In this document: one piece after another, positions 1-13,370 of the stretch
Numbering within the stretch: the first letter of the stretch is position 1
Layout: the number at the start of each line of letters is the position of its first letter
Virus record (IMG/VR): IMGVR_UViG_2526164628_000013
Reading direction: 5' to 3' (one strand)
DNA length: 13,370 bases
Origin: a virus
Lineage: Duplodnaviria > Heunggongvirae > Uroviricota > Caudoviricetes
Position numbers and translations under genes: made by a program
The notes under the pieces: model-generated
Database searches by the model: none
Seen by the model: the letters and a program-made list of their open reading frames with translations, nothing else
Told to the model about the DNA's origin: nothing

Positions 1-201
1 ATGCTGAACGATTTAGGCGTGGATCCGCATATTGTCGAACAACTCACCGCTCACCAGATGCCAGGGATGCAGCGAGTCTATAACCACTCCCGTTATCTCG
101 ATGCGAAACGTAATGCGCTGGACATGTGGACAGAGCGGTTAGAGATACTGGCGGGTACTCACAAAAACGTAACCACACTGCCAATAGCCAGAGAAATATA
201 A
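1..201 (+). CDS. int: Tyrosine integrase, C-terminal fragment (gene starts upstream of window)
   Basis: ORF 1..201 ends ...QRVYNHSRYLDAKRNALDMWTERLEIL, the pattern of a tyrosine recombinase C-terminus with the catalytic Tyr; followed by an AlpA-like gene as in P4/CP4-57-type islands. Partial, so family call is inference. Confidence 0.7.
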   Translation: MLNDLGVDPHIVEQLTAHQMPGMQRVYNHSRYLDAKRNALDMWTERLEILAGTHKNVTTLPIAREI

Positions 202-228
202 TTTTTTTTGCGATTTTTTAGAACTGAC

Positions 229-288
229 ACAACGTGAAACAACGAGACACCACGACGAACAACGGCGAACAATCTGGAACAAACTTGA
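229..288. repeat. Six tandem 10-bp A/C-rich repeats (ACAACGTGAA, ACAACGAGAC, ACCACGACGA, ACAACGGCGA, ACAATCTGGA, ACAAACTTGA)
   Basis: Read directly: ACAACG-like hexamer recurs at 229, 239, 249, 259, 269, 279, an exact 10-bp period, in the int-alpA intergenic region. Confidence 0.8.
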
Positions 289-433
289 TTAACATCTGAC
301 TGACACCCTAAAAAGTTGATTTTCAGTCGTTTTACTGGCTTTTTGTACATTGGCGAATCACTCTTAAAAACATGTAAAAAAGGCGTAAAAACAGAATTTT
401 ATGCCTTTGCACCACAATGAATTAAAAGAGTTT

Positions 434-462
434 TTATTCTCATTACCACACTTCTGTAAAAT
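434..462 (+). promoter_or_regulatory. Candidate sigma70-like promoter upstream of alpA (TTATTC -17 bp- TAAAAT)
   Basis: -35-like TTATTC at 434-439 and -10-like TAAAAT at 457-462 with a 17-bp spacer; motif match only. Confidence 0.2.
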
Positions 463-568
463 GACCGCCGCCAGTGTTTGCCATTCCATAAACACCCTGA
501 CACAATCCGACGCACCACAACACAATAGGACACCAAATAACTCTTTAAGAAATATCAAAGGGGGAATT

Positions 569-757
569 GTGTTAAGCACAGATCGCTTTATACGTGAAAA
601 AGAATGTCAGCAACTTACAGGCCTGAGCCGTTCATGTCGGTACCGCCTGGAAAAAACCGGACAATTCCCATCACGGCGTAAGCTCGGCGGTCGTTCCGTT
701 GGCTGGTCTTTATCCGAAGTTCTGGCATGGAAGGAAAGCTGCGAGGCAGTTCACTAA
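569..757 (+). CDS. alpA: AlpA-family phage regulatory protein (winged-helix, Xis-like)
   Basis: C-terminal part of ORF 401..757 reads ...LTGLSRSCRYRLEKTGQFPSRRKLGGRSVGWSLSEVLAWKE, matching the AlpA pattern. GTG at 569 is preceded by SD AAAGGGG (557-564); this gives ~62 aa, typical AlpA size. The longer 401 start is judged an artefactual extension. Confidence 0.75.
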   Translation: MLSTDRFIREKECQQLTGLSRSCRYRLEKTGQFPSRRKLGGRSVGWSLSEVLAWKESCEAVH

Positions 758-809
758 TCAGGCTGGCGGCACACCGCCGCCACCCATCCACTAATACAGA
801 GATCTAACC

Positions 810-2000
810 ATGAATACTGGATATTCTCCCGAACAAGGGCGGGGCTTCGTTCGTCCTGAAAAACAGAATCTGCAAAATTTTGCCGAAATTATTCCGGTTA
901 TTTCCGGCCTTACTGGCGGGAGTGAAACCAATATTGTTAACGCCAGAGCGTTGCAGATGTTTGATGATAAAAAGGGAGTAAATTTAACTTACACCCCTGA
1001 CGGCAATCAGAATATGAGCATTATCTCTGAGTCAGGTTTCTACAAACTAATAAAAACAAAAAGCGCCCCGTTCCCGGAGCGCCTTTGTGAACAATTAACC
1101 TACTGCGCAAAAAATGAATCTGAGCAGTGGGATTATATCAACCGTGTGGCGAAGCGCCACAATTGCCGGATAACAGGCAAAACAAAGGCCACCCGCTACG
1201 GTGGCCCCTCGACACAAGCTACACGTTATCCCCAACGCATGAGCATCACCAACAATGCCACATTTGCGGCTGGTGGGCAATGTGATCAGTCAGATTTGGT
1301 TCGTTCCAAGGTTTGCAACGAGAGCTTTTTCCTGTGCTCTTTAAGGAATTTCTCAAGAGCAAAAGCACATGGCGCGAATCTTTCTGATTCATGCTCTATC
1401 TTTCTGCGCCGTCTTTTCCGTGCCGGTGATAATGTTTTGGTCAATTCTTTATCGGTCATTGTGTTGTCCTGCATAGCAATGCGCCGTAATACCTTACACC
1501 ACGGCGCTGATGGTGATTACTCTGGTTCTTTGGTCTTGCGACGCTGGAGTTCTTCGCGTGCAACGGTGACAAGCTGCCCGATTTCTTCCGCTGCTTTGAT
1601 GCCGATTTGTTCGACCTTAGCCAGGGCATCCAGTGACGACACAAGGGGATTTTCTCCGCTGCCTTCTGCTTGGCGGCGGGCTATTTCTCCGCGCATGGCG
1701 GTTACGATAAATCCGGCATTGCTTTCGCCGTCCAGCTTAACGGATTCCATCCCTTGCATAACATCTAGTGGGACTCTGACAGTTGTCAGTTGTGATTTTG
1801 CGTTTTTGTTAGCCGTTGCCATTTCTGAAACTCCTAATCATCGGTGTGTTTCAGTATACACAAAAAAAGAAATACAAAAAGCCTTGACGTGTGTTTCATG
1901 CGCTCATAACATGAAACACACCAAAAGAATTGTTGAAATACAAAGAGCAACGCCCCGCAGTGCCGGAAACACATACGGGGCGTCTAACCACCAACGATAG
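810..2000 (+). CDS. Hypothetical ORF; only the first ~155 codons (810..~1280) look protein-like, the rest is an open frame antisense to minus-strand genes and an operator region
   Basis: 396-codon open frame. N-terminal part has balanced composition; from ~1280 the translation becomes S/L/R/C-rich, typical of antisense reading, and it overlaps the RHH-like gene (1517..1822) which has a strong SD. Weak SD at 810. Confidence 0.3.
   Translation: MNTGYSPEQGRGFVRPEKQNLQNFAEIIPVISGLTGGSETNIVNARALQMFDDKKGVNLTYTPDGNQNMSIISESGFYKLIKTKSAPFPERLCEQLTYCAKNESEQWDYINRVAKRHNCRITGKTKATRYGGPSTQATRYPQRMSITNNATFAAGGQCDQSDLVRSKVCNESFFLCSLRNFSRAKAHGANLSDSCSIFLRRLFRAGDNVLVNSLSVIVLSCIAMRRNTLHHGADGDYSGSLVLRRWSSSRATVTSCPISSAALMPICSTLARASSDDTRGFSPLPSAWRRAISPRMAVTINPALLSPSSLTDSIPCITSSGTLTVVSCDFAFLLAVAISETPNHRCVSVYTKKEIQKALTCVSCAHNMKHTKRIVEIQRATPRSAGNTYGASNHQR
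1286..1459 (-). CDS. Small basic hypothetical protein (MTDKELTKTLSPARKRRRRKIEHES...)
   Basis: Minus-strand ORF downstream of the RHH-like gene; internal ATG at 1459 has AGGA 7 nt upstream; K/R-rich. Could be spurious. Confidence 0.3.
   Translation of the reverse strand: MTDKELTKTLSPARKRRRRKIEHESERFAPCAFALEKFLKEHRKKLSLQTLERTKSD
1517..1822 (-). CDS. Putative small DNA-binding regulator (possibly ribbon-helix-helix), divergent from the rightward operon
   Basis: 101-aa ORF with protein-like composition; ATG at 1822 preceded on the minus strand by AGGAG with 8-nt spacer; its upstream region carries the palindromic operator at 1889-1921. Fold assignment is inference. Confidence 0.6.
   Translation of the reverse strand: MATANKNAKSQLTTVRVPLDVMQGMESVKLDGESNAGFIVTAMRGEIARRQAEGSGENPLVSSLDALAKVEQIGIKAAEEIGQLVTVAREELQRRKTKEPE
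1884..1921 (+). promoter_or_regulatory. Rightward promoter (TTGACG -17- TAACAT) overlapped by a perfect 12-bp inverted repeat operator
   Basis: TTGACG 1884-1889, TAACAT 1907-1912. GTGTGTTTCATG (1889-1900) and CATGAAACACAC (1910-1921) are exact reverse complements with a 9-bp spacer; a third half-site GTGTGTTTCA lies at 1844-1853. Confidence 0.5.
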
Positions 2001-2019
2001 CAAGATTATCGAGGCTGCT

Positions 2020-2226
2020 ATGAGAAATCATACCATACACCCGCAAGGGCGGGACTCGCACAACCTGAATAAATACATCTGGCGTTTTATCGCCCTGAGT
2101 ACGGCACAACCGCGCGTGATTACCATTGAGGCCACCAGCGAACAGGAAGCCCGTCAGCAATCACCGGCTGGCTGCGTGATGGTATTCGCCGCCCGTATTC
2201 GTCAGGGGGTGCACCATGTGCAATAA
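2020..2226 (+). CDS. Small hypothetical protein, first gene of the rightward operon (weak resemblance to Icd/Ash-like proteins of P4-type islands, unverified)
   Basis: ATG 2020 preceded by GAGG (2011-2014); MRNHTIHPQGRDSHNLNKYIWRFIALSTAQPRVITIEATSEQEARQQSPAGCVMVFAARI... Family call from memory only. Confidence 0.45.
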   Translation: MRNHTIHPQGRDSHNLNKYIWRFIALSTAQPRVITIEATSEQEARQQSPAGCVMVFAARIRQGVHHVQ

Positions 2227-2476
2227 CACCCGTCCGGACGCAGCCGCCGAAGCAATCAAAACACTGATTGATGCGCTGATTGATATTTCTGTTATCGCGG
2301 ACAGGGCGCATAAGCACGCTACCAGTGAAACAGAATATGCCGGGGCTTTCGTTCCTCATTCGCTGGCGGTTATGCAACTTAGTGCGGATATGGCGCTGAA
2401 TGAGGCCAAAGCCATCCTGATTGCTGATTGTGAAAATGGGGGGGGGTTATGCGTGATGATCGTTTTAATTCCCTGA
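2216..2476 (+). CDS. Hypothetical small protein
   Basis: ATG 2216 with AGGGGG SD 6 nt upstream; start overlaps the preceding stop; ends across the G9 tract. Confidence 0.4.
   Translation: MCNNTRPDAAAEAIKTLIDALIDISVIADRAHKHATSETEYAGAFVPHSLAVMQLSADMALNEAKAILIADCENGGGLCVMIVLIP
2438..2446. repeat. G9 homopolymer tract at the junction of two overlapping ORFs
   Basis: Nine consecutive G read directly at 2438-2446; encodes GGG in ORF 2216..2476 and sits 2 nt upstream of ATG 2449. Confidence 0.9.
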
Positions 2477-2682
2477 AACAGGAATTTTCCGGCGTTCCTG
2501 ATGATGCGGCTGATGCGCTTTCGTCAATGCCAGAGCTTATTAGAGCGGCTTTTTTCTTACTTTCCACGAGAGAATATAAATCAACGGGGCTTGATGTACT
2601 GAATATCGCCGCCGATTATGCGGAATATGTGGCAGAGGCGCGTTACAGAAGAAAATTTCCTGAGGATGTAAGCCATGCGTGA
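2449..2682 (+). CDS. Hypothetical small protein
   Basis: ATG 2449 immediately downstream of the G-rich tract (SD-like); overlaps neighbours at both ends. Confidence 0.4.
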   Translation: MRDDRFNSLKQEFSGVPDDAADALSSMPELIRAAFFLLSTREYKSTGLDVLNIAADYAEYVAEARYRRKFPEDVSHA

Positions 2683-2908
2683 TATTTACCACGAAACAAT
2701 AGACCGCGCATTTCTTGCACTTTCTCACAGTGAAAACATGCTGGAAATATTGCGCATATGGCTTGAAACACTTGGCGACAATGAACGCGACAAACAAAAA
2801 TCAAGAATTGCCACGGCATTAATAACGCTTCTTGAGCCTGTAATAATGGAACTGCAAGAAATAGATCTATTGCACGACAGATATAAAGAACAGCACACCG
2901 GAGAATAA
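2675..2908 (+). CDS. Hypothetical small protein (predicted helical)
   Basis: ATG 2675 overlaps the previous stop; GAGGA 8 nt upstream. Confidence 0.4.
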   Translation: MRDIYHETIDRAFLALSHSENMLEILRIWLETLGDNERDKQKSRIATALITLLEPVIMELQEIDLLHDRYKEQHTGE

Positions 2909-2913
2909 AAATA

Positions 2914-3213
2914 ATGAAACTTAAATATTCTGGCTTAACTGCCAGTGGCAACACTCACCCTAAATTTACGCGCGGTGATATTTACCGCGACCAGTACGGC
3001 GGCACGGTAATGATTAAGGGCGTGGAAGAACGGCGCGTAATCTACCGCCGTGAAGGTTACGAATATGATTGCGTGATGCCTGTTTATCAGTTCCGGTGTG
3101 ATTTTTCTCTGGTACAGACCGCGCCGCATAACGTGCCCACCAGCAACGCCAGGGCACGGGCAAACATCCAGAAGCTGAAAACCATGATTAACGGATTCAG
3201 GGGCAAGAAATGA
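2914..3213 (+). CDS. Hypothetical small protein immediately upstream of and overlapping the replication helicase gene
   Basis: ATG 2914; stop overlaps ATG 3210 of the next gene (ATGA-type coupling). Confidence 0.45.
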   Translation: MKLKYSGLTASGNTHPKFTRGDIYRDQYGGTVMIKGVEERRVIYRREGYEYDCVMPVYQFRCDFSLVQTAPHNVPTSNARARANIQKLKTMINGFRGKK

Positions 3214-4625
3214 AAAGCGCACCGAACTTAAAAAAACAGCCTTACGACAAAATGACCGAAGTCATTATTTTTGCGGGTAGTGATGCCTGGGCGCACGCGA
3301 AACAATGGCAGGAGCAGGACGGGCGACTTGCTGGCGACAATGTTCCGCCTGTATGGCTGGGAGACAGCCAGCTTGACGAACTGGCAGGCCTGAAAATTAT
3401 CGACGATGGTCGCTATTGTGTCCGACTGTACAAGGCAGGCCACATCAAGCCGTCAAATATTAATGCCATCGGGCAAAAGCTGGCGGCGGCAGGTGTACGG
3501 GATGCGAATTATTACCCTGAGGGAATGCACAGTCAGAAGCTGGAGAACTGGCACGACTACCTGCAACGGATCCGCGAACAGGCAGAGCGCGGGGAAATAC
3601 TTACTGACGAGCAATACAGCCAGCGAAAAACCACGCTACCAATGAGCATTGGATCTGCAGGGTACGACACACAGCTTGATTATGTCGTTAAGGGCGTGAT
3701 TCCGGCTAATTCATTGTGCAGCACATACGGCGCGAGCGGTTCCTATAAATCGTTCCTCGCGTGTTCCTGGGCGTGTCATGTTGCCACGGGTCGCCACTGG
3801 GGAGGTCGCAGGGTGGCGCATGGTTCGGTGATGTATGTTGTCGGTGAAGGTGGCATTGGTGTCCCCCGCCGTATCAAGGCATGGGAAATCGTTAATGATG
3901 AACGGGTGAAAAATCTGTACCTGGTAAACCGCCCGATTTTTCCTGCAGCCCAGTTTGATGTTGATGAAATGGTTATCGCATCCCGCCAGGTTGAACGGGA
4001 AACGGGTAAACCGGTACGCATGATTATTCTGGATACGCTGGCGCGTTGCTTTGGCGGTAATGATGAAAATGACGCGCGGGATATGGGGGCGTTTATCCGT
4101 GGATGTGACGAACTGAAACGACGCACAGGGGCCACGGTGCTGGTGGTTCACCATTCCGGCAAGGATGAAACAAAAGGGGCGCGTGGTTCCAGTGCATTTC
4201 GTGCATCTCTGGACGCTGAGTACCGGATCCGCCGCGAAGGCGCGGACAGTGAGGCCCTGGTTATCTCCTGCACCAAAATGAAGGACGCGGAGGAACTGAA
4301 AGAGGCTGCATATGATTTACGTGTGGTGGAGCTTTTTACCGACGCTGACAAGGAGTTAATCACGTCGCTGGTGGTTGTGGATAAGCCGCGCCCACCCGTT
4401 GAACTGGAGCGCATCGAGGAGGCCGGAAACAAGACGGAGAATCACGCCGCACTATGGGGCTGTATCCGGTCACGCACACAGCGCGGCGATAAATGCACTA
4501 TCCCGTTGTTGCGCGATGATATGAAAAAGCTGGGGTATGAGATGAAAAACTTCCGGCGCTGGCTGTACAAGCTGGAAAGAGACGGCGTTATCGCTATTGA
4601 CGGTGATGATGTGCGCCCACTGTAA
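3210..4625 (+). CDS. Replication protein: RepA/DnaB-like P-loop helicase (satellite/PICI pri-rep-like) with C-terminal winged-helix-like tail
   Basis: 471 aa. Walker A-like YGASGSYKS, RecA-fold signatures MIILDTLARCFGG and VLVVHHSGKD; basic C-terminal ~60 aa plausibly DNA-binding. Iteron array begins at its stop codon. Confidence 0.75.
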   Translation: MKSAPNLKKQPYDKMTEVIIFAGSDAWAHAKQWQEQDGRLAGDNVPPVWLGDSQLDELAGLKIIDDGRYCVRLYKAGHIKPSNINAIGQKLAAAGVRDANYYPEGMHSQKLENWHDYLQRIREQAERGEILTDEQYSQRKTTLPMSIGSAGYDTQLDYVVKGVIPANSLCSTYGASGSYKSFLACSWACHVATGRHWGGRRVAHGSVMYVVGEGGIGVPRRIKAWEIVNDERVKNLYLVNRPIFPAAQFDVDEMVIASRQVERETGKPVRMIILDTLARCFGGNDENDARDMGAFIRGCDELKRRTGATVLVVHHSGKDETKGARGSSAFRASLDAEYRIRREGADSEALVISCTKMKDAEELKEAAYDLRVVELFTDADKELITSLVVVDKPRPPVELERIEEAGNKTENHAALWGCIRSRTQRGDKCTIPLLRDDMKKLGYEMKNFRRWLYKLERDGVIAIDGDDVRPL

Positions 4626-4826
4626 AAAGTGAGGCGCAAAAGTGAGGGGATAGCAGGAACTGAACAAAAAGCAACCGCGCCCCTCACTTTTCAATCTGTA
4701 TATAGGCTCAAAAGTGAGGAATAAAAAACACATTGAAAAACAACATATTAGAATCACAAAAAAACAAGGTTGGAAATCATGTGGGGAGCTTAAAAAGTGA
4801 GGCGAAAAAGTGGGGAGTAGTGGGGA
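4625..4826. repeat. Iteron array, putative replication origin: AAAAGTGAGG direct repeats plus one inverted copy and an AT-rich stretch
   Basis: AAAAGTGAGG at 4625, 4638, 4710, 4793; variant AAAAGTGGGG at 4806; inverted copy CCTCACTTTT at 4682-4691; AT-rich 4720-4770. Lies directly after the helicase gene. Confidence 0.6.
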
Positions 4827-5078
4827 ATGACCAGAAAAAGCAGAGATAAAACAGCACCAAAATATCGCGCATTAGACATGACAGAGCACGCCTTAAAGGT
4901 GGCAATCAGAACGATAGACCGCCACGCCGGAGAAGGATACGCGAAAGCGCATCCCGAACTGATAAGCGCATTCATGACCACGGCGGCGGCAAATTTTGCC
5001 ACACTGACAGAACGGGAGATTGCCGAAGCGGAACAGGTGACAACCATCAACGTTAAAACCGGAGAGCAGACAGCATGA
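4827..5078 (+). CDS. Hypothetical protein between ori and ssb
   Basis: 83-aa ORF; stop overlaps ATG of the SSB-like gene (ATGA at 5075-5078). Confidence 0.45.
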   Translation: MTRKSRDKTAPKYRALDMTEHALKVAIRTIDRHAGEGYAKAHPELISAFMTTAAANFATLTEREIAEAEQVTTINVKTGEQTA

Positions 5079-5497
5079 CAGCACAGATAGCGGCTTACGG
5101 GCGGCTGGTGGCTGACCCGCAGTTAAAGACCACCAGCAAGGGTACACAAATGACGATGGCGAGTATGGCGGTCCCACTTCCGTGCAGCCAGGCAGATGAC
5201 GGAACGGCGACGATGTGGTTATCCGTCCTGGCGTTTGGCAGACAGGCCGAAGCACTGGCAAAGCACCGCAAGGGTGAACTCCTGAGCGTGGCGGGTAACA
5301 TGCAGGTAAGCCAGTGGACAGGCCAGAACGGCGAAACGCGGCGGGGCTGGCAGGTTATCGCAGACAGCGTAATCAGTGCGCGAACGGCGCGACCGGGCGG
5401 CAAAAAAGGTCAGCAGGGGCAGGCCACTGACGCACTGAACAGGGCAAAACAACAGTCGGGGAATGATGATCCGTACGGCGATAATATACCGTTTTAA
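5075..5497 (+). CDS. ssb: Single-stranded DNA-binding protein-like (OB fold with acidic ...DDPYGDNIPF tail)
   Basis: 140 aa. N-terminal ~100 aa align by eye to E. coli SSB OB-fold segments (GRLVADPQL..., WLSVLAFGRQAEALAKHRKGELLSVAGNMQVSQWTGQNGETR...). C-terminus ends DNIPF, like the SSB DDDIPF tail. Confidence 0.65.
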   Translation: MTAQIAAYGRLVADPQLKTTSKGTQMTMASMAVPLPCSQADDGTATMWLSVLAFGRQAEALAKHRKGELLSVAGNMQVSQWTGQNGETRRGWQVIADSVISARTARPGGKKGQQGQATDALNRAKQQSGNDDPYGDNIPF

Positions 5498-5514
5498 ATT
5501 CTGCAAACAAAAAG

Positions 5515-5543
5515 ATGCCGGAAAAAAATAGATTTTCCGGCAT
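5515..5543. terminator. Perfect 11-bp stem hairpin (ATGCCGGAAAA / TTTTCCGGCAT, 7-nt loop) between replication and capsid modules
   Basis: Read directly. A U-tract follows the stem only on the minus-strand transcript; on the + strand an A-tract precedes it. Orientation ambiguous. Confidence 0.4.
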
Positions 5544-5714
5544 GCTACATAAATCCCGACCAAAGGAAGTAAATACATTAACACGAATTATCAGCACTGA
5601 AGTTGTCACGGCATATTTTATACAACATTGCACTTGGTTGCATGTATTCGCATAGCAGACATCGGTAATAGAATATATTCACAATTATTTGTAATGAATG
5701 TAAAGAGGATGAGT

Positions 5715-6755
5715 ATGGTTGATTTATATTCGCCTACACAGCTTGTGCAGGTGGCTAATGCTGAAGATGTGCAAAAAAAATTAAATGCGTTGTTTACCAG
5801 TTTGTTTTTCACTCGCTCGGTAATGTTTGAATCGAGAGACATTATTCTTGATACGATCGACGATCCAAATATCCCGATCGCGGCGTTTTGCTCTCCTATG
5901 GTGGGCAGTAAAGTTTCACGAGATGAGGGATACGAATCAAAAACAATTCGCCCTGGCTATATGAAACCGAAAAGCAGCATTGATCCAAATAAGTTAGCTG
6001 TGCGCCCTGCTGGTGTATCACCTGAACAATACAATGCTTTTGGGGCGCGTAATATTAAAGTTAAACAGGCGATTGTAAATCAGGCTAAAGCTATACGTGC
6101 ACGTATTGAATGGCTTGCTGTTCAGGCAATCACAACGGGGAAAAATATCATTGAGGGCGATGGTATTGAACGTTATGAACTGGACTGGAATATAAAACCA
6201 CAAAATATTATCACGCAGTCTGGCGGTGCTGAGTGGTCAGGTAAGGATAAAGAAACTTTTGATCCAAATGATGATATTGAGAGCTACGCAGAATTTAGTG
6301 AGGGCGTCACTAATATCATCATTATGGGCGGTAATGTATGGAAGAAATACCGTTCATTCAGAGCGATAAAAGAGGCTCTGGATACCCGCCGTGGTTCTAA
6401 TTCCGAACTGGAAACGGCCCTTAAAGACCTTGGTGATTCGGTGAGTTTTAAAGGGTATATGGGCGATGTTGCGATTGTTGTTTACAGCGGACGTTATACC
6501 GACGAGGACGGAACTGAAAAACATTTCCTTGATCCTGATTTGATGGTGCTTGGCAATACGGCTCTTCAGGGGATTGTCGCCTATGGCGGTATTCAGGATC
6601 CGGAGCTAACCCGAATGGGGCTGACTAAAGCCGAACTTGCACCGAAAAACTATATTGTGCCTGGTGATCCGGCTATTGAGTACGTACAAACGCACTCTGC
6701 ACCACAGCCAATACCGGCCCGCATCAATCGTTTTGTTACCGTTCGCATTGGCTAA
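5715..6755 (+). CDS. Major capsid protein, phage lambda gpE family
   Basis: Internal ATG 5715 with SD AAAGAGG (5702-5708). Long blocks match lambda gpE as recalled (NIITQSGGAEWSGKDKETFDPNDDIESYA..., AIKEALDTRRGSNSELETALKDLG..., YMGDVAIVVYSG..., MVLGNTA). About 346 aa. Confidence 0.85.
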   Translation: MVDLYSPTQLVQVANAEDVQKKLNALFTSLFFTRSVMFESRDIILDTIDDPNIPIAAFCSPMVGSKVSRDEGYESKTIRPGYMKPKSSIDPNKLAVRPAGVSPEQYNAFGARNIKVKQAIVNQAKAIRARIEWLAVQAITTGKNIIEGDGIERYELDWNIKPQNIITQSGGAEWSGKDKETFDPNDDIESYAEFSEGVTNIIIMGGNVWKKYRSFRAIKEALDTRRGSNSELETALKDLGDSVSFKGYMGDVAIVVYSGRYTDEDGTEKHFLDPDLMVLGNTALQGIVAYGGIQDPELTRMGLTKAELAPKNYIVPGDPAIEYVQTHSAPQPIPARINRFVTVRIG

Positions 6756-6764
6756 GGGGGAGCA

Positions 6765-6958
6765 ATGGCTACTCATTACACTGAACTCATGTCTGGCACT
6801 GAAGCACTGGTTACTACGCTGGGGATATTTTCAGCCAATAAAGGGGTAATACCTGCGTTTACGCCACTGATGCAGGAAGATGCAACTGGTGCGCTAGTGG
6901 TATGGGATGGAACGAGCGCAGGCAAAGCGGTTTATGTTTCCGCTGTACAAATCGACAC
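6765..6958 (+). pseudogene. Head decoration protein (lambda gpD-like), 3'-truncated by IS629
   Basis: SD AAGGGGGA then ATG 6765. ...AFTPLMQEDATGALVVWDGTSAGKAVYVSAVQ... resembles the lambda gpD core. Reading frame runs into the IS629 left end at 6959 after ~64 native codons (gpD is ~110 aa). Confidence 0.6.
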
Positions 6959-7012
6959 TGAACCGCCCCGGGAATCCTGGAGACTAAACTCCCTGAGAAA
7001 GAGGTAAACAGG

Positions 7013-7339
7013 ATGACTAAAAATACTCGTTTTTCCCCCGAAGTCCGTCAGAGGGCGATTCGTATGGTTCTGGAAAGTCAGGGCGAATATGACTCACAGT
7101 GGGCGGCAATTTGTTCCATTGCCCCAAAGATTGACTGTACACCGGAGACTCTGCGTGTCTGGGTACGCCAGCATGAGCGGGATACCGGAGGCGGTGATGG
7201 CGGGCTCACCACCGCTGAACGTCAGCGTCTGAAAGAGCTGGAACGTGAAAATCGTGAACTGCGCCGCAGTAACGATATCCTTCGCCAGGCTTCCGCTTAT
7301 TTTGCGAAGGCGGAGTTCGACCGCCTCTGGAAAAAGTGA
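7013..7339 (+). CDS. IS629 OrfA (transposase N-terminal/HTH component)
   Basis: [30 protein letters not shown]...[18 protein letters not shown], 108 aa. Confidence 0.85.
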
Positions 7340-8226
7340 TGCCACTGCTGGATAAGCTGCGTAAGCTGTACGGGGTCGGACCGGTATGCAGTGAACTACA
7401 TATTGCCCCGTCAACGTATTACCACTGTCAGCAACAGCGACATCATCCTGATAAACGCAGTGCCCGTGCGCAGCGCGATGACTGGCTGAAGAAAGAGATA
7501 CTGCGCGTATACGATGGGAATCATCAGGTATACGGTGTGCGTAAAGTCTGGCGTCAGTTGTTACGGGAAGGAATCAGGGTAGCCAGATGTACAGTGGCGC
7601 GCCTCATGGCGGTTATGGGACTTGCCGGTGTTCTCCGGGGTAAAAAGGTCCGCACTACCGTCAGCCGGAAAGCCGTTGCCGCAGGCGACCGCGTAAACCG
7701 TCAGTTTGTGGCAGAACGTCCTGACCAGTTGTGGGTGGCTGATTTTACTTACGTCAGCACATGGCAGGGGGTCGTCTATGTGGCGTTCATCATTGATGTG
7801 TTTGCCGGATACATCGTGGGGTGGCGGGTCTCATCGTCTATGGAAACGACATTCGTGCTGGATGCTCTGGAGCAGGCGTTATGGGCCCGTCGACCGTCCG
7901 GCACAGTCCATCACAGTGATAAAGGTTCTCAGTATGTATCGCTGGCCTACACACAGCGGCTTAAGGAAGCCGGATTACTGGCATCAACAGGAAGTACTGG
8001 TGACTCGTATGACAACGCGATGGCGGAGAGCATCAATGGCCTTTACAAAGCGGAGGTAATACACCGTAAGAGCTGGAAAAACCGGACAGAAGTGGAACTG
8101 GCCACACTCACGTGGGTGGACTGGTATAACAATCGACGATTGCTGGAAAGGCTGGGCCATATCCCACCGGCAGAAGCAGAAAAAGCTTATTATGCTTCCA
8201 TCGGAAACGATGATCTGGCAGCCTGA
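7336..8226 (+). CDS. IS629 OrfB (transposase catalytic component; -1 frame relative to orfA)
   Basis: 296 aa with rve-type integrase core (…[14 protein letters not shown]…[10 protein letters not shown]…[10 protein letters not shown]…); overlaps orfA end, typical of IS3-family frameshift organisation. Confidence 0.85.
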
Positions 8227-8280
8227 GTTCACAGATAAAACACTCTCCAGGAAACCCGGGGCGGTTCACAAAGTGTTTTT

Positions 8281-9831
8281 TCATCGCACACCGCCTTTTT
8301 CCTGATGAAAGCGGCAACGAGCAATCACGGATTGAATTTCAAATTGTGTGGTTTCATGGATTGAAATAAGTGGATTGCGGGCGTTACCAACACTGTCTGA
8401 AATGGAAATCAATTCATCGACTTCTTTAACTACACTCTCCAGCACCGCCTGATGGTCACCATCAGTAAAGGGGCGGAAATACAGGCAACCGTAGCAGCAG
8501 CGTACTTCACTGAATGGGCATTTGCCATCATCTCTGGAGCAACCGCCAATCCCATCATGCAACTCATCACCGATTATGCCGACCACGCGCTGGTCTTGCC
8601 ATTTCGTTGAAGAGGTCAGTTCACCAGTCAACATCATAGCCACCATGTTTTGCCATACCGGATTGATACCCAATGCTTTGGCTCGAATCAGTGCCAGTGC
8701 AGGCGTCGCCAGAATGTAATACTTGGCAACAGTAAGGGAGCTATGTCCCAGAATATGCGCAATTTCCTCGGCGCTGACCCCTTGCATAGCCAGTGAATGC
8801 CCCACGTTGTGGCGCAAGTCGGTCGGGGTAATGGTTGGCAAAGCCGCTTCGCCACGCTTTACGGCTGCCTGATAATCTGGCGGACTGAAACAGAGGAAGG
8901 CCTTGTTAATCGCTCTGGACACATTAAACGGTGCAGAGTTACTAAATTCAAATAGCTTGCCATCAGGTTTTAGTTGCGCTCGCTCGATATAGTGCCTAAT
9001 CAACGCGCCGATTTCAGCTGGAATCGCCAAAAACAGACGTTCAGTCGTTACGTGCCGCTGTTTGGCGTAAGGAAGGAGTAAGCTATATCGTATTAATCCG
9101 GTTTCGGAGTTTCGGGTATCAATACGTAAATCTTTTACCGCCAGCTTGGCCAGTTGTACCGGTCGGGCACCGGTGACATACGTCAGTCCCAGAATTACTG
9201 CATCTCGCATGGTGTTCAGACTGTAGTTTTCGCCATACCGAATCGCCACAGCCATTTCAAACAAGCCTTTACTGATCATGTTTTTTTCGAGGGGATCCAG
9301 AACATGATCAATTTCCTGATAGATTCCCCAGTCATGGGAGTGCGGGCGAGGGATGAATTCGAGGTCTTCATAATCTTCGAGGGTAAAACCAGGGAATGCT
9401 TCGGTACAGAGGATTTTTAGGCCGAAAATGATAAAGTAGAAATATTGAGGTTTAATTTCCTGAGTTTCGAGGTAATCTTTCAACACCGTAAAAGTGAAAG
9501 CAGATTTGCTTATGCAATGATCAGTTGCCAAAGACCACGCATGGAGTACCCCAGGAACCTGAGCTGGACACTTGGCAGATGCATAATGGAAGCAAATATA
9601 TTTGATTAATTGGTTGCTGATTTTATCCTGACGAAAGTGGGCATAGCAGCGGCTTCCTGAATAATCGAATACCCAACTGTCACTTGTTGAGCTGATATAT
9701 TTGTCATCAAAATGATCTGCCGATTTAAGATAAATACTAACTGGTATATTAACCTTTAAAATACTCTCAACAAATACAGGTGTGTAAATGTTGCTGTTCG
9801 ACGCATTTAACTGTTTATTGATTCGACTCAT
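8281..9831 (-). CDS. Large tyrosine recombinase (~516 aa) with extended N-terminal domain and ~135-aa C-terminal extension carrying a Cys cluster
   Basis: Box I-like LGLTYVTGARPVQLAKL, box II-like TDLRHNVGH and LGHSSLTVAKYY (catalytic Tyr). Start at ATG 9831 (GGAG 5 nt upstream); in-frame ATGs also at 9846 and 9855. Stop lies 12 bp from the IS629 right end. Confidence 0.7.
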   Translation of the reverse strand: MSRINKQLNASNSNIYTPVFVESILKVNIPVSIYLKSADHFDDKYISSTSDSWVFDYSGSRCYAHFRQDKISNQLIKYICFHYASAKCPAQVPGVLHAWSLATDHCISKSAFTFTVLKDYLETQEIKPQYFYFIIFGLKILCTEAFPGFTLEDYEDLEFIPRPHSHDWGIYQEIDHVLDPLEKNMISKGLFEMAVAIRYGENYSLNTMRDAVILGLTYVTGARPVQLAKLAVKDLRIDTRNSETGLIRYSLLLPYAKQRHVTTERLFLAIPAEIGALIRHYIERAQLKPDGKLFEFSNSAPFNVSRAINKAFLCFSPPDYQAAVKRGEAALPTITPTDLRHNVGHSLAMQGVSAEEIAHILGHSSLTVAKYYILATPALALIRAKALGINPVWQNMVAMMLTGELTSSTKWQDQRVVGIIGDELHDGIGGCSRDDGKCPFSEVRCCYGCLYFRPFTDGDHQAVLESVVKEVDELISISDSVGNARNPLISIHETTQFEIQSVIARCRFHQEKGGVR

Positions 9832-10237
9832 ATGCACTCCATTCATCGCATACATGGGAAAAGGTTGATTTCAGGGCTTCGTTATCAATCACAATTCGCT
9901 GAAGATTGGCCGTATTAGCCTGCTGAGATAGAAATCTTTTAGCGTAAAGATCAGGCATATGGCTATTGTGACTCCAACCGCCAAGTAGCCGTAATTCATC
10001 CTTGGCTTCATCCATCAATCCAACGATAGAAAAGTCTATGGCTGCCAAGTGTGAGTTGGCCTTAATTTTTTGAAGTTTATCACGATAAATACGTTGAAGT
10101 GTTAAATAAGCCCAAGTATGCCGCGTTATATGAGGCGAGATGCTTTCAATGGCATCATAATATTCATCTTTTTTATATTCAGGATACTGCACACTCATAA
10201 TGTCATCAATACGGGTAAAGATATCATAGACTGCATG

Positions 10238-10242
10238 GTATG
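10238..10242. repeat. IS2 target-site duplication, left copy (GTATG)
   Basis: GTATG immediately left of the IS2 end at 10243; identical to 11573-11577. Confidence 0.8.
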
Positions 10243-10333
10243 TAGACTGGCCCCCTGAATCTCCAGACAACCAATATCACTTAAATAAGTGATAGTCTTA
10301 ATACTAGTTTTTAGACTAGTCATTGGAGAGCAG

Positions 10334-10663
10334 ATGATTGATGTCTTAGGACCGGAGAAACGCAGACGGCGTACTACACAGGAAAAGATCGCTATTGTTC
10401 AGCAGAGTTTTGAACCGGGAATGACGGTCTCCCTTGTTGCCCGGCAACACGGTGTGGCAGCCAGCCAGTTATTTCTCTGGCGCAAGCAATACCAGGAGGG
10501 AAGTCTTACTGCTGTGGCCGCAGGAGAGCAGGTCGTTCCTGCCTCTGAACTTGCTGCTGCCATGAAGCAGATTAAAGAACTCCAGCGCCTGCTCGGCAAA
10601 AAACGATGGAAAATGAACTCCTTAAAGAAGCCGTTGAATACGGGCGTGCAAAAAAGTGGATAG
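10334..10663 (+). CDS. insC: IS2 OrfA (InsC), apparently frameshifted in this copy
   Basis: [18 protein letters not shown]...LQRLLGKK matches InsC, then the frame diverges (…[19 protein letters not shown]) while the expected InsC C-terminus [31 protein letters not shown] is encoded in the +1 frame from 10603. A-run at 10598-10603 is 6 A. Confidence 0.75.
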
Positions 10664-11561
10664 CGCACGCGCCCTTATTGCCCGGGGATGGGGAGTAAGC
10701 TTAGTCAGCCGTTGTCTCCGGGTGTCGCGTGCGCAGTTGCACGTAATTCTCAGACGAACCGATGACTGGAAAGATGGTCGCCGCAGCCGTCACTCAGATG
10801 ATACGGATGTGCTTCTCCGTATACACCATGTTATCGGAGAGCTGCCCACGTATGGTTATCGTCGGGTATGGGCGCTGCTTCGCAGACAGGCCGAACTTGA
10901 TGGTATGCCTGCGATCAATGCCAAACGTGTTTACCGGATCATGCGCCAGAATGCGCTGTTGCTTGAGCGAAAAACCGCTGTACCGCCATCGAAACGGGCA
11001 CATACTGGCAAAGTGGCCGTGAAAGAAAGCAATCAACGATGGTGCTCTGACGGGTTCGAGTTCCGCTGTGATAACGGAGAAAAACTGCGAGTCACGTTCG
11101 CGCTGGACTGCTGTGACCGTGAGGCACTGCACTGGGCAGTCACTACGGGCGGCTTCGACAGTGAAACAGTACAGGACGTAATGCTGGGAGCGGTGGAACG
11201 CCGCTTCGGCAACGAGCTTCCGGCGTCTCCAGTAGAGTGGCTGACGGATAATGGTTCATGCTACCGGGCTAATGAAACACGGCAGTTTGCCCGGATGTTG
11301 GGGCTTGAACCGAAGAACACGGCGGTGCGGAGTCCGGAGAGTAACGGCATAGCAGAGAGCTTCGTGAAAACGATAAAGCGTGACTACATCAGTATCATGC
11401 CTAAACCAGACGGGTTAACGGCAGCAAAGAACCTTGCAGAGGCGTTCGAGCATTATAACGAATGGCATCCGCATAGTGCACTGGGTTATCGCTCGCCACG
11501 GGAATATCTGCGGCAGCAGGCCAGTAATGGGTTAAGTGATAACAGGTGTCTGGAAATATAG
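10656..11561 (+). CDS. insD: IS2 OrfB (InsD transposase catalytic component)
   Basis: 301 aa, [34 protein letters not shown]... matches InsD as recalled; GTG start just after the A6G slippery motif (10650-10656). Confidence 0.85.
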
Positions 11562-11572
11562 GGGCAAATCCA

Positions 11573-11577
11573 GTATG
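11573..11577. repeat. IS2 target-site duplication, right copy (GTATG)
   Basis: GTATG immediately right of the IS2 end at 11572. Confidence 0.8.
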
Positions 11578-12727
11578 ACAGTGGCGGATGTAGTCTTTGG
11601 GTGGAAGTGAACAGAAAACTATGGGAGGCTTGAGGGCGGATTTTATGGATATATATATTTAGAAAATGAAAGTCCAGTTTATCTAATGCCAGCACCCGGT
11701 TTGCATAAACATTTTTTAATGAAGGCAATCTTTTTCGTTGATCCGAAACGTCGTCATCTACTGTGGTCACAATCAGGCTGAACTGATCCCCTCGGAGATT
11801 TGGTTTGATCGAATGACACTCCAAAAGCAGTAATTCACTGACACGCAATCCGTAATTTAAAAGCAATCTGCAAATCAGAAAATTACGTAGCTGGATTTCA
11901 CCAGCGGGGAAGGGATTGAGTGGGTTTTTCTTTGAAATTGAACCGGGTGTAATGATTTGGTAAAAAGCCATGACCATCTCAGCAGTCAGACTTCGAAAGC
12001 GTTTATGGGTCGTGCCATTGTTCATCTGACGAGAATGGGTAAGAGTACGGAATTCTGCCTTATGTATCGATAAACGTCCCGTTAACTGCGTGGCAAGTCG
12101 TGTAAGCTCTTTAGGCGTGCCATCTATATATCTCGGCGAGATATACGTGTTAATCAAATATCTGATAAAACGAATAACCGAATGTACATGCCTGATATTT
12201 GTACAACGTTGAGGCGTGGTCTGCGTAGTAGACCTTATGGTTAACGCTGGTACATATAAATGCGTATTTTCCAGATAATGAAAAAAGGCTGTAAGTTCAT
12301 CAATGGCAATCTAAGATATATTAACGGATATAAAAGCGGCTGGCGCGTGTGAGTATCCATCAGTGCCCATAAACGCTGCCGTTGGTTGATATTGAGTTGT
12401 GTAAGTATGAACACGCGGCACTTAACCTTATCAATGGTGTGGATATGAACAAAGTAACCGACAAACATAACGTCCTGCAAGAAGAAGATAGAGGGGTAGG
12501 TAAGTGTATGATTAATCGTATCCTGTGGCCGGTTATGAACTAAATGACCGACGGACTAAATTTAACATAATATACATTATGCGCACCAATGGTAAGGATG
12601 GCAGAATCTGGCGGGAATCGTTGACACTGGCCGTCAACTGGCTACTATCGACAGTGATTCAAAATCATCCGTTTCTCCAAACGAATCAGAATCAAATGTC
12701 TGTCAGCAGTAAGTGAACGGCCTGACC

Positions 12728-12976
12728 TCACCAATCAGGCCTGTTCATCCAGTTAGTTGGTAAATCTGTACCTGATACACGAGAATCAAACACCACTTCT
12801 TCAGTGCCATCACCATGATGCCGGATAATCTGGTAACCGGATTGCGGGTTCTGGCTCTCAGCTTCATAAGCAGCCCGGAATGCTGGATCTTTGAGAAGCA
12901 TCACTTTCAGCTCCTGATGTGTCATGAATTTTTCCATGATAAGCCCCGATGAATGCTGCCGCGCCGAATCAGCCAT
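12728..12976 (-). CDS. Hypothetical small acidic protein (possible start at ATG 12937: MEKFMTHQELKVMLLKDPAFRAAYEAE...)
   Basis: 82-aa ORF; internal ATG at 12937 has a GGGG SD-like element ~10 nt upstream. No recognisable HTH after the N-terminal helix. Confidence 0.35.
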   Translation of the reverse strand: MADSARQHSSGLIMEKFMTHQELKVMLLKDPAFRAAYEAESQNPQSGYQIIRHHGDGTEEVVFDSRVSGTDLPTNWMNRPDW

Positions 12977-13098
12977 AACGCTGAAAATGGAAACAGTACG
13001 GCTTGGCCAACCCCGGACAGCAACAAAACAAGTTTTGTCACTGACCGGCGTTATCTTTCAAAACAGACAGTTAACGATTTTTTGTCTGGTGTTTATGC

Positions 13099-13125
13099 GT
13101 GAAATTTCGTGCGTACGAAATTCAC
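13099..13125. repeat. Imperfect inverted repeat GTGAAATTTCGT-GCG-(T)ACGAAATTCAC overlapping the stop codon of ORF 13122..13370
   Basis: Read directly; arms match 11 of 12 positions; central CGTACG is itself palindromic. No flanking T-tract on either strand. Confidence 0.5.
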
Positions 13126-13370
13126 CACCAATAAACAAACGGACGATGACTGACCGGAAAAGCAATGCCGTCAGCATCATGACCACGCATTACCTGATTG
13201 AGAAGCCTTCTGACTTCACGACGCTCAGGCCTGGTCATCATCATATTGCGATACCAGGACGGCGATTTATCAAACCATCTGGCACAACTGGCAAAATGTG
13301 AACCTACACGACGATAAGACTTAAGGCGGCCACCGGGAAGTCGGTCACGCGCCTTATTTTTTACAGACAT
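13122..13370 (-). CDS. Hypothetical small basic protein (ATG coincides with the window edge; may extend beyond)
   Basis: 82-aa ORF, Arg/Lys-rich (MSVKNKARDRLPGGRLKSYRRVGSHFASCARWF...); family not recognised. Confidence 0.35.
   Translation of the reverse strand: MSVKNKARDRLPGGRLKSYRRVGSHFASCARWFDKSPSWYRNMMMTRPERREVRRLLNQVMRGHDADGIAFPVSHRPFVYWW

Follow-up and report, generated by a model that had tools for sequence, protein, structure and literature searches.

The stretch of viral DNA analysed here (13,370 nucleotides; hereafter the window) begins with the 3′ end of int (window 1-201, plus strand), which identity to the E. coli TW10590 locus L001, together with Pfam, assigns to a tyrosine integrase of the P4/IntS type, 409 aa long in the complete copy. 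Downstream on the same strand lies alpA (569-757, GTG start), encoding a 62-aa winged-helix regulator/excisionase. The spacer between these genes carries array A (225-284, plus strand), six head-to-tail 10-bp units that are proposed below to form a cooperative AlpA-binding operator, followed by an IHF-like site, a hairpin, a predicted alpA promoter and a second, weaker array (array B).

Window positions 1-6958 are 99.97% identical to L001 16001-22960 (window position = L001 position - 16000), where int is annotated at 14972-16201 and the full-length Int contains the Pfam domains Arm-DNA-bind_3, Phage_int_M and Phage_integrase. Downstream of alpA, Pfam identified DUF4222, a RepA-type helicase, an SSB, a major capsid protein and a head-decoration gene. 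The L001 island measures ~10.4 kb and is inserted between mcaS/abgR and smrA; its att core, AATATCGTGA, was defined by comparing L001 with an empty site. The window's int-alpA module shares 89% identity with the module in L003, a locus that encodes the EcCICFT073 Int and AlpA proteins, and the published EcCICFT073 primers match the window's spacer except at one base. Judging from the co-oriented int, alpA, replication module and capsid genes, and from the specific chromosomal insertion, the window covers the left part of a phage-inducible chromosomal island (PICI) of the EcCICFT073 type, a close relative of EcCICFT073, the prototype Gram-negative PICI. Homologous int-alpA modules were found in 1088 of 5426 complete E. 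coli genomes; a search of a phage collection with window 1-820 returned no match.

The identity to L001 stops at window 6958, within the head-decoration gene, and an IS3-family element follows, with HTH_Tnp_1 and rve ORFs at 7013-8226, indicating that the island copy in the window is disrupted. The sole Rfam match of the whole window, an IS3 ALIL frameshift pseudoknot, lies at 7294-7410. Further on, a 524-aa ORF with a weak Phage_integrase match (8281-9855, minus strand) and a second IS3-type transposase pair (10289-11561, plus strand) suggest a mosaic of mobile elements beyond the truncated island. Directly 3′ of alpA, a 396-aa ORF (810-2000, plus strand) has no Pfam match and is absent from the RefSeq annotation of the identical L001 sequence, where a YlcI/YnfO gene is annotated on the other strand instead (window 1517-1822). 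The region is the variable ‘Bro zone’ of PICIs.

Array A reads, in order, TGACACAACG TGAAACAACG AGACACCACG ACGAACAACG GCGAACAATC TGGAACAAAC. The ACAA core recurs at 229, 239, 259, 269 and 279, position 249 having ACCA, and the corresponding hexamers are ACAACG or ACAATC (four), ACCACG (one) and ACAAAC (one). These are direct repeats in a single orientation, six units spaced exactly 10 bp, or one helical turn, apart. The first-pass annotation had described six 10-bp repeats with hexamers at 229, 239, 249, 259, 269 and 279 and had placed them between int and alpA, and it was right on both counts. Tandem Repeats Finder reported a period of 10 at window 226-272, and the lag-10 self-identity of the array, 0.72 in a 60-bp window against a whole-window mean of 0.26 (sd 0.07), is the maximum for all positions and lags 4-30 in the 13.4-kb window. 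Exact chains of at least three ACAA cores at 10-bp steps occur at only three places in L001 (32.8 kb), namely array A and two arrays in the att arms, with about 0.003 such chains expected per shuffle of L001.

To assess how this pattern is conserved, we compared 72 loci sharing the alpA 5′ end, of which 65 were IMG/VR satellite contigs and 7 were genomic. Sufficient upstream sequence was available for 64 of them, giving 50 distinct int-alpA spacers. Array A was present in all 50, with five to seven adjacent units sharing a short, loosely conserved core. In the 50-sequence alignment the A.CAA columns are 90-100% conserved every 10 bp, and the positions in between 40-80%. The unit logo, drawn from 43 distinct units, is nGnaACAAnn, with the information concentrated in four to five positions, A-C-A-A plus the upstream G. 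This conservation partly reflects shared descent, as the relatives are mostly E. coli kin, and the contrast between core and spacer positions is its informative part. On the evidence of the alignment, array A is under selection as a phased motif. Spacing is also restricted: a conserved TGATTTT follows the last array unit at either 36-38 bp or 45-47 bp and in turn lies 159-161 bp from the -35 element, so that the distances from array to IHF-like site and from IHF-like site to -35 maintain helical phase. Islands with a RepA helicase, with a DUF927 protein and with a D5-type primase as replication module do not differ in the array. In one IMG/VR contig (L063), an extra exact 10-bp unit was observed, GAGCAACAAT being duplicated, which implies that the array expands in whole-unit steps.

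The remainder of the spacer is similarly structured. The IHF-like site, AATCAACTTTTTA (window 309-321, minus strand), matches the consensus WATCARNNNNTTR exactly and is preserved in 48 of the 50 distinct spacers, always 167-169 bp from the alpA -35 element. Nine versions of it were seen, differing at the four N positions with the consensus positions intact. An activator-dependent promoter just downstream of array A was considered and rejected by eye, since the -10-like hexamers there (TAAAAA, TAATAA and TATAAG) lack the final T and overlap the IHF consensus. Further downstream, a conserved hairpin with a 12-bp stem, AAAGGCGTAAAA-ACAGAA-TTTTATGCCTTT (379-408, plus strand), was judged by folding each sequence separately; in the alignment the clades are offset from each other by 1 nt. 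Most of 22 sequence variants keep the hairpin, and in a few it is weaker. The plus-strand RNA folds with about -12.5 kcal/mol and is on average more stable than the minus strand, because several variants pair through G.U. The hairpin probably acts as an intrinsic terminator, or as an insulator separating int from the alpA promoter; as an int terminator it would insulate alpA from int read-through. In the O157-type clade (e.g., L006), a 12-bp palindrome was observed just upstream of the hairpin, at the equivalent of window ~361-372, with a compensatory change (CTCTTTAAAGAG vs. CGCTTTAAAGCG); it is absent in the window's clade (CTCTTAAAAACA).

A consensus scan predicted a sigma-70 promoter for alpA at window 478-506 (plus strand), consisting of TTGCCA, a 17-bp spacer and TG-a-CACAAT. 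The -35 region TTTGCCA is invariant in the 50-sequence alignment and CCTGACACAAT is largely conserved. Overlapping the predicted -10 element and the alpA 5′ UTR is array B (499-538, plus strand), a degenerate CA-rich run with weaker phasing of 10/20 bp and a lag-20 peak at 493, which reads GACACAATCC GACGCACCAC AACACAATAG GACACCAAAT. The EcCICFT073 version is cleaner (GACACAATCC GACACAACCC AACCCAATAA TCCACCCAAT). Array B is possibly a second AlpA site of lower affinity, as far as its sequence tells, and its resemblance to array A may arise partly from two overlapping promoter-like matches.

The first-pass annotation had also proposed a comparison with the att-proximal regions of related islands, and this comparison recovered the same motif. 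The reverse complement of the unit (TTGTTCC-like), again at 10-bp phase, is present in both att arms of L001, in each case in the orientation opposite to array A. The P′ arm array has four units (L001 14880-14920, between the attL core and the int ATG), with a single unit at 14837-46, and the P arm array has three units (25089-25121, at the right island end). EcCICFT073 has the same three arrays, those in the arms lying at L165 398-480 and 11659-11690. Each arm array of L001 adjoins a doubled 12-bp motif, GGTGTAGTTAAT x2 (14928-14951 and 25135-25158), located about 78-101 bp from the core on one side and 136-159 bp on the other.

Among the islands this motif comes in two versions, and each goes with one variant of the Int N-terminus. 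Islands whose Int carries SVRHSTSGLL have GTAGTTAAT (23/23; P′ arm 14/14, P arm 9/9), and those with SVKYLTSGKL have GTAGTCAC/T (18/18; P′ arm 9/9, P arm 9/9), while the rest of the surrounding arm sequence does not differ and the flanking ACAA arrays are identical in both types. This covariation in 41/41 cases indicates that the doubled motif is the Int arm-type site and that the Int arm domain does not determine the phased arrays. Linkage should be kept in mind for the P′ copy, which is only ~20 bp from int; the P-arm copy, across the core, behaves alike. In L001, and likewise in EcCICFT073, the phased motif thus stands in the att arms beside integrase arm-type sites. Array A itself is about 1.43 kb from the attL core, outside the ~150-200 bp from the crossover core within which arm sites are expected. 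Both the covariation and this distance contradict the suggestion of the first-pass annotation that the repeats are integrase arm-type sites.

More distant relatives separate array A from the arm arrays. Where AlpA is 65-70% identical, an ORF lies between int and alpA, and array A is missing while the arm arrays are kept; array A is therefore dispensable for AlpA-type regulation in general, which counts against the operator reading proposed below. Islands with AlpA 55-70% identical retain P′ arm arrays with the related cores TTGYTCG, YGTTCAT and CTGTTTC. A scan of genome contigs with AlpA gave only 3 loci, a word-indexed protein search gave only 19 AlpA relatives, and a scan of viral contigs with an AlpA alignment mostly returned the same clade again. 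In islands with AlpA 65-67% identical, two GTTCG/CGAAC units 10 bp apart were observed inside a hairpin directly upstream of the alpA start codon (L158 3443-3466; L153 2306-2330; L156 2522-2548). This pair may serve autoregulation at the ribosome-binding site.

AlpA belongs to Pfam family Phage_AlpA (PF05930; 2.7e-18). Its AlphaFold2 model is a winged helix (pLDDT 88) whose top structural match is the GIsul2 excisionase (8c3t; TM 0.83/0.90), followed by the RdfS excisionase, Pukovnik Xis and TorI (8dgl, 4j2n and 1z4h), and its sequence profile matches 8c3t at 4e-16. By this model, the island encodes a small winged-helix protein of the excisionase type. Activation of its own promoter by AlpA and its requirement for excision have been published, and the DNA target of AlpA is not defined in the same reports (PMC6092414; PMC11773190; PMC10111431). 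EcCICFT073 AlpA (WP_000953274) expressed from pBAD in a strain lacking the island activates a PalpA-lacZ reporter in trans (PMC6092414). By its primers, this reporter spans L165 1728-2183, which corresponds to window 170-627. Arrays A and B are therefore both inside the responsive fragment; no other repeat clusters were found in it. Positive autoregulation by AlpA was also seen with an EcCIMP1 reporter spanning -449 to +50 relative to alpA. A Pint reporter of EcCICFT073 was unchanged by AlpA (PMC6092414). This counts against the reading of the arrays as AlpA operators, as the P′ arm array is directly upstream of int. The primers of the Pint reporter had no match in the CFT073 stretch searched.

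Several well-studied excisionases offer precedents for such arrays. In coliphage 186 (Apl) and P2 (Cox), a small excisionase is also a transcriptional regulator, as proposed for AlpA; it binds six to seven direct repeats spaced 10-11 bp at a promoter and a similar array at attP, and binding is cooperative, head-to-tail and of low specificity, requiring at least three adjacent sites (PMC7498355). Recombination directionality factors (RDFs) of this type typically recognise direct repeats spaced by one helical turn, and some of them also control promoters through arrays of 6-7 units. In phage 186, seven Apl operators are present at promoters besides the att array. However, Apl and Cox repress face-to-face promoters that their own sites overlap, whereas AlpA is reported to activate its own promoter (PMC6092414), and array A is >200 bp upstream of the predicted promoter. 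The AlpA sequence family also differs from Apl/Cox.

A closer parallel in arrangement is the KplE1 (CPS-53) prophage, where the TorI sites I3-I5 on attL (GTTCG, GTTCG and GATCG) are exactly 10 bp apart (PMC2951348). The P′ arm-type sites of IntS and the intS start codon follow directly downstream of them, the same order as in the P′ arm of this island. TorI matches the AlpA model weakly in structure (TM 0.63) and marginally in sequence (hhalign probability 20%). The KplE1 sites differ in their conserved core, GxxCG rather than ACAA/TTGT, and all described TorI sites are on attL, with no separate array described downstream of intS.

In P4, doubled 12-bp ‘attP arm sequence repeats’ are annotated in both arms, one pair beside the int ATG. 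Ahead of the P′ pair, in the same position as the P′ array here, are four 10-bp-phased units with a TCC core, three of them xTCCG. Vis is both an AlpA homologue and the P4 excisionase, and by analogy the phased units are presumably Vis sites; the gene order of P4 differs, vis being far from int. P4 (L166) also has three tandem 10-bp ‘ori type 2 repeats’ (GCTTTAAGTG-like) at 9176-9205, ~150 bp upstream of vis, which are unlike the att-arm units. Each of these E. coli elements has an invariant core of its own (TTGT in this island, TCC in P4, GxxCG in KplE1), which points to a binder encoded by the element.

For HE-PICIs, the att-site section of PMC10111431 describes a co-oriented doubled motif, tgTGTATTGCantgTGTATTGCa, with the geometry seen here, ~80-100 bp and ~135 bp from the core. 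That section reports the motif as unique to HE-PICIs, leaves open whether Int or AlpA is the binder, and contains no mention of phased 10-bp arrays (PMC10111431). The same paper includes a tRNA-Ile2 group of PICIs that has no alpA. RdfS of ICEMlSymR7A, the second-best structural match of the AlpA model, is an oligomerising winged-helix excisionase. Its target next to an Int arm site is the ~40 bp immediately upstream, and it binds promoters as well, one of them at an upstream site and again at the ribosome-binding site. It differs from AlpA in having no definable sequence motif, in repressing its own promoter and in an extra N-terminal helix. A different precedent, AlpA-type antitermination in P. 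aeruginosa, was set aside because it involves a much larger eight-helix protein and a single GGGACG element between -35 and -10. Overall, in those properties of RDF operator arrays that can be read from DNA, array A resembles the operator arrays of Apl/Cox and the TorI sites, and it probably works like them.

We therefore consider it reasonably probable that array A is a cooperative AlpA operator serving alpA autoregulation, probably together with the conserved IHF-like site. AlpA as the binder, and the effect of binding on transcription, are what we infer. AlpA would assemble on array A as a cooperative head-to-tail filament, as do Xis, Cox, Apl and TorI, and would bend the DNA; together with IHF, this would raise alpA transcription. 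Array A would then be an upstream operator through which AlpA boosts its own transcription once the helper phage has started alpA expression, and array B could add direct contact or feedback. At the shorter arm arrays, beside the Int arm-type sites, AlpA would play its excisionase role. The general idea of the first-pass annotation, cooperative protein sites on one face of the DNA, fits this proposal, and among the options it offered, Xis/AlpA sites fit best. Its assignment of the region to excision control was half right: the recombination arms, one upstream of int and the other at the opposite island end, have arrays of their own, and array A is inside the fragment that mediates AlpA autoactivation in EcCICFT073. 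For these two reasons, a role in transcription, as an operator of the excisionase/regulator, is more likely for array A than one within a recombination site. The activation step is the weakest of the proposal, because some 230-290 bp separate array A from the predicted alpA start downstream of it, at the sole consensus promoter, an unusual distance and a long one for simple activation, and because the start itself is predicted. In addition, DUF4222 and Icd-like genes accompany the array in the seven annotated loci, so that co-occurrence alone does not single out AlpA.

It is rather unlikely, but consistent with part of the evidence, that AlpA binds array A for a purpose other than alpA autoactivation, such as looping or insulation of int, a block to read-through, or buffering of AlpA, where titration of the free protein would give an induction threshold. 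The arrays upstream and downstream of int are inverted relative to each other, and array A lies between the int stop codon and the terminator-like hairpin, and so within the int 3′ UTR. Regulation of the integrase gene also has precedents, as intS is repressed by TorI and IntS in KplE1, and RdfS regulates intS and represses its own promoter. However, the reporter fragment activated by AlpA lacks int and the int promoter and still responds, AlpA has no effect on Pint in EcCICFT073, and we did not find bridging between separate arrays described for proteins of this kind.

The binder could instead be a host winged-helix response regulator of the OmpR/PhoB/TorR type, or another host factor, which would link the island to host physiology. 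The G-x-x-A-C-A-A unit resembles the OmpR F1-F3 half-sites (TGAAACA) and the tor boxes (CTGTTCATAT), and this likeness of the six GxxACA-like repeats, together with the IHF-like site adjoining array A, speaks for such a factor. Nevertheless, the motif sits exactly at the positions of the excisionase sites in the KplE1 and P4 att arms, its invariant core varies among elements of the same host, and no such regulator was found reported for PICIs in the literature, all of which makes host control quite unlikely.

We regard binding by another module-borne island protein (DUF4222, Icd-like or YlcI/YnfO) as very improbable. Although DUF4222 and Icd-like genes are present in 7/7 annotated array-bearing loci, P4 and KplE1 have the same array architecture without those genes and each encodes a protein of the AlpA/TorI type, and AlpA alone activates the EcCICFT073 fragment in an island-free strain. 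Still less can be said for the Int N-terminal domain (residues 1-95) binding array A as a set of arm-type sites: Int does have an Arm-DNA-bind_3 domain and the motif does recur in both att arms, but the domain covaries with the doubled 12-bp motif and not with the ACAA arrays, the arm repeats annotated in P4 are doubled 12-mers, and array A is ~1.4 kb from the core, so that this assignment is highly improbable.

That the repeats are iterons of a replication origin, DNA with intrinsic curvature or an RNA element in the int 3′ UTR is scarcely credible: tandem 10-bp repeats do occur in origins (as the three ‘ori type 2’ repeats of P4) and array A is probably transcribed with int, but it is unchanged over three unrelated replication modules, which excludes Rep iterons (the PICI origin is reported downstream of pri), its 61 bp (48% G+C) hold two AAA runs only and no A-tract of at least 4, leaving the intrinsic bending suggested by the first-pass annotation unsupported as judged from A-tracts, a search of window 150-620 found no Rfam family at E<=1, and the same motif inverted in the att arms argues for recognition at the DNA level.

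If array A is an AlpA operator, the three arrays might further form a single AlpA-dosage circuit in which ‘commit, then excise’ is timed by operator number alone, an extension that we put forward as speculative and unlikely as it stands. The six-unit array would fill first and, with IHF, flip alpA to a self-sustaining ON state. The shorter arm arrays would fill only at higher AlpA levels and license excision, and the inverted arrays flanking int would also loop int. Were this true, thousands of Gram-negative PICIs would follow the same logic.

Gram-negative PICIs have AlpA as their master switch, and while sites of this kind are familiar, we did not find them mapped in the literature for the AlpA-type PICI family. 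The analysis provides a candidate AlpA operator motif, nGnaACAAnn at 10-bp phase, and locates it at three places in the prototype EcCICFT073. On the question raised in PMC10111431 it adds evidence from comparison, as the doubled 12-bp att motif tracks the arm-binding domain of the integrase and not AlpA. If confirmed, the motif could serve in mapping AlpA regulons and annotating att sites, and could help explain how induction by a helper phage is turned into an all-or-none response of the satellite.

Follow-up and report, generated by a model that had tools for sequence, protein, structure and literature searches.

The stretch of DNA considered here raises the question of how an E. coli phage satellite is switched on and off, the repressor of this island not having been identified previously. 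The window, meaning the whole 13,370-nucleotide stretch analysed, is an EcCICFT073-type Gram-negative PICI (phage satellite), with its genes in the order int, alpA, regulatory zone, DUF4222, primase/helicase with an iteron origin, SSB, and capsid/decoration genes. EcCICFT073 itself, at 1377930-1388654 of CFT073, has the same gene order and an AlpA 97% identical to that of the window, and the capsid/decoration genes c1499/c1500 match the description in PMC6092414. E. coli clone D i14 carries an identical copy of the region, annotated with a YlcI/YnfO family protein beside an Icd-like protein, and of 5426 complete E. coli genomes 1753 have matches. An IS3-family element at approximately 7010-8226 interrupts this island copy, which may be defective because of the insertion. 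The literature on EcCICFT073 terms the global repressor "unclear"; induction of this PICI type is explained through the activator AlpA, found to be required and sufficient for it, with no repressor invoked (PMC6092414), and later surveys list AlpA as the only regulator and the Icd-like gene as accessory (PMC13612085).

A sequence-only reading had placed a divergent switch at 1844-1921, built on a perfect 12-bp palindrome lying between promoter hexamers, with a third half-site 45 bp away. The palindrome is real, exactly as described: direct reading and repeat search both give two inverted arms, GTGTGTTTCATG at 1889-1900 and CATGAAACACAC at 1910-1921, that complement each other at every position (100%) across a 9-nt spacer. 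In first-order Markov simulations, perfect 12-bp inverted repeats whose loop does not exceed 30 nt are expected 0.033 times per window and occur in 2.6% of simulated windows. The exact 10-mer GTGTGTTTCA has three copies in the 13.4-kb window, both strands counted, all inside 78 bp; the third, at 1844-1853, does lie 45 bp start to start from 1889, but it is half of a second, imperfect operator rather than a stray element, pairing with GAAATACA at 1869-1876 (O2). Sequence comparison thus supports a switch of two putative operators and four sites, which supersedes one palindrome with a stray half-site.

Numbered from the rightward side, putative operator site 1 is the right arm of O1 (1910..1921, minus strand, CATGAAACACAC) and overlaps the end of the -10 hexamer and the predicted start of the rightward early promoter P_R, and putative site 2 is the left arm (1889..1900, plus strand, GTGTGTTTCATG) in the P_R promoter spacer. 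Putative site 3, the inner half of O2 (1869..1876, minus strand), reads TGTATTTC on that strand with 7/8 core matches and falls on the -35 region of P_L, the promoter of the leftward regulator gene. Putative site 4, the outer half of O2 (1844..1853, plus strand, GTGTGTTTCA), adjoins the P_L -10 hexamer, covers the predicted P_L start, and has a class-specific site at the same position in 21/21 loci of the comparison set described below. Two further candidates were rejected: a fourth TGTGTTTC at 1966-1973, which is part of a hairpin variant that loci of other operator classes (L015, L027) have as well, and GAAATACA at 1935-1942 as a fifth site ("site 0"), which coincides with the U-rich tail of a minus-strand terminator and whose position carries no class specificity in other loci.

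The promoter scan places P_R on the plus strand with a -35 hexamer TTGACG (1884..1889) and, 17 nt away, a -10 hexamer TAACAT (1907..1912), giving a predicted start near 1919. This is the sole sigma-70-like match within 1200-2400 and is by itself without significance (1 found, 1.1 expected); the call is supported by conservation, since both hexamers named in the earlier reading recur at set positions across 21 loci. The distance between the regulator start codon and a TTGAC-like hexamer is 60-64 nt in all 20 correctly anchored loci (L013 is mis-anchored in the -35 position table, its hexamer TTGCAA lying farther along), and TAnnnT follows 17-18 nt from the P_R -35 in 19-20 of the 21 loci. The arms of the palindrome overlap both hexamers rather than fitting between them: the left arm begins on the last base of the -35 (1889), and the right arm covers the last three bases of the -10 together with the predicted start at approximately 1919. 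P_L, on the minus strand, has a -10 hexamer TATACT (1853..1858), with TAnnnT at this fixed position in 21/21 loci whatever the operator class, and no recognisable -35.

The gene leftward of the palindrome (1517..1822, minus strand), taken in the sequence-only reading for a ribbon-helix-helix (RHH)-like regulator, encodes a 101-aa protein of the YlcI/YnfO family, with a Shine-Dalgarno AGGAG 8 nt 5' of its ATG. The NCBIfam family NF041551, a 42-residue N-terminal model, matches residues 9-50 at 63.2 bits against a cutoff of 30. The structure model gives an RHH domain at approximately residues 10-53 and a long C-terminal helix at 57-98; the predicted layout is that of RHH proteins, with a beta-strand at the N-terminus and then two helices within approximately 45 residues. 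In this prediction, which is of the monomer only, DSSP finds no paired strand. The top structural matches of the model are the omega repressor structures 1irq and 2bnw. At E values as high as 10, Pfam Arc (PF03869) matched neither the window protein nor any of 22 homologues, a PDB profile search returned no RHH match for the regulator, and restricting the protein query to the N-terminal 56 residues brought in no remoter relatives. The product of 1517..1822 is a predicted RHH DNA-binding protein by its modelled fold. In the same PDB profile search the C-terminal half had a weak match to Hef (E 0.004), of a helix-hairpin-helix-like kind, which is a lead only.

Downstream in the same leftward operon lies a small basic ORF of 62 aa (1286..1474, minus strand; phrog_21027, E 1.9e-14), followed by a terminator-like hairpin called by the terminator scan (1184..1209, minus strand; 10-bp stem with 6 GC pairs and a T-rich tail) that probably ends the operon. 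A 396-aa ORF on the plus strand (810..2000) runs antisense through the regulator gene and was rejected, taken whole, as spurious; a likeness to a Bro-N remnant over its first ~90 codons is visible by eye only, with no match in Pfam.

The evidence that would tie this protein to the four sites is indirect and comes from a comparison of 21 related loci in at least eight genera, including Escherichia, Xenorhabdus, Photorhabdus, Serratia, Enterobacter, Klebsiella, Salmonella, Erwinia, Pantoea and others. The four repeat sites keep their positions across all 21, and both -10 hexamers are conserved, while the site word changes in step with regulator residues 12-17, the predicted DNA-reading beta-strand. 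Seven specificity classes are distinguished by this pairing of strand and site: LTTVRV with TGTGTTTC, SLTARI with GTGTAAG, QISIRI with TGTGATTC, Q[LI]NARF with GG[TG]ATTCA, xKN[IV]R with GTGTG[TC]AT, RIDARV with GTGTCCGACAC, and ALKARV with GTGGGCCACAC, the last being that of EcCICFT073. The prototype island thus carries the same regulator-operator module, its regulator homologue being C_RS30120 (WP_000190587.1), a RefSeq locus tag much newer than those of its neighbours. Half-sites stay fixed as the spacers between them vary freely (approximately seven distinct 15-nt spacers in class A), and the O2 core spacing of 16 nt is kept in classes A and B. The sequence-only reading had looked to conservation of the palindrome in related islands, and here the positions of the sites are kept in all 21 loci but the palindrome is not: class E loci (L007, L011, L012, L015) carry direct repeats at those positions, so the conserved feature is the repeated sites and not the palindrome as such.

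The pairing was followed prospectively in IMG/VR viral contigs retrieved by operator pattern alone and scored where a YlcI-like ORF adjoins, and all 98 such loci carry the predicted strand (48/48, 27/27, 7/7 and 16/16). The class-B pattern used was 18 bases long, a looser 15-base version having given mostly chance matches and been discarded, and the strand pattern admits Ala besides Pro at position 18, where 21 short-form proteins have Ala. The co-variation is partly confounded by linkage, because the operator and the strand codons lie within approximately 100 bp and are inherited as one cassette.

This linkage bears on the explanation that survives best among the alternatives, although it is itself unlikely: that the sites serve another protein (AlpA, the Icd-like protein or a host factor) and the YlcI-like gene is a linked passenger. 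With operator and regulator physically joined, correlation alone is no proof of binding; experiments have established AlpA as the regulator of these islands (PMC6092414), and the PHROG families matching the Icd-like protein carry the label "transcriptional repressor". Operator class is nevertheless uncoupled from AlpA sequence, the AlpA of the window being 92% identical to that of L025 and 97% identical to that of EcCICFT073 across different operator classes, and L018 and L019 sharing an identical regulator and operator with unrelated AlpA proteins. It is likewise uncoupled from the Icd-like protein, whose N-terminal types are mixed across operator classes and whose leader and gene keep approximately 90% conservation in many E. 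coli genomes that differ in the cassette upstream. Seven class-specific words are not explicable by a host factor, and the regulator beta-strand is the sole protein segment that varies with the operator.

Less probable again is that the RHH protein is a type II antitoxin paired with the 62-aa ORF, the repeats only autoregulating the pair and not the early operon. The ORF is indeed adjacent, and a homologous ORF of 57 aa occupies the same place in EcCICFT073, but it is accessory: it is absent, different or unrelated in L015, L018, L023 and L025, and many loci in which this is so keep the regulator and both operators, so that the conserved toxin gene immediately downstream expected of a type II system is lacking. 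The ORF matched no known toxin family in Pfam, NCBIfam and PHROG searches, and O1, the best-conserved pair of sites, sits in the rightward promoter and not in that of the regulator. It is highly improbable that the palindrome acts as a nucleic-acid structure (RNA hairpin, terminator/attenuator or DNA cruciform) and not as a protein site, since, for all the stability of its RNA fold (-16.1 and -18.5 kcal/mol for the two strands, z about -4.5), both predicted starts lie downstream of it and neither promoter should therefore transcribe the whole of it, no U-tract follows it and the terminator scan makes no call, the same word at sites 3 and 4 changes in concert with it, and the direct repeats of class E cannot form a hairpin.

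Most likely, then, judging from sequence, the palindrome is a binding site of the small DNA-binding protein encoded beside it. The repressor/operator interpretation of the sequence-only reading gains support from the hexamers conserved in 21 loci and from the co-variation of sites and beta-strand, and is extended to two operators: with good confidence, 1844-1921 would be a PICI control region in which an RHH protein reads four sites, silencing P_R and autoregulating P_L. The N-terminal beta-strand would read sites of 8-11 bp set approximately two helical turns apart (21-24 bp), and the C-terminal helix probably links dimers bound at that distance. O1 (sites 1 and 2) would occupy the spacer, -10 and start point of P_R, and because it covers these elements its occupancy should exclude RNA polymerase, which would keep the early operon silent, including the Icd-like, DUF4222, helicase, SSB and capsid genes. 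O2 (sites 3 and 4) brackets the P_L -10 and would thereby serve autoregulation of the regulator. The repeats, the conservation of both promoters, the RHH fold prediction and the strict co-variation of sites with the beta-strand are shown; binding by the regulator, its repressive sign, its oligomeric state and any part that it plays in induction by a helper phage are what we infer from them.

The further suggestion that this region is the induction switch of the element is plausible. The hairpins at 1059-1086 and 1184-1209 are good terminators on the minus strand only, and for this reason AlpA-driven read-through from the alpA promoter is possible; that such read-through bypasses repression is speculation.

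On the other flank, the rightward early operon, placed from 2020 in the sequence-only reading, is led by an Icd-like gene (2020..2226, plus strand; 68 aa; NCBIfam NF033153, 69.8 bits), followed by small ORFs, DUF4222 and a RepA-type helicase (3210-4625). Opposite its leader lies a conserved structured RNA, probably a cis-antisense RNA of approximately 80 nt (1935..2020, minus strand) covering the 5' UTR and Shine-Dalgarno and hence the ribosome-binding site of the Icd-like gene. Its predicted parts are a 5' hairpin (approximately 2020-1985), a single-stranded UUGGUGGUUAGA, a terminator hairpin (1984-1949) and a U-rich tail (1948-1935). The consensus folding energy is -24.3 kcal/mol for the minus strand versus -6.9 for the plus strand, and the pair counts are 288 Watson-Crick, 61 G.U and 8 mismatches on the minus strand versus 288, 0 and 69 on the plus strand; the minus-strand RNA of the window folds at -34.4 kcal/mol (z -4.07). 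We infer a promoter for this RNA at 2027..2035 (minus strand), where a candidate extended -10, TGGTATGAT, lies inside codons 3-6 of the Icd-like gene; its hexamer, TATGAT, keeps T1, A2 and T6 in 17/17 aligned loci despite differing amino acids encoded on the opposite strand. The leader was rejected as an immunity RNA of the C4/CI/isrK type: Rfam C4/isrK/P4 CI models (RF01695, RF01394) gave no match at the gathering threshold in the window, and with E raised to 10 the C4/isrK models still found none on the two strands of 1750-2250.

Taken together, the RHH protein, the two operators and the antisense RNA could possibly form the long-sought immunity module of Gram-negative PICIs, a proposal that we make tentatively. 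The YlcI/YnfO-family protein would be the master repressor that keeps the island silent, and the at least seven interchangeable specificity classes would amount to heteroimmunity among satellites. The regulator C-terminal domain is variable, occurring in a long form, in an alternative form, or not at all, and may be the target at which repression is lifted, either through AlpA-dependent events or by a helper-phage protein. A second lock, on a toxic Icd-like gene, would be the antisense RNA of ~80 nt, a new RNA family under this proposal. For EcCICFT073 and a large share of related islands, the small RHH gene is a concrete candidate for the missing repressor, and an unannotated antisense RNA is indicated over the first early gene. 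The mechanism is of a classical kind and the surprise moderate; what makes it valuable is that an open question can be put to a direct test, as the specificity classes permit clean swap tests and the module sits in a model with existing genetics.

The closest classical counterpart is the immI region of phage P22, where the RHH repressors Mnt and Arc act on the divergent promoters Pmnt and Pant with overlapping operators and the antisense RNA sar. The module proposed here would share with it a small, autoregulated RHH regulator divergent from the operon that it controls, operators embedded in back-to-back promoters, and a short antisense RNA apparently aimed at the ribosome-binding region of the downstream gene, and the beta-strand motif of the window, xxRxPxEV, resembles those of Arc and Mnt. 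There is no significant sequence homology (hhalign probability 8%, Pfam Arc unmatched); the site spacing of approximately 23 bp centre to centre, versus 11 bp for Arc, is unusual for RHH operators, and the C-terminal domain, a long helix with weak helix-hairpin-helix similarity, differs from Arc and Mnt. The controlled operon, unlike that of immI, opens with an Icd-like gene and a replication module, and the element is a phage satellite and not a phage. A parallel for the DNA arrangement of mixed repeats is omega of the inc18 plasmids (pSM19035), an RHH dimer that binds short direct and inverted repeats cooperatively; a similar mix is seen here, with inverted sites in classes A-D and direct sites in classes E, F and G, however the omega heptads are contiguous 7-bp units, whereas the sites here are of 8-11 bp with a 21-24-bp period, and omega is without the long C-terminal helix.

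In Gram-positive PICIs the master repressor is Stl, which is inactivated by helper-phage proteins. As with Stl (Rpr) and the str promoter of SaPIs and Gram-positive PICIs, the switch lies between the integrase end and the replication module, and the regulator is transcribed away from the main operon that it would silence. Stl is a larger helix-turn-helix protein in contrast to the RHH fold here, and its derepression by specific helper-phage proteins has been demonstrated, whereas induction in this PICI type is attributed to AlpA. Stl would nonetheless be the obvious functional analogue of the "missing" Gram-negative PICI repressor (PMC6092414). A last likeness is to immI of P1 (c4 RNA - icd - ant) and the CI RNA immunity of P4: the operon putatively controlled here likewise opens with an Icd-like division inhibitor that has a structured RNA element ahead of it, and an immunity based on RNA has been put forward for this "Bro zone" of Gram-negative PICIs (PMC10111431). 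Processing of the sense transcript yields c4 and CI, whereas the structured RNA here is on the opposite strand.

Two exact inverted repeats, GTGTGTTTCATG on the positive strand at 1889-1900 (site 2) and CATGAAACACAC at 1910-1921 (site 1), lie between the leftward regulator gene and the rightward early operon, and both direct reading and a repeat search confirm the 9-nt spacer between them. Perfect 12-bp inverted repeats with a loop of at most 30 nt are expected 0.033 times per window. The sequence-only reading placed this palindrome over a rightward promoter, here termed P_R, and the promoter scan located its -35 hexamer TTGACG at 1884-1889 and its -10 hexamer TAACAT at 1907-1912, 17 nt away. 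By itself this match is not above chance; support for the promoter comes from conservation of the hexamers across related loci. A third copy, GTGTGTTTCA at 1844-1853, had been described as a third half-site; its sequence is as reported, however it is not a stray half-site but site 4 of a second operator (O2), paired with the imperfect site 3, GAAATACA, at 1869-1876. Only three exact copies of the 10-mer are present in the 13.4-kb window, and each lies inside the 78 bp of the palindrome region.

The regulator encoded at 1517-1822 on the negative strand is a 101-aa protein that matches NCBIfam YlcI_YnfO_N with 63.2 bits (cutoff 30), with homologues found across Enterobacterales, two of which are named "Arc-like DNA binding domain-containing protein" in UniRef. 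No Pfam family was matched by the regulator, Pfam Arc included. A structure model of residues 1-56, built with a 30-sequence alignment (pLDDT 89.6), starts with an extended N-terminus and continues with helices at 19-28 and 35-53; a Foldseek search with the model found nothing. We conclude that the regulator has a predicted ribbon-helix-helix (RHH) fold, as the RHH-like assignment had proposed, in a family other than Pfam Arc. The C-terminal half (residues 57-101, window 1517-1654) is modelled as one long helix, and its match to Hef (E 0.004) is weak and helix-hairpin-helix-like. Some homologues (e.g., P0137 and P0149) have an unrelated helix in its place, and short forms of 59-65 aa lack it entirely; it may serve in oligomerisation or as a sensor. 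A toxin-antitoxin role for the regulator is weakened, since the ORF downstream of it is not conserved across loci.

The arrangement was compared in 21 distinct loci lined up on the P_R -35, from Escherichia, Xenorhabdus, Photorhabdus, Serratia, Enterobacter, Klebsiella, Salmonella, Erwinia, Pantoea, Phytobacter and a record titled Martelella. A TTGAC-like -35 lies 60-64 nt from the regulator start codon in the 20 correctly anchored loci, across all operator classes; in locus L013 the hexamer is TTGCAA and lies further from the regulator start. The P_R -10 (TAnnnT) follows 17-18 nt downstream in 19-20 of 21 loci, and the -10 of the regulator's own leftward promoter, P_L, also TAnnnT, is found at a fixed place on the opposite strand in 21/21. 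Four repeat sites keep their positions across loci, with starts 21-24 bp apart, or about two helical turns. Sites 1 and 2 form operator O1, the palindrome of the sequence-only reading, with site 2 in the P_R spacer and site 1 over the -10 and start, while sites 3 and 4 of O2 flank the P_L -10 on both sides. Sites 2 and 3 are flipped in loci whose regulators carry the strand xKN[IV]R, making sites 1 and 2 direct repeats, and these are also direct repeats, 23 bp apart, in EcCICFT073, the prototype Gram-negative PICI. The direct-repeat loci indicate that the conserved feature is a set of repeated sites at fixed positions rather than a hairpin-forming palindrome. An RNA or DNA hairpin at the palindrome is contradicted by these direct-repeat classes, the lack of a U-tract there and its location upstream of both predicted starts.

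Site sequence varies between loci and tracks regulator residues 12-17, which align with the DNA-reading strand of Arc (R16/P18 corresponding to Arc R13/P15). The strand LTTVRV accompanies the operator TGTGTTTC in the window and seven other loci (class A), SLTARI accompanies GTGTAAG in L005, L023 and L025 (class B), QISIRI accompanies TGTGATTC in L021 and L022, and Q[LI]NARF accompanies GG[TG]ATTCA in L013 and L018. The operator GTGTG[TC]AT is found with xKN[IV]R in L007, L011 and L012, with only the common GTGTG core in L015 and L017; RIDARV is found with GTGTCCGACAC in L028 and ALKARV with GTGGGCCACAC in EcCICFT073. Class-specific words are confined to their own class save for three stray single matches. 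As a prospective test, IMG/VR was searched with the operator pattern alone and loci with an adjoining YlcI-like ORF were scored: the predicted strand was present in 48/48 loci for LTTVR[VI]P, 27/27 for S[LV]TARI[PA], 7/7 for QISIRIP and 16/16 for QLNARFP, the other matches, without such an ORF, being contig ends or chance, many of them for the loosest (16-base) pattern. This co-variation is strong, yet it is not independent proof of binding, as the strand is encoded within ~100 bp of the operator and the two are co-inherited.

The EcCICFT073 module is located at 30243-31053 (locus coordinates) of L348, from E. coli CFT073 (NC_004431.1). Its regulator, C_RS30120, is a 59-aa short form of the YlcI/YnfO family with the strand ALKARV, and two direct GTGGGCCACACC repeats lie inside a TTGACG promoter, followed by the same leader and Icd-like gene. 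The C_RS30120 locus tag is much newer than those of its neighbours, suggesting a late addition to the CFT073 annotation.

Operator class does not follow AlpA in sequence comparisons. The AlpA proteins of the window and L025 are 92% identical although their operators belong to classes A and B, respectively, and those of the window and EcCICFT073 are 97% identical although their operator classes differ; L018 and L019 share an identical regulator and operator with unrelated AlpA proteins and different neighbours. Nor does operator class follow the Icd-like protein, whose two N-terminal types are mixed across the classes. Many E. coli genomes conserve ~1942-2226 at about 90% with a different upstream cassette. 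In L027 (E. coli CEA224S, 2739-3072), which lacks the YlcI-like gene, an unrelated 64-aa protein bearing an Arc-like motif, FHMRIVPELKEQF, is encoded instead, and three repeats of GTGTACAC precede the same Icd-like leader. The regulator-operator-promoter unit therefore behaves as an exchangeable immunity cassette, with its right-hand recombination breakpoint near 1942-1953.

The leader between P_R and the Icd-like start codon (~1945-2019) contains two hairpins with compensatory changes in all loci. Watson-Crick, G.U and mismatched pairs number 288, 61 and 8 on the minus strand and 288, 0 and 69 on the plus strand, counts that are biased to the minus strand as they were taken from its predicted structure. 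Separate folding of each strand is the fairer test, giving consensus energies of -24.3 (minus) and -6.9 (plus) kcal/mol, mean single-sequence energies of -37.2 and -25.3 kcal/mol, and better minus-strand folding in 17/17 leader sequences. For the window's minus-strand leader RNA, the folding energy is -34.4 kcal/mol (z -4.07). A tail rich in U (4-7 U in 12 nt) comes after the second hairpin on the minus strand; the plus-strand tail is C-rich. Just upstream of the structure in the window, a candidate extended -10, TGGTATGAT, is present on the minus strand at 2035-2027; three bases of its TAnnnT hexamer (T, A and the final T) are invariant in 17/17 loci, even though the amino acids encoded opposite differ. 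No family matched the leader RNA in an Rfam scan. These comparisons give good support for placing the two-hairpin structure on the minus strand, and the simplest reading is that it is probably a cis-antisense RNA of ~80 nt, starting near 2020 and ending near 1940, whose promoter and independent existence we infer. Such an RNA would be fully complementary to the Icd-like 5′ UTR and Shine-Dalgarno sequence, covering the ribosome-binding site.

Many E. coli chromosomes match the region with 100% identity, and 1753 of 5426 complete genomes contain a match. The annotation of E. coli clone D i14 begins with integrase, an HTH (AlpA) gene and the leftward YlcI/YnfO-family gene, continues rightward with the Icd-like gene, small ORFs, DUF4222 and a RepA-family helicase, and then SSB, major capsid, head decoration and small terminase; the window's own Pfam and NCBIfam matches are consistent with this order. 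EcCICFT073 (CFT073 1377930-1388654) has the same gene order, with capsid and decoration genes that the original paper (PMC6092414) names c1499/c1500. Based on this common order, these genes and the 97%-identical AlpA, the window is assigned to an EcCICFT073-type PICI, and a full capsid-forming PICI was rejected on the same features.

The island is broken by an IS3-family element that has transposase domains at 7013-8226, in HTH_Tnp_1 and rve ORFs, and carries at 7294-7410 an ALIL frameshift pseudoknot (116 bits); this copy is probably defective downstream. Within 6765-8226, the element shortens the head-decoration gene to 80 aa, with a weak HDPD match. A minus-strand 524-aa ORF with a phage-integrase domain (8281-9855) and a second IS3-type transposase pair (10289-11561) follow; 8281-11561 is mosaic mobile DNA past the truncated island. 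PICIs carry an iteron-type replication origin 3′ of the rep gene. The RepA-type helicase gene is directly followed, at 4623-4815, by six or more copies of AAAAGTGAGG, which occur in both orientations; one pair forms a perfect 12-bp inverted repeat (4638-4649/4680-4691), and the array looks like such an origin.

Downstream of the regulator and co-oriented with it, a very basic 62-aa ORF (1286-1474, minus strand), conserved with 57 aa in EcCICFT073, matches phrog_21027, a family of unknown function, and would be expressed under repression. Taken as a whole, the 396-aa ORF at 810..2000 on the plus strand was rejected as spurious; by eye, its first ~90 codons look like the C-terminal part of a Bro-N domain, with no Pfam match to back the resemblance. 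Two strong terminator-like hairpins on the minus strand (1209-1184 and 1086-1059) make poor terminators in the plus direction, which leaves rightward read-through from alpA possible.

Conserved promoters, fixed sites and strand-site co-variation support the repressor/operator reading and extend it to two operators. RHH dimers would bind each site, with O1 occupancy blocking RNA polymerase at P_R and O2 occupancy giving autoregulation of the regulator; the C-terminal helix would join dimers two turns apart. The arrangement could be the induction switch of the element. A literature search on YlcI/YnfO function found no paper. Induction of EcCICFT073 needs AlpA, overexpression of which suffices (PMC6092414), and later papers either list AlpA as the only regulator or discuss Bro-zone proteins and C4/isrK-type RNAs (PMC10111431). 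Such a switch is uncharacterised for the YlcI/YnfO family and for Gram-negative PICIs, and the module is present in the prototype, EcCICFT073. The mechanism would be a classical one, in which an RHH repressor acts on operators within divergent promoters; P22 immI is the closest system in logic and SaPI Stl the closest in the position of the regulator.

Follow-up and report, generated by a model that had tools for sequence, protein, structure and literature searches.

The window, that is, the whole 13,370-nucleotide stretch of viral DNA analysed here, opens with the C-terminus of an integrase, followed by AlpA and then by a YlcI/YnfO gene on the minus strand. Behind these lies a plus-strand operon of tightly overlapping genes encoding, in order, an Icd-like protein, ORF1, ORF2, ORF3, a DUF4222 protein and a RepA-family helicase (Table 1), and 3' of the operon come a small ORF, SSB, the major capsid protein E and a truncated head-decoration gene. 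Positions 1-6958 are identical, with zero substitutions, to an island in E. coli TW10590, the sole difference being a run of nine G residues (G9) in the window versus eleven (G11) in TW10590. From about position 6959 an IS3-family element cuts the head-decoration gene, and the HTH and terS genes of TW10590, whose copy of the island ends at smrA, are missing from the window; the junction between island and IS3 was not found in the complete E. coli genomes of the collection. As a yardstick for phage satellites of the PICI type we took an integrase, an AlpA regulator, a replication gene and some packaging or capsid genes within about 10-15 kb and no full phage gene set. The window holds an integrase, AlpA, its own replication gene and some capsid genes, in a copy cut by IS3, and this gene content places the G run in the early/replication operon of a PICI-type phage-satellite island. 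A tblastn search with the fused ORF1-ORF2 protein against 50,697 phage genomes gave no match. Among 5426 complete E. coli genomes, 976 (about 18%) match the 91 bases that surround the run; carriers include the O157, O26, O111 and O145 Shiga-toxin lineages. The promoter-like site ahead of the Icd-like gene is weakly indicated as a possible promoter of the operon.

Table 1. Features around the poly-G run, in window coordinates
Feature	Position	Strand	Description and basis
Integrase C-terminus	1-201		
Promoter-like site before Icd-like gene	1884..1912	+	Consensus scan alone, 9/12 positions
Icd-like gene, first of the operon	2020..2226	+	NCBIfam NF033153, 1.4e-19; so annotated in relatives
G5 run, Shine-Dalgarno-like, at Icd/ORF1 junction	2205..2209	+	Before ORF1 ATG (2216); predicted anti-SD duplex -10.7 kcal/mol
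ORF1 (gene A, N-half module)	2216..2476	+	86 aa in G9 state; PHROG 5146; N-half of PHROG 2512
G9 homopolymer	2438..2446	+	Gly-Gly-Gly codons near ORF1 3' end; ORF2 start codon 2 nt downstream
ORF2 (gene B, C-half module)	2449..2682	+	77 aa, own ATG; PHROG 24341; C-half of PHROG 2512
ATGCGTGA at ORF2 start	2449..2456	+	TGA 2454-2456 is the ORF1 stop in G8/G11 alleles, overlapping the ORF2 ATG
ORF1 TGA stop in G9/G12 frame	2474..2476	+	25 nt beyond the ORF2 ATG (2449)
ORF3, 77-aa hypothetical protein	2675..2908	+	PHROG 2196; annotated in relatives
ATGCGTGA start/stop overlap, ORF2/ORF3 junction	2675..2682	+	Window sequence
DUF4222 gene	2914..3213	+	Pfam PF13973, 2e-24
RepA-family helicase (AAA_25), island replication gene	3210..4625	+	Pfam PF13481, 3e-44; TW10590 annotation agrees

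The first-pass annotation had drawn attention to nine consecutive G residues at the junction of two overlapping ORFs, and both the sequence and the ORF list bear this out: G9 occupies exactly 2438-2446, inside ORF1, in the context GTGAAAAT GGGGGGGGG TTATGCGTGATGA (with wider flanks, GATTGTGAAAAT-GGGGGGGGG-TTATGCGTGATGATCG). Relative to ORF1, ORF2 is read in the -1 frame. In the G9 frame of the window, ORF1 is read through the TGA that overlaps the ORF2 start, giving an ORF1/ORF2 overlap of 28 nt versus 8 in G8/G11 alleles, and the last 10 residues of ORF1 (LCVMIVLIP plus stop) are an out-of-frame reading across the start of ORF2. When other run lengths were rebuilt in silico in the window sequence and translated, G10 gave a 155-aa fusion of the two ORFs (...CENGGGVMRDDRF...) and G7 a 154-aa fusion; G8 and G11 gave an ORF1 of 79 and 80 aa, respectively, ending ...GGG(G)YA and a stop; and G9 and G12 gave an ORF1 of 86 and 87 aa ending LCVMIVLIP and a stop, in the case of G9 as ...GGGLCVMIVLIP followed by the stop. 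The claims that one added G would fuse the ORFs and that one lost G would truncate ORF1 are therefore both correct, the former also in nature, where G10 and G7 alleles, some with flanks identical to those of alleles of other lengths, are annotated as single proteins of 154-155 aa. G9 is the sole G/C run of at least 6 in window positions 1-7000, all other runs that long being A or T, but by composition alone it is only mildly to moderately unusual: the expectation for G8 is 0.25 occurrences per window, counting both strands, and two overlapping G8 matches, which equal one G9, were reached in 7 of 200 dinucleotide shuffles. It is the comparative data, not composition, that show that G9 exceeds chance. 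Promoter and terminator scans found nothing at the G run. A minus-strand ORF that spans the run (2379-2567, 62 aa) was dismissed, being without any support.

Comparison of tract length across related islands had been proposed as a check, and the lengths differ, as a slippage-prone site predicts. Among the first five islands the run is G7 in the O157 strain FDAARGOS_293 and in 20.1, G9 in the window, G10 in TUM9757 and G11 in TW10590; FDAARGOS_293 and 20.1 are annotated with one 154-aa CDS each, TUM9757 with one 155-aa CDS, and TW10590 with two CDS, ORF1 and ORF2, that overlap by 8 nt. A scan with an exact-flank pattern, which skews the sample toward alleles possessing a G run, recovered 129 contigs (80 from IMG/VR and 49 from metagenomes). 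The run is G7 in 29 of them, G8 in 56, G9 in 25, G10 in 5, G11 in 2 and interrupted in 12 (GGGGGTGG in 3, GGGGTGGG in 2, GGGGTTGG in 1, G8TGG in 2, G4AG7 in 3 and G10AG in 1), counts that are phylogenetically non-independent and in which some length calls from public assemblies may be errors. By frame, the ATGCGTGA overlap of G8/G11 is the commonest arrangement (66 contigs), followed by the fused frame of G7/G10 (34, or 26%) and the window-type frame of G9/G12 (29); split states make up 95 of the 129. The fused frame occurs in 0 of the 12 interrupted, or "locked", alleles, which should be stable. When complete E. coli genomes were sampled at even intervals (proportionally) along the BLAST ranking, G4, G7, G8, G9 and G11 came up, with RefSeq annotation as one or two CDS tracking the frame, and the fixed G4 allele among them is fused. 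PGAP is inconsistent in this respect, labelling the G9 allele of CEA106S a "frameshifted" pseudogene and annotating G8, G9 and G11 alleles elsewhere as two CDS.

These length differences arise quickly. Among nine groups of at least two loci with 100%-identical 460-bp flanks, five differ in run length, and the group to which the window itself belongs comprises G9, G9, G10 and G11. In the surrounding 7 kb, no base substitution keeps pace with the change in run length. As a control, these same contigs show next to no variation in their A7, A8 and T8 runs (at 3230-3236, for example, 36 of 36 loci have A7), and the length variation at the G run is beyond general homopolymer noise. Shorter runs look stable within clones: every O157 row has G7, the O26 rows likewise except for a single G8, and two different assemblies of NCTC86 agree on G8. 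Slippage rises steeply as a run lengthens, and the pattern of lengths fits such an increase.

Homologues of the two halves bear on which arrangement is native. A full-library HMMER search returned only 53 clusters at 50% identity. At greater distance (38-50% identity), most homologues consist of the N-half by itself, 73-93 aa long, with C-termini that lack poly-Gly (those of P0140 and P0156 end ...HA), and there are also stand-alone C-half proteins of 75-77 aa, the first residue of which aligns with the Met after the run. Distant fusions are few (P0126 and P0170), and PHROGs holds a separate family for each half plus one for the fusion. The fused form itself is frequent and diverse (77-99% identity) and always has GG or GGG. 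Either half can also be found with another partner. In EC5 and CFSAN061761 an unrelated 121-aa gene precedes ORF2, with the junction AGGGGGGTAAACATGCGTGA, and the ATGCGTGA motif is kept behind this unrelated upstream gene in EC5-type islands; in Z1323CEC0004 the gene after ORF1, which there has G8, is an unrelated one of 72 aa. Searches of viral contigs with P0168 and P0149 found no DNA of distant two-gene relatives, searches of species-representative genomes with P0156 and P0061 found no distant two-gene loci, and the distant junctions are known at the protein level. Because distant homologues are mostly split and ATGCGTGA recurs at the ORF2/ORF3 boundary, we conclude that the two-gene, 8-nt start/stop overlap is the usual junction design of this operon, and that the G8/G11 arrangement is probably the original two-gene state. 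The fusion is clearly viable as well; it would then be a derivative, one that could be the selected form in some lineages. The first-pass annotation implied the reverse, with the fusion as the real gene; given a fused frame in 26% of contigs and distant homologues that are mostly two genes, this is probably the wrong way round.

The run is also predicted to do service as a ribosome-binding site. Its calculated duplex with the 3' end of 16S rRNA, which includes a G-U pair, has an energy of -11.1 kcal/mol for every length from G7 to G11, a stronger pairing than at any of the other seven gene starts tested and one that lies outside the 1st percentile for 20-mers of the window. The ORF2 of EC5-type islands has a G6 run (AGGGGGGT) before the same ATG, for which -11.5 kcal/mol is predicted. 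We therefore regard the G run as a likely Shine-Dalgarno element for ORF2 that is situated inside the upstream gene. The G-rich element at the preceding junction offers a parallel: one locus (L043) has G4 in place of G5 at the Icd/ORF1 boundary and encodes an Icd-like protein fused to ORF1, which supports the idea that G-rich ribosome-binding runs at junctions cause fusions.

Both halves are intact and under purifying selection in all states. The ORF2 ATG is at the expected position in 85 of 85 loci, ORF2 is intact (73-77 aa) in nearly all, and pN/pS is 0.30-0.37 (about 0.35) for either half, whichever of the groups (fused, overlap or window-type) is considered; because switching outpaces substitution, this equality is no proof of function in each state. 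Nor are the states necessarily equivalent, since ribosomes on ORF1 in the G9 state cross the start of ORF2 and expression of gene B could drop. A dip in synonymous diversity near the junction would accord with an adaptive switch, but ascertainment through the exact-flank pattern may account for it. In the fused proteins the run encodes a Gly-Gly(-Gly)-Val-Met linker, and AlphaFold2, run with a 21-sequence alignment, returned a low-confidence all-helical model (pLDDT 51, pTM 0.35) made up of two helical modules, with a low-confidence segment at residues 75-101, of which the first six or so (75-80) form a non-helical gap across the run; the linker spans about residues 74-80. Profile searches of Pfam, NCBIfam, PADLOC and PDB with both halves gave no match, the PHROGs matches of both halves are exclusively to families without an assigned function, and our literature search found no paper describing this run or proteins A and B.

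Taken together, we think it probable that G9 is a natural allele of a hypermutable poly-G run at the junction of two translationally coupled genes, where all frames are tolerated and the run drifts. According to this model, the run would double as two to four glycine codons at the C-terminal end of protein A and as the G-rich ribosome-binding site of gene B, and we infer that its length is altered by slipped-strand mispairing during DNA replication. Each change in length shifts the end of gene A among three frames. With G7 or G10, A and B are fused via a Gly-Gly(-Gly)-Val linker into one protein of 154-155 aa; with G8 or G11, A stops at the TGA overlapping the ATG of B (ATGCGTGA); and with G9 or G12, as in the window, A is read 25 nt past the ATG of B and gains a 10-residue hydrophobic tail. 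B keeps its own start and its predicted ribosome-binding site in all frames, so that both modules could still be made. Because gene B has its own start, all frames are likely to be tolerated, the three states would be nearly neutral alternatives, and the run would be free to drift. All this makes the run more probably a polymorphism that is tolerated than a switch between on and off.

A different view of the same polymorphism is that the junction is an adaptive contingency locus, a stochastic switch, able to flip both ways, that toggles A and B between one fused protein and two separate ones (or alters the dosage of B) and that has been selected for its mutability. Such selection might explain why most alleles retain a pure G run although the modules on either side have diverged by about 20% at the protein level; the three common frames, the fast change among identical flanks and the position of the run as the only long G/C run of the island also speak for it, and hypermutable polyG tracts have a precedent in mobile elements in the form of those of Campylobacter phages (cited in PMC11868660). 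We nevertheless consider a selected switch unlikely. Nothing is obviously switched off, the start of B being present in every state; mutability appears dispensable, given the interrupted, stable alleles and the G4 allele; G7 is stable across the O157 lineage; and the persistence of the run is equally well explained by a role as ribosome-binding site and linker together with tolerance of frameshifts. The database searches described above assigned neither protein a function that might be switched. The suggestion in the first-pass annotation of a slippage site with phase variation accordingly stands as far as length variation among relatives is concerned. Simple ON/OFF phase variation, on the other hand, seems a poor fit, because ORF2 has its own start (and a predicted ribosome-binding site), the fused frame accounts for only a quarter or so of the contigs, and distant homologues are mostly split. 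The stronger proposal, that a selected reversible switch operates in a widespread E. coli satellite family and creates subpopulations differing in induction, replication or interference with the helper phage, is one that we hold to be decidedly unlikely.

Could the split instead be a symptom of decay? On this account the fused 154-155 aa form is the functional one, and G9 has inactivated it by a frameshift as the island degenerates. The window's copy of the island is certainly damaged, with its IS3-family truncation and the loss of the head-decoration end, HTH and terS, and the "frameshifted" label given by PGAP to the CEA106S allele accords with the idea. Split states are nonetheless the majority, and they occur in complete-looking islands such as that of TW10590 as well; secondary lesions are almost absent from either half, pN/pS is the same in all states, and the distant homologues are mostly two genes. 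Inactivation of a functional fusion is therefore very unlikely to be what G9 represents.

We attach similarly little probability to an error of sequencing or assembly, in which the true length in the source would be G8 or G10 and G9 an artefact, as the first-pass annotation had also entertained. Homopolymers are the classic site of error for 454, Ion Torrent, PacBio and Nanopore sequencing, and over about 7 kb nothing but the run sets the window apart from TW10590. An exact look-up of the products of the window's haplotype, however, found the 86-aa G9 product on 163 contigs, from several sources, making it the commonest allele of this haplotype; the 79-aa G8 product was on 78 contigs, the 154-aa G7 product on 15, the 155-aa G10 product on 4 and the 80-aa G11 product on 2, and the G12 product was absent from this look-up. 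The exact ORF2 protein was on at least 1000 contigs. Since G9 is carried by so many contigs here and by 25 of the 129 in the pattern scan, many of the latter being short-read SPAdes metagenome assemblies, a private sequencing error is improbable. G9 is moreover common to four related complete genomes, and runs of 7-8 nt elsewhere in the same contigs are stable.

Least credible of all, and to our minds highly improbable, is programmed recoding, in which RNA polymerase slippage or -1 ribosomal frameshifting on G GGG GGG would make the fusion from G9. A -1 shift inside the run does give exactly the G10 product, and G GGG GGG in the ORF1 frame formally has the X XXY YYZ form of a slippery heptamer. 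Folding of 2425-2540, however, gave no greater stability than that of shuffles (z = 0.17), with no downstream stimulatory hairpin or pseudoknot predicted, whereas the window's IS3 copy has a conserved frameshift pseudoknot (Rfam ALIL, 116 bits), and all three frames are common where a programmed site would fix the frame relation. The transcriptional variant, also raised in the first-pass annotation, is unlikely for a further reason. A slippage site would be expected to be an A/T run of about 9 or more with conserved length and frame, and this run is G and conserved in neither; in E. coli, transcription insertions within homopolymers fell 100% in A/T runs, from which the authors of that study conclude that G/C runs are not slippage-prone (PMC5574713).

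The run is of practical consequence. Its length explains why one and the same locus is annotated inconsistently as one protein, two proteins or a "frameshifted" pseudogene, and it serves as a warning that the split is not to be treated as sequencing error or decay. The natural series of fused and split alleles of a two-protein module beside satellite replication genes is also a starting point for studying function, and it allows one to ask whether satellites use localized hypermutation. To our knowledge, repeat-length hypermutation is not usually ascribed to E. coli, and here a pure G7-11 run is kept at a gene junction that is matched in nearly a fifth of complete E. coli genomes. Were a selected switch real, it would amount to a contingency locus built on a repeat, in E. 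coli and moreover in a satellite; our literature search turned up no such case.

Among known systems, the simple-sequence-repeat contingency loci (phase variation by poly-G/poly-C) of Neisseria, Haemophilus, Campylobacter, Helicobacter and Bordetella (PMC11868660, PMC1891110) share with this junction a G run of at least 7 in coding sequence, length variation among near-identical strains, a frame set by length and, presumably, slipped-strand mispairing. G9 falls within the usual range of repeat length for such loci (about 7 or more G/C in an ORF or promoter), and repeat number varies among close relatives. The likeness is less complete in its consequences: length alters the architecture of the ORFs between fused and split, and ORF2 retains its ATG and predicted ribosome-binding site in all states, such that both ORFs are translatable in every frame and there is no clear OFF state. 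The genes also differ, being surface or restriction-modification genes there and small, helical, cytoplasmic-looking satellite proteins here. The E. coli examples of phase variation in a review of the subject work by inversion (fim) or Dam methylation (pap), not by repeats (PMC11868660). By its type, its polymorphism and its effects on frame, the G run thus resembles a repeat-based contingency locus, although on present sequence comparisons we would assign it to this class only incompletely.

Two cases from Campylobacter come closer in single respects. In Campylobacter jejuni a polyG tract joins two ORFs, cj0031 and cj0032, into one restriction-modification enzyme, and in such cases of gene fusion and fission by homopolymer the split state is usually non-functional. 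Likewise, one run at the junction decides here between two ORFs and one fused ORF, but the split state is the commonest and probably the ancestral one, and its start/stop overlap is canonical. The polyG tracts of Campylobacter phages, which are said to act on receptor-binding proteins, likewise lie on a mobile viral element, the run described here being in the early/replication operon of a satellite. Sorensen et al. 2021 (Cell Rep 35:109214; cited in PMC11868660) reportedly deals with phage polyG tracts that create phenotypic diversity and help evade bacterial resistance.

Programmed -1 frameshifting and transcriptional slippage, as in IS3 orfA-orfB, dnaX and lambda G/GT (Baranov et al. 2005, PMC1088944), share with this locus overlapping frames and a homopolymeric stretch; they differ from it in that the run here is G rather than A/T, is without a downstream stimulator and joins frames whose relation is unconserved. 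A last point of comparison is the translationally coupled, overlapping gene pair of phage operons (ATGA, ATGnnTGA). The G8/G11 alleles have such an overlap of stop and start in ATGCGTGA, and a G-rich Shine-Dalgarno sequence, in this case a predicted one, lies inside the upstream gene. What sets this junction apart from other coupled pairs is that the Shine-Dalgarno sequence seems to have expanded to a long homopolymer that doubles as glycine codons, and we suspect that it is because of this expansion that the junction is mutationally unstable.

Arrangements in related loci show that the N-half gene (ORF1) and the C-half gene (ORF2) meeting at the poly-G run are swapped as independent modules at this G-rich junction. 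ORF2 is preceded by an unrelated 121-aa gene in strains CFSAN061761 and EC5, with the junction reading AGGGGGGTAAACATGCGTGA (L135/L136, about 680-710), an unrelated 72-aa gene follows ORF1 with G8 in another locus (L138, about 735-765), and a 410-aa CDS annotated as Icd-like contains the fused G4 allele (L137, about 735-750). Among 127 loci gathered by exact-match flanks, third-codon-position diversity is 0.05-0.27 close to the junction, in a zone of about 40 nt on each side of the run, as opposed to 0.4-0.65 farther off. This dip could reflect nucleotide-level constraint, recombination at a module boundary, or linkage to the exact-match flanks used for collection.

A similar arrangement is found one gene upstream, where a G5 run that looks like the ORF1 ribosome-binding site lies at the overlap with the Icd-like gene. 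G5 is present at this junction in 10 of 11 loci, and its replacement by G4 in locus L043 fuses the Icd-like gene to ORF1, a second junction fusion of the same kind as ORF1/ORF2 but rarer. Depending on run length and the matched reference protein, PGAP (NCBI) annotates the ORF1/ORF2 locus as a single protein, as two, or as a pseudogene labelled "frameshifted" (RefSeq; L139, L140, L001-L004), and gene counts of these islands therefore cannot be compared across genomes. Farther upstream, a 396-aa frame has no annotation in TW10590, and in O157 and strain 20.1 the matching region bears fragments of pseudogenes described as "incomplete"; most likely the frame is either spurious or a remnant.

Coordinates of features in the window
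Feature	Position	Strand	Remarks
Open frame	810-2000	+	396 aa; overlaps YlcI/YnfO gene
YlcI/YnfO gene	1517-1822	-	
G5 run	2205-2209		just 5' of ORF1 ATG
Head-decoration gene, broken	6765-7007		80 aa; Pfam HDPD match partial only
IS3-family element	6959-8230		
orfA	7013-7339		
Frameshift pseudoknot	7294-7410		Rfam ALIL, 116 bits (strong)
orfB	7336-8226		
Tyrosine-recombinase-like gene	8281-9855	-	524 aa; Phage_integrase domain, 2.6e-10
Second IS3-family transposase	10289-11561	+	rve, rve_3, HTH_21

The window's own island is interrupted by an IS3-family element inserted within the head-decoration gene, and the remainder of that gene, an HTH gene and terS, all carried by the otherwise identical island of TW10590, are absent. 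Given these losses, the satellite in this window probably cannot be mobilised. The island/IS3 junction was not found in any complete E. coli genome of the collection. Past the element, the tyrosine-recombinase-like gene and second IS3-family transposase mark the window's right half as a different mobile-element patchwork. Lesions in nearby genes of several related islands, namely an internal stop in the RepA helicase of strain 20.1 (L002 4202-5602) and frameshifts in DUF4222 of EC5 (L136 1132-1421) and the ORF2 homologue of CFSAN061761 (L135 701-921), indicate that decay is under way in some copies of the family.

Follow-up and report, generated by a model that had tools for sequence, protein, structure and literature searches.

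The replication origins of PICIs are described as lying directly 3' of rep and as having an AT-rich region with a set of iterons on either side, and this organisation is said to be common to all PICIs identified by Fillol-Salom et al. 2018, ISME J (PMC6092414). Replication was tested there by plasmid maintenance for EcCICFT073 only, with rep plus its downstream region, and all initiators of this kind were named 'Pri-Rep' (PMC6092414). The alpha protein and its cognate ori are given as the autonomous replication system of P4 (PMC6092414), and SaPI Rep, an initiator-helicase that loads itself, uses a winged-helix domain at its C-terminus to bind short iterons just downstream of rep (PMC9371898). 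The kind of origin considered here is already known from published PICIs, because PMC6092414 describes the type and because the published island EcCI042 has a helicase 88% identical to the one studied here and the same AAAAGTGAGG iteron layout.

The window, that is the whole 13,370 nt stretch of DNA analysed, is from an E. coli PICI of the EcCICFT073/EcCI042 type. Its gene order is the 3' end of int, alpA, an Icd-like gene, DUF4222, the helicase, the repeats, an 83-aa gene, ssb, major capsid and head decoration; alpA (PF05930), DUF4222, the AAA_25 helicase, SSB and Phage_cap_E are all on the + strand, the single direction that PICI order leads one to expect. The initiator-helicase gene (3210–4625, + strand, stop codon included) encodes 471 aa, named 'helicase RepA family protein' in RefSeq. 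It is followed by the 83-aa gene (4827–5078, + strand), which has no assigned function, is kept in E. coli PICIs whichever of the two initiator types they carry and has a product that shares 85% identity with its EcCICFT073 homologue across 67 aligned residues, and by the gene for the single-strand DNA-binding protein of the PICI replication module (5075–5497, + strand; Pfam PF00436, E=1e-15). DUF4222, the 83-aa gene, SSB and the N-terminal domain are present in EcCICFT073 as well, there together with a different helicase.

The segment 3210–5500 is 100% identical to strains KSC1031 and TW10590, in which identical copies of the island sit between abgR (a lysR-family gene) and smrA; lysR-smrA is the attB given for EcCIEC2733.1 (Table S1, PMC6092414). 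Intact identical copies further encode head decoration, HTH and small terminase genes, and in the window an IS3-family element replaces the right end of the island after 7007. Mobilisation of this truncated copy may have been lost, although its replication module is intact. The published att core ACATTATTAATATCGTGA was absent from the window, and so is attL, as one would expect of a window that begins within int.

Iterons were sought by pattern in the window. A sequence-only reading of this DNA had reported five or more direct copies, a count that holds if one mismatch is allowed and fails for exact copies: four exact direct copies of AAAAGTGAGG were found, all on the + strand inside 4625–4825, together with three GTGGGG-type or degenerate direct copies in the same stretch, giving seven in total. 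The array was correctly placed at the helicase stop codon, as TAA occupies 4623–4625 and iteron L1 (AAAAGTGAGG, 4625–4634, + strand) shares its last base. Iteron L2 (AAAAGTGAGG, 4638–4647, + strand) stands 13 bp after L1. The one inverted copy was likewise confirmed, being exact and reading CCTCACTTTT on the + strand at 4682–4691 (iteron on the – strand), and it forms the left arm of a divergent pair of which iteron M (AAAAGTGAGG, 4710–4719, + strand) is the right arm. This pair spans 38 bp in the window (4682–4719) and has at its centre TGTATATA (4697–4704), a candidate first melting point. The AT-rich core, presumably the DNA-unwinding region, follows at 4720–4776 with a GC content of 0.23–0.31. 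To its right, the pattern search placed degenerate iteron R0 (TCATGTGGGG, GTGGGG-type, 4777–4786), iteron R1 (AAAAGTGAGG, 4793–4802), iteron R2 (AAAAGTGGGG, one mismatch, 4806–4815, 13 bp after R1) and degenerate iteron R3 (AGTAGTGGGG, GTGGGG-type, 4816–4825), all on the + strand, the last overlapping the ribosome-binding region of the next gene. The AT-rich stretch of the earlier reading is real: GC was 0.31–0.36 in 100-nt windows across 4650–4799 against 0.50–0.60 in the flanks, with a minimum of 0.23 in the 60-nt window starting near 4708.

Ten matches to the 9-mer with at most one mismatch were present in the window, six of them inside 190 bp; 200 shuffles gave a mean of 2.74 and a maximum of 8, none reached 10, and enrichment of the repeat by chance is excluded. 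The 8-mer AAGTGAGG is absent elsewhere in all 13,370 bases. A search for a second iteron cluster across the window, which stops short of the right end of the island, found AAGTGAGG and AAGTGGGG only in 4625–4826. Origins of DnaA-dependent iteron plasmids (pSC101/R6K/P1 type) have DnaA boxes beside the iterons, whereas 4560–4860 contains neither a DnaA box (TTATNCACA, at most one mismatch) nor a GATC, and just one IHF-like site, with one mismatch, was found, inside the AT-rich core. A host-initiator-dependent origin was set aside on these grounds. The stretch 4625–4825 is very probably the vegetative replication origin of a Gram-negative PICI, and the likeness to PICI iteron origins that had been proposed is supported by agreement with the published description (PMC6092414).

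The ATPase of the helicase (residues 152–320) matched AAA_25, a RecA-type family (Pfam PF13481, E=3e-44), scoring 151.3 bits against a curated cut-off of 27, and its Walker A motif is deviant (GASGSYKS). The nearest solved sequence was RSF1010 RepA (PDB 1g8y), a weak match to the helicase (E=0.019). In the full-length AF2 model (mean pLDDT 61) the motor domain was poorly modelled, which left a Foldseek search with that model largely uninformative; only RecA-fold proteins stood out, with high-probability matches of the core to RadA, Rad51 and Dmc1, all RecA-type, whereas KaiC, also RecA-type, was matched with a probability of only 0.51. The family match assigns the motor to RecA-fold AAA_25, unlike the unrelated SF3 helicase (D5-type; D5_N/DUF5906/Pox_D5) of EcCICFT073, the iterons of which are of the CTGTCTACC type and also differ from those of the window. 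The two proteins have in common only about the first 130 residues: residues 1–130 form an N-terminal domain in common with the EcCICFT073 Pri-Rep, the first 131 residues are 61% identical and the remainder is unrelated. At E≤1 neither terminal domain gave a usable Pfam match. In Pectobacterium and Xenorhabdus, homologues have Zn-ribbon and Toprim primase domains ahead of the motor, as in gp4; these primase domains are lost from the E. coli version.

RSF1010 RepA and the T7 gp4-type primase-helicases belong to the same ATPase family (PF13481) as the window helicase. RSF1010 iterons are read by a separate initiator, RepC, and to our knowledge T7 gp4 has no origin-binding domain; unlike both, the window helicase has a putative winged-helix reader fused to the motor. 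P4 alpha combines a primase with an SF3 helicase, its reader is the C-terminal winged-helix domain, and it requires a second iteron cluster, crr, in cis. P4 and the island studied here are both enterobacterial satellites with a multidomain initiator and short iterons, but the window motor is RecA-type and the window has no second iteron cluster equivalent to crr. The SaPI ori of S. aureus resembles the present locus in lying directly downstream of rep with a central AT-rich region, and the modelled fold of the window helicase matches the SaPI-type C-terminal winged-helix domain. The motors differ, SaPI Rep being an SF3/SF6 (MCM-like) AAA+ protein of 3'-5' polarity and the window helicase an AAA_25 protein of predicted RecA fold. 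The iterons of SaPI origins are oppositely oriented on the two sides, whereas in the window all but one are direct, the right-hand set being wholly direct and the inverted copy lying to the left of the AT-rich core in the divergent pair.

The C-terminus of the helicase (residues 402–471; 4413–4622, + strand), the proposed iteron reader, is confidently modelled as a winged-helix domain. The AF2 domain model had a pLDDT of 85.8 and the topology H-H-H-beta-beta, with the winged-helix fold proper at residues about 410–471, and Foldseek matched it to DtxR/IdeR, IclR, LexA, MCM8-WH and Rpa2-WH with TM scores of 0.6–0.7. The recognition helix comprises residues 448–457 (KNFRRWLYKLER) and is strongly basic, and K446 and N447 form its N-terminal cap. 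The domain as a whole is only mildly basic (pI 8.7, 14 K+R against 12 D+E). The sequence-only reading had assigned iteron recognition to a basic C-terminal tail; recognition by this domain is supported by the covariation given below, but the 'tail' is modelled as a folded winged-helix domain and its overall charge is slight.

Eighty loci in other Enterobacterales encode helicases 47–71% identical to that of the window, and most of these 80 foreign loci have GTG[A/G/C]GG repeats directly 3' of the stop codon. The common layout comprises one or two direct copies, one inverted, one direct, an AT-rich block and two or three direct copies. In 52 of 56 loci from other genera the inverted and the direct copy form a pair with a TATATA-type centre and a span of exactly 36 bp, and the TGTATA columns are invariant in eight E. 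coli ori variants. Most related loci keep a single inverted copy, most have an AT-rich block in the corresponding place, and the repeats stand directly after rep in all of them. Only the helicase core and the C-terminal domain co-occur with the repeats in the foreign loci; DUF4222, the N-terminal domain, the 83-aa gene and SSB were found at none of the 80 that carry iterons. These comparisons tie the repeats to the helicase and not to a neighbouring gene. The 83-aa gene and DUF4222 had also been considered as repeat binders, and were rejected since both are present in EcCICFT073, which has other iterons, and missing from the 80 foreign iteron loci.

Among the classifiable loci of helicase homologues, the residue aligned to N447 predicted base 7 of the iteron. 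Asn was paired with A in 24 of 24 loci, His with G in 12 of 12, Lys with G in 25 of 26 and Ser or Gly with C in seven of seven, these being counts of loci that are related by descent and not phylogenetically independent. The pairing of Asn with A is not strict, because the right-hand set of the window mixes GTGAGG and GTGGGG. Two E. coli mosaics separate the domain from the rest of the protein. The helicase of P0079 is 63% identical overall with a C-terminal domain 89% identical over 70 residues that keeps the KNFRRW recognition motif of the window helicase, and the locus retains GTGAGG in the left, inverted and middle iterons. That of P0001 is 95% identical overall with a swapped C-terminal domain carrying a KHF motif, and its iterons are GTGGGG throughout, the inverted copy included; the swap between the window and P0001 alters 12 residues, N447 among them. 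Additional E. coli loci fit the rule. In these mosaics the base-7 rule holds independently of divergence in the helicase core, and it is probably the single residue 447 that reads the iteron base.

These data are consistent with the following course of replication. A helper phage would induce the island, and rightward transcription would yield the 471-aa initiator-helicase, whose winged-helix C-terminal domain would bind the 9–10 bp iterons AAAGTG(A/G)GG and read base 7 through the residue that caps the recognition helix at its N-terminal end, which in the window helicase is Asn447. Helicase subunits would gather on the left tandem pair, the divergent pair (4682–4719) and the right tandem set, and the DNA may melt at the TGTATATA centre, at the neighbouring AT-rich core of ∼55 bp, or at both. 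The RecA-fold (SF4-like) motor would then load itself onto single-stranded DNA, and the island SSB (encoded 250 bp downstream) and, presumably, the primase and polymerase of the host would finish replication.

The same repeats might instead serve mainly as transcriptional operators, through which the helicase or some other regulator would autoregulate rep or control the 83-aa, ssb and capsid genes, and not as an origin. Iteron-binding plasmid initiators commonly autoregulate, the right-hand iterons reach the ATG of the next gene across its ribosome-binding region, and L2 with the inverted iteron folds as a stable RNA hairpin (–26.5 kcal/mol, z=–3.6) that is followed by UUUU. However, the U-tract after the inverted copy is missing from GTGGGG-type loci, e.g. 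CCCCACTTCCC, and a scan of 4400–5100 found no sigma-70-like promoter and no canonical terminator. The genes downstream are wholly different in other genera, where layout and AT-rich core are nevertheless kept, and the same layout is a tested origin type in related islands. A mainly regulatory function is considered unlikely, although such a role could coexist with origin function.

A cos/pac-type packaging site, read by the island small terminase or by the helper terminase, was weighed as well. Packaging signals and a terS-like gene are part of PICIs, short repeats often make up terminase-binding sites, and a small terminase subunit is encoded by this island where it is intact. Such a site is nevertheless very improbable: the repeats covary with the C-terminal domain of the helicase, their position after rep is fixed in all loci, and elements of Xenorhabdus and Pectobacterium have the iterons with no capsid or terminase gene within 3 kb flanks. 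The idea that the repeats clustered by chance, or belong to a generic REP/BIME-like family of E. coli with no specific role, has nothing in its favour beyond the shortness of the motif and is refuted by the shuffles, the confinement of the 8-mer to one 200-bp stretch and the layout kept across genera. An Rfam scan of the whole window found no family at the origin, its sole match being an ALIL pseudoknot within the IS3-family element. Nor did the repeat prove to be a common genomic motif, the outcome that the earlier reading had set against itself: it is confined to one spot in the window and elsewhere adjoins homologues of the helicase. Related DNA was present in 592 of 5426 complete E. coli genomes, with a 'helicase RepA family' gene alongside in every match listed.

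As a replication origin, the locus is standard for a published island family and occurs in about one in ten complete E. coli genomes. What goes beyond the available literature is the cross-genus layout with its pair of fixed span, the predicted RecA-fold motor ending in a winged-helix domain, and the tracking of iteron base 7 by residue 447. The available portion of the PMC6092414 text makes no mention of a RecA-type motor, a winged-helix C-terminal domain or a specificity residue, and its supplements give no iteron list, the iterons being drawn in Fig. 2a. A wider reading, which in our judgement is evenly balanced, is that the cassette encodes an initiator-helicase able to load itself, whose motor has a RecA fold (SF4-like, RSF1010 RepA / T7 gp4 family) in place of the SF3/SF6 AAA+ motors found in every PICI and SaPI Rep characterised so far, with a fused winged-helix reader, a near one-residue code between residue 447 and base 7 and assembly on a divergent pair (36–38 bp, TATATA centre), and that E. 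coli PICIs swap it with the unrelated SF3 cassette behind a common 130-residue N-terminal domain. If this is true, the fusion of an origin reader with a replicative helicase would have arisen twice independently in satellites, with helicases of opposite polarity. One substitution could then reprogram origin specificity, and hence the incompatibility of co-resident islands. PICI initiators thus far come as exchangeable cassettes of helicase, C-terminal domain and origin, from two unrelated helicase superfamilies. For the present cassette the comparative data nominate a domain and a residue as the determinant of origin specificity, which bears on cross-talk or incompatibility between co-resident satellites.

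The helicase open reading frame (3210–4625, + strand) ends in a TAA stop codon at 4623–4625, and the first iteron begins on the final base of this codon. Exact copies of the iteron, AAAAGTGAGG, start at 4625, 4638, 4710 and 4793 on the + strand, which also carries a copy with one mismatch (AAAAGTGGGG, start 4806) and two shorter GTGGGG-type copies (starts 4777 and 4816); a single exact inverted copy, CCTCACTTTT, lies at 4682–4691. The sequence-only reading had claimed at least five direct copies, which holds only if one mismatch is tolerated, the exact copies being four in number; the inverted copy, the AT-rich stretch and the start of the array at the helicase stop codon were confirmed in the sequence. 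The AT-rich core is located between the 4710 iteron and the right-hand iteron set, where the GC content of 100-nt windows reaches a minimum of 0.31 and the poorest 60-nt window has 0.23 (flanks, 0.5–0.6). The 8-mer AAGTGAGG was absent from the remainder of the 13.4-kb window. Neither a DnaA box nor GATC was found at the origin region (4560–4860), therefore nothing there points to a DnaA-dependent origin.

The arrangement was compared with 80 loci from other Enterobacterales (Xenorhabdus, Pectobacterium, Serratia, Morganella, Pantoea, Kosakonia, Citrobacter and others) matching helicase residues ∼136–471 at 47–71% identity. Repeated GTG[A/G/C]GG was present directly 3′ of the helicase stop codon in most of these loci, and at background level elsewhere in the locus. 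The order is kept: one or two direct copies are followed after ∼35 nt by a single inverted copy and after another ∼20 nt by one direct copy; an AT-rich block of ∼50 nt then leads to two or three direct copies. In the comparison loci and in the window (4682–4719) the inverted iteron and the next direct iteron form a divergent pair; its outer span is 38 bp in the window, while 52 of 56 loci have a span of exactly 36 bp. The centre of the pair is TGTATATA or CATATATA, and the TGTATA columns were invariant in eight E. coli origin variants irrespective of iteron type. One E. coli origin (L089, 1998–2420), on the contig that encodes P0064, is ∼200 bp longer; its core is tandemly duplicated, since it has a second divergent pair, CCCCACTTTTGCGTATATATAGGGGGTTAAAAGTGGG, accompanied by a separate AT-rich stretch.

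Only the helicase core and C-terminal domain are common to the window and the loci from other genera, in which DUF4222, the helicase N-terminal domain, the 83-aa gene and SSB were not found. The converse case is EcCICFT073, a published E. coli phage-inducible chromosomal island (PICI), which has counterparts of DUF4222 (92%), the 83-aa gene (85%) and SSB of the window, and whose initiator matches that of the window over the first 131 residues (61%). Beyond residue 131 the EcCICFT073 protein is a D5_N/DUF5906/Pox_D5 (SF3) helicase without relation to that of the window, and the iterons of this island are of the CTGTCTACC type. The co-occurrence of the repeats with the helicase core and C-terminal domain and this converse case both suggest, on sequence comparison, that the repeats belong to the helicase.

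The last ∼65 residues of the helicase are conserved as NHxALW..IRSRT...C(T/S)...RDD(M/L)K..G..K-x-F-x-RWL-x-KLE. AlphaFold confidently modelled this region as three helices followed by a beta-hairpin (pLDDT 80–89 in the full-length model; 85.8, with pTM 0.71, for the domain alone). Foldseek searches of the PDB returned winged-helix DNA-binding domains (DtxR/IdeR, the IclR-type PcaR, LexA and the winged-helix domains of MCM8 and Rpa2) with TM-scores of 0.6–0.7 and E-values of only 0.04–0.3, an expected level at a domain length of 70 residues. In the model residue 447 caps the N terminus of the third (recognition) helix, and the residue aligned with N447 predicts the variable base 7 of the iteron across all classifiable loci. 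Asn was paired with A (24/24), His with G (12/12), Lys with G (25/26) and Ser or Gly with C (7/7), these counts being of non-independent events; the rule also fits the published island EcCI042 and three further genomes. In chemical terms Asn could plausibly pair with adenine, and His or Lys with guanine; residue 447 may thus contact base 7 directly.

Mosaic helicase homologues from E. coli separate the C-terminal domain from the motor as the correlate of iteron type. P0079 is 63% identical overall, with a C-terminal domain 89% identical over 70 residues and the KNFRRW recognition motif kept, and in its origin the left, middle and inverted iterons all still read GTGAGG. P0001, at 95% overall identity, has a replaced C-terminal domain (KHF), and its origin has GTGGGG everywhere, inverted copy included. 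P0041 (KNM) occurs with GTGAG and P0053 (KHL) with GTGGG, in origins that are otherwise alignable.

The ATPase of the helicase matches PF13481 (AAA_25, E=3e-44), and among solved structures the closest in sequence is the RSF1010 RepA helicase (E=0.019). The Walker A motif (3729–3752, residues 174–181) reads GASGSYKS, in which Tyr replaces the canonical Gly before Lys; its residues, Ala175 excepted, are invariant in 18 of 18 aligned homologues, and because of this conserved substitution the motor may have unusual nucleotide binding. In homologues from Pectobacterium and Xenorhabdus the ATPase is preceded by a primase zinc ribbon and Toprim; these proteins resemble the primase-helicase T7 gp4 with a winged-helix domain appended, and their genes adjoin integrase and Ash genes in small integrative elements. 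Two of these elements, from Xenorhabdus sp. TCT-1 (L004) and Pectobacterium polonicum (L056), have the window-type winged-helix domain and origin layout; the Ash-family gene is in the latter, while the former is followed by an S-type pyocin/Ntox21 toxin gene (4858–6603, − strand). They may represent uncharacterised satellites or defence or toxin islands.

We consider it very probable that the repeat region is the replication origin of the island, working as follows. The iterons would be bound by the winged-helix domain, and helicase subunits would gather on both tandem groups (left pair and right set) and on the divergent pair. The TATATA centre, the AT-rich core or the two together would be where the DNA opens, after which the helicase would load itself and the SSB of the island, with host enzymes, would complete replication; here iteron binding, melting site, helicase polarity and primase usage are what we infer. 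The SaPI Reps, which have been studied most among PICI initiators, belong to the SF3 or SF6 AAA+ helicases, have 3′–5′ polarity and read iterons via a C-terminal winged-helix domain (PMC9371898); the window cassette would work alike but differs in protein family.

A purely regulatory operator is improbable. The right-hand iterons do abut the start of the next gene, and the second and inverted copies (4638–4691) pair as a perfect inverted repeat of 12 bp around a 30-nt loop, a hairpin that is stable as RNA (−26.5 kcal/mol, z=−3.6) and has UUUU after it; however, promoter and terminator consensus are both absent from 4400–5100, and the layout is kept across genera despite differing downstream genes. 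The hairpin might attenuate read-through from rep or stabilise the end of the rep mRNA; its U-tract is not kept in GTGGGG-type relatives. That the repeats are a packaging site is more improbable still, as they covary with the helicase and some loci have no terminase or capsid gene seen nearby. A chance cluster is refuted, its probability being negligible: the iteron 9-mer with at most one mismatch had 10 matches in the window against 2.74 expected, a number reached in none of 200 shuffles. Interpretation of the array as an origin in the sequence-only reading was, like its observation, essentially right.

The E. coli KSC1031 and TW10590 chromosomes match window 3210–5500 at 100% identity, and related DNA was found in 1879 of 5426 complete E. 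coli genomes. In both strains the island is flanked by abgR (a LysR-family gene) and smrA; the lysR–smrA site is that of the EcCIEC2733.1 entry in Table S1 of Fillol-Salom et al. 2018 (PMC6092414). Its genes are integrase, AlpA-type regulator, YlcI/YnfO, Icd-like, three small genes, DUF4222, 'helicase RepA family protein', the 83-aa gene, SSB, major capsid, head decoration, HTH and small terminase, which is the Gram-negative PICI order. Pfam matches in the window were AlpA, DUF4222, AAA_25, SSB and Phage_cap_E. In the stretch 6765–8226 the head-decoration gene is shortened to 80 aa (113 aa in intact copies) by an IS3-family element (orfA 7013–7339, orfB 7336–8226, ALIL frameshift pseudoknot 7294–7410). 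The window has none of the HTH, small-terminase and right-end genes of the island, so transfer of this copy is improbable; the replication module is intact. A 524-aa tyrosine-recombinase-like gene (8281–9855, − strand) lies 3′ of this element, and beyond it is a second IS3-family element (10289–10663 and 10656–11561). The TW10590 counterpart of 8281–11561 is ∼200 kb away from the island, which suggests IS-mediated rearrangement in the source strain of the window. A 396-aa open frame (810–2000, + strand), of odd composition rich in Ser, Arg and Cys, is antisense to the YlcI/YnfO gene (1517–1822, − strand) and is left unannotated by RefSeq in identical copies; this frame is unlikely to be a gene. 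The 760 bp 3′ of alpA carry no annotated feature.

According to PMC6092414, the PICI origin is the DNA immediately 3′ of the replication initiator gene, in which an AT-rich region has a set of iterons on either side, an organisation common to every PICI identified by Fillol-Salom et al.; EcCICFT073 rep with its downstream DNA maintained a temperature-sensitive plasmid, and rep or ori mutants failed. A later paper restates that the GN-PICI origin is downstream of pri. EcCI042 is among the islands studied in PMC6092414; its helicase is 88% identical to that of the window with an identical recognition-helix motif, and AAAAGTGAGG repeats lie 3′ of it in the same arrangement. Because of this published origin type and the EcCI042 twin, the kind of feature, and essentially its sequence family, is already known. 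Origin-related DNA was found in 592 of 5426 complete E. coli genomes, and the window origin is an ordinary member of the published class. What appears to go beyond the available literature text is the RecA-type initiator, the fixed geometry of the divergent pair and the residue–base rule, all of them suggested by comparison.

The origin DNA (4615–4830) diverges much faster than the helicase gene (3210–4622), with identities of 60–80% in most E. coli copies and many helicase-region matches at 90–95%; this faster divergence is consistent with frequent exchange of the C-terminal domain and origin segment. The E. coli helicase lacks primase domains and has in their place an α/β domain of ∼130 residues (3210–3600; pLDDT 80–90) without a Pfam match, the region shared at 61% identity with the SF3-type Pri-Rep of EcCICFT073 (L002, 5242–5640). 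This domain looks like a common adaptor for the exchange of two different cassettes of helicase, C-terminal domain and origin.

Follow-up and report, generated by a model that had tools for sequence, protein, structure and literature searches.

The window (the whole stretch of DNA analysed, 13,370 nucleotides) opens with the 3' end of a PICI tyrosine integrase gene (positions 1-201, + strand), the gene being cut by the edge of the window and not by a mutation. Positions 1-6958 are 99.97% identical to a locus of E. coli TW10590 (L001), where the complete integrase has 409 aa and possesses Arm-DNA-bind_3 and Phage_integrase domains. The gene alpA (569-757, + strand, the same direction as int) encodes an AlpA-family regulator/excisionase (Pfam Phage_AlpA, E 1.3e-17), annotated in TW10590 as a 62-aa HTH regulator (tblastn, 100%). 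A gene of the YlcI/YnfO family (1517-1822, - strand) was identified by a match to phrog_6522 (E 1e-63) and by the RefSeq annotation of the identical TW10590 gene. No other gene of the island points leftward, the rest lying on the + strand, and a homologue of it occupies the matching position in EcCICFT073, the prototype Gram-negative PICI (Fillol-Salom et al. 2018, PMC6092414; 2019, PMC6739421).

The replication genes follow. A DUF4222 gene (2914-3213, + strand; Pfam DUF4222, E 2e-24), whose product is 92% identical to that of EcCICFT073, adjoins the replication gene on its upstream side, an arrangement that is conserved. The replication gene itself (3210-4625, + strand) encodes a RepA-family replicative helicase (Pfam AAA_25, E 3e-44; phrog_2850, E 8e-252). 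It lacks a primase domain and represents a variant in the pri-rep slot, where relatives carry a primase-helicase. A repeat search of the adjoining region (4625-4826) returned families D1-D5 and I1-I6, with approximately eight copies of AAAAGTGAGG in both orientations. These iterons are the predicted replication origin, located directly 3' of rep as is known for origins of Gram-negative PICIs. They are followed by a conserved 83-aa ORF (4827-5078, + strand; phrog_1231, E 8e-51), which also precedes ssb in PICI-type relatives, EcCICFT073 included, and by the gene of a single-strand DNA-binding protein, ssb (5075-5497, + strand; Pfam SSB, E 1e-15; phrog_44, E 8e-39). No tRNA was found in a scan of the window, and an Rfam scan of it returned nothing beyond the pseudoknot of an insertion sequence described below.

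A reading of this DNA made from the sequence alone had placed a capsid gene 217 bp downstream of the replication module, and this distance is exact, as counted from the end of ssb at 5497. The gap contains a conserved TTGCAC/T repeat block, ATTGCACTTGGTTGCAT (5627-5674, + strand), which overlaps a promoter-like site (TTCGCA-16-TAGAAT, 5647-5674). The motif has a single occurrence in the window and none in 200 shuffles; among all PICIs of the window's type it is present once per locus, approximately 88 nt 5' of the capsid start, and it is kept in loci of Kluyvera and Kosakonia even though the surrounding intergenic DNA has diverged. It may thus be a regulated promoter of a capsid-decoration operon. 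A hairpin in the same gap (5515-5543) was considered as a + strand terminator and found unconvincing, because its T-tract occurs only on the minus strand.

The gene that follows (5715-6755, + strand; AAGAGGA directly ahead of its ATG) is a full-length major capsid gene of the phage lambda gpE family, encoding 346 aa, as identified by profile search and alignment. Pfam Phage_cap_E (PF03864) matches the protein with 143.2 bits (cut-off 22.9; E 1.3e-41), as does phrog_29, "major head protein" (E 9e-91). Lambda gpE aligns with it from end to end at 42% identity without large insertions or deletions. Phmmer matched it to PDB 3BQW (E 3e-121), which also matches the 351-aa product of c1499 of EcCICFT073 (55% identical to the window capsid), and to the cryo-EM chains of lambda gpE, 7VI9 and 7SJ5 (approximately 1e-77). 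In the former of these chains, residues 4-340 correspond to residues 5-345 of the window protein (E 2e-77), so that the solved gpE is covered over its full length. A 144-nt stretch of the gene shares 74% DNA identity with lambda E and is a putative mosaic piece common to the satellite capsid gene and lambda E.

Beginning at 6765, after GGGGGAG, is a head-decoration gene of the gpD/SHP family (6765-6958, + strand), of which only the 5' 57% is present; identity to the TW10590 locus stops at 6958. The ORF of 80 aa that starts here consists of approximately 65 decoration codons and approximately 15 codons of read-through from the end of an IS629 element. The fragment is matched by phrog_49, "head decoration" (E 9e-14). 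Its score against Pfam HDPD (PF02924), 25.4 bits, lies under the cut-off of 29.1 because the fragment is truncated (approximately 65 of 113 codons are present). The intact protein of TW10590 (113 aa; gene of 342 nt) scores 56.2 bits, matches the solved gpD/SHP structures 1TD0 and 1C5E, and is 54% identical to its counterpart in EcCICFT073. The assignment of both genes in the sequence-only reading is therefore upheld by profile searches (Phage_cap_E, phrog_29, phrog_49 and, for the intact decoration protein, HDPD).

The decoration gene is cut at 6958/6959 by IS629/IS1203 (6959-8268, + strand), a member of the IS3 family foreign to the satellite, with HTH_Tnp_1 and rve transposase ORFs and an ALIL frameshift pseudoknot (7294-7410, 116 bits). 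Similarity to relatives free of the element ends at 6958, and neither a cosN site nor any sequence of the TW10590 island past this point was found in the window.

What lies beyond the decoration gene in an intact copy can be read from TW10590, in which the island is approximately 10.2 kb in length and is located between abgR and smrA. Its left part consists of int, alpA, ylcI, an icd-like gene, three hypothetical genes, the DUF4222 gene, RepA, the iterons, a hypothetical gene and ssb. Its right part consists of the capsid and decoration genes, an AlpA-like gene, a lambda-type cosN, a Nu1-like terS and a 93-aa ORF, after which smrA follows; from the decoration gene to the end of the island is about 2 kb. 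Direct repeats of 26 bp lie 10.2 kb apart, and the published att core of EcCIEC2733.1, ACATTATTAATATCGTGA, is present exactly at 6179-6196 of the locus. The 12-mer of lambda cosN, GGGCGGCGACCT, is found exactly between the AlpA-like gene and terS, with adjacent conserved bases also present. TerS is accepted by Pfam Phage_Nu1 and shares 37% identity with Nu1. The gene directly after the decoration gene (127 aa) belongs to the AlpA family (PDB 8C3T; Pfam Phage_AlpA); it was considered as an Rpp and this was rejected, Rpp occurring only as the 144-aa ORF of EcCICFT073. Portal, protease, connector, TerL, tail and lysis genes are absent from the 10.2-kb island.

Relatives of the capsid gene were examined at 87 loci, made up of seven PICI-type genome loci and 80 IMG/VR loci. 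The order SSB, capsid, decoration, AlpA-like gene was seen at all of them (7/7 and 80/80), usually with TerS next, and this compact layout spans Escherichia, Kluyvera, Cedecea and Kosakonia. In every case (87/87) the capsid and decoration genes are linked to the satellite replication module, and in the relatives without the insertion sequence they do not form part of a lambdoid head module. The intact islands (L001, L002 and L004-L007) and the 80 IMG/VR loci have no genes for portal, protease or connector, and neither annotation nor search gave a terminase large subunit (a homologue of lambda A or other) for the intact islands. Over the 3 kb that follow the capsid gene, homologues of lambda A, B or C are present in 0/80 of the IMG/VR relatives. 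Several islands interrupt the E gene of a lambdoid prophage (genome loci L002, L006 and L007 and 26/80 IMG/VR loci). In loci with a neighbouring lambdoid prophage, the island lies entire within that prophage's E gene, which differs from the capsid gene of the satellite. A recent origin of the satellite capsid gene from a helper was considered and rejected, because the satellite capsid is only approximately 42% identical to the interrupted E gene.

It had been noted from the sequence that no portal, protease, scaffold or terminase gene precedes the capsid gene, and within the window this holds. The view that the layout is not lambdoid also stands: none of the genes Nu1-A-W-B-C/Nu3-D-E-FI-FII flanks the capsid gene, and intact loci of lambda and lambda-like prophages show the canonical Nu1-A-W-B-C-D-E order in 27/27 cases. 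The satellite shares with lambda D/E (PDB 7VI9, 1C5E) a full-length gpE homologue and a decoration homologue of the gpD/SHP fold, but differs in the reversed order of the two genes and in having no Nu1-A-W-B-C-Nu3 upstream. Although capsid followed by decoration is indeed the reverse of the D-E order of lambda, it is not unusual as had been supposed, since EcCICFT073 (c1499, c1500) and its relatives normally have it.

EcCICFT073 (L004) has the order DUF4222, pri, hypothetical gene, SSB, capsid (351 aa), decoration, hypothetical gene, Rpp and hypothetical gene. The island resembles it in ylcI, the icd-like gene, DUF4222, rep, the 83-aa ORF, ssb, capsid and decoration, all of which occur in both in a unidirectional arrangement, and in a cos-proximal packaging-redirection gene followed by a 93-aa ORF (86% identical). 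The differences are a primase-helicase there and a RepA-type helicase in the window; Rpp (PDB 6HLK family, 144-aa ORF) there and a Nu1-like TerS in the intact relatives of the window; a 137-aa ORF there and an AlpA-family gene in these relatives; and an att site next to phoQ there but between abgR and smrA here, the window copy being truncated in addition. The lysR-smrA site is listed in the 2018 PICI catalogue with EcCIEC2733.1, of 10.5 kb (Fillol-Salom et al. 2018, Table S1). Compared by chromosomal site, exact att core and size (10.2-10.5 kb) alone, EcCIEC2733.1 agrees with the TW10590 island, whereas the window copy is without the right end. Helper-embedded PICIs (11capE type; PMC10111431) possess capsids 79-99% identical to that of the window and lie within the E gene of lambdoid prophages, whereas the island of the window is chromosomal (abgR-smrA) and its integrase is only about 45% identical to theirs. 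A capsid-protein homologue on a cos-type satellite is also known in Ccm of SaPIbov5.

We therefore read positions 1-6958, with a probability of roughly 0.9, as the left approximately 7 kb of a classical Gram-negative PICI truncated by an insertion sequence, which is not a capsid-forming PICI (cf-PICI) and never was. It shows features of the class as set out by Fillol-Salom et al. 2018 and the SatelliteFinder PICI model, namely an integrase on the left, AlpA, rightward genes, rep with iterons and a capsid component, the last being typical of enterobacterial PICIs; the intact TW10590 island also agrees with the class in its size (about 10-15 kb for PICIs) and in having no portal, connector, tail or lysis genes. 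It is read as a truncated member because cosN and TerS are absent here and present in the intact TW10590 island; the packaging feature TerS/Rpp plus cos is thus missing from the window and present in an island 99.97% identical to it. On the comparisons above, the island type is assigned to the lysR(abgR)-smrA site of E. coli, EcCIEC2733.1-like and syntenic with EcCICFT073. It is a sub-type of the EcCICFT073 family and not a copy of the prototype, because it carries a RepA-type helicase and no primase-helicase, and TerS where EcCICFT073 has Rpp. The gpE/gpD-like pair is the normal "capsid morphogenesis" component of classical PICIs and has already been described: a capsid gene is present in 21/29 reference Gram-negative PICIs (PMC10111431), and SatelliteFinder counts capsid morphogenesis among five core PICI components, with portal and connectors "forbidden" in its PICI model (PMC10085698).

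The missing right end admits more than one explanation. No target-site duplication surrounds IS629, its flanks being CAC on the left and CAA on the right, and a simple insertion was rejected on this check; on that reading the right end of the element would run into AGCGAAAAAAACACAGG. TW10590 carries the same IS629 copy and right flank (an IS629-integrase junction) 197 kb away, with a CAA duplication of its own. Relative to TW10590, an IS-adjacent deletion of approximately 197 kb has most likely cost the window copy the 3' end of its decoration gene along with the AlpA-like gene, cos, terS and attR, leaving an immobile remnant; without cos and terS it cannot be packaged. Alternatively, the island may be intact in its source, with IS629 inserted in the decoration gene and the assembly mis-joined, at the IS repeat, to sequence lying right of a different IS629 copy, in which case the loss of cos and terS would be an assembly artefact and the class, a classical PICI, would be unchanged. 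The unpaired flanks and the distant junction with its own duplication are consistent with such a mis-join, as is the occurrence of the left junction, between decoration gene and IS629, in 0 of 5,426 complete E. coli genomes; complete genomes of this species that cover at least 80% of the window were likewise not found. However, a one-ended IS-adjacent deletion equally ends in one copy of the element lacking a duplication, and short-read mis-joins seldom extend across two whole IS elements, as this contig does (IS629 and IS2). Identical junctions over 10.3 kb also occur in one IMG/VR record (L059), the only other place where the left junction was seen, although this record possibly stems from the same assembly. 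A mis-join is accordingly regarded as unlikely.

The sequence-only reading had proposed a satellite that makes its own capsid, the rest of its morphogenesis module having been lost at the IS629 junction. The first part stands insofar as this is a satellite owning capsid and decoration genes, linked in 87/87 loci; a cf-PICI it is not, as portal, protease and TerL are lacking. It is very improbable that a full set of head and packaging genes (capsid, protease, portal, connectors, TerS and TerL) was once present and that IS629 removed all that lay beyond the decoration gene. The island does resemble the cf-PICI EcCIEDL933 (bioRxiv 10.1101/2022.09.08.507074) in its int-alpA-rep left half, directly after which the capsid gene lies, and in carrying a major capsid gene whose evolution is separate from that of phage capsids. 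This left half is common to cf-PICIs and classical PICIs. Cf-PICIs encode protease, portal, head-tail connectors, HNH, TerS and TerL and make their own small capsids, and of these genes only terS is found in the intact relatives of the window. Copies free of IS629, TW10590's among them, continue past the decoration gene with the AlpA-family gene, cos, terS, the 93-aa ORF and smrA; the lost part of the island thus amounts to about 1.7 kb and holds no head module. Portal, protease or TerL inside the island was found in 0/80 relatives and 0/7 genome loci, the intact island measures 10.2 kb as against 15.4 kb for EcCIEDL933, and trees of the capsid component separate PICIs and cfPICIs almost perfectly (PMC10085698). 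The other alternative raised at the outset, a decayed or rearranged lambdoid prophage in which E and D survive beside unrelated replication genes, could appeal to the families of the two proteins, to the 144-nt stretch resembling lambda E and to the two IS elements and unrelated recombinase genes nearby, but it is just as improbable and is rejected given a capsid only 42% identical to lambda E with no match of at least 60% among phage records, the recurrence of the layout in 87 loci of four genera with att repeats and purifying selection, and the position of islands, whole, within the different E gene of adjacent prophages.

For the classical PICI, a life cycle may be proposed from what is known of EcCICFT073-type PICIs. 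A lambda-like cos helper would induce alpA, and the island would excise and replicate at the iteron origin with its own helicase and SSB. Its TerS would then steer the TerL of the helper to the island cos, and concatemeric island DNA would be packaged into heads that need the portal, protease/scaffold and tails of the helper. In the intact island the capsid and decoration genes open a late packaging block together with the AlpA-like regulator, cosN, TerS and a small ORF.

The role of the capsid and decoration genes within this cycle bears on the whole family. Among 50,697 phage records none is 60% or more identical to the satellite capsid, the best reaching 41.8%. Capsid dN/dS is 0.046 against the FCI48 copy and 0.02-0.08 in the clade of the window type, where the decoration gene gives 0.04-0.11; a comparison of lambda with a Kluyvera prophage gives 0.07, similar to the satellite genes. 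The satellite-specific lineage, this strong purifying selection, the mosaic segment shared with lambda E and the conserved upstream motif argue that the genes are functional. Their products are most likely real structural proteins, and would assemble into helper-dependent heads or co-assemble with helper gpE. In EcCICFT073, with which induction and transduction experiments have been done, c1499 (capsid) and c1500 (decoration) were described, and deletion of either gave no phenotype (PMC6092414). The knock-outs covered few combinations of helper and host (PMC6092414), and full-text searches of the later literature gave no function for c1499 or c1500.

We tentatively raise the possibility that the gpE/gpD-like pair is no silent passenger but a satellite-specific structural module, whose proteins form the shells of transducing particles, or join in their assembly, with the helper providing portal and scaffold. 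The absence of any phage capsid more than 42% identical, purifying selection on both genes of the strength seen in phages, the retention of the decoration partner, the TTGCAC-repeat motif upstream and the co-inheritance of the AlpA-like regulator lend support to this idea.

The locus itself is a satellite of an ordinary kind, already catalogued in E. coli, that has been disabled by an IS629-associated rearrangement, and is properly annotated as a truncated PICI, neither a cf-PICI nor a cryptic prophage. Interest rests with the family-wide capsid and decoration genes and not with the window copy, and the intact relatives in TW10590 and KSC1031, whose islands are 99.9-100% identical, are better material for testing them. 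If the proposed structural role is true, such islands would occupy an intermediate, "partly capsid-forming" position between the classical and the capsid-forming type.

The locus in the window is a truncated classical Gram-negative phage-inducible chromosomal island (PICI) of the RepA-helicase and TerS sub-type, located at the abgR-smrA site. Its capsid-decoration arrangement was correctly observed and is already described. The major capsid gene (5715-6755, plus strand) starts with an ATG after AAGAGGA, 217 bp beyond the end of ssb (5497), and encodes 346 amino acids. Profile searches matched its product to Pfam Phage_cap_E (E-value 1.3e-41; 143 bits, cut-off 22.9) and PHROG 29 'major head protein' (E-value 9e-91), while phmmer matched it to a 'putative capsid protein of prophage' (PDB accession no. 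3BQW; E-value 3e-121) and to the cryo-EM chains of lambda gpE (about 1e-77), to which it is 42% identical with an end-to-end alignment. The decoration gene follows from 6765 on the same strand and is truncated to approximately 65 codons. These match PHROG 49 'head decoration' (E-value 9e-14) and score 25.4 bits against Pfam HDPD, under its cut-off of 29.1 because of the truncation; the intact orthologue of Escherichia coli TW10590 (113 amino acids) reaches 56.2 bits, shares 40% identity with gpD and matches the gpD and SHP crystal structures. The sequence-only reading was thus right, on ORFs, profile matches and the 217-bp gap, about the position of both genes and their capsid-then-decoration order, and also in stating that no portal, protease, scaffold or terminase gene precedes the capsid gene.

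Similarity to relatives stops at 6958, where IS629 begins (6959-8268, with its ALIL frameshift pseudoknot at 7294-7410). Up to this point the window is 99.97% identical to the TW10590 chromosome, the only length difference across the 6,958 bp being a 2-nt indel that alters how a small hypothetical gene (2216-2476) terminates at its 3' end (86 amino acids in the window, 80 in TW10590). Beyond 6958, comparison with TW10590 found no island sequence in the window, and no cosN was found in it. The right junction of IS629 and all rightward sequence occur in TW10590 in the same orientation, 197 kb from the island (window 6959-13370; TW10590 region 3,797,735-3,809,915). The IS629 copy there is flanked by a CAA duplication; that of the window has no target-site duplication (CAC left, CAA right). 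Since TW10590 carries both sides of the junction 197 kb apart, the window corresponds to a TW10590-like genome lacking the 197,010 bp between a point within the decoration gene and the left edge of that IS629 copy, a pattern that would be expected of an IS-adjacent deletion. A mis-join of the assembly through IS629 could also have placed these sequences together: the decoration-IS629 junction is absent from the complete E. coli genomes searched, and the single IMG/VR record found to share it, 99.99% identical over window 159-10495, may derive from this very assembly. Such a mis-join seems improbable, and it would leave the classification unchanged. With an authentic join, the island is missing cos, terS and attR as well as the AlpA-like gene and the 3' part of its decoration gene, and it cannot be packaged or excised in the normal way. 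To the right of IS629 are two tandem tyrosine recombinase genes (8281-9855, and 9815-10242 plus 11573-12157), the second split by an IS2 (10243-11572, 5-bp target duplication) that is absent from the otherwise identical TW10590. In TW10590 these genes have GspD-secretin and Zot-family genes as neighbours, an association suggestive of a filamentous-prophage-like element.

The intact, IS-free island of TW10590 lies between abgR and smrA, where a 26-bp direct repeat brackets 10.2 kb. It consists of int, alpA, ylcI/ynfO (leftward), an icd-like gene, three small ORFs, DUF4222, RepA helicase, an 83-aa ORF, ssb, capsid (1041 nt) and decoration (342 nt) genes, followed by a 127-aa AlpA-family gene, a 200-bp gap containing cos, a Nu1-like terS (180 aa) and a 93-aa ORF. 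The gap holds the exact lambda cosN 12-mer GGGCGGCGACCT, then sequence alignable with the first ~50 lambda bases, and TerS clears the Pfam Phage_Nu1 threshold and shares 37% identity with Nu1. This second AlpA-family gene, between the decoration gene and cos (14519-14902 of the TW10590 locus, L001; PDB accession no. 8C3T, E-value 1.6e-10), has an unrelated 137-aa ORF in its place in EcCICFT073, the prototype Gram-negative PICI. EcCICFT073 otherwise has the same order, a 351-aa capsid gene and then a 111-aa decoration gene, with products 55% and 54% identical to those of the window, respectively. The ~760 bp from alpA to the leftward ylcI (window 757-1517; L001 8156-8916) hold no RefSeq gene, and a 396-aa plus-strand ORF at 810-2000, overlapping ylcI, is probably spurious.

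A 10.5-kb PICI at lysR-smrA, EcCIEC2733.1, with att core ACATTATTAATATCGTGA, has been reported (Fillol-Salom et al. 2018, Table S1, PMC6092414). A capsid gene is present in 21 of 29 reference Gram-negative PICIs (PMC10111431), and 'capsid morphogenesis' is one of the five core PICI components of SatelliteFinder, for which portal and connector genes are the forbidden markers dividing PICI from cfPICI; the capsid-component trees of the two separate almost perfectly (PMC10085698). Capsid-forming PICIs are defined by capsid, protease, portal, connectors, HNH, TerS and TerL over ~15 kb (bioRxiv 10.1101/2022.09.08.507074). When the locus was compared with this definition, the intact, 99.97%-identical island proved to lack portal, protease, scaffold and connector genes, TerL, and all tail and lysis genes. 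Identity as a capsid-forming satellite was therefore rejected, and with it the proposal that the rest of a head module had been lost at IS629.

Capsid relatives were drawn from one genome per species and from IMG/VR, and their neighbourhoods were classed by tblastn with TW10590, CFT073 and lambda proteins. All seven PICI-type loci (window, TW10590, FCI48, CFT073, Kluyvera, Cedecea and Kosakonia) carry rep, capsid, decoration and AlpA-like genes (the 137-aa ORF in CFT073; the window copy ends beforehand), with TerS usually next. All 80 IMG/VR loci whose capsid shares at least 98% identity show ssb, capsid and decoration, then the AlpA-like gene (79 loci) and in many TerS, and in none does a homologue of lambda A, B or C occur in the 3 kb after the capsid gene. 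The order Nu1-A-W-B-C-D-E-FI-FII was found in 27 of 27 intact lambda-like prophage or lambda loci. These layouts make capsid-then-decoration the signature order of the satellite lineage, with no rearrangement involved; the readings as an anomalous reversal of lambda order and as a rearranged prophage remnant were both rejected. Island copies at three genome loci (L002, 5661-17731; L006 and L007, about 2500-14500) and 26 of the 80 IMG/VR loci are inserted within the E gene of lambdoid prophages, the helper-embedded PICI configuration already published (PMC10111431), and a few others sit upstream of prophage gene C. Many short, low-coverage contigs (L008-L023 and L039-L053) are 100% identical to lambda head genes although their assemblies belong to such unrelated taxa as Kitasatospora, Chromatium, Paenibacillus, Bradyrhizobium and Akkermansia; they have the look of contaminating lambda DNA, not of real prophages.

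Among 50,697 phage records no capsid match reached 60% identity (best 41.8%), and in helper-embedded loci the satellite capsid is only ~42% identical to the interrupted helper E gene. Recent capture of the capsid gene was rejected on these values and, judged by sequence, the capsid is that of an old satellite lineage. The gene is mosaic: segment 6250-6520 (approximately residues 181-270) is 53-70% identical to lambda gpE and just 43-67% to the EcCICFT073 capsid, whereas outside it identity is 13-40% with lambda and as much as 80% with EcCICFT073. At the DNA level, 144 nt (6350-6492) share 74% identity with lambda E. The mosaic is suggestive of a tract of old recombination with a helper capsid gene.

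A conserved block, ATTGCACTNNNTTGCAY, precedes the capsid start by ~88 nt in each of the window-type islands, even in genera whose surrounding spacer has diverged, and overlaps a promoter-like site. Motif ATTGCACTTGGTTGCAT (5627-5643, block 5627-5674) is followed by a promoter-like site, TTCGCA-16-TAGAAT. Every window-type PICI has the motif, those of Kluyvera and Kosakonia among them, with a variant in Cedecea, and EcCICFT073 lacks it. Its presence goes with that of the AlpA-like gene 3' of the decoration gene, and it may act as operator and promoter for a late operon of the capsid, decoration and AlpA-like genes. A perfect 11-bp hairpin (ATGCCGGAAAA...TTTTCCGGCAT, 5515-5543) just 3' of ssb resembles an intrinsic terminator on the minus strand only (T-tract), where no minus-strand gene ends.

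Between TW10590 and FCI48, an unsaturated pair, dN/dS is 0.046 for the capsid gene and 0.084 for the decoration gene; across genera it is 0.02-0.11, comparable to lambda versus a Kluyvera prophage (0.07). Decoration proteins are useful solely on an assembled, expanded shell, and here the decoration protein has been kept alongside the capsid. Its retention, the low dN/dS, the separate lineage and the conserved upstream block are evidence that both proteins are functional. The favoured guess is that both become part of particles, by themselves or together with helper gpE. Null phenotypes published for EcCICFT073 capsid/decoration deletions (PMC6092414) count against necessity, and we therefore rate this structural reading at only about 25%.

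The island encodes an integrase, AlpA, a RepA-type helicase with DUF4222 and SSB, and has an origin (4625-4826) of ~8 AAAAGTGAGG iterons; intact copies add a lambda-type cos and their own Nu1-like TerS. By analogy with EcCICFT073-type PICIs, a lambda-like cos helper would induce alpA, upon which the island would excise and replicate. Its TerS would then recruit helper TerL to the island cos, and island concatemers would fill heads reliant on helper portal, protease/scaffold and tails.

Follow-up and report, generated by a model that had tools for sequence, protein, structure and literature searches.

A tandem recombinase pair beside dif is probably the remnant of a GInt-like integrative island

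The recombinase pair and its surroundings

Two tyrosine recombinase genes lie head-to-tail on the minus strand of the window (by which we mean the whole stretch of DNA that was analysed, 13,370 nt), as a preliminary description of it had stated. The product of the first gene (R1) matches PF00589 with E=1e-4, which is below the cut-off, and that of the second (R2) with E=2.5e-10. The features of this part of the window, read from the dif site in the direction of the two genes, are as follows.

12560-12587, minus strand: dif site, an exact 28-bp match (GGTGCGCATAA-TGTATA-TTATGTTAAAT on the minus strand), with its XerD arm towards the island
12415-12559, minus strand: left end of the island, comprising 20 nt past the XerD arm, a TTCATAA motif (12539-12533) and the leader to the start of the ginA-like gene
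12312-12414, minus strand: 5' fragment of the ginA-like pseudogene, with a GTG start at 12414 and 34 codons; equivalent to 17833-17935 of locus L001, where the gene is intact
11573-12311, minus strand: middle fragment of the ginA-like pseudogene, with the box I Arg236; 100% identity to L001 16958-17696
10243-11572, plus strand: IS2 within the ginA-like gene, terminal repeats located; target duplication of 5 bp, 10238-10242 and 11573-11577
9815-10242, minus strand: 3' fragment of the ginA-like pseudogene, with H362-x-x-R365, W414 and Y424; TAA stop at 9817-9815
8281-9831, minus strand: ginB-like tyrosine recombinase gene (R2), intact, 516 aa; identical to WP_000086929.1
8269-8284, minus strand: first 16 nt (MKKHF) of a ginC-like third gene, its ATG overlapping the ginB stop (ATGA); truncated by IS629
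6959-8268, plus strand: IS629-type element of the IS3 family, 1310 bp, with orfA and orfB; homology breakpoints at 6958 and 8269

The element at 6959-8268, which we take to be IS629 from its terminal repeat and OrfA sequence, forms a bridge between the stump of the island and an unrelated satellite-like module of the window. At the opposite side, homology of the window to intact islands extends up to 12590. The dif site at 12560-12587, and the apparent insertion into its XerD arm, had escaped the preliminary description. A filamentous prophage of the classic IMEX type is also present at dif in the window.

The first point to make about the pair is that only one of its members is intact. The TAA stop of R1 (9817-9815) falls, as had been described, inside the start region of R2, whose ATG (9831-9829) has a GGAG 5-8 nt upstream, and the two genes overlap by 17 nt. 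The proposal of coupled translation that was built on this arrangement is plausible for intact copies and is moot in the window. The 335-aa protein previously assigned to R1 does not correspond to any intact gene; the intact form encodes 466 aa (L001 16535-17935), and the window carries a pseudogene of it. The figure of 335 aa is an artefact of the lesions, because reading had started at TTG 12157, the earliest in frame past the frameshift, with IS2 spliced out. The idea of a small recombinase followed by a large one has likewise to be given up, since a first protein of 466 aa is not small. The frameshift results from a 136-bp deletion (equivalent to L001 17697-17832) at window position 12311/12312, and the target duplication made by IS2 is CATAC, its flanks being contiguous in intact copies.

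Loss of a third gene at the IS629 junction had been suspected, and 16 nt of such a gene (MKKHF) are indeed left at 8284-8269. Gene 2 is the sole intact gene of the operon in the window, and gene 4 is absent. To judge from its sequence the copy is dead, because the ginC-like gene is cut after 16 nt by IS629; the ginA-like gene is both frameshifted and disrupted by IS2, and IS629 has taken away everything beyond, from ginC through ginD and the cargo to the right end.

Motifs, profiles and structure of the recombinases

Both genes of the window belong to the tyrosine recombinase superfamily, having its catalytic residues and its two-domain fold. From family alignments, the catalytic set of R1 is R236, K279, H362-x-x-R365, W414 and Y424, and that of R2 is R223, K257, R340, H363 and Y372, with Thr or Ser at the position of the first His. 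The earlier statement that both proteins keep the box I Arg and box II motifs needs amending for R2 at the first His of H-x-x-R. R2 also bears a C-terminal extension of ∼140 aa containing an invariant Cys4 cluster. An R1 profile matches XerA (5hxy) at 2e-6; the R1 protein by itself, and a profile of the third large protein (G3), retrieved nothing useful in sequence searches of PDB. The AlphaFold model of R2 is similar to Cre, XerA and XerH (probability 1.0), and also to the Int of Tn1549. NCBIfam gave only weak Xer-type matches, a partial match to NF041502 and GmtY at 0.003, the last of which was judged too weak for identification of a gamma-mobile-trio. RefSeq names both window genes 'site-specific integrase'.

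Catalytic residues are kept in all three large proteins of the cassette, again from family alignments, and G3 retains the set of Arg, His-x-x-Arg and Tyr. These motifs, together with weak Pfam matches in 11 of 20 members and the link to GinC described below, suggest that G3 is recombinase-like in fold.

A four-gene operon with variable cargo

In intact E. coli copies the operon encodes proteins of 466, 516, 788 and 144 aa, with successive overlaps of 17, 4 and 1 nt. The 788-aa product of gene 3 is divergent and recombinase-like, and the 144-aa product of gene 4 is a coiled-coil protein in the GinD position. The order of the four genes is conserved in about 45 of 52 loci, which come from Enterobacterales, Acinetobacter, Vibrio, Aeromonas, Shewanella and others. 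The pairing of the recombinases, checked across these 52 loci, is kept in other genomes, and the earlier view that this is not a pair of phage integrases is supported. Among 5,426 E. coli genomes, 152 have ginB; the junction of dif with the left end of the island is present in 159 E. coli genomes.

Between related islands the shared homology ends at the stop codon of gene 4, and from there the cargo varies, as in the islands of MLI110 and P50, which carry different cargo. E. coli cargo consists of CBASS plus a restriction enzyme, or of a type I restriction-modification system. The right ends, where seen, are AT-rich, so that the layout is tripartite (operon, cargo from the gene 4 stop, AT-rich far end), as it is in GInt.

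The correspondence with GInt was followed by comparing profiles (hhalign) with the catalogued GInt proteins of E. coli Sakai. The first three proteins (A, B and C) pair one-to-one with GinA (99.5%, E=1e-22), GinB (94.4%, E=9e-8) and GinC (98.4%, E=4e-15), and all cross-pairs are non-significant. The similarity of gene 4 to GinD of the Sakai GInt was not significant by BLASTP or hhalign. We consider it likely that the pair in the window is what is left of the leading part of an integrative island, GInt-like and with four genes, which targets dif.

Island ends and the XerD arm of dif

The dif site is 28 bp long, occurs once per chromosome, and is essential and nearly invariant across bacteria, for which reasons it is an ideal safe harbour. 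In 35 of 39 loci a complete dif is present 83-400 bp upstream of gene 1, always oriented the same way; the other four have no dif nearby. The distance from the XerD arm to the TTCATRA motif is 19-21 nt, mostly 20, in all the aligned lineages, and inverted TTCATRA motifs are found close to both ends of the island. Both K-12 and the island-bearing strains have the 28-bp dif beside hipA. The hipA-ydeT interval has been published as defence-island hotspot #20 (Hochhauser).

The preliminary description had called for uninterrupted copies, element ends and a target site to be sought; intact E. coli copies were found, and their target is the XerD arm of dif. Comparison of empty and filled E. coli sites places one copy of the outer part of this arm, GTTAAAT, at each end of the island, with dif regenerated. 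For the empty site of K-12 and the 14.7-kb element of P50 (NZ_CM195733), 10 nt of the XerD arm (K-12 bases 10751-10760) are present on both sides, and overall the direct repeat at the island ends amounts to 7-11 nt of the arm. At attL there is a perfect dif. At attR, the sequence is ATAAGTTAAAT (ATAAG-TTAAAT) in five cases (two E. coli strains, E. whittamii and two Acinetobacter loci); this is an arm-like 11-mer alone, its inner 5 nt unlike dif, with no XerC arm and no central region. Since the inner 5 nt of attR differ from dif whilst attL is perfect, the crossover would lie in the outer arm. The attR of Enterobacter, where the XerD arm is perfect, cannot for that reason discriminate the crossover point, and the right ends considered here number only about six cases. 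A plasmid-borne copy abuts the Xer site of its plasmid, and one tandem relic as well as tandem copies are present. What has been observed directly is the gene content with its synteny, the adjacency to dif, the repeats, and sites both empty and filled.

Several other routes to the right end were tried. A second full dif-like site, with up to nine mismatches allowed, was not found within the E. coli loci, and from this we at first took the islands to be inserted beside dif and not into it, a view that was dropped once the far boundary had been located farther out. O6:H16 2014EL-1346-6, 97.3, TW10590 and MLI110 could not be used to define a right end, all being rearranged or IS-ridden. A candidate in an Aeromonas locus (L042, 6242-6269), which sits in a conserved reverse-strand ORF, was rejected as a chance match, and the divergence point of L038 and L052 shows no arm-like repeat.

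Proposed mechanism and alternatives

We infer the catalysing proteins, a circular intermediate and the exact cleavage positions as follows. The element would circularise, and its joined ends would form attP, in which ATAAGTTAAAT, mimicking the arm of dif that XerD binds, stands between inverted TTCATRA motifs 17-20 nt away on each side. The predicted attP junction is ...CACACAAC-ATAAGTTAAAT-TTAGTCCGCC..., and the restored attB is predicted to read dif, then CATGTCTGAG. Strand exchange by the element's own recombinases would take place in or at the outermost 7 bp (GTTAAAT) of the XerD arm in the host's dif, so that a perfect dif is regenerated beside ginA (attL) and the far end keeps a lone arm-like repeat (attR). 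In the window, the dif at 12560-12587 would act as the attL of the island. Newcomers would insert at dif, so that older copies are pushed outward and decay there. Neither an excision scar nor a circular junction was observed. It is conceivable, at not quite an even chance, that the lineage constitutes an undescribed class of island, GInt-like with three recombinases, that targets dif independently of Xer by using its own enzymes to integrate into the XerD arm.

An origin through the host recombinases has to be set against this. The island might have been integrated at dif by XerC and XerD in the manner of an IMEX, its own recombinases being otherwise used, or a hybrid system of an element recombinase with host XerD might be at work. 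Its location at dif in 35 of 39 loci is the site of classic IMEXs, such as the filamentous prophage of the window, and the plasmid copy adjoins a plasmid Xer site; there is also a precedent in the XerC-like protein of Tn6022, an element recombinase that works together with the XerD of the host on a hybrid site resembling dif (PMC11014353). However, XerCD exchange at the central region predicts that the perfect, chromosomal XerD arm ends up at attR and that of the element at attL, and in the five cases the reverse is seen, with an attR that lacks the XerC arm and the central region. A crossover in the outer XerD arm argues against XerCD catalysis, and each element has up to three recombinases in which active-site residues are conserved. 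Integration by the host enzymes therefore seems to us improbable.

The likeness to Tn554 and to recombinase-in-trio (RIT) elements proposed in the preliminary description survives in part: this is a multi-recombinase integrative element of a kind that the literature compares with both, and yet its closest match is the four-gene GInt architecture. It is unlikely that the island is itself a site-specifically transposing element of the Tn554 type (a small and a large recombinase with a small third protein) or of the RIT type (three recombinases between inverted repeats). Published comparisons do treat GInt, SE, RIT and Tn554 as relatives with several recombinases each, point out as features shared with Tn554 an ordinary plus a large recombinase, a specific target and terminal inverted repeats that are imperfect, and describe GinD as TnpC-like; the inverted TTCATRA motifs near each end of the islands fit this picture. 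The cassette, however, has four genes and not three, Tn554 has no counterpart of the 788-aa recombinase-like third gene, and the gene order and one-to-one profile matches point to GinA, GinB and GinC. The hosts are Gammaproteobacteria, as against Staphylococcus or Enterococcus, and NCBIfam returned only the weak matches noted above (Xer-type, partial NF041502, GmtY at 0.003). Least credible of all is that the genes are chance neighbours, two unrelated integrases of phage type, or a dimer-resolution system domesticated by the host beside its site. XerS and XerH genes do adjoin their dif sites, the best weak family matches are of Xer type, and 'site-specific integrase' is the RefSeq name of both genes. 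This reading is already contradicted by the synteny of four genes across families and by the empty and filled sites; furthermore, the island is polymorphic in presence (152 of 5,426 E. coli genomes), its cargo varies, direct repeats define both ends, a plasmid copy exists, and the hosts retain a normal dif and presumably XerCD too.

Implications

To our knowledge, the exploiters of dif known so far are elements that borrow XerCD and a few insertion sequences. If integration by the islands' own enzymes is correct, an element that itself reads the XerD arm would represent a new targeting logic for the group of GInt, SE and Tn554. It would also account for the hipA-ydeT defence hotspot of E. coli, next to dif, and would provide a broad-host, single-copy integration system with a target in almost every bacterium. 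Such islands might interfere with XerD and FtsK at dif, and might compete with filamentous phages for the site. The message of the window itself is modest, the pair being a dead remnant. Targeting of dif by this lineage appears unreported in the literature searched; no report linking GInt, Tn6571 or three integrases to dif was found there, most subscription journals lying outside the search, so that an earlier description is possible.

Comparison with known systems

IMEXs (CTXphi, VGJphi, TLCphi and the gonococcal island) resemble the islands in integrating at dif, regenerating a functional dif and piling up in tandem. They encode no recombinase and rely on XerCD exchange in the dif central region, which gives dif-like sites on both sides, whereas the islands have recombinases of their own, a crossover placed in the outer XerD arm and a dif-like site at one side. 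The recombination system associated with Tn6022 is likewise a tyrosine recombinase system of a mobile element that uses a perfect XerD half-site, but it consists of a lone XerC paralogue working with host XerD on an element-borne site, and not of a four-gene cassette at the chromosomal dif (PMC11014353). Tn554 (tnpA, tnpB, tnpC) shares high target specificity and the lack of a DDE or HUH enzyme; it differs, by its description, in its three genes, Firmicute hosts and other target, and in the cassette the large recombinase is separated from the small protein by the 788-aa gene.

SE elements also have four core genes, which encode two catalytic recombinases, a protein of recombinase fold and a small coiled-coil one; like the islands they occur in Gammaproteobacteria, are specific in their target and end in imperfect inverted repeats (PMC10214605). 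Their order is intA-tfp-intB-srap, with the recombinase-fold protein second, whereas in the dif-linked cassette it is third. Among the entries given in the accessible part of the SE tfp-srap catalogue, ECONIH4, a genome that carries the lineage, does not occur; nor does the lineage appear among the ginC-ginD entries given for ECONIH4 in the accessible part of that list.

The closest relative is GInt (Tn6571 family), which has, as here, an operon at one end for two RHRY-type recombinases, then a divergent protein that is recombinase-like and, as the fourth, a small one, with cargo directly after gene 4, and site-specific insertion with short imperfect direct repeats (PMC5385486), 10-17 nt long in GInt and 7-11 nt here. 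In GInt, excision of the circle and integration each need all four genes. Both GInt in E. coli and the dif-linked islands bear defence systems. The two differ in that Pseudomonas GinC was reported without the first Arg (PMC5385486), whereas the third protein here has Arg, His-x-x-Arg and Tyr. Protein identity is just 22-28% over partial BLASTP alignments, and the targets of GInt are an ABC-transporter gene, ssb or a ribonucleotide-reductase gene, in place of which the islands described here have the XerD arm of dif.

Recombinase genes in the window

The features on which the analysis turns are as follows.

8281–9831, minus strand: gene 2 (ginB-like), 516 aa, the only intact ORF of the recombinase pair
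11486–12157 and 9815–10270, minus strand: remnants of gene 1 (ginA-like), two ORF fragments upstream of gene 2
10243–11572: IS2, separating the gene 1 fragments, with clear terminal repeats and a 5-bp target duplication (CATAC)
6959–8268: IS629-type element, cutting gene 3 (ginC-like)
12560–12587: dif, exact E. coli sequence, XerD arm toward gene 1

The gene 2 protein is identical to WP_000086929.1, annotated 'site-specific integrase'; its start was taken as in RefSeq, and an alternative, longer ATG at 9855 would give 524 aa. Comparison with uninterrupted E. coli copies gives an intact gene 1 of 466 aa, which in the window starts at GTG 12414 and is frame shifted by a 136-bp internal deletion at 12311/12312. 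The first recombinase of '335 aa' in the preliminary description is not real; it arises when translation is begun at the first TTG in frame past the frameshift and IS2 is spliced out. Its overlap of the gene 1 stop with a gene 2 ATG that has its own GGAG is borne out: the stop (9817–9815) and the ATG (9831–9829) give a 17-nt overlap, with GGAG 5–8 nt upstream. The gene 2 stop and gene 3 start overlap as ATGA, and only 16 nt of gene 3 (MKKHF) are left before the inverted repeat of the 6959–8268 element, which we take to be IS629 from its terminal repeat and OrfA sequence.

The gene 1 deletion is common to ETEC TW10590, whose annotation has an integrase truncated to 291 aa here; it is older than the IS2 insertion, which is seen only in the window. 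The window copy of the island is non-functional: gene 1 has become a pseudogene, and what followed gene 2 (genes 3 and 4, cargo, right end) has been lost. The whole window was absent from each of 5,426 complete E. coli genomes, and in TW10590 its left 6,958 bp, a satellite-like module, lie ∼200 kb from the recombinase pair; the window is thus an IS629-mediated rearrangement junction. The module (1–6958) is of the capsid-forming, PICI-like kind, with genes for AlpA, DUF4222, a RepA-type AAA_25 helicase, SSB and a lambda-type major capsid protein E, and a head-decoration-D-like ORF truncated by IS629.

A conserved four-gene operon

Relatives of gene 2 were sought in one genome per species, and 52 loci were found, in Escherichia, Enterobacter, Klebsiella, Pectobacterium, Acinetobacter, Psychrobacter, Moraxella, Vibrio, Photobacterium, Shewanella, Aeromonas, Kangiella and Marinobacter. 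As genes 1-2-3-4 are colinear and co-oriented in ∼45 of the 52, the two recombinase genes belong to a conserved quartet and are not neighbours by chance. The similarity between related islands ends exactly at the gene 4 stop, and from there the cargo is variable. The intact operon of E. coli 2014EL-1346-6, 97.3, MLI110 and P50 has four overlapping genes, the recombinase pair first, encoding proteins of 466, 516, 788 and 144 aa, the last two annotated 'hypothetical'.

In Pfam searches the PF00589 domain was clear in gene 2 (2.5e-10) and below threshold in genes 1 (1e-4) and 3 (0.018), with weak matches in 11 of 20 gene 3 homologues; gene 4 gave weak, coiled-coil-type matches. The conserved residues were read from family alignments of 30–40 homologues.

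Catalytic-type residues in the family alignments
Gene 1: R236, K279, H362, R365, W414, Y424
Gene 2: R223, K257, R340, H363, Y372; first His position Thr/Ser
Gene 3: R250, K294, H506, R509, Y541

Invariant C-terminal Cys4 clusters are present in gene 2 (C431, C438, C446, C449; 15001–16551 of the intact E. coli copy, L001) and gene 3 (C662, C671, C677, C683; L001 12638–15004), and are probably zinc-binding; AlphaFold confidence at the clusters is low. The gene 2 C-terminal extension matched NCBIfam NF041502 'integrase_1' (E=1e-27), and the AlphaFold model (mean pLDDT 72, the extension low) matched Cre, XerA, XerH, Tn1549 Int and IntI with probability 1.0. The gene 1 profile matched XerA (5hxy) at 2e-6.

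Insertion at dif

In the window, dif lies ∼145 bp upstream of the annotated gene 1 start (GTG 12414). Of the 39 related loci whose upstream sequence was long enough, 35 show a full dif-like 28-mer, placed 83–400 bp upstream of gene 1 and without exception in one orientation, and TTCATRA follows the XerD arm by 19–21 nt (20 nt in most loci) in every lineage. Gene 2 is found in 152, and the dif/left-end junction in 159, of the 5,426 complete E. coli genomes. On its XerC side the window dif is flanked by the end of a filamentous prophage, with Zot, pIV-like secretin and II/X replication protein genes (window 12588–13370; also L004 1–10309, another locus), so that a classic IMEX, integrating through host XerCD, and the recombinase island use one dif from opposite sides. 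In TW10590 the prophage, a tandem pair, is also on the XerC side; in other strains hipA is next to dif, as in K-12.

A full island copy on the IncFII plasmid pLD39-1-134kb adjoins a plasmid Xer site (L060 23081–23108), in which the XerD arm is identical and the central region (GATAGA) and XerC arm differ. Either insertion at the plasmid dimer-resolution site or capture by Xer-site recombination would account for it.

In P50 a clean element of 14.7 kb separates yneL from hipA. On both sides of it stand 10 nt of the XerD arm, K-12 bases 10751–10760.

Empty site and element junctions
attB, empty site (K-12): TGTATA-TTATGTTAAAT/CATGTCTGAG
attL, gene 1-side junction (P50): TGTATA-TTATGTTAAAT/TTAGTCCGCC...TTCATAA
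attR, far-end junction (P50): TTATGAAC...CACACAAC-ATAAGTTAAAT/CATGTCTGAG

The same right end, ATAAGTTAAAT with an inverted TTCATRA 17 nt inward, lies at the outer edge of a 38-kb composite island in MLI110 and recurs in E. whittamii and two Acinetobacter loci; in an Enterobacter element the terminal arm is perfect, and beyond it comes the counterpart of the sequence that flanks dif in E. coli. Because the attL arm is perfect and the inner 5 nt of the attR arm are variant, the crossover would lie in or at GTTAAAT and not in the Xer central region. This position argues against catalysis by XerCD and, by inference, for the element's own recombinases.

In Vibrio and Photobacterium loci an inverted pair of XerD-arm-like 11-mers, TTATGGTAAAT and TTATGTTCAAT, lies between dif and gene 1, 70–200 bp after dif (L020, L034, L046, L049), or after gene 4 (L051, 14706–14747); it may mark an end of an adjacent or older element. 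E. coli 97.3 has a 3.2-kb insert (L002 18109–21302) bounded by a perfect dif and by a dif-like site that is degenerate, ATTTAACAT-GTTCAACAC-ATTATGCGCACC. The insert encodes hypothetical proteins and one with a TolA C-terminal domain, and looks like another small IMEX.

Tandem copies and cargo

Distal to its CBASS and restriction cargo, MLI110 carries a relic gene 1 start (L007 8480–8590, ∼110 bp, roughly 85% identity to the ginA-like 5′ end), which suggests an older, eroded tandem element. Together with two tandem copies in Acinetobacter NIPH 2699, this fits the stacking of successive arrivals at dif. In one E. coli strain the cargo includes CBASS-type genes, for nucleotidyltransferase, E1-like, JAB and HNH proteins, and a restriction enzyme; in another it includes a type I R-M system. 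A published map of defence islands in E. coli has the hipA–ydeT interval as its hotspot #20, with 62 of 783 genomes occupied there; the paper does not mention dif.

Relation to known elements

It is already known that E. coli carries GInts and that these bear defence cargo. The GInt paper (PMC5385486), its supplement and the SE paper (PMC10214605) do not mention dif, and full-text searches, of incomplete coverage, turned up no article that connects such elements to dif. The closest precedent is the XerC-like recombinase of Tn6022, which uses a XerD half-site (PMC11014353).

For comparison we used the GInt of E. coli O157 Sakai, ECs_3512 to ECs_3509, from the published ginC–ginD catalogue.

Comparison with the Sakai Gin proteins
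Gene 1 and GinA: BLASTP 2e-16; hhalign 99.5%, 1e-22
Gene 2 and GinB: BLASTP 1e-4; hhalign 94.4%, 9e-8
Gene 3 and GinC: BLASTP 6e-8; hhalign 98.4%, 4e-15
Gene 4 and GinD: BLASTP nothing; hhalign not significant

All cross-pairs were non-significant. Strain ECONIH4 carries the element; among the entries listed, the ginC–ginD catalogue has only a different GInt for this strain and the SE list has no ECONIH4 entry. We therefore place the island as a GInt-like lineage, distantly related, and stop short of calling it a proven member. Its architecture is the same as that of the GInts, a ginABCD operon followed by cargo and a short far end, all four genes being needed for GInt excision and integration (PMC5385486), whereas in the related SEs (intA-tfp-intB-srap) the gene order differs (PMC10214605).

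Follow-up and report, generated by a model that had tools for sequence, protein, structure and literature searches.

The window, by which we mean the whole stretch of 13,370 nucleotides analyzed here, encodes a large tyrosine recombinase whose catalytic tyrosine is followed by a long C-terminal extension with a cluster of cysteines. This raises the question of whether the extension is a genuine part of the enzyme and, if so, what it does. The first-pass annotation had proposed a metal-binding module appended to the recombinase. The cluster was found as it had been described, in the stretch GIGGCSRDDGKCPFSEVRCCYGCLYFRPF; five Cys residues (C439, C446, C453, C454, and C457) lie within 19 residues, and the interval 8485-8541 runs exactly from the first Cys to the last. 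The extension is also long as claimed, but the proposed length of about 135 residues was slightly low, and we counted 144 residues after Tyr380. The pattern of conservation and a confident structural model described below both support an appended module, for which a bound metal would be the likely purpose of the cysteines.

The gene is ginB of the ginABCD operon, and its product is the large recombinase of the islands known as GInts (Tn6571-family islands). Its minus-strand ORF (8281..9855) comprises 524 aa when counted from the first ATG, which lies upstream at 9855, and the RefSeq start corresponds to M9 (9831); residue numbers of GinB follow the 524-aa numbering. A ginB gene of 100% identity is present in 98 E. 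coli records. GinB matched PF00589 with 40.8 bits, where the cut-off is 27.1, and is accordingly a tyrosine recombinase. In the homologue alignment, the catalytic domain residues R231, K265, R348, H349, H371, and Y380 are invariant, and T345 takes the place of the first His of the HxxR box in this lineage. When the whole protein was compared with the PDB by sequence, only weak matches to the catalytic domain were obtained. The full-length model matched Cre, XerH, XerA, and Tn1549 Int in Foldseek (E 1e-6 to 1e-4), and its N-terminal ~375 aa resemble two-domain recombinases of 266-356 residues. Considering that these ~375 aa make up an ordinary two-domain recombinase, the further 143 aa are an add-on. 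A plus-strand ORF (8522..8719) overlapping the Cys region is a by-product of the minus-strand ginB.

Table 1. Features of the window around ginB, with their positions and strands.
Feature	Position	Strand	Remarks
IS3-family insertion sequence	6958..8268	+	inverted repeats begin TGAACCGCCCCGGG; abuts ginC stump
ginC remnant, first 16 nt	8269..8284	-	ATG overlaps ginB stop as ATGA
ginB, large tyrosine recombinase of GInt	8281..9831	-	516 aa, RefSeq start, WP_000086929.1
Antiparallel alpha-helical hairpin, residues 468-521	8293..8454	-	
Cys4(-His) knuckle, residues 411-468	8452..8625	-	AF2 pLDDT 80-98 and conservation
Cys cluster, C439 to C457	8485..8541	-	four Cys conserved, C453 variable
C457 codon	8485-8487	-	
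C454 codon	8494-8496	-	
C453 codon	8497-8499	-	
C446 codon	8518-8520	-	
C439 codon	8539-8541	-	
Post-Tyr linker, residues 382-410, TPALALIRAKALGINPVWQNMVAMMLTG	8626..8712	-	highly conserved
Phage-integrase catalytic domain, residues 212-381	8713..9222	-	PF00589
Catalytic Tyr380 codon	8716..8718	-	invariant alignment column
ginA, ordinary-size tyrosine recombinase, inactivated	9815..12414	-	coordinates mapped from the annotation of the intact copy L001
IS2 within ginA	10243..11572	+	5-bp target duplication GTATG
Region upstream of ginA, inferred left (attL-side) element end	12415..12590	-	homology limit

The assignment to GInts is based on the operon. GInts, or Genomic Islands with three Integrases, carry ginABCD (Bardaji et al. 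2017, PMC5385486; Idola et al. 2023, PMC10214605), which lies at one end of the island and in which ginC encodes a protein with a recombinase fold but without the catalytic residues. Imperfect direct repeats at the flanks (attL/attR), an AT-rich 3' end, cargo DNA, and excision as a circle also characterize these islands; in the window, the 3' part of the element is deleted. Around the Citrobacter and Acinetobacter homologues of our gene, ginA (~450 aa), ginB (~520), ginC (~790), and ginD (~147) follow one another in one direction with overlapping ends, and almost all of 41 species-level loci show the same order. It also holds for the exact allele of the window, since the Klebsiella plasmid NZ_CP138764.1 carries the identical GinB (WP_000086929.1) followed by an intact ginC of 788 aa and a ginD of 144 aa. 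Homologues of GinB were found in Enterobacterales, Pectobacterium, Aeromonas, Vibrio, Acinetobacter, and Pseudomonas, and both the gene organization and this host range agree with the published GInts (PMC5385486, PMC10214605).

Any connection to the experimentally studied GinB of the P. stutzeri DSM4166 / P. syringae Pht-PAI lineage would be more distant. With the published fragment of DSM4166 GinB as the query, BLAST returned nothing among the enterobacterial GinB proteins at E<1e-3, and only the family members P0254 and P0255 were matched, at 28-30% identity. A relative that is 79% identical to DSM4166 GinB carries the same module (VCGATAACHLDAPYTCYACGKFQPLLYANH) and scored 42 bits with the C-terminal domain profile A4 and 20 bits with the enterobacterial-type profile A3. 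The published GInt families are only 24-40% identical to each other (PMC5385486). The enterobacterial and Pseudomonas GinB proteins thus appear to be linked by profile and synteny. The extension is covered by a single library model, NCBIfam NF041502 ('integrase_1', site-specific integrase), to which the window GinB aligned at profile positions 318-484 of 484 (E = 1e-27) and its isolated C-terminal domain at positions 402-484 (E = 3e-10). With 436 bits, the distant family member P0245 belongs fully to this model, whereas the window GinB reached 97 bits against a cut-off of 350 and is therefore not a member of the equivalog. NF041502 carries no functional or domain description.

In the window itself, ginB is an intact gene within a dead GInt remnant broken by insertion sequences. 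When aligned to the intact copies L001, L018, and L059, ginA proved to be interrupted by IS2 and to have a 136-bp deletion at 12311/12312. The rest of ginC beyond its stump, ginD, and the cargo have been deleted, and the intact L059 has a ginC of 788 aa and a ginD of 144 aa. The IS3-family element next to the stump has no matching target duplication, implying an IS-associated deletion. On the other side, the alignments to the same three independent GInt copies all end at 12589/12590, so that the ginA-side boundary of the element probably lies at about 12590. With ginA broken, ginC reduced to its stump, and ginD lost, the recombination module cannot work in the window, and because the element is a fossil, the window itself has little biological importance.

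In such a remnant, the extension could be non-functional, a product of read-through, of fusion with a fragment or of decay, in which the cysteines are clustered by chance. The clustering alone gives P about 0.003, as the 12 Cys of GinB brought at least five into 19 residues in 0.3% of 200,000 position shuffles. The conservation of the Cys residues, as judged from alignments, is much stronger evidence. In two sets of full-length homologues (21 and 70 sequences, 39-91% identity), C439, C446, C454, C457, and H468 are invariant. In an alignment of 62 C-terminal domains reaching down to 24% identity, no column other than those of one Gly, the four Cys, and the His is free of variation. Accordingly, the Cys positions are conserved in homologues for four of the five originally noticed, together with His468, and the exception is C453, the first residue of the 'CC' pair, which is C, S, N, A, T, or G in relatives and falls outside the conserved set. 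The extension is present in intact relatives at the same length, with a median of 144 residues after the Tyr in GinB (32 loci) compared with 32 in its partner GinA.

The domain was also searched as a profile against 1.84 billion representative proteins, where 170 clusters were matched. Among the best 150 of the 170 clusters, complete family members keep the Cys motif, and nearly all are proteins of ~500 aa with the domain at the extreme C-terminus. The distant representatives of these clusters are mostly metagenome proteins. A gene for the domain standing alone was rejected because the short profile matches are fragments, and a word-indexed protein search with the domain alignment likewise returned fragments only. 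The signature of the family can be written as (I/V)GxC-x3-10-C-x7-CYxC-xxFxP(F/W)-x3-4-H. The Cys module is, in the light of these comparisons, common to GinB recombinases as a family rather than peculiar to the gene of the window.

Taken with the 41 species loci, where the same extension lies inside intact operons, these results argue strongly against a non-functional tail. The ginB stop overlaps the start of the next gene as ATGA, and both the position of the stop and this overlap are conserved in relatives. Read-through is rejected for the family, since the extension with its invariant residues is present in all intact homologues, and since the ginB stop overlaps the start of the next gene. 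Considering also the confident domain model, we find it hardly credible that the extension has no function, despite the decayed state of the copy in the window.

AF2 divided the extension into three parts. The linker directly after Tyr380 contains the invariant residues T384, P385, A388, R391, L395, G396, N398, M404, and T410 and was modelled as two short helices with low confidence in the monomer (pLDDT 59-72). The following knuckle consists of three short strands, a short helix, and a strand, bears C439/C446/C454/C457, and ends at H468. The last part is the hairpin, near whose end C514 is near-invariant in the close GinB subfamily only. For the 143-aa C-terminal domain, the model reached pLDDT 86.5 and pTM 0.78, with domain residues 30-140 above 90. 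This confident result came from modelling the domain by itself on a more varied alignment, and in the full-length model, built with 70 fairly close sequences, residues 377-458 remained below pLDDT 50. Structure prediction therefore gave the C-terminal part a confidently modelled fold of strands with a Cys4 knuckle followed by a helical hairpin.

On the other hand, the suggestion that this part might belong to a zinc-ribbon or other Cys-rich family found no support in profiles, as neither the last 140 nor the last 99 residues matched any Pfam family at E<=10. Foldseek with the domain model found no fold match in the PDB (best E = 2). With no match to a curated model or a solved fold, GinB does not fall into a known zinc-ribbon or zinc-finger family. 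The Cys4 pattern is zinc-like without being a recognizable zinc ribbon. A disulfide-rich motif is unlikely, because GinB is a cytoplasmic DNA enzyme.

With the same fold and metal, the module could be a DNA-binding domain that recognizes accessory or flanking sequence of the att site, or single-stranded DNA, and thereby provides target specificity. Cys4 zinc modules are known to bind DNA in large serine integrases and type IA topoisomerases. GInts are highly site-specific despite their poorly conserved ends (PMC5385486), related SE elements recombine in a strand-biased manner (PMC10214605), and the post-Tyr linker carries on average a slight positive charge (+1.2) and is positive in 66% of the family members. 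The Cys module itself is less suited to this role, as its mean charge in the family is about 0 (range -7 to +7), 71% of members have an acidic hairpin, and the window copies of the two have charges of -4 and -3. No basic residue of the module is invariant in the 62-sequence alignment, and a match in fold to DNA-binding zinc domains was not found. Charge is a weak argument against DNA binding. Altogether, we regard DNA binding by the module as unlikely.

A related Cys4 cluster was found in GinC. In all 41 loci, GinC contains an invariant cluster GxC-x8-C(P)-x4/5-C-x2-5-C followed by helices, and no cluster of this type was detected in GinA (0/35) or GinD (0/37). When the modules of GinB and GinC were compared by hhalign, their four Cys aligned in register (P about 1e-4; a modest similarity with probability 54-58%), with a score above all 100 column-shuffled controls and the reversed control. 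The full-length profiles of GinB and GinC were not significantly similar (P = 0.54), the alignable part being confined to the C-terminal modules. On Cupriavidus pHG1, ginB is followed by a gene for a protein of 204 aa that consists of the GinC-type module and nothing more. GinC has no conserved counterpart of His468, which is invariant in GinB. On these grounds, the Cys4-plus-helices module of GinC is probably homologous to that of GinB.

The spacing of the cysteines in the two proteins is relevant to the nature of the metal. The second Cys pair of GinB is fixed as CxxC, the first spacer varies from 3 to 10 residues in the family, and the second Cys is often directly followed by Pro. Four invariant Cys with a single CxxC pair, a variable first spacer, and a frequent Pro after the second Cys could also fit an Fe-S cluster such as [4Fe-4S], through which GinB and GinC would respond to redox state or iron, or which would serve as a structural 'staple'. 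The spacing in GinC (x8, x4-5, x2-5) is not the classical double-CxxC pattern of zinc sites, and Cys4 clusters of this kind are known from endonuclease III/MutY and from AddB/Dna2/Cas4-type nucleases. However, a span as short as 19 residues with a CxxC turn is characteristic of a zinc knuckle, no Fe-S family was recognized by sequence or by fold, and the operon gives no hint of cluster delivery or redox control. We therefore consider an Fe-S cluster quite improbable.

Accordingly, the reading that we favour, with reasonable but by no means firm confidence, is that of a structural Cys4 site, most likely for zinc, which holds the hairpin in place for assembly or regulation of subunits in a complex of four proteins. 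The cysteines would be the ligand set of a small Cys4 knuckle, and the knuckle would form the base of the long alpha-helical hairpin with which GinB ends. The linker after the Tyr would be equivalent to the C-terminal segment that Cre and other simple recombinases donate to a neighbouring subunit, and we consider it a candidate for docking onto the neighbouring subunit. The metal-stabilized hairpin would then be a protein-protein module that assembles or regulates GinB with its partners, among which GinC would be the leading candidate through its probably homologous Cys4-plus-helices module. We prefer an interaction role because the module is uncharged on average and the hairpin mostly acidic, and because the monomer model gives low confidence to a linker that is nonetheless invariant.

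A bolder proposal, which we put forward only tentatively and which may well be wrong, is that the paralogous Cys4-knuckle-plus-coiled-coil modules of GinB and GinC pair with each other and thereby gate synapsis or directionality of a heteromeric recombinase machine. If this pairing were true, it would be a tyrosine-recombinase counterpart, independently arisen, of the zinc-ribbon/coiled-coil switch of serine integrases, and it could explain why GInts need four proteins and no separate excisionase. In a more radical version of this proposal, the Cys4 sites would contain Fe-S clusters that link the mobility of the island to the iron or redox state.

GInts are frequent in Escherichia, Klebsiella, Pectobacterium, Pseudomonas, and Acinetobacter, and their cargo includes resistance genes such as tmexCD-toprJ as well as virulence clusters and defence systems. 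Genetically, none of the four Gin proteins is dispensable. In the GInt and SE literature searched, zinc, cysteine, and a C-terminal domain of GinB were not mentioned. The present analysis adds the Cys4-His knuckle with the hairpin of GinB and its twin in GinC. This domain architecture was found neither in the recombinase literature searched nor among solved structures. With the signature, GinB-type genes can be recognized, and through them GInt-like elements, among them those of Alpha- and Betaproteobacteria. Shared by GinB and GinC and missing from GinA and GinD, the conserved Cys4-plus-hairpin offers a handle for cheap experiments on the complex.

Compared with known systems, the GinB of published GInts occupies the same place in the operon (second gene, co-directional, overlapping) and has the same catalytic R..R-H..H..Y. 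There is no difference at the level of the family, and the window copy differs in lying in a degraded element. Tn554 (TnpB) and SE (IntB) also have an 'ordinary plus large' pair of RHRY recombinases with small accessory proteins, and GinD has been reported to resemble TnpC (PMC5385486, PMC10214605). The SE, or strand-biased circularizing integrative elements, are ordered intA-tfp-intB-srap (PMC10214605), an order different from that of GInts, so that the present genes are not SE genes. The extra length of SE IntB is N-terminal (PMC9345347), as is that of the Tn554-related recombinases of actinobacteria (PMC3414803). TnpB of Tn554 and IntB of SE would accordingly be set apart from GinB by their published N-terminal extensions. 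Tn554 is organized as tnpA-tnpB-tnpC without a counterpart of GinC or Tfp, whereas a ginC of ~790 aa follows ginB in 41/41 loci, and the operon is therefore not of the Tn554 type. A protein of 630 aa, the length of Tn554 TnpB, was not present among the best 150 of the 170 domain matches.

In Cre-like enzymes, XerC/XerD, and lambda Int, the C-terminal segment docks on the adjacent protomer and determines which of the subunits are active. The linker of GinB takes the same position as helix N of Cre and the tails of XerC/XerD and lambda Int, right after the Tyr-bearing helix. However, the Cre-like segment of ~10-20 residues ends the protein, whereas GinB runs on for ~115 further residues, predicted to form a domain with a metal site. 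On the one hand, the large serine integrases (phiC31, Bxb1, LI/A118) belong to an unrelated, serine catalytic class, whereas GinB is a tyrosine recombinase; in them the coiled coil is inserted within the DNA-binding zinc ribbon, whereas the hairpin of GinB follows the knuckle, and no match of the GinB module to their ZD-CC was detected with Pfam or with Foldseek against the PDB. On the other hand, these integrases also carry a C-terminal Cys4 module (ZD-CC) with a long antiparallel helical hairpin. Their coiled coils make the contacts between subunits by which synapsis and directionality are set (PMC5499577). The hairpin of GinB may function in a manner similar to this zinc-ribbon/coiled-coil unit, and we consider the ZD-CC of large serine integrases to be the best functional analogy for the GinB module, as a likeness of function rather than of membership.

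Five cysteines within 19 residues are present in the large tyrosine recombinase of the window (here GinB; residues numbered from the first ATG at 9855), and the span at which the first-pass annotation had placed them, 8485-8541, runs exactly from the first Cys codon to the last. The open reading frame contains the peptide GGCSRDDGKCPFSEVRCCYGCLYF; RefSeq starts it at Met9, giving a 516-aa 'site-specific integrase' (WP_000086929.1). With 12 Cys in the whole protein, such a density was reached in 0.3% of 200,000 position shuffles. The phage-integrase domain (Pfam) covers residues 212-381, and the nucleophile is the invariant Tyr380. The extension after the catalytic Tyr is indeed long; at 144 residues, it slightly exceeds the estimate of ~135 aa.

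Searching 5.8 billion proteins yielded 280 matches to GinB, many of them full-length (500-530 aa, 40-91% identity), and the full-length homologues come from Enterobacterales, Pectobacterium, Aeromonas, Vibrio, Moraxella, and Acinetobacter. C439, C446, C454, C457, and H468 are invariant when 21 or 70 full-length homologues are aligned; C453 varies (C/S/N/A), and C514 is near-invariant in the subfamily of the window GinB only. Four of the five Cys first noticed are therefore kept in homologues, and C453 is not. Against 1.84 billion representative proteins, a profile built on the final 143 residues matched 170 clusters at E<=1e-3; among the matches listed, the domain lies at the extreme C-terminus of ~500-aa proteins in nearly all clusters. 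Complete members in the best 150 of the 170 clusters keep (I/V)GxC-x3-10-C-x7-CYxC-xxFxP(F/W)-x3-4-H, and one Gly, the four Cys, and the His are the sole invariant columns of a 62-sequence alignment reaching down to 24% identity to the window. Because four of the Cys are invariant family-wide and the extension is present in intact relatives, the cluster is a real feature; that the extension is a non-functional artefact, such as a read-through product, is hardly conceivable and is refuted for the family.

The full-length AF2 model (70 sequences, mean pLDDT 74) is a confident two-domain recombinase, with residues 377-458 below pLDDT 50, and it matches Cre, XerH, XerA, and the Tn1549 integrase (E 1e-6 to 1e-4). 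These proteins have 266-356 residues and end shortly past the Tyr, whereas GinB continues. Modelled alone with a diverse alignment, the last 143 residues gave a confident fold (pLDDT 86.5, pTM 0.78). It opens with the very conserved linker TPALALIRAKALGINPVWQNMVAMMLTG, predicted less confidently as a pair of short helices. Three short strands come next, of which the final one ends GGC(439), then a variable loop holding C446, a short helix plus turn with C454-x2-C457, a strand, and, from H468 on, a long antiparallel helical hairpin. The invariant Cys4 (+His) set sits on a small, confidently folded sub-domain with a helical hairpin, directly after the conserved post-Tyr linker. We consider it likely that this is a conserved metal-binding module, with the Cys4 set as a predicted structural metal site, most probably for zinc. 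An Fe-S cluster in its place would be in keeping with the single CxxC pair, the variable spacers, and the frequent Cys-Pro, but the compactness of the cluster is zinc-like, and we regard Fe-S as improbable.

Homologues in Citrobacter, Klebsiella, and Acinetobacter share a neighbourhood of four co-directional overlapping genes, which encode a tyrosine recombinase (~450 aa), a GinB-type protein (~520 aa), a ~780-aa protein with no Pfam match, and a protein of ~147 aa. Of 41 loci obtained by scanning one genome per species, almost all that have sufficient flank show this arrangement; the median product lengths are 454, 523, 790, and 147 aa. The ginABCD operon defines GInts ('Genomic Islands with three Integrases', alias Tn6571-family elements), whose integration and excision need all four gin genes (PMC5385486, PMC10214605). 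Since the four-gene operon is ginABCD, the window protein is assigned as GinB, the 'large' catalytic recombinase of GInts. The published host preference of GInts (Pectobacterium, Escherichia, Klebsiella, Aeromonas) agrees with the homologue hosts found, and in E. coli, GInts are known to carry defence systems (PMC10121019). The identical WP_000086929.1 lies upstream of intact ginC (788 aa) and ginD (144 aa) on the conjugative Klebsiella plasmid NZ_CP138764.1 (locus L059); the cargo beside this copy (L059 11089-14975) comprises HTH regulators, a 3'-5' exonuclease, and a Mov34/MPN and ThiF pair, and may be a defence cassette.

By direct BLAST, the published GinB fragment of P. stutzeri DSM4166 and the enterobacterial GinB lineage were not connected. 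A 79%-identical relative of this GinB, on plasmid pT75-VIM, ends ...VCGATAACHLDAPYTCYACGKFQPLLYANH..., then helices, and scores 42 bits against the C-terminal domain profile; the module is thus probably common to the GinB proteins of the various GInt lineages, the one studied experimentally among them. On this plasmid (CP113227.1, locus L060), the Pseudomonas-type ginB is truncated by ISPst3 and followed by ginC and ginD; a regulator gene and tmexC (tigecycline-resistance efflux cluster) come immediately downstream of the gin genes, so that the efflux cluster adjoins a GInt-type module. In the window, T345 (8821-8823) stands where the HxxR motif of box II normally has its first His; the enterobacterial, Acinetobacter, and Vibrio GinB lineage has Thr, Ser, or Tyr there, and Pseudomonas GinB keeps the canonical His (HRFRH). 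The ginA and ginB of a contig labelled Chryseobacterium sp. 18061 (CACSKA010000003.1, L018) are 96-97% identical to the E. coli copy, which points either to a contaminated assembly or to DNA that a Bacteroidota genome acquired very recently.

GinC carries a similar cluster, GxC-x8-C(P)-x4/5-C-x2-5-C, ~120 residues before its C-terminus and followed by helices, in 41/41 loci; across 35 distinct sequences, the G and four Cys are invariant and the Pro is kept in 97%. No comparable Cys cluster was found in GinA (0/35), which has only ~32 residues past its Tyr, or in GinD (0/37), and exactly two of the four Gin proteins therefore have the Cys4 module. An hhalign alignment of the GinB and GinC modules covers 88-92 columns and matches up the four Cys (P ~1e-4, probability 54-58%); it outperformed all of 100 controls with shuffled columns (lowest P 0.011) as well as a reversed one. 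The full-length profile comparison was not significant. The GinC cluster spans Alpha-, Beta-, and Gammaproteobacteria, with the pattern reaching a Sinorhizobium plasmid (Alphaproteobacteria) and Noviherbaspirillum and Cupriavidus (Betaproteobacteria). In Cupriavidus necator H16 pHG1 (L061 6110-6724), the gene after ginB encodes 204 aa with the GinC-type Cys4-plus-helices module alone, and is either a minimal or a truncated GinC. The Sinorhizobium alkalisoli plasmid NZ_CP034911.1 (L062 3500-8927) has a gin-like module of a recombinase, a split GinB with the Cys module, a 785-aa GinC with the Cys cluster, and a 151-aa protein; ginC-ginD blocks were reported as not found in Alphaproteobacteria (PMC10214605).

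Protomers of Cre, XerCD, and lambda Int use the segment past the Tyr helix to pack against their neighbours, and this segment governs which subunits are active. In large serine integrases, directionality is set by subunit contacts made through a zinc ribbon with a coiled coil (PMC5499577). For GinB, we lean slightly towards a role of the metal module and hairpin in assembly or regulation, in which the metal would rigidify the base of the hairpin, and the hairpin would be the surface by which GinB contacts, or is regulated by, partner proteins, with GinC as the first candidate. The module could instead bind DNA. However, its mean charge is ~0, 71% of members have an acidic hairpin, and the window copy has charges of -4 (module) and -3 (hairpin); since the domain is not basic, protein contacts are weakly favoured, and we consider DNA binding rather unlikely.

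The window element was aligned to three intact or nearly intact copies (L001, L018, L059), and its ginB is 100% identical to intact copies (Table). The IS3-family element, in which RefSeq annotates an AL1L pseudoknot, abuts the ginC stump and joins it to unrelated DNA without a matching target duplication; ginD and the cargo are missing. Because of this junction, we attribute the loss of ginC, ginD, and the cargo to an IS-associated deletion. Homology to all three copies ends at 12589/12590, probably the attL-side end of the element. With its partners broken or missing, GinB is judged non-functional in the window, and its open reading frame is still intact presumably because the decay is recent. 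The window copy is a fossil, and the function of the module is one that we infer. Separately, window 401-6755 (+ strand) holds a phage-satellite-like module, which resembles a PICI/P4-type island encoding its own capsid protein; the Ser-, Arg-, and Cys-rich 396-aa product in this region has no Pfam match.

Table. Features of the window, with ginC examples from related gin loci (coordinates within those loci)
Feature	Position	Strand	Remarks
AlpA regulator	401-757	+	
396-aa ORF, putative gene	810-2000	+	rich in Ser, Arg, Cys
101-aa ORF, putative gene	1517-1822	-	antisense to and overlapping the 810-2000 ORF
DUF4222	2914-3213	+	
AAA_25 RepA/primase-helicase-like protein	3210-4625	+	
SSB	5075-5497	+	
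Major capsid protein, E family	5628-6755	+	
IS3-family element	~6958-8268		two ORFs joined by frameshifting; inverted repeats begin TGAACCGCCCCGGG
ginC remnant	8269-8284		first 16 nt; ATG overlaps ginB stop as ATGA
ginB ORF	8281..9855	-	524 aa from first ATG; translation
Cys codons C439, C446, C453, C454, C457	8539-8541, 8518-8520, 8497-8499, 8494-8496, 8485-8487	-	
ginA, interrupted	9815-12414	-	alignment to three other copies
IS2 inside ginA	10243-11572		characteristic termini TAGACTGGCCCC... and TGGATTTGCCCC...; 5-bp GTATG target duplication
ginA deletion, 136 bp	12311/12312		second inactivating lesion, 5' part; vs L001, L018, L059
ginC examples	L059 8086-10452, L002 9548-11911, L007 9565-11886, L060 5894-8125, L062 6122-8479		

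In comparison with known systems, the window gene belongs to an established family, the GinB recombinases of GInts. The searched literature on GInts and on SEs (strand-biased circularizing integrative elements) makes no mention of zinc, cysteine, or a C-terminal GinB domain, and we did not find the C-terminal Cys4-His knuckle and hairpin, or its GinC counterpart, described there. When the literature was searched for zinc ribbons in tyrosine recombinases, only serine integrases and the N-terminal ALOG/DIRS1 case came up. The other large tyrosine recombinases of related elements are reported to have their extra length at the N-terminus (PMC9345347, PMC3414803), whereas that of GinB is C-terminal. 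The module gives a useful entry point to a four-protein recombination machine that is still poorly understood.
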